From: a virus
Lineage: Duplodnaviria > Heunggongvirae > Uroviricota > Caudoviricetes
IMG/VR virus record: IMGVR_UViG_2609459845_000003
DNA length: 9,794 nt
Direction: 5' to 3' (one strand)
Part shown: piece by piece, positions 1 to 9,794 of the stretch
Layout: every line of letters begins with the position of its first letter
How positions within the stretch are numbered: the stretch's first letter is position 1
Notes under the pieces: generated by a model
The model's database searches: none
The model's input: only the letters and a program-made list of their open reading frames with translations
What the model was told of the DNA's origin: nothing
Made by a program: the position numbers and the translations under genes

Positions 1-6
1 CCTCCT

Positions 7-1335
7 CTATGATATGCGCTGAAATAATCCTGCCTGTCTGATACCCGGAGATGATGTCCATAGCATCGGACCACATGCACGCCACGTGCCCGGTAAACGG
101 GTCTCCCCCACATTACCGGAAGCAACCAGGGGAGTACCATCCGAAAGGCAACATGCAGACAGTGATGAGCCGGCAATGGCTGAGCCCGGTGCCATATCCC
201 CCGAATAACTCGTCGCATAATATGCCGCAAGGACAAAAGAACCGACACCAAACAGTCCGCTGTCAGGACTTCCTGACGGTCCCTGAGGTCCTGCCGGACC
301 TGCGGCTCCCGTATCTCCTTTTGGCCCCTGAGGCCCTGCCTGACCTGCGGCTCCCGTATCCCCTTTTGGCCCCTGTGGTCCTGCCGGGCCTGCAGCTCCC
401 GTATCTCCCTTTGGCCCCTGAGGTCCTGCCGGACCTGCGGCTCCCGTATCTCCTTTTGGCCCCTGAGGTCCTGCCGGGCCTGCAGCTCCCGTATCTCCCT
501 TTGGCCCCTGAGGTCCTGCCGGACCTGCGGCTCCCGTATCTCCTTTTGGCCCCTGAGGTCCTGCCGGGCCTGCAGCTCCCGTATCTCCCTTTGGCCCCTG
601 AGGTCCTGCCGGACCTGCGGCTCCCGTATCTCCTTTTGGCCCCTGAGGCCCTGCCTGACCTGCGGCTCCCGTATCCCCTTTTGGCCCCTGAGGCCCTGCC
701 GGGCCTGCGGCTCCCGTATCCCCTTTTGGCCCCTGAAGCCCTGCCGGGCCTGTATCCCCCTTGTCGCCCTTCGGTCCCAGTGGTCCGCCCGGATCGCCCT
801 GCTCACCTTTCGGACCTGTATCCCCCTTATCGCCCTTGTCACCTTTATCCCCTTTCGGCCCCGGTGGCCCTGCCGGGCCTGTATCGCCCTTGTCCCCCTT
901 CTGTCCCTGTGGACCAGTTGCTCCGGTGTCGCCTTTCAGTCCCTGTGGCCCCACGGCAGTTTCGGCTTTCTCAGCAGCTTCTCGCGCCCTGCGCACAGCC
1001 TCATCCGCCGCCGCTTCCAGCTTCTTCAGTGCATCAGGATAATACGCTGCATCCGTTTCACGGAGCAGAAAGGCATTCAGGGTGCCCGGTTCGTCGTCGG
1101 CCATGACATCAATCTCGCCGGCGCATGCCGGCTGACGACCTTCCACGCACAAGGTCACACGATAACGCCCCGGCTCAACCTGCATGCTGTAACTGCCCGT
1201 TTCGCCTGGCTGGTGCTCTGCCACCGTGGTGACTATCACCGTCTCACTCGTTCGCGTGGCTTTCAGCTCTATGGTGCAGTCCGGTACCGGTTTTCCTGTA
1301 CCATCCTTCAGCACACCTGAAATCTGTACTGACAT
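7..1335 (-). CDS. stf: Side tail fibre protein (Stf-like) with a lambda-Stf-type N-terminal domain, a ~232-residue collagen-like Gly-X-Y shaft and an 82-residue C-terminal tip
   Basis: The N-terminus [28 protein letters not shown]... resembles the lambda Stf / prophage tail-fibre N-terminal domain. Residues 129-360 are uninterrupted G-X-Y triplets ([16 protein letters not shown]...). The ATG at 1333-1335 is preceded by a G-rich Shine-Dalgarno. The tail-fibre assembly gene expected downstream would lie left of the window. Confidence 0.85.
301..750. repeat. Ten tandem direct repeats of a 45-bp unit inside stf, with degenerate copies extending across roughly 256-951
   Basis: Read directly from the sequence: unit TGCGGCTCCCGTATCTCCTTTTGGCCCCTGAGGTCCTGCCGGGCC and close variants at 301, 346, 391 ... 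706. Units 3-8 alternate between two variants, giving a 90-bp higher-order period. Each unit encodes 15 residues (five Gly-X-Y triplets) on the minus strand. Confidence 0.95.
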
Positions 1336-2108
1336 ATTCCCCCCACAAAAAAGCCCACCAGAACCGGCGGGCTGTCATAACTCTGTGTTACCTGGCTATG
1401 GTAGTTCACCGTCATCTGCTGACCACCAAACTGCTCCGCATCCACCTGCATCCCCACAATGGCCGTGTTCGGGTAGCACTGTTTCACATCGATGATTTCG
1501 GTGTATGACGACCACAGCGTTCTGTTCTGCAGCTGGTCCGTGGTGCTGTCCGCCGTCTCCCTGACCATCCGGATGTTAAAGGGGCGGGGAGGCAGATTAT
1601 CCAGAATCACCGAGGCCAGGAACTGTGAGGTGGTCTTGCCGTTAATGGTGACATCCTTTTCTGTCACCCAGTTACCGTTACGCTGTAACTGAATCAGCAG
1701 ACGGACAGAGGACGGATTACGGTCACCCTTTGACGTGGTCTCCACCAGTGACTGCACCCCGAAGGTCACCCGCAGGCGGTCAATGTTCGCTGACGTAATG
1801 GTGCGTGTTACCGGTTTTGCCCTGGTCACTTCGACACCCAGTACAGTTTCAGAGCCGGAGGACTCAAAGCCTTCCGGTGGTGTCTGCTCCTGCTCCCCGG
1901 CACGCCAGACCGCGGTCACACCGTGTATCACGGGATTACCGTCCGTGTCCGTCAGCGGGGTTTTGTTCACCAGAATACTCTGCAGGCTTTTCACCGGGCC
2001 TTCTATCGGTCCCTCACCAATCGCATCAATCACGCTCATCATCTGCGTGGATTTGAGATTGTCTTTCGCCTCACGAGGCGTGTGTGCCTTACCGCCACCT
2101 TTTCCCAT
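1308..2108 (-). pseudogene. J: Tail tip / host-specificity protein J-like, N-terminal fragment only (~237 homologous codons of an expected ~1130)
   Basis: MGKGGGKAHTPREAKDNLKSTQMMSVIDAIGEGPIEGP...TLWSSYTEIIDVKQCYPNTAIVGMQVDAEQFGGQQ matches the lambda gpJ N-terminus. Homology is lost after ...NYH (about 1398), and the frame then runs through the stf upstream intergenic region to a stop at 1308. A good Shine-Dalgarno (GGGGAAGG) precedes the ATG at 2106-2108. Confidence 0.85.
1346..1373 (-). terminator. Rho-independent terminator (minus strand) immediately upstream of stf
   Basis: On the minus strand AGCCCGCC pairs with GGTGGGCT (one G-U pair) across the loop GGTTCT, followed by TTTTTT. It lies 10-40 nt upstream of the stf start codon. 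Confidence 0.45.
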
Positions 2109-2211
2109 ACAGCCTTCCCCTGAATAAATTAACCGCCACTTGCCATTCCGTACAGAAGTCGGATATCCTTCGCCCGAAAAGCATGAAACACATTTCTGCC
2201 ATGCTAAAGAG

Positions 2212-2247
2212 AAACCCCGGTATCAGCAGATACCGGGGTTTTCTTTC
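2212..2247. terminator. Strong GC-rich hairpin with T-rich tracts on both sides, a possible bidirectional intrinsic terminator
   Basis: CCCCGGTATC (2215-2224) pairs with GATACCGGGG (2229-2238) across a 4-nt loop, extendable by AAA/TTT. It is followed by TTTTCTTTC on the plus strand and TTTCTCTTT on the minus strand. Confidence 0.5.
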
Positions 2248-2313
2248 ATGCCCACCGATAATCCTGTTGGTTAAAACCGGTAATGGCATAAAAATTCTGA
2301 ATATCTTCACATT

Positions 2314-2341
2314 TTCACAAACTGACCGTGGCGCGTATAAT
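2314..2341 (+). promoter_or_regulatory. Candidate sigma70 promoter pointing rightward, antisense to the phage late genes
   Basis: TTCACA (2314-2319), a 16-nt spacer, then a perfect TATAAT (2336-2341), with an AT-rich tract upstream (2291-2313) that could act as an UP element. Confidence 0.4.
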
Positions 2342-2347
2342 TTCTCT

Positions 2348-2446
2348 GCGTTAATTTTTTTGTCGTGATATAAGAATAATTCCTTACACTTAATCTTCGT
2401 AACTCTCCCGCAGTTCCTGTCCGCGATCACTGCGGGATTTTTTTAT
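2348..2446 (+). ncRNA. Hypothetical small non-coding transcript (~100 nt) bounded by the candidate promoter and an intrinsic terminator
   Basis: There is no ATG-initiated ORF between the predicted start site (~2348) and the terminator T-tract (2438-2444). The interval lies in a 343-bp AT-rich gap between I and J. This is structural inference only; I recognise no homolog. Confidence 0.25.
2406..2446 (+). terminator. Rho-independent terminator, plus-strand orientation
   Basis: A 9-bp stem, TCCCGCAGT (2406-2414) pairing with ACTGCGGGA (2429-2437), encloses a 14-nt loop and is followed by TTTTTTT (2438-2444). The opposite strand has no T-tract after the stem. Confidence 0.5.
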
Positions 2447-2451
2447 TCTTT

Positions 2452-3117
2452 TTACCCCTGCCGCCCGATAACCACGACCTTTCCGCCCCCGCCTTCATCA
2501 CGGGTGCTGATGTCCTGGGATATACGGCGGGAGCCAACCAGCATTTCCCCGTAAGGCACCGGCATCGGGTTCCCCTGGGCAATCATGTTATCCAGCGAGG
2601 AAAAGTACGTGTTCTGTCTGCCGTTATCCGTTGCGCGGTAATCCGGTGTTTTTGCCTTCGGGGCCAGCATCTGGGCCACACCGCCCAGTATCATGCTGGC
2701 ACCCAGTGAAAACAGCATCGTGGTGGCAGAAAAACCACCGGCACTCAGGGCTGTACCCCATAACGCCATCGAGCCTCCGGCCGTGAAGAAAGAGCCCACG
2801 ATGGCTGCCGCCCCCAACACAATCTGCAGTCCACCCTTTCCGGCCCCGGCCAGTCGCGGCACAATGTGGATGACCGTTCCCTCACCCAGCTGTTCGTGAA
2901 GGCGGGCGTACACCACCTCCGGTGCCGTGTCTTCACCGGCAATACGTATCTGGTACCAGCCTTCGTTCATCTGAAGGCGAAAGCCCGGCATCTGCATCGA
3001 CAGGGCGCGAATGGCTTCCGCTGCCGTGTTCACATACAGGCTGAGGCGGCGGCCAAATCGTTGTAAATCCCCGTGGTTGCCCACGGTTGAGCCAGAGATA
3101 ACAGCTTCCACCATCAT
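2452..3117 (-). pseudogene. I: Tail tip assembly protein I-like; the native N-terminus (~20 codons) is missing and replaced by FII-derived sequence
   Basis: From ...GDLQRFGRRLSLYVNTAAEAIRAL... through ...FSLGASMILGGVAQMLAPKAKTPDYRATDNGRQNTYFSSLDNMIAQGN...GKVVVIGR the ORF resembles lambda gpI (ubiquitin-like tail assembly protein). The first ~15 codons (MMVEAVISGSTVGNH) are FII DNA read in a different frame. Confidence 0.7.
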
Positions 3118-3403
3118 CCGGCGAAACCCGGTCTATCCAGAAGTTTTCCTCACCGATGGTCAGCGTGTCTCCACGCCGCAGTTGCCGCACATCATCAGTC
3201 CGGACAAACAGGGACGGGCTGGAGCCTTCAACGCGCACGCCCTGTCCGGCATAGCTGATATTTTCAGGGTCATCAAAAACACCACGTATTACTGCGCCGG
3301 ACTGCTCACCGGATGTCATGGTGGCTGACGTTCCCATGTACCCGCGTATCGTTTCATCGGCGCGGGCAATGGCAGCATCGAACAGGTTATCGAAATCAGC
3401 CAC
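2933..3403 (-). pseudogene. FII: Head completion / head-tail connector FII-like; the C-terminus is replaced by out-of-frame read-through into the I region
   Basis: MADFDNLFDAAIARADETIRGYMGTSAT...DRVSPDDGGSCYLWLNRG matches lambda gpFII (117 aa as recalled) to about residue 108. In place of the short native C-terminus the frame runs on for ~48 codons (QPRGFTTIWPPPQPV...) across sequence that encodes the I protein in another frame. Confidence 0.75.
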
Positions 3404-3414
3404 AGCGCCTCCCG

Positions 3415-3810
3415 TTATTGCATTCTGGCCAGGCCGCGCTCTGTCATTTCAGCTGCCACACCGGCAGAGACACGGAACGCCGTTCCCGGCAGCACAAATG
3501 CCACAGTGTCATCCCGCGTGGCGTGAAGTGCATCAGTATGCAGCGTCACCAGTGCCACGACCGTGACCAGAGCAGCCGTATCAATCACGGTATCCGGCTG
3601 CGCTGATACCACCTCATTTTCATGTCCGGTCAGCGCATTTTCCGGGCTGACAGATGTGTCCTGACCGGCAGCGTCATCCGTGTCATCAAGCTCCTCTTCC
3701 AGCTCTGCCACACGGAGCACCAGTTCTTCTTTCGTCCCCGTCAGGCTGACATCACGGTTCAGTTGCTCACCCAGCACCTGAAGACGGGCAATCAGTTCAT
3801 CTTTCGTCAT
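3415..3810 (-). CDS. FI: DNA-packaging protein FI-like, 131 aa
   Basis: MTKDELIARLQVLGEQLNRDVSLTGTKEELVLRVAELEEELDDTDD...AEMTERGLARMQ matches lambda gpFI. The start is the ATG at 3808-3810 with GGAGGAG immediately upstream on the minus strand. The ORF-track start at 3849 is an upstream in-frame extension. Confidence 0.9.
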   Translation of the reverse strand: MTKDELIARLQVLGEQLNRDVSLTGTKEELVLRVAELEEELDDTDDAAGQDTSVSPENALTGHENEVVSAQPDTVIDTAALVTVVALVTLHTDALHATRDDTVAFVLPGTAFRVSAGVAAEMTERGLARMQ

Positions 3811-3851
3811 GGACTCCTCCACAGAGAGAAAATGGCCCCGAAGGGCCATGA

Positions 3852-4877
3852 TTACGCCAGTTGTACGGACACGAACGCATCAGGATCAGCCAGCAGCATC
3901 AGCGGTGCTGACTGAATCATGGTGAACTCACGCGCCGGATCGCCGGTGGTCACCCAGTTTTTCGGGTAGCGGGCAGAGGCGTTAATACCTTCGCGCTGTG
4001 CGTCCGCATCCTGAATGCAGCCATAGGTGCGCAGACCGCGTGCCTGAGTGTTCCCCAGCACCATCGTGTTGTCCGGCAGGAAGTTCTTTTTGACGTCGTT
4101 TTCCACGTACTGTCCGGAATACACGACGATCGCCGTATCGCCATACATCCCCTTATAGGACACCGCTTCGCCCAGGTCTTTTACCGCTGTCTCCAGCTCG
4201 GAATTAGAGCCGCGACGGGTATCCAGCTTCTCCTTGACGGCTTTGAAGGAACGGAACAGCGCCCAGCCTTTCGGATCAAACACGATGATATTCACCACGC
4301 CGCTGGCGTTCAGCGCGTAGGCTTCGATATCGTCGGTCGGGTCATACGTGGACTTGTCACGCTTGCTCCACTCCGTGCCGCCGGACTGCGTGATGTTGTT
4401 CGCCGCACTGCGGCCCATATCCACCTCAACCGGATCGAAGGCTTCACCGGTCATGGTGTATTTGCCCTTGAGCACGGCAGAAACGGCCTGCATCTCTTCG
4501 ACCTGAGCAATGGCCAGCTCTTCGTCACGCATGTTCTGCATGATGATGCGACGGCGGCGGTAAGTCGGGTCCGCCAGATTCTGCGGATCTTCATCCGGCA
4601 GGCGACGCAGGGTCATCTGCGGATTCACTTCATGCTTGGGTTTGACATATCCCGGCGTAAATTCAGAGGTGGAGCCGCCACGGGAACGGATAACCTCACC
4701 GGAAACAATCGGCGAAACGTACAGCGCCATGTTTACCAGTCCCGGAATTTGTGAGAGATAGACTTTCTCCGTAGTGAAGGGATAGCTCTCACGGAAAAAG
4801 AGACGCAGAAACAGCGGATCAAACTTAAATTTCTGCTCATTTGCCGCCAGCAGCTGGGCGGTTGTGTACATCGACAT
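3852..4877 (-). CDS. E: Major capsid protein (lambda gpE-like, HK97 fold), 341 aa
   Basis: MSMYTTAQLLAANEQKFKFDPLFLRLFFRESYPFTTEKVYLSQIPGLVNMALYVSPIVSGEVIRSRGG...FVSVQLA is near-identical to lambda gpE with the same length. The 55-nt D-E spacer matches lambda. Confidence 0.95.
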   Translation of the reverse strand: MSMYTTAQLLAANEQKFKFDPLFLRLFFRESYPFTTEKVYLSQIPGLVNMALYVSPIVSGEVIRSRGGSTSEFTPGYVKPKHEVNPQMTLRRLPDEDPQNLADPTYRRRRIIMQNMRDEELAIAQVEEMQAVSAVLKGKYTMTGEAFDPVEVDMGRSAANNITQSGGTEWSKRDKSTYDPTDDIEAYALNASGVVNIIVFDPKGWALFRSFKAVKEKLDTRRGSNSELETAVKDLGEAVSYKGMYGDTAIVVYSGQYVENDVKKNFLPDNTMVLGNTQARGLRTYGCIQDADAQREGINASARYPKNWVTTGDPAREFTMIQSAPLMLLADPDAFVSVQLA

Positions 4878-4932
4878 AAAAAAATCCCGTAAAAAAAGCC
4901 GAACAGGCGGCCTTTAGTGATGAAGGGTAAAG

Positions 4933-5265
4933 TTAAACGATGCTGATTGCCGTTCCGGCAAACGCGGTCCGTTTTTTCGTCTCGTCGCTGGCAGCCTCCG
5001 GCCAGAGCACATCCTCATAACGGAACGTGCCGGACTTGTAGAACGTCAGCGTGGTGCTGGTCTGGTCAGCAGCAACCGCAAGAATGCCAACGGCAGCACC
5101 GTCGGTGGTGCCATCCCACGCAACCAGCTTACGGGTGGAGGTGTCCAGCATCAGCGGGGTCATTGCAGGCGCTTTCGCACTCAATCCGCCGGGCGCGGTT
5201 GCGGTATGAGCCGGGTCACTGTTGCCCAGCGGCTGGTAATGGGTAAAGGTTTCTTTGCTCGTCAT
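4933..5265 (-). CDS. D: Head decoration protein (lambda gpD-like), 110 aa
   Basis: [43 protein letters not shown]...FAGTAISIV is near-identical to lambda gpD. The true start is the ATG at 5263-5265, two codons inside the ORF-track start. It sits 9 nt after the C stop, as in lambda. Confidence 0.92.
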
Positions 5266-5274
5266 AAACATCCC

Positions 5275-5880
5275 TTACACTGGTGTGTTCAGCAAATCGT
5301 TAACGGCATCAGATGCCAGGTTACCTGCAGCCAGCGGTGCCGGTGCCCCCTGCATCAGACGATCCAGCGCAGTATCACTGCGCGCCTGTGCACTCTGTGG
5401 TGCTGCGGCCAGAATGCGGCGGGCCGTTTCCACGGTCATACCGGGGGGTTCTGCCAGCACGCGGGCCTGTTCTTCGCGTCCGTGAGCCTCCTCACAGTTG
5501 AGGATCCCCATAATGCGGCTGTTTTCTGCCGCAACCGCAGCGTTGATCTGCGCGTTCACGTCCGGCTGCGCCGCGCTGGCGTTTTCGCCCTCCATCGCTG
5601 GCACCACGCCAGTAACGTCAGCCTGCGAAGCAGTGGCTGAAACAGTTGTTGATTGAGTCTCTTTGGTCATTCGCCCTCCTGAGAGACGGGATTTACGTGC
5701 ATCCAGTGCATCACGCATGATGGTGATCGCATCGGTACTGTTAACAAGTTCATCAGCCAGTCCGGCATCAATGGCCTCCTGACCGCTGTACACTGCAGCC
5801 TCGGTATCCAGCACAGCCTGCACGGACAGGCCGGTATATGCCGACACCTTCTGTGCAAACATCCGGCGGGTTGCATCCAT
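5275..5880 (-). CDS. nu3: Scaffolding protein Nu3-like, an in-frame nested gene sharing the C-terminal ~201 codons of C
   Basis: An internal ATG at 5878-5880 in the C frame begins MDATRRMFAQKVSAYTGLSVQ..., which corresponds to the lambda Nu3 start as recalled. The nested C/Nu3 arrangement is established for lambda. Confidence 0.7.
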   Translation of the reverse strand: MDATRRMFAQKVSAYTGLSVQAVLDTEAAVYSGQEAIDAGLADELVNSTDAITIMRDALDARKSRLSGGRMTKETQSTTVSATASQADVTGVVPAMEGENASAAQPDVNAQINAAVAAENSRIMGILNCEEAHGREEQARVLAEPPGMTVETARRILAAAPQSAQARSDTALDRLMQGAPAPLAAGNLASDAVNDLLNTPV

Positions 5881-6594
5881 CCGGGACTGCAGTGTTTCCC
5901 GGACATCATCCGGTAGATGGCTGTAGGGGTTGCCATCCACCTTATGGCTGCCGCTGTAAATCAGCGTGATTTCCACGCCCTGTTTCTCCAGCGCAGCACC
6001 GTAATTACTGTGAGCCATCATGACGCCGATGGAGCCTGTCCGGGCGGTCTGCGTGACCAGACGCCGGGAGGCGGCACTGGCAAGCAGCTGACCTGCGCTG
6101 CAGTTCATGTCATTGGCCAGCGCCCATACCGGCTTTATGTCACGCACACGGGCGATGATGTCAGCGCAGTCAAATGCCCCTGCCACCATTCCGCCGGGCG
6201 TGTCCATATCCAGCAGAATGCCGTCCACCATCGGGTCGCTGGCAGCCTGTTGCAGACGGGCGATAATGCCGTTGTAACCAGTCATCCCCGAATACGGCTG
6301 CAGCGCCCGCGTCCGGCAGACCAGCGTGCCGGAAACCGGCAGCACGGCGATGCCGTTCATGACCTGATAACTGCGGGCCTGTCGTGGTCCGTCATCATTA
6401 ACGGATAACGCCAGCTTCGCGGGTGCCTCTCCGGCAGTCAGGCTGTCACCGGACACCGCATCCGTCAGGCGGCTGATCCCAAGCTGGCCTGCAAGCGCAC
6501 AAAAGAAAACCCGCGCATAGGCGGGTTCAAGCATAAGCGGCTCATTAAAGGCCATGCTGGCAATATGCGGGAGATTACGCAGCTCTGCTGTCAC
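5275..6594 (-). CDS. C: Capsid assembly/maturation protease (lambda gpC-like, S49 peptidase family), 439 aa
   Basis: (V/M)TAELRNLPHIASMAFNEPLMLEPAYARVFFCALAGQLGIS... matches lambda gpC throughout. The start is GTG at 6592-6594, preceded by a strong Shine-Dalgarno (AGGAGGAG on the minus strand, 6597-6606). It overlaps the B stop by 20 nt as in lambda. The ORF track extends further upstream to a non-homologous start. Confidence 0.9.
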   Translation of the reverse strand: MTAELRNLPHIASMAFNEPLMLEPAYARVFFCALAGQLGISRLTDAVSGDSLTAGEAPAKLALSVNDDGPRQARSYQVMNGIAVLPVSGTLVCRTRALQPYSGMTGYNGIIARLQQAASDPMVDGILLDMDTPGGMVAGAFDCADIIARVRDIKPVWALANDMNCSAGQLLASAASRRLVTQTARTGSIGVMMAHSNYGAALEKQGVEITLIYSGSHKVDGNPYSHLPDDVRETLQSRMDATRRMFAQKVSAYTGLSVQAVLDTEAAVYSGQEAIDAGLADELVNSTDAITIMRDALDARKSRLSGGRMTKETQSTTVSATASQADVTGVVPAMEGENASAAQPDVNAQINAAVAAENSRIMGILNCEEAHGREEQARVLAEPPGMTVETARRILAAAPQSAQARSDTALDRLMQGAPAPLAAGNLASDAVNDLLNTPV

Positions 6595-7747
6595 TCTTCT
6601 CCTCCTCTGTTGATTGTCGCAGTCCGGATTCAAATGCCGCAGCCGCCCAGGCGGGCGGTTTAAGACCGGCTGCACGGCGCTCCATCGTTTCACGGACCTG
6701 CTGGGCAAAAATTTCCTGATAGTCGTCACCGCGTTTTGCGCACTCTTTCTCGTAGGTACTCAGTCCGGCTTCTATCAGCATCACCGCTTCCTGTACTTCT
6801 TTCAGACCATCGATGGCCATACGACCGGAGCCTATCCAGTCACAGTTCCCCCAGGCGCTGCGGGCTTCCTGAAAGCTGAAACGCGCTTTTGAAGGTAACG
6901 TCACCACGCGGCGAACGATGGCCTCTTCCAGCCAGCACAGAAACATCTGGCTCGCCTGACGGGATGCGACGAATTTTCGCCGCCCCATAAAGTACGCCCA
7001 CGACTCGTTCGCACTGGCCCGTGCCGTGGAATAGCTCATCTGGGCGTAATTCCGGGAAAGCTGCTCATACGAGACACCCAGCCCGGCAGCGATATACCGC
7101 AACAGTGACTGCTCAAACACGGAGTAGCCGTTATCCGTATCCTGAGCCGTCTGCAGGTTCAGTGAGTCACCCGGCATCAGGTGCGGCACTTTTGCGCCTC
7201 CCAGCCGAACCGGTGCTGCGGCGTAATACGCGGCAATTTCACCAATCCAGCCGGTCAGCTTGTCCCGCTGCTCCTGACTGTTCGCGCCCAGAATAAAATC
7301 CATCGCTGACTGCGTATCCAGCTCACTCTCAATGGTGGCGGCATACATCGCCTTCACAATGGCGCTCTGCAGCTGCGTGTTCTGCAGCGTGTCGAGCATC
7401 TTCATCTGCTCCATCACGCTGTAAAACACATTTGCACCGCGGGTCTGCCCGTCCTCCACGGGTTCAAAAACGTGAATGAACGAGGCGCGCCCGCCGGGTA
7501 ACTCACGGGGTATCCATGTCCATTTCTGCGGCATCCAGCCAGGATAGCCGTCCTCGCTGACGTAATATCCCAGCGCCGCACCGCTGTCATTAATCTGCAC
7601 ACCGGCACGGCAGTTCCGGCTGTCGCCGGTATTGTTCGGGTTGCTGATGCGCTTCGGGCTGACCATCCGGAACTGTGTCCGGAAAAGCCACGACGGACTG
7701 GTATCCCAGGTGGCCTGAACGAACAGTTCACCGTTAAAGGCGTGCAT
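6575..7747 (-). pseudogene. B: Portal protein (lambda gpB-like) lacking roughly the N-terminal 143 residues
   Basis: The ORF matches lambda gpB from MHAFNGELFVQATWDTS... through to the C-terminus ...ESGLRQSTEEEKSDSRAA. Upstream of that internal ATG (7745-7747) the frame holds only 8 unrelated codons back to a TTG at 7771, then the A stop codon. Only 15 bp separate A from this ORF, so there is no room for the missing portal N-terminus. Confidence 0.85.
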
Positions 7748-7790
7748 GCAGTGCCGCACGGGCAGCGGCAAGTTCTTCCTGTCGCGTCAT
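7734..7790 (-). pseudogene. W: Remnant of head-tail joining gene W: only the first ~15 codons, then out-of-frame sequence and a stop
   Basis: An ATG at 7788-7790 overlaps the A stop in the ATGA arrangement and encodes MTRQEELAAARAALH, the lambda gpW N-terminus as recalled. It then reads ARL-stop instead of continuing as DLMTGKRV..., so the rest of W is missing. Confidence 0.7.
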
Positions 7791-9712
7791 TCATCCTCTC
7801 CGGATAAGGCACGGGCGTAATCTGCCAGTGTTTTCTTGTTGGTTGCTGCACCATCCTCTTCCTTCAGGCTCGCCAGCAGTGCACTGAGATCCAGCTGCCA
7901 GCGGGAAATACTGATGCGCAGCGCCGCCAGCGCATAAACGAAGCAGTCGAGCGCCTCATTGCGTCGTTTTTTGCTGTCCCACAGTATTTTTTTCCTGCCA
8001 TCCACCCATTTTTCGACCTGCTCTTCAGCCGTCAGCTGCTGCGCTTCGGTCAGATCAAAAATATCCGGGTTATTCGGGAAGTGAACGGCACCGGGAAGCG
8101 GTTCATCCCCTTCCGGCGTCAGTGTGAAGCGGTTATAAATCTGCTCTTTCGCGGTATCCGTACCGATTTCGGTAAGGTAAACCCCGTTTTTGTTTCGCTT
8201 ACGTGGCATGCTGGCCACCGGCTTTCCGTAGACGGATGCCCCTTTAATGGGGATCACCCGGAACAGCCCATGTTTTTTCGAGCGTTCATACACGATGGTC
8301 GGGTCAATCCCGCCAGTATCCCAGCAGATACGGGATACCGACATTTCTGCACCATTCCGGCGGGTATAGGTTTTATTGATGGCCTCATCCACACGCAGCA
8401 GCGTCTGTTCATCGTCGTGGCGGCCCATAATAATCTGCCGATCAATCAGCCAGCTTTCCTCACCCGGCCCCCATCCCCATACGCGCATTTCGTAGCGATC
8501 CAGCTGGGAGTCGATACCGGCGGTCAGGTAAGCCACACGGTCAGGAACGGGCGCTGAATAATGCTCTTTCCGCTCTGCCATCACTTCAGCATCCGGACGT
8601 TCGCCAATTTTCGCCTCCCACGTCTCACCGAGCGTGGTGTTTACGAAGGTTTTACGTTTTCCCGTATCCCCTTTCGTTTTCATCCAGTCTTTGACAATCT
8701 GCACCCAGGTGGTGAACGGGCTGTACGCTGTCCAGATGTGAAAGGTCACACTGTCAGGTGGCTCAATCTCTTCACCGGATGACGAAAACCAGAGAATGCC
8801 ATCACGGGTCCAGATCCCGGTCTTTTCGCAGATATAACGGGCATCAGTAAAGTCCAGCTCCTGCTGGCAGATGACGCAGGCATTATGCTCGCAGAGATAA
8901 AACACGCTGGAGGGGTCATCCGGCGTCCATTTGAGGCCAAACGGCGTCTCTTTGTCGCCAAATTTAAGATACTGCTCCTCCCCGCAGTGCGGGCAGGCAA
9001 CATGAAAACGCATAAAATGCGGGGATTCACTGGCTGCACGCTCAATCTGGCAGGTGCCTCTCACTTTGGGCGTGGAGCCACGGATGGACTTTGGCCAGAC
9101 CGAGCCTTCAATACGCTTATCGCCCAGGAACGTCGGAGAGCCTTCCTGTTCAATATCCTCATCAAAGGCAGCAAGTTCATCATAACCCGCCACATCCACT
9201 GACTTTTCACGGTAGTTTTTTGCCGCTTTACCGCCCAGGCACCAGAAGCCACGACCATTGGAAAAACGCTTCATGGTGAGCGTGTTATCCCGGTGCTTTT
9301 TGCCATACCACGGGGCCAGCGCCAGCAGCGACGGAATATCACGAATAGTCGGTTCAACGTGGGTTTTCATAAAGTTCTCGGCATCACCATCCGTCGGCAA
9401 CCAGATAAGGGTGTTGCGCTGCTTATGCTCTATGAAGTAGGCATAAACACCCAGCAGCATTTTGGAATAACCAACACGGGCAGACTTCACCACATTCACC
9501 TCACGGATGTAGTCGCTGCCCATCGCATTCATGATGGCCCGCTGAAAGGGCAGTGTTTCCCAGCGCCCTTCCTGGTATGCGGATTCTTTCGGGAGATAGT
9601 AATTGGCATCCGCCCATTCAACGGCGGTCTGTGGCTCCGGCCTGAACAGTGAGCGAAGCCCGGCGCGGACAAAATGCCGCAGCCTGTTAACCTGACTGTT
9701 CGATATATTCAC
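7787..9712 (-). CDS. A: Terminase large subunit (lambda gpA-like), apparently full length at 641 aa
   Basis: The 641-aa ORF (MNISNSQVNRLRHFVRAGLRSLFRPEPQTAVEWADANYYLPKESAYQEGRW... ending ...ADYARALSGEDE) is near-identical to lambda gpA as recalled and has the same length. The start is GTG at 9710-9712, the stop TGA at 7787-7789. Confidence 0.95.
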   Translation of the reverse strand: MNISNSQVNRLRHFVRAGLRSLFRPEPQTAVEWADANYYLPKESAYQEGRWETLPFQRAIMNAMGSDYIREVNVVKSARVGYSKMLLGVYAYFIEHKQRNTLIWLPTDGDAENFMKTHVEPTIRDIPSLLALAPWYGKKHRDNTLTMKRFSNGRGFWCLGGKAAKNYREKSVDVAGYDELAAFDEDIEQEGSPTFLGDKRIEGSVWPKSIRGSTPKVRGTCQIERAASESPHFMRFHVACPHCGEEQYLKFGDKETPFGLKWTPDDPSSVFYLCEHNACVICQQELDFTDARYICEKTGIWTRDGILWFSSSGEEIEPPDSVTFHIWTAYSPFTTWVQIVKDWMKTKGDTGKRKTFVNTTLGETWEAKIGERPDAEVMAERKEHYSAPVPDRVAYLTAGIDSQLDRYEMRVWGWGPGEESWLIDRQIIMGRHDDEQTLLRVDEAINKTYTRRNGAEMSVSRICWDTGGIDPTIVYERSKKHGLFRVIPIKGASVYGKPVASMPRKRNKNGVYLTEIGTDTAKEQIYNRFTLTPEGDEPLPGAVHFPNNPDIFDLTEAQQLTAEEQVEKWVDGRKKILWDSKKRRNEALDCFVYALAALRISISRWQLDLSALLASLKEEDGAATNKKTLADYARALSGEDE

Positions 9713-9794
9713 TCAGCAACCCCGGTATCAGTTCATCCAGCGCGGCTGCTTTGTTCATGGCTTTGATGATATCCCGTTTCAGGAAATCAACATG
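9687..9794 (-). CDS. nu1: Terminase small subunit (Nu1-like), C-terminal fragment; the 5' end lies beyond the right edge of the window
   Basis: The minus-strand frame entering at 9794 translates to ...KAMNKAAALDELIPGLLSEYIEQSG-stop, matching the lambda Nu1 C-terminus as I recall it. The stop (9687-9689) lies inside the start of A, reproducing the lambda Nu1/A overlap. Confidence 0.8.
   Translation of the reverse strand, partial: HVDFLKRDIIKAMNKAAALDELIPGLLSEYIEQSG

Follow-up and report, generated by a model that had tools for sequence, protein, structure and literature searches.

The window, a stretch of 9,794 nt corresponding to an entire draft contig, carries at 7..1335, on the minus strand, a complete side tail-fibre (stf-like) gene of 442 codons, followed by a TAG stop at 7-9, as read from the ORF list and the translation. 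The protein matches the Pfam families PF08400 over residues 1-127 (E 1.2e-40, 139 bits for a cut-off of 26.6) and PF01391, Collagen (E 1.2e-34), as well as the PHROG family phrog_366, 'tail fiber protein' (E 1e-93). Its orthologues are annotated as 'prophage tail fiber N-terminal domain-containing protein'.

From the N- to the C-terminus, the protein starts with the PfN or Phage_tail_N domain (aa 1-127; 955..1335, minus strand). Residues 1-91 (1063-1335) form a collar domain matching chain Ta, 'Tail fiber protein', of PDB entry 9E7M (E 9e-28), and residues ~92-127 (within 955..1335) a short helical linker between this domain and the shaft. A long PCoil region is absent, the collagen region beginning at residue 129, directly behind PfN. 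The Gly-X-Y region extends over residues 129-357 and is broken once, by a single residue. A regular-expression search of the translation delineates a first collagen-like segment (aa 129-185; 781..951) of 19 degenerate triplets including a GDK run, within which Tandem Repeats Finder (TRF) reports a 9-bp period at 815-855. Leu186 (778..780), in the stretch G-D-P-G-G-P-L-G (aa 180-187), breaks the register, and the second segment (aa 187-357; 265..777) comprises 57 uninterrupted triplets. The non-collagen C-terminal part (aa 358-442; 10..264) is termed here the knob. The lambda-Stf-like anchor and the collagen-like shaft proposed from the sequence alone are both backed by these matches, while the 82-residue tip of that reading is in fact 85 residues long.

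The 45-bp repeat array

TRF identifies one array of period 45 at 281-752, with 10.5 copies, 92% matches, no indels, and a score of 790. In the coding register, it resolves by TRF, the unit table and lag analysis into ten tandem units at 283..732 (minus strand), each encoding 15 residues ending in (P/Q)AGPQ, and unit typing adds a degenerate eleventh, the leading unit of the array, at 733..777. The ten near-perfect 45-bp repeats of the sequence-only reading are hence real, but its span of 256-951 is that of the whole collagen-like region and not of the array. With head-to-tail units of high identity and a length multiple of three, the array is a coding variable-number tandem repeat (VNTR).

Units 3, 5, 7 and 10 are identical, as are units 4 and 6, with unit 8 departing from the latter pair at 1 nt. 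A further identical pair, units 2 and 9, harbors the sole amino-acid change of the array (P to Q). The units vary at seven positions, six of which are synonymous. Lag-45 identity over 265-777 amounts to 0.893, above all of 2000 shuffles of the Gly-X-Y 9-mers (maximum at any lag 0.694, mean 0.613), which places the periodicity far beyond what collagen coding alone would give. Units 3-8 (373..642, minus strand) consist of a 90-bp two-unit block present three times in tandem (labels 4,5,4,5,4,6), the order of unit types being [.,2,3,(4,5),(4,5),(4,6),3,4]. Over these units, mismatches are 16/225 at lag 45 versus 1/180 at lag 90. At the longer lag, exact matching extends over 182 nt at most, and the array contains a 272-nt stretch that is perfectly 90-bp periodic. 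The 90-bp supra-period, as well as the block duplication that had been proposed to explain it, is therefore genuine.

Family membership and variation among strains

Ghosh et al. (2012; PMC3368898) defined the EPclA-D architectures of the EPclP family, together with a GxPGGPxG interruption and a GP(Q/P)-GPK-G(D/E) pattern. The 7-1335 protein possesses PfN, the collagen domain and, at residues 180-187, this interruption; judged by its sequence, it belongs to the EPclPs and is closest to the EPclC type (P-EibA ORF-401, ECED1_1681). ORF-401 of P-EibA, the EPclC archetype, aligns with it end to end at 46.7% identity. Both have a PfN followed by a Gly-X-Y shaft of variable length with GPQ-GPK-GD(T/K) triplets, and both are devoid of PfC (PF06820, for which neither the full protein nor the knob alone gives a Pfam match) and of a long PCoil. 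They also occupy the same locus after J and lom, upstream of an ORF-191A/DUF4376 gene; ORF-191A, downstream of ORF-401, shares 43% identity with the DUF4376 protein of the intact relatives. In contrast, the EPclC archetypes have two collagen domains split by a Pf2 segment, whereas the 7-1335 protein has one shaft with a one-residue break. With no Pfam match to the Pf2 repeat (PF03406) and with Gly-X-Y runs one residue apart, its architecture, PfN - Col - tip, is a variant one. Ghosh et al. (PMC3368898) do not describe the highly regular 45-bp array; the family itself and the variable collagen length between its copies were already published there. Neither the protein family nor this kind of repeat-number variation is new.

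Orthologues from complete genomes (n = 13) are 367, 382, 397, 412, 427 or 442 residues long, plus one of 415 and a frameshifted one of 378; almost all stand on a 15-residue ladder, as expected if length changes by in-frame steps of one unit. The comparison of copy number across strains that the sequence-only reading had called for yields 6 to 11 units per array, drawn from 68 distinct unit sequences, so that the count is not invariant. The G-x-P-G-G-P-x-G interruption is kept in the 13 orthologues. In the pair ECOR29 and A8, the flanks are identical over 815/816 nt and the arrays nonetheless count 11 and 7 units, a four-unit difference; the ECOR29 array contains a duplicated three-unit block. 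Strains 14EC001 and ZH48 differ by one unit, and the unit at the junction is cleanly chimeric: in locus L002, it joins the 5' part of one unit of locus L001 to the 3' part of the next, adjacent one. Such a chimera is what misaligned recombination or slippage leaves behind, the two processes that had been suspected. Sister genomes from the same source have equal lengths (ZH48/ZH49, ST865/ST866). A search of 5,426 complete E. coli genomes for the alternating array of units 3-8 found it nowhere, the best match being at 91.4%; this fits a recent and private expansion, as the near-identity of the units had suggested.

Since 45 is a multiple of 9, each gain or loss of a unit leaves the reading frame intact, as well as the Gly-X-Y register. 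A phase-variable contingency locus was also considered; this reading was rejected because the unit is 45 bp long and all observed variants are in frame.

Taken together, these features make it probable (roughly 0.85) that the 7-1335 gene, on the minus strand, encodes the trimeric side tail fiber of a lambda-like E. coli prophage, a member of the EPclPs whose shaft is a misalignment-driven 45-bp VNTR. Its N-terminal 91 residues, the Stf collar domain, would dock on the tail tube/tip junction, predicted by homology to be that between gpV and gpM. The ~228 Gly-X-Y residues would form a collagen triple-helical shaft of ~65 nm, as computed at 0.286 nm per residue, with ~4.3 nm added per 15-residue unit. 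The triple helix is suggested by analogy with EPclA, a trimer with a true collagen helix and the one EPclP for which biochemical proof has been provided (PMC3368898). The distal two-thirds of the shaft correspond to the VNTR, in which misaligned homologous recombination or replication slippage probably adds, removes and homogenizes units, either singly or in blocks of two or three. The two-unit block of 90 bp was probably triplicated recently in the lineage of this gene. The 85-residue knob would be the distal tip of the fiber, with a chaperone-like DUF4376 gene next to it in intact relatives.

The knob alone matches no Pfam family and no solved fold, and only marginally (E 0.002-0.009) the C-termini of long tail proteins in PHROG. 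Its AlphaFold2 model, calculated as a monomer, is all-beta with a pLDDT of 69.9. In the family alignment, between-strain variation of the knob concentrates at residues 385-387, 404-413 and 424-432. A single-sequence HMMER search against 1.84 billion representatives returned nine matches, with whole-knob alignments in two proteins only (P0011 and P0013, 46% identity) and a chimera in a third (P0007); four matches in long proteins, covering short repeated stretches only, were discarded as low-complexity noise. A second tip subgroup is ~46-48% identical to the knob. The word-indexed search returned mostly partial proteins, and a four-sequence profile performed better, retrieving both the knob type and the P-EibA type with their motifs aligned. 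VGSF, PGTWRA and LFQRI are common to the tips of the 7-1335 protein and of P-EibA ORF-401, while pairwise BLAST between these tips is weak (E 0.001) and covers the PGTWRA...LFQRI segment alone. The knob also resembles predicted tail-fiber proteins of many phages. Against 50,697 phage records, tblastn gave matches to the N-terminal domain only (to ~aa 90-144) and no isolate with the knob; its use in a virion is therefore suggested by homology and gene order. The exact protein sequence was not found in a collection of 15 billion proteins. Binding of the receptor by the knob and a chaperone role of the DUF4376 protein are both plausible, and the pair might, though with low probability, represent an uncharacterized receptor-binding tip/chaperone system, widespread at tail-fiber ends across unrelated phages.

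Prophage context and alternative explanations

In intact relatives, the gene order at the prophage end is J - lom - fiber - DUF4376. The window ends 6 bp past the fiber gene, on the AGGAGG ribosome-binding site (1..6, minus strand) of the next gene; at L001, the DUF4376 gene starts right behind the equivalent GGAGG, with the sequence TC-ATG. On the other side, a terminator-like hairpin with a T-run (1352..1373, minus strand) lies just upstream of the fiber gene, in what is the lom-stf intergenic region in intact relatives. Beyond it, a deletion junction with a 5-bp overlap (1394..1398) fuses gpJ at codon ~239 to this intergenic region: by blastn, 1-1398 corresponds to 6001-7352 of L001 and 1394-2111 to 10693-11411, ~3.3 kb (the rest of J and lom) being missing in between. 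The stf position, after J and lom, is seen in the orthologues; here lom and most of J are deleted and the flanks are collinear. Three deletions relative to L001 have taken away W and the portal N-terminus, Z through K, as well as lom and most of J; with its tail genes lost, the prophage cannot use this fiber copy on its own virion. An Rfam scan of the whole window returned no family.

Two readings question the identity of the gene. A plus-strand frame at 51-1106 (351 codons) is open and would turn the repeats into a Pro/Leu-rich protein; this has next to no chance of being the true gene, as domain matches fall exclusively on the minus strand, the differences between units are synonymous in the minus-strand frame, and annotated orthologues all lie on the equivalent strand. 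Neither homologues nor domain matches were seen for the 351-residue product, and the frame was dropped as the mirror of a stop-free repeat. Instead of a phage fiber, the protein could also be a bacterial surface adhesin comparable to Lcl of Legionella or Scl of streptococci. Its unit has the same size as that of Lcl (15 residues, five Gly-X-Y triplets), its copy number likewise varies between strains, and the gene persists in a prophage devoid of tail genes. However, the N-terminus is an Stf collar domain, a hydrophobic signal-peptide-like stretch is absent, and intact relatives hold the gene at the lambda stf position, ahead of a fiber-chaperone-like gene. The N-terminal domain and the gene context led us to abandon this reading, which is very improbable.

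The two others accept a tail-fiber gene and concern the count of ten and present function. The count comes from the draft assembly GCA_000704585.1; short reads may not have spanned the 272-nt stretch of perfect 90-bp periodicity, so that two-unit blocks could have been assembled in the wrong number. Collapse or over-expansion of a real array, in particular of its three 90-bp blocks, is unlikely, although some points speak for it: the window is a whole draft contig ending close to the fiber gene, the alternating array recurs in no complete genome, and many collagen-like tail proteins deposited as 'partial' in public databases start inside arrays at contig ends, an indication that assemblers often fail there. 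Against such an artefact, complete genomes contain similar arrays of up to 11 units with block duplications, making ten units with a repeated block biologically ordinary; the contig crosses the array and reaches unique sequence at either end of it; and unit 8, in the third block, has a private 1-nt difference, unexpected for a simple loop over-count. A more serious contender, to which we grant somewhat less than even odds, sees in the gene a non-functional remnant left by prophage decay, and in its repeat variation neutral slippage with no present role in fiber length. This reading bears on current function and not on the identity of the gene. The three deletions speak for it, as do the terminator-like hairpin before the gene and the absence of any promoter-like site found upstream on the coding strand. 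Related copies decay as well: in MLI104K2 both the tip and J are frameshifted, and J is truncated in several genomes. On the other hand, the 442-codon ORF is intact, a weak argument for function because 45-bp indels never break the frame, and the variable positions of the units are mostly synonymous. Defective prophages can moreover be rescued via co-resident lambdoid prophages, according to work cited by Ghosh et al. (PMC3368898), so that the fiber gene could act in trans or contribute sequence by recombination. The function of this copy in its gutted prophage is doubtful, while its identity as an EPclP side tail-fiber gene with a variable array is the reading retained.

Comparable systems and biological meaning

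A structural counterpart is gpStf of Ur-lambda (PDB 9E7M), in which residues 1-94 (gpStfN) form a 12-copy collar at the gpV/gpM junction (PMC12617516). The collar domains are homologous, both genes lie after J and lom, and both products presumably act as accessory side fibers speeding adsorption. Beyond residue ~127, the 7-1335 protein displays no similarity to lambda Stf. Lambda builds its fiber from coiled-coil segments and others resembling T4 gp37, with a tip that binds OmpC and with Tfa as chaperone (PMC12617516), whereas the 7-1335 protein has a collagen-like shaft, an unrelated 85-residue knob and, in relatives, a DUF4376 gene next to it instead of Tfa. In Alteromonas phages V22 and A5, a short distal fiber knob is followed by a separate DUF4376 gene of ~200 residues, and the DUF4376 proteins are tail-fiber chaperones, as described in the accessible part of PMC10579305, which reports no collagen-like character for these fibers. 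The likeness stems from gene arrangement, the DUF4376 gene lying outside the window here, with its ribosome-binding site alone present.

Other systems share the collagen motif. Lcl of Legionella pneumophila resembles the fiber protein by its 15-residue unit, its strain-variable number of copies (11-18), which alters binding strength (PMC6460258), and a C-terminal domain without known homology; it is, however, a bacterial adhesin, secreted and equipped with a signal sequence, devoid of PfN and not homologous outside the collagen motif. BclA of Bacillus anthracis, whose collagen-repeat copy-number variation is documented by Sylvestre et al., has a C-terminal trimerizing domain and weakly matches the collagen region of the fiber protein in a PDB search (1WCK). 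It differs in being a glycosylated spore-surface protein with a 134-residue C-terminal domain, unrelated to phage tails. Among viral attachment-related genes, ORF8 of the Guarani virophage and the antireceptor genes of Streptococcus thermophilus phages also harbor tandem collagen-like repeats. An in-frame 81-nt deletion in the repeats of ORF8 accompanied host-range expansion (PMC7242381), and collagen-like repeats have been proposed as phage recombination hot spots (PMC7242381, PMC5601072). Units (27 nt in Guarani), proteins and viruses are all different there, with nothing in common beyond Gly-X-Y.

Unit number might conceivably affect adsorption or host range. It can be speculated that selection, and not neutral slippage, has made the 45-bp array a module for tuning length, and that the intact copy is kept for use in trans or as a donor; we consider this improbable. 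If true, unit number would outpace point mutation and match fiber reach, by ~4.3 nm per unit, to the depth of the O-antigen or capsule, and co-resident lambdoid phages would draw on the intact copy in trans or by recombination. More generally, such arrays break or distort short-read assemblies and give rise to the 'partial' collagen-like proteins, and copy numbers from draft genomes are not to be trusted. The knob and its DUF4376 partner would constitute a more rewarding experimental target than the array itself. The comparative data provide a clean footprint of unit gain and loss, in which unit number shifts while the remainder of the gene is nearly unchanged. An in-frame repeat array is a simple route to altered fiber length, of modest biological weight, and collagen-like lambdoid side fibers may influence the adsorption of Shiga-toxin and other converting phages to new hosts.

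Architecture and family placement of the fibre protein

The fibre gene (7-1335, minus strand, 442 codons) is the sole long ORF with domain support across its region, and its product is made of an anchor, a collagen-like shaft and a small knob. Residues 1-127 match the Pfam family PF08400 'Prophage tail fibre N-terminal' (E 1.2e-40), and residues 1-91 the 'Tail fiber protein' chain of PDB 9E7M, the solved Ur-lambda virion (E 9e-28), in agreement with the lambda-Stf-like anchor proposed by the sequence-only reading. In the Ur-lambda structure (PMC12617516), twelve copies of the gpStf N-terminal domain make up a collar at the gpV/gpM junction, and four trimeric side fibres emerge from it. The shaft (residues 129-357) is collagen-like, as also proposed (PF01391, E 1.2e-34). 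It counts 76 triplets, 37 of them with Pro at the X position, the commonest being GDT, GPK, GPQ, GPA and GAA. The remaining non-collagen C-terminus, the knob (residues 358-442), is 85 residues long rather than the 82 first given, and matched no family in a Pfam search.

The orthologues of thirteen complete E. coli genomes are placed after gpJ and lom, and a gene encoding a DUF4376 protein of ~200 amino acids lies 7-10 bp 3' of each, at the prophage end. In Alteromonas phages V22 and A5, the tail-fibre chaperones belong to DUF4376, and have been proposed to be transient fibre caps (PMC10579305). A bacterial adhesin was rejected because of the collar domain, the phage gene context and the lack of a signal-like N-terminus. 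To note, bases 1-6 of the window are the reverse complement of AGGAGG, which in strain 14EC001 is the ribosome-binding site preceding the DUF4376 start codon; the contig end falls 2-3 nt short of the position of the DUF4376 ATG in relatives. This assembly break is probably due to a gene repeated in other prophages. A terminator-like hairpin (1352-1373, minus strand; 9-bp stem with 6 GC pairs, followed by a T-run) lies ~15 nt upstream of the fibre start codon; it stems from the lom-stf intergenic region.

Collagen-like proteins of E. coli prophages have been classified as EPclA-D by Ghosh et al. 2012 (PMC3368898). They share the PfN domain (PF08400), collagen domains of variable length whose differences are 'typically multiples of three', a G-x-P-G-G-P-x-G interruption of the collagen sequence, and a recurrent GP(Q/P)-GPK-G(D/E) pattern; EPclC and EPclD have C-terminal regions unrelated to PfC (PF06820), and often lack PCoil. 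Experiments on EPclA showed a trimer, dumbbell-shaped, whose true collagen helix melts at 42 °C (PMC3368898). The window protein has every sequence feature of the family, G-D-P-G-G-P-L-G among them. Its alignment with P-EibA ORF-401, the EPclC archetype, spans the full length (46.7% identity), the tip motifs GSF, PGTWRA and LFQRI being common to both, and the genes downstream of P-EibA ORF-401 and of the fibre's relatives are 43% identical. Whereas the collagen region of EPclC archetypes is split by a Pf2 segment (PF03406), the window protein has none. It is therefore placed among the EPcl-family fibres, with an EPclC-like architecture in simplified form, PfN - Col - knob.

The 45-bp array and its variation between strains

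The collagen-like region comprises two Gly-X-Y runs on the minus strand, 781-951 and 265-777, separated by a single extra residue, Leu186; the second run, after Leu186, holds the array. The stretch 256-951, previously assigned to the array, hence corresponds to the whole collagen-like region, while the units themselves occupy 283-732 (minus strand), preceded in the coding direction by a degenerate eleventh unit (733-777, minus strand). Tandem Repeats Finder detects one strong array at 281-752 (period 45, 10.5 copies, 92% matches, no indels, score 790), and the coding frame delineates ten units, a count resting on a draft contig, each with a peptide ending in (P/Q)AGPQ. When the 9-bp Gly-X-Y blocks were shuffled 2000 times, keeping the collagen composition, identity reached at most 0.694 at any lag, as compared to 0.893 observed at lag 45. 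Units 3, 5, 7 and 10 are the same sequence, units 4 and 6 are identical with unit 8 one base away from both, and the sole amino-acid change of the array is in units 2 and 9, which match each other exactly; all but one of the seven variable positions are synonymous. Within units 3-8 (373-642), mismatches amount to 16/225 at lag 45 versus 1/180 at lag 90, where the longest exact run reaches 182 nt; the 90-bp supra-period is therefore genuine. Unit typing resolves it as a two-unit block present three times, (4,5)(4,5)(4,6), the numbers in brackets being unit sequence types.

Repeat number varies between strains, and the array is not invariant. Typing all 45-bp units of 14 arrays, each with 6-11 units, yielded 68 distinct sequences, and the thirteen orthologues are 367, 382, 397, 412, 427 or 442 residues long, besides one of 415 and a frameshifted one of 378, as anticipated for 15-residue steps that preserve the frame. 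A phase-variable contingency locus was rejected because every variant is in frame. The most direct comparison is that of ECOR29 (L008 806-2134) and A8 (L009 806-1954), with flanks identical over 557/558 and 258/258 nt (1/816 nt differing) and arrays of 11 and 7 units, indicating that change in unit number outpaces the accumulation of point substitutions. Between strains 14EC001 and ZH48 the difference is a single unit: in the place of 14EC001 units 3 and 12, ZH48 has one unit, which agrees with unit 3 at its positions 12 and 30 and with unit 12 at its positions 32 and 39. This chimeric junction is a clean crossover between neighbouring units, the footprint expected of misaligned recombination or slippage, and supports the origin initially suggested for the array. 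Block events are recurrent, as ECOR29 carries a duplicated three-unit (135-bp) block, (44,45,45)(46,45,45), besides the two-unit block of the window. Sister genomes of one source (ZH48/ZH49, ST865/ST866) have the same length, so hypermutation does not operate on outbreak time scales. The alternating array of the window is absent from 5,426 complete genomes (best match 91.4%), which fits a recent, private expansion in its lineage. Taking 0.286 nm per residue, the usual rise of collagen, each unit would add ~4.3 nm to a collagen region of ~65 nm, and the 75-residue range of the orthologues would correspond to ~21 nm.

Most tip relatives in public databases (proteins P0001-P0004 and P0015-P0043) are 'partial' proteins, 95-195 amino acids long, which start inside collagen repeats where contigs end: breaks in such arrays are evidently routine in short-read assemblies. 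The existence and type of the window array are secure, since equivalent arrays occur in complete genomes, while the exact count of ten is a draft-contig figure, for an array with a perfectly 90-bp-periodic stretch of 272 nt.

A fibre gene in a decayed prophage

The window corresponds to a complete contig (JNRH01000099.1, 9,794 bp) of the draft assembly GCA_000704585.1, and exhibits three deletions relative to intact prophages. The first (~3.3 kb, junction 1394-1398, 5-bp overlap) runs from gpJ codon ~239 to the lom-stf intergenic region, removing most of gpJ and lom. The second (~4.5 kb, junction ~3075-3090) extends from the gpFII C-terminus through the gpI N-terminus, both lost, and removes Z, U, V, G, T, H, M, L and K, so that all tail-tube, tape-measure and tip genes are missing. 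The third (585 bp, junction 7745-7748) removed W and the portal N-terminus. Overlaps of 4-5 bp occur at two of the three junctions. Judged from this gene content, the prophage cannot build a tail, and its fibre cannot serve its own virion. The intactness of the fibre ORF says little here, because 45-bp changes never break the frame.

A 156-codon ORF (2933-3403, minus strand) is a fusion created by the second deletion: it begins as gpFII (Pfam Phage_attach), continues past the ~3075-3090 junction into gpI sequence and overlaps the gpI ORF as called. An AT-rich, non-coding spacer of 343 bp (2109-2451) separates gpI from the gpJ fragment; it matched no Rfam family, and its part 2111-2285 is without counterpart in the two intact relatives compared. 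On its plus strand, a near-consensus promoter-like site (TTCACA-16-TATAAT, 2314-2341) precedes a terminator-like hairpin (2420-2436), which together could yield an antisense transcript of ~90 nt; its minus strand bears a strong hairpin at ~2205-2240.

Related fibre-gene copies are decaying in other genomes (loci L004, L005, L010, L012 and L013). The MLI104K2 copy (L004 862-1998) is the 378-residue protein with a frameshifted tip, and gpJ is frameshifted or truncated beside the fibre gene in five genomes. In ST866 the DUF4376 gene is split, and in CFIAFB20120266 a shorter hypothetical ORF, abutting an IS21-family istB gene, takes its place. Tip relative P0007 (194 amino acids, from a 9,352-bp contig) is a chimeric ORF with a terminase large subunit-like N-terminus, its last 32 residues being identical to the C-terminus of the window tip; it may derive from another heavily deleted copy of this prophage type.

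The knob and other collagen-repeat systems

A profile built from four tips retrieved 37 proteins, mainly from E. coli and Citrobacter, all with collagen sequence upstream. Conserved motifs are V/I-G-S/T-F/Y, G-S-x-L-x-x-C, P-G-T/S-W-R/M-x-C and G-L-F-Q-R. Relatives were very few when 1.84 billion representatives were searched exhaustively with the single tip sequence, and no phage isolate among 50,697 records carries this tip. The AlphaFold2 monomer model, based on a 32-sequence alignment, is all-beta and of moderate confidence (pLDDT 69.9, pTM 0.65). Foldseek against predicted viral structures gave ~25 matches (probability 1.0, TM-score 0.5-0.63, identity 19-30%), and nearly all the named ones are annotated tail-fibre proteins of unrelated phages; the modelled fold thus looks like a recurrent, experimentally uncharacterised fibre-end module. 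Amino-acid differences between orthologues concentrate at residues 385-387, 404-413 and 424-432, which are candidate receptor-contact sites; residues 404-410 (model residues 59-65) form the sole internal low-confidence stretch of the model. The 85-residue knob, together with its DUF4376 partner, is the least understood component.

In-frame copy-number variation of collagen-like repeats is, for its part, well documented. Legionella Lcl has a 15-residue unit, as the window array does, in 11-18 copies, more copies conferring more binding (PMC6460258), and the triplet number of Bacillus anthracis BclA is strain-specific (Sylvestre et al.). Host-range expansion of the Guarani virophage went along with the in-frame loss of 81 nt from collagen-like repeats, and such repeats in phages have been proposed to be recombination hot spots (PMC7242381); they also separate the domains of Streptococcus thermophilus phage antireceptor genes (PMC5601072). 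The observation of the collagen-like array is therefore correct and well supported, and the window fibre fits an already described kind.

Follow-up and report, generated by a model that had tools for sequence, protein, structure and literature searches.

A probable PasB-family small RNA gene between tail genes I and J of a decayed lambdoid prophage

We found that a 9,794-nucleotide stretch of viral DNA (hereafter, the window) very likely contains, at positions 2348-2444 on the plus strand, a small RNA (sRNA) gene of the PasB family. The gene is a moron in the gap between genes I and J of a heavily decayed lambdoid prophage, and its product would be a trans-acting RNA that targets mRNAs. The element is largely known: PasB is an experimentally detected family, and the window carries a divergent, very common allele of it. 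Judging from aligned sequences, we take the conservation of promoter and terminator elements across dozens of diverged alleles to be decisive; motif counts in a single window are weak by themselves. For the window allele, we infer expression, the 5' end and targets.

Results

An AT-rich insert in the late operon of a decayed prophage

The late genes of the prophage are on the minus strand and comprise, in descending coordinate order, terminase A (9712-7787), portal, S49 protease, D, major capsid E, FI and FII, followed by I (3033-2452), the I-J gap, an N-terminal fragment of J (2108-1308) and a Stf-like collagen-repeat tail fibre (1335-7). Gene I (2452-3033, minus strand) encodes the tail assembly protein and matches Pfam PF06805 (Lambda_tail_I) and PHROG 32. 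In sister contigs (L256-L261), its product is called at 193 aa. The open frame reaches 3117 (ORF 2452-3117, minus strand) because of an upstream deletion junction. The truncated J gene (1308-2108, minus strand) encodes the N-terminal 266 aa, matches PF24801 (FNIII-A_GpJ) and PHROG 31/1727, and is joined through a deletion to the tail-fibre region.

We mapped the deletions against an intact prophage with an identical gap, located beside potB in E. coli S1-CAM-01-A. Relative to this prophage, the window has three internal deletions, each with a 3-5 nt overlap at the junction. One of ~3.4 kb removed lom and most of J (junction near 1394-1398), one of ~7.0 kb removed K through Z (junction near 3073-3075), and one of 586 bp took out W along with the 5' end of portal (junction near 7745-7748).

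I and J are separated by 343 bp (2109-2451). An initial annotation of the window, made from the sequence alone, had described an AT-rich 343-bp spacer at exactly these coordinates, and we measured a GC content of 0.38-0.45 across 2101-2500 versus approximately 0.55-0.60 in the flanks. The same annotation had put I and J of lambda only tens of bp apart. This was correct: the lambda genes are separated by 60 bp, with the end of I at 15444 and the start of J at 15505. With its own promoter and terminator, its deviant GC content and its length (343 bp versus 60 bp in lambda), the insert has the properties of a moron. Compared with phage morons as they are cited in PMC4104026 (Juhala et al. 2000), it is likewise an autonomous promoter-gene-terminator unit of deviant composition, between conserved late genes, and would be expressed from the prophage. 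Unlike the morons cited there, it carries a gene for a non-coding RNA and points against the operon on either side.

The gap might instead hold the remnant of a degraded protein-coding moron, or a gene for a small protein, and mechanical ORFs of 94, 113 and 44 aa do span it. However, none of these ORFs had a PHROG or Pfam match, and they traverse the promoter and both hairpins described below. In addition, the indels that distinguish alleles are not multiples of three, and conservation tracks the promoter, seed and terminator elements, not codons. We consider a coding origin highly improbable. The initial annotation had also seen no convincing ORF, and had held that homology to a degraded coding gene would speak against an sRNA; we looked for such homology, and the missing PHROG and Pfam matches and the non-triplet indels point the other way.

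The gene in the gap corresponds to PasB of enteropathogenic E. coli

PasB was described in EPEC O127:H6 strain E2348/69 as an 83-nt RNA encoded in prophage PP6 (NC_011601, 1466343-1466261, minus strand; Pearl Mizrahi et al. 2021, PMC8550237 Table S6). It was detected by Northern blot as a band of the predicted length, its stability depends on Hfq, and it has 37 RIL-seq partners (PMC8550237 Tables S6 and S5). In E2348/69, I ends at 1466255 and J starts at 1466496, which places PasB in the I-J gap, antisense and a few bases from I. Our alignment of the window and E2348/69 loci extends over promoter, RNA and terminator. The initial annotation had proposed, from a promoter and a terminator, an sRNA or moron that is antisense to the late operon and convergent with the 3' end of I. 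The homologous E2348/69 locus has been shown to be exactly that.

Two further comparisons connect the window to PasB. The published PasB Northern probe is AATCCCGCAGTGATCGCGGAGCT (PMC8550237), and its reverse complement matches window positions 2418-2440 at 21 of 23 nt; the mismatches are the two bases at its 5' end. We also used a covariance model (R1) of 20 alleles that did not include the window type (E2348/69 PasB, PasB-2, a Sakai allele and 17 others). R1 gave a single match in the window, at 2348-2444 on the plus strand, over its full length (68.7 bits, E value 9e-12).

The two loci share their position between I and J, the antisense orientation, a near-identical promoter core with a CRP-like site, identical terminator hairpin arms with an identical U7, and the GCGUUA-U-run, UCCUU and UU(A/G)AUCUUC motifs. 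In contrast, the RNA bodies are only ~70% identical, and the longest word they have in common is 25 nt. The A-rich block reads AUAAGAAUAAU in the window and AACAAAAACAAC in PasB, and the segment preceding the terminator also differs. The loci differ as well on the side of J, where the window has a module of 195 nt and E2348/69 has one of 93 nt with an unrelated hairpin.

The initial annotation could assign the RNA to no known family and had suggested a search of Rfam. That search was indeed without a match: a permissive search of 1900-2700 against Rfam 15 (E values up to 10) returned only noise, and the PasB family is absent from that database. The best noise matches were STnc310 (E value 0.64) and Ysr202 (17.8 bits versus a gathering score of 315), and all were on generic terminator hairpins. 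As a positive control, AgvB in Sakai was recovered at 96.5 bits. A family can now be assigned, and it is PasB. Neither the RNA nor the probe sequence turned up in full-text literature searches.

We considered and rejected the possibility that the gene is an anti-sRNA of the AgvB/AsxR kind. There was no match to RF02702 or RF02703 in 1900-2700 at E values up to 10, and the locus is in the tail region. AgvB and AsxR (RF02702, RF02703) do resemble PasB: they are short, prophage-encoded and Hfq-binding, their transcription runs against the late genes, and they combine a conserved 3' part with a variable, specificity-determining region. Unlike PasB, they are encoded downstream of pR', are 51-60 nt long and sponge core sRNAs. 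None of the 37 PasB partners is an sRNA (summary Table S5, PMC8550237).

Alleles share a scaffold and differ in the middle

A pattern scan of IMG/VR yielded 129 instances with 57 distinct promoter-plus-RNA sequences. A second, promoter-independent scan of metagenomes yielded 76 evaluable members; the other 44 of its 120 matches were unrelated terminators. One look-alike (L173) was rejected as the 3' end of an unrelated gene. Only five loci, three of them on apparent contaminant contigs, came from species-representative genomes scanned with protein I, and they gave no cross-genus comparison of I-J gaps.

We found that the same elements were conserved across alleles: the A-tract and CRP-like site, key -10 bases, GCGTTA at the inferred start, the U-run, the A-rich stretch, UCCnU (CUCCUU), UUAAUCUU or UU(A/G)AUCUU, and the CCCGCAG/CTGCGGG stem. 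The promoter spacer, the blocks between motifs and the terminator loop were variable. At 88% identity, the RNAs fell into ~16 types, in a sample that is biased through the search patterns. The commonest types in this pattern-biased sample were the window type, the PasB/PasB-2 type, the Sakai type and one further type; the window type was the commonest of all in the metagenome sample, which is also pattern-biased and mostly from human gut.

Variation was concentrated in the RNA itself. In a comparison with phage PPompW, identity was 100% over the 225 nt upstream and 94-97% over gene I, versus ~70% over the RNA body. A similar island of divergence appeared in the comparison with E2348/69. The PPompW body is PasB-2, which differs from PasB at position 27, matching a recent description (bioRxiv 10.64898/2026.05.13.724894). 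In these alignments, the gene looks like a conserved scaffold with a swappable middle, set between flanks that are 94-100% identical.

The window type is probably missing from the most recent account of the family. The survey by Zhu, Shabalina and Storz (2026) used BLAST with a word size of 28 and >75% coverage, and reported few nucleotide differences among PasB variants (bioRxiv 10.64898/2026.05.13.724894). The window allele shares a word of at most 25 nt with PasB and was therefore probably not counted.

The promoter and an upstream CRP-like palindrome

A promoter scan identified TTCACA-16-TATAAT at 2314-2341 on the plus strand, with the -10 hexamer at 2336-2341. This site matches 11 of 12 consensus positions. 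Three promoter-like sites were found in 1900-2700, versus 0.8 expected. Across the 57 alleles, one of the key -10 bases was invariant and three were present in at least 90%. The -35-like TTCACA (2314-2319) and the spacer varied across PasB-family alleles. The sigma70 promoter proposed in the initial annotation is present and the key bases of its -10 are conserved or nearly so, but the hexamer at 2314-2319 is not a family feature; what is conserved instead is a CRP-like palindrome upstream.

This conserved region, at 2288-2314 on the plus strand, comprises an invariant A-tract and the palindrome TCTGA-N6-TCACATTT. The CRP-like site itself (2293-2314) matches the CRP consensus AAATGTGA-N6-TCACATTT at 14 of 16 specified positions, a score equalled in none of 200 shuffles. 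TCTGA was invariant in the 57 alleles even though it lies outside the search pattern, and both half-sites were invariant. The CRP-like site was also present in all 76 evaluable members recovered through the promoter-independent anchor. The canonical centre of a class II CRP site is at -41.5, and class I sites have theirs at -61.5, -71.5 and further such positions. For a predicted transcription start 7 nt after the -10 hexamer, the centre of the CRP-like site (2303.5) is at approximately -44.5, off the canonical positions. We regard control of the sRNA promoter by CRP as a real possibility, while leaning somewhat against it. Growth-condition data for PasB would fit catabolite control: PasB chimeras were sevenfold more numerous in LB-overnight than in DMEM-exponential cultures (PMC8550237).

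We also considered TCTGA as a -10 element for sigmaE and rejected it. No GGAACTT-like -35 was found upstream in either type of J-proximal module, and the resulting RNA would be ~140 nt. TCTGA is the sigmaE -10 at degP and rpoH P3.

The predicted RNA and its terminator

Counted from the start inferred from the -10 hexamer, the RNA would be 97 nt long; it would be ~84-86 nt if its 5' end corresponds to the published PasB start, after the U-run. Published sizes are 83-85 nt. Segment-wise conservation and the consensus fold delimit a predicted single-stranded business end at 2362-2398 on the plus strand. It contains, in order, the A-rich, A-R-N-like AUAAGAAUAAU, then UUCCUU, then UUAAUCUUC, with variable blocks between them. 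The UUCCUU of the window is CUCCUU in most alleles and resembles an anti-Shine-Dalgarno sequence.

The gene ends in a Rho-independent terminator at 2406-2444 on the plus strand, with a stem at 2406-2437 followed by U7 at 2438-2444, so that the RNA would stop 7 nt before the I stop codon. The longest U tract of PasB is also 7. In the core of the stem, CCCGCAG (2407-2413) pairs with CTGCGGG (2430-2436). We calculated a free energy of -15.7 kcal/mol (z = -4.2), which upholds the intrinsic terminator that the initial annotation had placed at 2406-2446 pending such a calculation. The consensus fold (RNAalifold) consisted of the terminator stem alone. Because the stem pairs never vary, covariation gives no support for or against structure.

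Homologous genes in EHEC prophages

We found homologous genes in the I-J gaps of prophages Sp15, Sp14 and Sp11 of O157:H7 Sakai, aligning along the promoter, body and terminator. Compared with the window, the Sakai alleles have a body that is ~69% identical, a -10 that reads AATAAT and a different terminator loop. Tree et al. 2014 (PMC4104026 Table S2) reported Hfq-CRAC peaks named EcOnc22, EcOnc23 and EcOnc24 in Sp15, Sp14 and Sp11, opposite in strand to the late genes. On a Northern blot, EcOnc22 ran at ~85 nt, and loss of hfq destabilised it (PMC4104026).

The EcOnc coordinates come from an older genome version. We calibrated the shift on AgvB, which is listed at 1941783-1941835 and which Rfam places at 1941920-1941981 in the current record, giving +137 to +146 bp. 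With a shift of this order (about +130-145 bp), the EcOnc22 peak is on the PasB homologue, and the peaks are inside the I-J gaps with or without the shift. With the identification resting on this inferred shift, EcOnc22, EcOnc23 and EcOnc24 are very probably the Sakai homologues of PasB. The published PasB table names no EHEC homologue (PMC8550237), and a 2021 review classes EcOnc22-24 as of unknown function.

The J-proximal module and a second hairpin

Between J and the promoter, family loci have one of two unrelated classes of module, of 195 nt (the window) or 92-93 nt (E2348/69-type loci). The long module of the window occupies 2109-2285; the length of 195 nt is the distance between the J start and the conserved TCTTCACATTT motif (2304). 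PPompW phages carry this module at 100% identity. On the late strand, the module serves as the J leader.

The window's module contains a second hairpin at 2212-2247, with a 13-bp stem (2212-2241) and U-rich tails on both strands. The fold of 2170-2256 had z = -6.1 on the plus strand and -5.8 on the minus strand. Approximately 85% of family loci have a hairpin at the equivalent position. The hairpin of short-type loci has a C:G to T:A compensatory change, and it reads as a late-strand intrinsic terminator because an A-run precedes it on the sRNA strand. By its predicted fold, the window's second hairpin looks like an intrinsic terminator as well. The initial annotation was right that this hairpin is strong, and had listed it beside the promoter and terminator of the insert; across the family, hairpins at this position read as late-strand terminators and not as part of the sRNA. 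A search for a late-strand promoter whose transcripts would end at the 2212-2241 hairpin found none. Our best guess is that the second hairpin shields J, lom and stf against spurious transcripts in the lysogenic state.

A weak plus-strand promoter, TTGCCA-18-TATCCT, is present at 2140-2169, and a candidate second RNA of ~70 nt might run from it to the 2212-2241 hairpin.

The gap is kept intact in decayed prophages

In a BLAST search of 5,426 complete E. coli genomes, the 343-bp gap had matches in 1,659; its promoter-to-terminator half was also found in many Stx phages. The gap of strain ATCC 25922 is 99.7% identical to that of the window. Among the BLAST matches listed, no annotated feature lay beneath the gap. 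The allele is kept intact in prophages without tail genes, and some of these copies also have no head genes.

It might be argued that the gene is an inert relic in a decayed prophage, with motifs that persist by descent and an RNA that is either not made or has no targets in its host. The three large deletions in the surrounding prophage are in keeping with this idea, as is the argument that sRNA function depends on the target repertoire (bioRxiv 10.64898/2026.05.13.724894). However, several copies of the prophage that decayed independently have kept the 343 bp 100% intact, and the gap is present at ≥99% identity in approximately 600 of the 5,426 complete genomes (~11%). Furthermore, all of the family-defining elements are intact, and other alleles are highly expressed. 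We judge it very unlikely that the gene is a relic.

Discussion

Proposed mode of action

We propose the following mode of action for the PasB-family RNA. In the lysogen, host RNA polymerase would start ~7 nt past TATAAT (2336-2341), independently of the late promoter. Transcription would proceed against the late operon and stop at the hairpin and U7, 7 nt from the end of gene I. The resulting RNA of ~85-97 nt would be largely unstructured apart from its terminator hairpin and U tail. A terminator hairpin with a U tail is the usual Hfq-binding module. The unstructured part would bear the A-rich stretch, the anti-Shine-Dalgarno-like UCCUU and the conserved UUAAUCUUC. Together with Hfq, the RNA would pair in trans with mRNAs of the host and of the accessory genome. 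The conserved pyrimidine-rich motifs are candidate seeds against purine-rich ribosome-binding regions, and the variable blocks may tune specificity.

The published interactome of PasB bears on this proposal. By RIL-seq in EPEC, 30 of the 37 PasB partners were in coding sequences or 5' UTRs and 0 were sRNAs, and PasB was the second RNA in ~99-100% of chimeras (PMC8550237). The body of the window allele is only ~70% identical to that of the validated PasB, so the PasB targets are not transferable to it. More generally, since the middle of the RNA differs among phage lineages while the promoter and terminator are kept, the alleles probably have partly different sets of targets.

A mainly cis-acting role would also be conceivable. 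The RNA has full complementarity to the late mRNA between the I and J cistrons, and the RNA, or convergent transcription from its promoter, could modulate the processing or stability of that mRNA or read-through into J during lytic growth, with host mRNAs not the main targets. The gene is always antisense within the late operon and ends 7 nt from the I stop codon, and its pairing with a late-strand terminator-like hairpin in ~85% of loci suggests local transcriptional insulation. However, EPEC PasB reaches high levels in lysogens without induction, and its Hfq chimeras include 30 coding-sequence or 5' UTR partners elsewhere in the genome. The J ribosome-binding site is ~240 nt from the RNA, and the element is kept in prophages that are unable to make tails. 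Short conserved single-stranded motifs in a variable body also fit seeds for pairing in trans better than a full-length antisense RNA. A role mainly in cis seems to us unlikely, and we favor a trans-acting, mRNA-targeting RNA.

The variability of the RNA body allows a bolder and more doubtful interpretation, which we offer tentatively. The I-J locus might be a modular specificity cassette, with blocks exchanged among lineages and at least 16 body types. Its fixed scaffold would consist of a catabolite-sensitive, CRP-like promoter, the GCGUUA-U-run at the 5' end, the UCCUU and UUAAUCUU motifs and the terminator. The window type would then be a functionally distinct, undescribed, paralogue-like allele with its own regulon, selected despite the decay of the prophage.

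Implications for the PasB family

In EPEC, and probably in EHEC, few accessory sRNAs bound by Hfq are as abundant as those of the PasB type. The link between PasB and EcOnc22-24 would join the EPEC and EHEC literatures. Neither Rfam nor PGAP output includes the family, which leaves gaps of 240-343 bp blank in thousands of genomes. The window allele occurs in about one in nine complete E. coli genomes, including those of commensal, ExPEC and reference strains. If the 2026 survey missed this allele, then the PasB family is broader and more diverse than reported. The conserved scaffold with its variable middle would provide natural seed variants for the comparison of targets.

Results

We found that the promoter of the PasB-type gene contains an invariant CRP-like element. 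PasB is an Hfq-dependent small RNA (sRNA) of EPEC E2348/69, encoded between I and J opposite the late genes; its allele in the window is at 2348-2444 (plus strand). A CRP-like palindrome, TCTGA-N6-TCACATTT (window 2293-2314), was unchanged across all sampled members of the PasB family, and is centred at about -44.5, not -41.5. The -35 hexamer proposed in the initial annotation was not conserved in the family. At the inferred 5' end of the RNA (window 2348-2361), a conserved GCGUUA precedes a tract of 5-9 U. The published 5' end of PasB falls directly after this tract, which points to processing of the 5' end or else to a start site that was mapped imprecisely.

In EHEC O157 Sakai, PasB seems to have its homologues in three Hfq-crosslinked RNAs, EcOnc22, EcOnc23 and EcOnc24 (Tree et al. 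2014, PMC4104026). The PasB homologues in Sakai are in prophages Sp15 (L002, 1352-1427), Sp14 (L003) and Sp11 (L004). The published PasB table lists no EHEC homologue (PMC8550237), and we did not find this connection in the literature consulted on these RNAs. Separately, I proteins of E. coli-phage type, 91-98% identical to that of the window, were found on short contigs (L127, L129 and L131) of species-representative assemblies labelled Streptomyces flavalbus, Parendozoicomonas haliclonae and a Clostridiales MAG; L127 also has a PasB-type gap. These contigs are probably contaminants.

Approximately 85% of loci have a terminator-like hairpin between J and the sRNA promoter. Its sequence is of two unrelated types, one found in the window (2212-2247) and a short type found in L001 (2940-2975). 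The short-type hairpin is in the late-strand orientation and has a compensatory C:G to T:A change. In the window, a weak promoter-like site (TTGCCA-18-TATCCT, 2140-2169, plus strand) is followed by a small hairpin (2180-2203) and then by the strong hairpin (2212-2241) with a U-rich tail. The region 2140-2250 (plus strand) could encode a second RNA of roughly 70 nt, in tandem with the PasB-type gene; this module varies too little between loci for covariation to be used.

Compared with an intact prophage with an identical gap, the window has three internal deletions, with 3-5 nt of overlap at every junction. These removed lom and most of J (junction at 1394-1398), K through Z (junction at 3073-3075), and W with the 5' part of the portal gene (junction at 7745-7748). 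None of the complete E. coli genomes in our collection had this layout across at least 80% of window 1000-3600. The tail-fibre ORF (7-1335, minus strand) encodes a prophage tail-fibre N-terminal domain and then long collagen triple-helix repeats. Because of these repeats the DNA of the ORF is self-similar, and the length of the ORF varies among sister contigs (397-442 aa).

Two sister assemblies (L256 and L257) have also lost the head genes, and their copies are more decayed than the window. Both retain FI-FII-I, the exact 343-nt gap (at 10802, minus strand), the N-terminal J fragment and the tail fibre. Decayed copies of this type are found in two different chromosomal contexts. The exact gap in these head-less copies, in two contexts, hints that the sRNA segment is kept while the prophage decays.

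Follow-up and report, generated by a model that had tools for sequence, protein, structure and literature searches.

A 6,969-bp gap between FII and I in the late operon of a lambda-like prophage remnant from commensal E. coli

Gene content of the window and the FII-to-I junction

The window analyzed here is a stretch of 9,794 bp, and all 9,794 bases correspond to the entire draft contig JNRH01000099.1 (assembly GCA_000704585.1) in reverse orientation. The host is a commensal E. coli. A lambda-like prophage contributes its late operon to the contig, and the ORF list assigns all phage genes of the window to the minus strand. Genes were surveyed by tblastn with the proteins of lambda and of the closest intact prophage, which lies beside potB in E. 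coli S1-CAM-01-A (L003) and was used as the undeleted reference, against the window at E<=1e-3, and Pfam profile coverage was considered alongside. Apart from the genes at the junction, which are listed further below, the following genes were found:

Minus strand, contig end: nu1, last 35 codons only, with the rest beyond the contig end (tblastn with lambda)
9712-7790, minus strand: A, large terminase subunit, complete, 641 aa, 99.2% to lambda (tblastn)
Minus strand: portal gene B, residues 144-533 only, 99.0% to lambda (tblastn)
Minus strand: C, D, E, and FI, full-length, 96.4%, 98.2%, 97.9%, and 87.1% to lambda, respectively (tblastn)
Minus strand: J, lambda residues 7-237 matched at 79.7% (tblastn)
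7-1335, minus strand: side tail fibre gene stf, lambda-Stf-like N-terminal domain and collagen repeats (Pfam phage_tail_N, Collagen)

The lambda-type order of the head genes is kept, colinear and at 87-99% tblastn identity, except for the deleted W and 5' portion of B, and the Pfam families agree with a head gene set of this type. By its head genes, their order, and their homology, the element is a lambda-like (Lambdavirus-type) prophage. A contaminating lambda cloning vector, as could be suspected from head genes at 96-99% to lambda, was ruled out by sister contigs that reach the E. coli chromosome at potB, and it is also contradicted by the non-lambda early genes on sister contigs. The tail proteins Z, U, V, G, T, H, M, and L of lambda and of the S1-CAM-01-A prophage gave no tblastn match at E<=1e-3 in the entire window, and neither did W and lom from the same two sources.

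In blastn, the window falls into three segments of the S1-CAM-01-A prophage: positions 1394-3075 correspond to 15943-17624 (97.3%), 3073-7748 to 24591-29256 (98.5%), and 7745-9794 to 29842-31891 (99.9%). Between the first two, which meet between FII and I, 6,969 bp are missing relative to this prophage, equivalent to ~6.9 kb in lambda coordinates (roughly 7942-14829). The join itself is a short feature:

3073-3075, given on the plus strand: first deletion junction, 3-bp microhomology GTG common to both parental flanks (blastn overlap, three-way alignment)

In the three-way alignment of the window with both flanks of the reference, identity to the K/I flank extends up to ...CCCCGTG, and identity to the FII flank starts from GTGGTTGCC... 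onward. The endpoints thus lie at FII codon 110/111 on one side and in the K/I overlap on the other, at K codon 233 and I codon 19/20. Beyond these 3 bp, FII and the K/I overlap share no homology, and no repeat, insertion sequence (IS), or att-like site was found at the junction. An earlier note on this DNA, made from the letters alone, had placed a loss of roughly 7 kb between FII and I at 3050-3120. This agrees with the mapped join, and the comparison with lambda FII, K, and I that it proposed put both edges at window 3074/3075 by tblastn. Its place for the end of FII homology lay two codons from the mapped one, with the exact end at codon 110 and not codon ~108, and its start of I homology at about GDLQRFGRR was off by one residue, as the match begins at H15 of the ORF.

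Around the join, the remains of three genes and two stretches of foreign reading frame overlap one another:

3074-3403, minus strand: FII (head-tail joining protein), codons 1-110 (tblastn; Pfam PF05354 Phage_attach, positions 4-96 of 99)
2933-3072, minus strand: run-on of the FII frame through K'/I DNA, 46 unrelated residues, stop at 2933-2935 (translation)
3030-3075, minus strand: remnant of K (C40 peptidase, tail tip assembly), last 14 codons TGIYNDLAAASACM and stop
2452-3075, minus strand: I (tail tip assembly protein), codons 20-226 and stop (tblastn; Pfam PF06805 Lambda_tail_I, positions 9-83 of 83)
3076-3117, minus strand: FII DNA read in the I frame, 14 codons MMVEAVISGSTVGN with an ATG-ATG start (ORF list, comparison with L003)

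Of the 117 residues of FII, 1-110 are retained (94.5% to lambda and 100% to the S1-CAM-01-A prophage by tblastn), so that the protein is kept to ...LNRGQP and has lost its last 7 residues, PAVNRRR. Together with the run-on, this N-terminal part forms a 156-aa fusion ORF at 2933-3403. For K, residues 232-247 of the S1-CAM-01-A protein (the last 16) were matched by tblastn, while lambda K remained unmatched. In window 3075-2455, I matched residues 20-226 of the S1-CAM-01-A protein at 98.6% and residues 20-212 of the lambda protein at 67.7%; its native ATG and first 19 codons (MATTNAFCLASPPLARICL) are gone, and its frame is kept from HGDLQRFGRR... onward. No Shine-Dalgarno sequence is visible upstream of the ATGATG at which the I-remnant ORF now starts. 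The earlier statement that the whole tail-shaft module from Z to K is absent consequently holds for Z to L by tblastn, but K has left its last 14 codons behind. Similarly, of the parts said to be kept, the J fragment is present, but I is not intact, having lost its start and codons 1-19.

FII, K, and I are read in three different frames and, with 6,969 being 3 x 2,323, these relative frames are unchanged by the deletion. As the three genes occupy separate frames, FII runs on for 46 junk codons, and as the I frame happens to be open for 14 codons upstream of the join, a second ORF arises that overlaps the first. The two ORFs (2933-3403 and 2452-3117) share 185 nt in different frames, which bears out the overlap of two reading frames on the same DNA noticed before. 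This overlap is an accidental by-product of the deletion and not a designed one. An in-frame FII-I or FII-K fusion protein was ruled out on the same grounds, with three genes in three frames.

The annotation of I deserves a comment of its own. E. coli records start the gene at an internal GTG (193 aa); the sites compared are window 3031-3033 and 17582/17681 of the S1-CAM-01-A prophage. A lambda-like ATG lies 33 codons upstream of this GTG, overlapping the end of K and giving a protein of 226 aa. The N-terminus read from it is conserved between the S1-CAM-01-A prophage and lambda gpI (MATTNAFCLASPPLARICLHGDLQRFGRR vs MAATHTLPLASPGMARICLYGDLQRFGRR), and Stx-phage records annotate I in the long form of 681 nt. 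The automated 193-aa call in such prophages is therefore probably 33 codons too short, and this short start hides the truncation of I in the window. As a warning to annotators, both the 156-aa "tail attachment domain protein" and the 221-aa ORF in the I frame are deletion artefacts.

Further junctions and recurrence in sister isolates

Two more junctions of the same type interrupt the window:

7745-7748: second deletion junction, 4-bp microhomology CATG, 589 bp missing (blastn, junction alignment)
1394-1398: third deletion junction, ~2-bp microhomology TA, ~3.4 kb missing relative to L001 (blastn, junction alignment)

The 589-bp deletion removed everything from W codon 15 to portal codon 143 and fused W codon 14 to portal codon 144; in the affected region (6575-7790), only portal residues 144-533 were matched by tblastn, and the Pfam profile Phage_portal_2 was covered from 110 to 354 of 354. 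Since W and portal codons 1-143 are deleted, heads would not be buildable either, despite full-length A, C, D, E, and FI. At the third junction, J is missing from codon ~239 to its end together with lom. Only J residues 1-250 were matched by tblastn, and the J fragment (1308-2108) abuts the lom-stf intergenic region just upstream of stf; its ORF reads on into the beginning of the side-fibre gene.

All three junctions have 2-4 shared bases (3, 4, and ~2 bp), which makes them short-homology deletions, and none shows an insertion sequence, a long repeat, or an att-like site. In total, Z, U, V, G, T, H, M, L, W, and lom are gone, and K, I, J, and the portal gene are truncated, as is characteristic of a defective prophage. 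Judged by its genes, the element lacks a tail tube, a tape measure, a tip complex, the receptor-binding part of J, the head-tail adaptor W, and a complete portal. The view of the earlier note that the element cannot make a tail is supported by the deletion of the genes from Z to K between FII and I, and we infer from lambda genetics that the element would not produce virions at all.

The same junction was found again in other assemblies. Seven contigs (8 to 86 kb), each from a separate NCBI draft assembly, encode the identical 156-aa fusion product; six of these assemblies have accessions from one series (JNR*) and may share project and pipeline. The junction is internal in all seven contigs. 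The source names include E. coli 3-073-06_S3_C1 and 2-011-08_S3_C2, hence at least two strain names. In a collection of ~15 billion proteins, the product forms a singleton cluster at 90% identity, among 5.8 billion. None of 5,426 complete E. coli genomes spans the junction in a megablast search with the 1.3-kb region 2300-3600 of the window, whereas each half of the region is present in ~3,900 of them. With a 200-bp query centered on the junction, the complete E. coli genomes again gave no spanning match, and the hits were split into 1-100 (annotated as tail assembly protein and C40 peptidase) and 98-200 (annotated as head-tail joining protein). An exact scan of the GTDB species representatives with the 25-mer of the junction gave no match. 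The absence from complete genomes shows that the junction is rare, not that it is an artefact.

Four of the contigs (L006-L009, of which L007 is the window) extend far enough to include the other two junctions as well, and these are also common to them. Outside the collagen repeat, the sister copies are only 0-3 substitutions apart, and at this distance there is no signal of selection on the remaining genes in either direction. As a step of decay, the deletion is recent and specific to one lineage, which is small and near-clonal. The only appreciable variation among the sister copies is repeat slippage in the side fibre: the collagen-like (G-X-Y) repeat at ~280-950 consists of 45-bp units whose copy number varies among near-identical isolates, with products of 397, 412, 427, and 442 aa.

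Two sister contigs, L004 (3028-4065) and L005 (1-1264), carry an extra deletion that joins a methyltransferase region to the last 62 codons of E (window 4025/4026), and nu1, A, the portal gene, C, D, and most of E are gone. This loss of head genes fits progressive decay. On L004, the remnant is bordered by ninE-ybcO-rusA-Q on one side and by a ykgJ-like gene, potB, potA, pepT, roxA, and phoQ on the other; the potB-phoQ flank is 99.9% to E. coli chromosomes, so that the remnant is joined to chromosomal DNA. The far end of L005 shows an integrase followed by genes of the Form_Nir_trans, MlaA, and Toluene_X families and not potB. This flank is probably the yfdC-mlaA-fadL region, and the change of neighbors hints at a further rearrangement or another insertion context.

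A separate observation concerns the gap between I and J (2109-2451). A candidate small RNA of ~100 nt lies at 2285-2446 on the plus strand, in antisense orientation to the tail operon, with the following predicted elements:

2314-2341, plus strand: predicted promoter, TTCACA-16-TATAAT, 11/12 positions of consensus
Ending at ~2445, plus strand: predicted intrinsic terminator, CCCGCAG...CTGCGGG followed by T7

A promoter near consensus and an intrinsic terminator together predict an RNA of ~100 nt. In an alignment of the gap (A1) from Stx1, Stx2, and other lambdoid phages, down to ~70% identity, the -35 block is invariant and the -10 hexamer always keeps A2 and T6. The stretch TTAATCTTC inside the transcript and the 3' arm of the terminator, CTGCGGG with its T-run, are invariant as well. 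The 5' arm CCCGCAG occurs in every sequence but is shifted by indels and hence not invariant by column. An Rfam scan of the window and of the I-J gap matched no family. AgvB and AsxR were ruled out as this RNA due to their other prophage position. [quoted passage not shown]

Origin of the junction and alternative readings

Taken together, the junction is very probably a scar: in a commensal E. coli lineage, a lambda-like prophage integrated beside potB would have lost 6,969 bp of its late operon in one deletion. One event between FII codon 110/111 and the K/I overlap, via the shared GTG, would have eliminated Z, U, V, G/T, H, M, and L, left K with only its last 14 codons, trimmed FII by 7 residues, and taken the start and 19 codons of I. 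As the endpoints share only GTG, we infer illegitimate and not homologous or site-specific recombination. RecA-independent deletion in E. coli proceeds by slipped mispairing during replication or by microhomology-mediated end joining, and either replication slippage or such end joining could have produced the scar. Two further deletions at short homologies took W and the portal N-terminus in one case and the J C-terminus and lom in the other, so that neither heads nor a tail tip would be made, and the element is a cryptic prophage in decay. In lambda, the genes of the late operon are all read from a single late transcript; thus, the remnants could still be transcribed on induction, yet no virion would be assembled.

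Whether such a remnant could still serve a purpose is a different matter. The remnant keeps the A gene, a variable and intact side fibre, and presumably a cos site beyond the window, so that packaging in heads and joining to the tails of a helper are conceivable, and trans-complementation by other prophages might leave it some residual mobility. The remnant might accordingly be more than inert, either as an element at the very origin of a helper-packaged, helper-tailed lifestyle or as a donor of head and fibre genes for recombination with incoming phages, but we regard this as very improbable. A stronger version, in which the deletion was adaptive and the element is a functional, tail-less satellite that makes or borrows capsids and takes tails from a co-resident lambdoid helper, could point to the full-length A (641 aa), C, D, E, and FI and to capsid-forming PICIs, which are described as taking only helper tails. 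Passages of PMC11389934 (citing PMC2669165) that treat defective O157 prophages likewise report their packaging and transfer with helper prophages. However, the very parts on which a foreign tail would dock are damaged, with W gone, the portal lacking 1-143, and the FII C-terminus replaced, while K, I, and J persist as useless pieces. In sister isolates, the head genes have gone too, and the carriers form a tiny, near-clonal lineage and not a spreading family, which makes a functional satellite exceedingly improbable.

Returning to the deletion as the preferred reading, the tail-shaft module could in principle have moved elsewhere within the same prophage, as the earlier note had cautioned. 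The window ends in nu1 and in stf, and the whole prophage of this isolate is consequently not in view. However, sister contig L004 spans ninE-Q-methyltransferase-E'-FI-FII'-I'-J'-stf-tfa into the chromosomal flank without any tail-shaft gene, which answers the question of rearrangement versus loss in favor of loss for the isolate of L004. Lambdoid early regions, by their established gene order, do not normally carry tail genes either, and we hold a relocation to be scarcely conceivable.

Next to no credence is given to a hybrid without tail genes that arose by homologous or site-specific recombination between two resident prophages. Among the matches listed, the left segment is closest to O17_K12a (99.4%) and the right segment to S1-CAM-01-A (98.9%), and such different best matches indicate a mosaic ancestry; the L005 remnant, moreover, adjoins a different integrase and chromosomal flank. 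However, FII and the K/I overlap have no more than 3 bp in common, the junction has neither a repeat nor an att-like site, and one intact prophage, likewise located at potB, is colinear with the window on either side of the join.

Finally, for a short contig of 9.8 kb from a draft assembly, an assembly artefact might be suspected: short reads could have been joined chimerically or a repeat collapsed, as E. coli genomes contain similar lambdoid sequence in a median of 3 copies and assemblies break up at such repeats. This objection, also raised in the earlier note, is practically excluded by the identical junction in mid-contig on seven contigs from separate assemblies, by parental flanks that share 3 bp only and thus too little for a k-mer-based misjoin, and by the two more junctions of the same type that recur in the same contigs.

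The case of a deletion scar matters little beyond bookkeeping, and it opens no new question of phage biology. It does provide a clean instance, with precisely mapped endpoints, of a prophage decaying by short-homology deletion, in which the undeleted ancestor type survives at the same site in related strains and a sister isolate shows the next step of decay, the loss of head genes.

Comparison with known systems

The element has the same gene order and orientation as the lambda late operon (NC_001416: nu1-A-W-B-C-D-E-FI-FII-Z-U-V-G-T-H-M-L-K-I-J-lom-stf) and, in its undeleted state, shares with lambda the K/I overlap and the long start of I. Unlike lambda, the window lacks W, lom, the first 143 codons of B, and J from codon 239 onward, in addition to the ~6.9 kb that begin at FII codon 111 and reach to I codon 19. 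Compared with the head genes, I, J, and stf are more divergent from lambda (68-80%), with stf at 55% over residues 1-117 and collagen-like repeats downstream. The I-J gap measures 343 nt in the window and 60 nt in lambda.

Head genes without tail-shaft genes also bring to mind the capsid-forming PICIs (Alqurainy et al., 2023), which reportedly build their own capsids and take only the tails from a helper. These elements are further said to have intact portal/connector genes, an integrase, regulation, and a replication module of their own, and no tail remnants. By contrast, W, the portal gene, and FII are damaged in the window, and fragments of K, I, and J remain. With W deleted, the portal lacking 1-143, and the FII C-terminus replaced, the element is not a capsid-forming PICI and would hardly function as one, and the ordinary lambdoid genes ninE-ybcO-rusA-Q upstream on L004 argue for a prophage origin.

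The closest relatives are the intact prophages beside potB in S1-CAM-01-A (NZ_CP145714.1) and in 23CRST047/049 (NZ_AP045820/22), which occupy the same site with the same flanking genes as the remnant. Their junction-side DNA is 97-99.9% to the window, and the potB flank of L004 is 99.9% to 23CRST047/049, the complete genomes with the most similar flank. Unlike the window, they have the full Z-K tail module, W, a full portal gene, a full J, and lom, and they represent the ancestral state before the deletions. In the S1-CAM-01-A prophage, the C (S49 peptidase) gene at 26784-28102 is annotated as frameshifted, and this "intact" comparator may itself be defective.

In kind, the phenomenon is that of a textbook defective lambdoid prophage, an already known category and not a new type of element, although the specific deletion has apparently not been described so far. 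Sections of PMC11389934 (citing PMC6379469 and PMC2669165) describe lambdoid prophages that have become inactive through missing structural genes and persist in the chromosome. The same article counts 18 prophages in O157:H7 Sakai, the majority of them defective and some of those in structural genes, and its passages on packaging and transfer with the help of other prophages, mentioned above for O157 (citing PMC2669165), concern such defective prophages. The window element stands beside DLP12, Rac, and Qin of K-12 and the defective pool of Sakai in having lost structural genes while being retained in the chromosome; compared with these, it has no IS at its junction and represents another lineage, with other endpoints and a very recent origin.

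Follow-up and report, generated by a model that had tools for sequence, protein, structure and literature searches.

The window analyzed here, a stretch of 9,794 nucleotides that comprises, in reversed orientation, the entire contig JNRH01000099.1 of a draft E. coli genome (GCA_000704585.1), is very probably the late-gene region of a lambda-like E. coli prophage that is decaying by deletion, with the W-B segment lost through recombination between two CATG tetranucleotides. Every gene in it is encoded on the minus strand, to which the gene and junction coordinates given below refer.

Breakpoint and reading frames of the W-B junction

An earlier note, made from the letters of this DNA, had proposed a deletion of about 590 bp that joins approximately codon 15 of W to approximately codon 144 of the portal gene B. 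A base-by-base comparison with lambda (J02459) and with sister prophages confirmed this deletion to the base, with lambda nt 2678 (in W codon 15) joined on the minus strand to nt 3264, one base ahead of the portal Met144, such that W codon 15 runs into B codon 144. On the W side of the join, window positions 9794..7745 align gaplessly with lambda 629-2678 at 98.7% identity, and on the B side, positions 7748..3090 align with lambda 3264-7925 at 97.2% identity. These two registers, the A/W register and the B register, overlap by 4 bp, namely CATG at window 7748..7745, and the missing sequence amounts to exactly 589 bp (lambda 2679-3267; 589 mod 3 = 1), the same figure by which the note had found A to lie too close to the end of B. 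In a megablast search of 50,697 phage records, the 2,001 bases of window 6500-8500 spanned 2,590 lambda bases in two pieces, with 97-99% identity to lambda and to phages closely related to it; a resemblance of 97-99% extending across 6.7 kb could not have arisen by chance.

The CATG retained at 7745..7748 (junction 1) corresponds to two copies in lambda, at 2675-2678 and 3264-3267, between which the 589 bp were lost, and the ancestral sequence of this region is provided by two sister prophages, L004 and L011. The suggestion that the junction lies within GCACTGCATGCACGCC and reflects a short microhomology was therefore well founded, CATG being that microhomology.

The reading frames around the junction are likewise as first described. 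The A stop codon, TGA at 7789..7787, overlaps the W start codon, ATG at 7790..7788, in the same manner as in lambda, and W codons 1-15 follow intact. Beyond the junction, the W frame continues through Ala-Arg-Leu and terminates at a TAA (7736..7734), which leaves an 18-codon stub, compared with 68 codons in intact W, with the product MTRQEELAAARAALHARL*; this stub occupies 7734..7790, precisely the span that the note had delimited. The portal gene remnant (6575..7747) comprises B codons 144-533, or 390 aa from the first in-frame ATG, with residues 1-143 absent. Its start codon, ATG at 7747..7745, is B codon 144 and opens the reading MHAFNGELF; it shares the frame of A but comes only after the stop codon of A.

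Gene content and further deletions in the window

The gene order of the window and its overlapping stop and start signals are those of the lambda Nu1-A-W-B-C-D-E-FI-FII region, with 97-99% nucleotide identity over the A, truncated B, C, D, E, FI, and FII segments. The 3' end of Nu1 (terminase small subunit, 9687..9794) is cut by the contig end, with the lambda alignment beginning at nt 629 and a PF07471 match present in sister contigs. It is followed by an intact 641-aa A (terminase large subunit, 7787..9712; PF05876 and PF20454) and, beyond the W stub and the B remnant, by intact C/Nu3 (S49 protease and scaffold, 439 aa, 5275..6594), D (decoration protein, 110 aa, 4933..5265), E (major capsid protein, 341 aa, 3852..4877), and FI (131 aa, 3415..3810). 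The lambda-like spacing that had been noted from C to FII is borne out, as C, D, E, FI, and most of FII are collinear with lambda.

Unlike lambda, the window lacks not only the 589 bp but also Z through K, most of J, and lom, and its alignment with lambda and related prophages resolves into five collinear blocks separated by three gaps. The two gaps other than the W-B deletion, which lie on the same contig, removed tail genes, and went unmentioned in the earlier note, leave the prophage defective several times over. At junction 2 (3073..3075), as judged against L009 on the left and L016 on the right, FII extends to codon ~110 and, across the microhomology CAC, continues directly into K, of which the last ~15 codons are left. 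The bulk of K has gone together with Z, U, V, G, T, H, M, and L, a loss of about 6.9 kb when measured on lambda. This creates a fusion ORF of 156 aa (2933..3403) that consists of FII residues 1-110 and 46 out-of-frame residues; the 193-aa tail assembly protein I (2452..3033) is intact. At junction 3 (1397..1398), J codon 237 is joined, across the microhomology TA, to a position 2 nt past the lom stop codon, with L016 as the reference, and the rest of J and lom (about 3.3 kb) are lost. The J remnant (1308..2108) is accordingly a 266-aa stub, with the N-terminal 237 residues of J followed by 29 unrelated residues, compared with about 1130 residues in the full protein, and it lies directly upstream of a side-tail-fibre-like ORF of 442 aa (7..1335) that carries a prophage tail fibre N-terminal domain (PF08400) and collagen repeats (PF01391). 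The I segment and the N-terminal J segment of the window are 72-79% identical to lambda and 98.6% identical to L016.

Several minor features of this part of the window were also observed. The collagen-like repeats within the 442-aa ORF have a 45-bp periodicity (window 281-915), and almost all differences among the four sister assemblies that carry the W-B junction fall within them, the ORF being 397, 412, 427, or 442 aa long, which suggests either variation in repeat number or collapse of the repeats during assembly. The spacer between I and J (2109-2451) is about 340 bp long in the window and in L016, versus 60 bp in lambda, and it holds an inverted repeat of about 42 bp (window ~2206-2246), which was detected as a reverse-strand self-match. 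In several prophages, one of them otherwise intact-looking, the tail-fibre/collagen ORF overlaps the next ORF, a DUF4376 ORF, by ~55 nt (for example, L018 3954-5282 and 5228-5899; L016 14086-15210 and 15156-15827); this overlap represents either a conserved two-ORF layout or a frameshift, and it is reminiscent of the split stf of laboratory lambda. An Rfam scan of the whole window gave zero matches.

Recurrence of the junction and the sister prophages

The junction is present in identical form in three other E. coli draft assemblies (L007, L013, and L014), whose contigs, namely JNRI01000098.1 (10,164 bp), JMGU01000151.1 (9,230 bp), and JNRL01000097.1 (8,065 bp), end at different positions and align gaplessly to the window across all junctions. 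Outside the collagen repeats, L007, L013, and L014 differ from the window by 0, 3, and 1 SNPs, respectively, and these real SNPs, together with the different contig ends, indicate separate strains and separate assemblies. The carriers bear the source names E. coli 2-005-03_S4_C1, 2-011-08_S3_C2, and 3-073-06_S3_C1, a naming scheme that we take to be that of a cohort study of E. coli from the guts of children. In a published typing table, 2-005-03_S4_C1 and 2-011-08_S3_C2 are listed as phylogroup A, ST43 (PMC8923075), which is the type of sister strains with the same lesions. Five contigs on record encode exactly this 390-aa portal remnant.

The evidence for the junction consists of assemblies, and three of the four belong to a single accession series (JNRH, JNRI, and JNRL) that was probably processed by the same pipeline; the window itself, moreover, is a short contig, broken off at repeats on either side, from a draft assembly of short reads. 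A misassembly or sequencing error, with the real genome intact, is nonetheless very improbable: the same junction occurs in all four separate assemblies in spite of their different boundaries and SNPs, two further junctions of the same kind recur in L017 and L018 on contigs of 34 and 86 kb, respectively, and the 4 bp of shared sequence are far below assembler k-mer lengths, which would make a misjoin in the assembly graph implausible.

Searches of larger collections placed the junction nowhere else. A 50-mer spanning the junction matched nothing in 50,697 phage records, and among 5,426 complete E. coli genomes its only match was to 28 bases of the W side; the exact 38-mer was absent from the GTDB species-representative genomes. 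In IMG/VR, the exact junction pattern had a single match, an 8,065-bp contig equal in size to L014. No record of a 398-aa version of the ORF that starts at a TTG, and no independent re-assembly of the junction (e.g., in Logan), was found. The W-B junction was not found elsewhere in the collections searched, and it is a new instance of documented prophage decay.

The ancestral state of the region is preserved in sister prophages. The A protein is 100% identical in 11 contigs, and four prophages that encode this identical 641-aa terminase, namely L004 (complete genome CP170296.1), L006, L009, and L011, retain the 589 bp and are 100% identical in DNA to the window throughout A and W codons 1-15. 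The 589-bp segment is identical in L004 and L011, where it encodes a normal 68-aa W and a normal portal N terminus (the intact sister portal has 533 aa), and downstream of the junction L011 differs from the window at only 2 of 3,514 bases. As the 589 bp persist in sister prophages whose flanks are identical, the intact state is ancestral, and the deletion is recent and lineage-specific.

While L009 and L011 are intact-looking copies of this lineage, other members carry deletions of their own. In L004 and L006, a deletion connects B codon ~347 with the tail-fibre gene at its 3' end, and the overlap there is 5 bp (L004 11923-13358). L005 and L010 have several deletions, one of which fuses E to the collagen region (L005 6080-8340) in a 344-aa ORF with Phage_cap_E and Collagen domains. 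The alignment registers at the L004/L006 and L005/L010 deletions overlap by 4-8 bp. Over 3.2 kb that take in junctions 2 and 3, L017 and L018 match the window at 100% identity; an extra deletion in both, between a nanS-p-like gene and the 3' end of E, has eliminated A through D. The W-B junction is absent from L004, L006, L005, L010, L017, and L018.

The window ends inside phage genes; L018, identical to it over 3.2 kb, runs on into the chromosome. The flanks of L004 and L018 contain an integrase, tRNA-Arg(CCT), a yfdC-like gene, mlaA, and fadL, an argW-type site (the tRNA-Arg(CCT) is seen in L004, and L018 extends into the integrase, yfdC-like gene, mlaA, and fadL). The lineage at argW comprises an intact-looking form and at least four differently deleted forms.

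Two further observations concern these sister loci. Although L017 (8600-15157) and L018 (5900-12356) have junctions 2 and 3 in common, their chromosomal flanks differ, with a ykgJ-like gene, potB, potA, pepT, roxA, and phoQ in L017 and the argW site in L018; this mismatch suggests either recombination between two prophages or a chimeric contig. In its upstream late region (1268-5030), L004 has the antiterminator Q, a DNA methyltransferase, a cluster of tRNA-Met/Arg/Arg, and a gene for a 641-aa nanS-p-like esterase, a layout typical of Stx-type lambdoid phages; no toxin genes were called in L004 1268-5030.

Consequences for gpW and the portal, and decay of the prophage

In lambda, packaging-competent proheads do not form without gpB, and heads are not joined to tails without gpW. 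Only residues 1-15 of the gpW adaptor (PF02831) are left in the window, followed by ARL and a stop codon. In the lambda cryo-EM structure, gpW consists of a bundle of two helices (residues 4-22, 37-54), a hairpin (23-36), and a portal-binding C-arm (55-68) (PMC10721106), all of which lie beyond or span residue 15; as read from the stub, gpW cannot be made. The same structure divides gpB into wing (24-249 and 368-452), stem (250-279 and 343-367), clip (280-342), and crown (453-511) regions (PMC10721106), and the deletion takes 120 of the 226 residues that make up the first wing segment. Consistent with this, the portal remnant matches PF05136 strongly (E = 3.4e-62; 211 bits) but only over profile positions 110-354 of 354, and thus lacks the full-length portal domain with its N-terminal wing segment (gpB 24-249). 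The retained part is 99% identical to other gpB sequences. Judged by this profile match, the portal ORF represents a fragment of a gene rather than a complete PF05136 member. Any product of it would start at or near Met144 and, from the structure and from classical genetics, should not form a working dodecameric portal; with over half of the first wing segment lost, the earlier opinion that a portal so truncated is unlikely to support head assembly can be upheld on these structural grounds.

Whether the fragment could nevertheless have been put to use by the host was considered. The ORF is intact and in frame with A, it keeps the stem, clip, and crown regions, and three routes to its expression can be envisaged: re-initiation after the W stub, whose stop codon lies 9 nt downstream of the B remnant ATG, so that translational coupling is conceivable; initiation at an in-frame TTG at 7771, which has the sequence AGGAAG 5 nt upstream; or an A-portal fusion produced by UGA-C read-through. 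A truncated portal expressed in one of these ways might benefit the host, for example by poisoning the portal rings of superinfecting lambdoid phages. That such a co-option has taken place is highly unlikely, however, as no Shine-Dalgarno sequence precedes the ATG at 7747..7745, the lesion is limited to a handful of near-identical strains, and L017 and L018, which share junctions 2 and 3, have nonetheless deleted the A-to-E block that includes this ORF. Since these two strains lost the ORF, there is no sign that selection keeps it, and the SNPs are too few for selection to be measured. It is equally far-fetched that the truncated portal acts specifically as a dominant-negative subunit that disrupts portal-ring or prohead assembly of superinfecting lambda-like phages, in which case the deletion would be a host defence benefit instead of neutral decay.

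A functional lambda-like lineage that naturally uses the Met144 start and does without W has a next to negligible probability: gene callers do annotate a clean 390-aa ORF with a Phage_portal_2 match, but no phage record has the junction, the lambda-like matches listed span both flanks including the 589 bp, sister prophages with identical flanks encode a 533-aa portal and a 68-aa W, the lost residues belong to a conserved wing domain, the tail-shaft genes are all gone from the same element, and the one further record of 390 aa (P0002/L019) comes from a full-length gene interrupted by a nonsense mutation.

The latter record was also rejected as a second case of the junction, as its W is intact and codon 124 of its portal gene has changed from TGC to TGA, a nonsense mutation. 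Gene calling resumes at Met144 of this full-length portal gene, giving calls of 123 aa and 390 aa, and L019 (3905-5506; ENA ERZ27318602 k141_1308) is an independent inactivation of the portal gene. A further candidate, a phage satellite (PICI or capsid-forming PICI), was raised by the combination of retained head genes and lost tail genes. It was ruled out by the 97-100% DNA identity of the genes to those of ordinary lambda-like prophages and by the existence of full-length versions of the lineage, as well as by the broken portal and by the deletion of the head block in sister strains.

In keeping with decay by deletion as the preferred reading, the element combines lambdoid synteny and high identity in its morphogenesis genes with the absence or truncation of essential virion genes, namely W, the B N terminus, the FII C terminus, Z, U, V, G, T, H, M, L, K, and the J C terminus. 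Because W, the B N terminus, and the tail genes are lost, the element would produce no infectious particles on its own, and it is likewise presumed to be non-inducible; this expectation applies to the element as seen in the window, which breaks off within Nu1 on one side and within the tail-fibre repeats on the other, with the rest of the prophage and any trans-complementing lambdoid prophages outside its view.

The anatomy of the W-B junction is that of a microhomology-mediated deletion. CATG is present at both ends of the deleted segment in L004 and L011 and in one copy in the window, and the flanks are 100% identical. The two registers abut directly, the junction is free of filler, insertion sequences, long repeats, and sites for site-specific recombination, and the ancestral sequence has no longer repeat or hairpin that coincides with the W-B breakpoints. 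All three junctions of the window are clean, with 2-4 bp of microhomology and no filler DNA or mobile element, and every junction examined across the sister series has an overlap of 2-8 bp. By the microhomology expectation formula of the illegitimate-recombination literature, random joining would yield overlaps of at least 4 bp at ~1.6%, of at least 3 bp at ~5%, and of at least 2 bp at ~16% of junctions.

From this anatomy, RecA-independent illegitimate recombination is the most likely origin of the deletion. A single event between CATG tetranucleotides 589 bp apart, by replication slippage or by end joining, would have removed W codons 16-68 together with B codons 1-143. Two more deletions of the same type would account for the loss of Z through K and then of most of J and lom. 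These lesions are young and clonally inherited, and probably a by-product of deletional bias in the absence of selection for virion production. The intact A, C, D, E, FI, and I genes fit a recent event, and they are also compatible with selection to keep them.

Dismantling by deletion is well documented for the defective lambdoid prophages among the cryptic prophages of E. coli. In E. coli K-12, the lambdoid prophages DLP12, Rac, and Qin were fixed by loss of morphogenesis genes and multiple internal deletions; these remnants are old and widely shared in the species, and almost all of their head genes are gone. In contrast, the prophage in the window is young, with 0-3 SNPs among its carriers and flanks 100% identical to those of intact relatives; it is limited to a few close isolates, and its A, C, D, E, and FI genes are intact. 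The series of sister strains therefore offers a small natural snapshot of the speed of prophage dismantling and of the type of event involved. The individual deletion has little importance beyond correct annotation, by which the 390-aa "phage portal protein, lambda family" should be recorded as a gene fragment, the W stub should not be called a gene, and the prophage should be listed as defective. Finally, whereas the classical lambda B and W mutants are laboratory amber point mutants, here a natural 589-bp deletion hits both functions.
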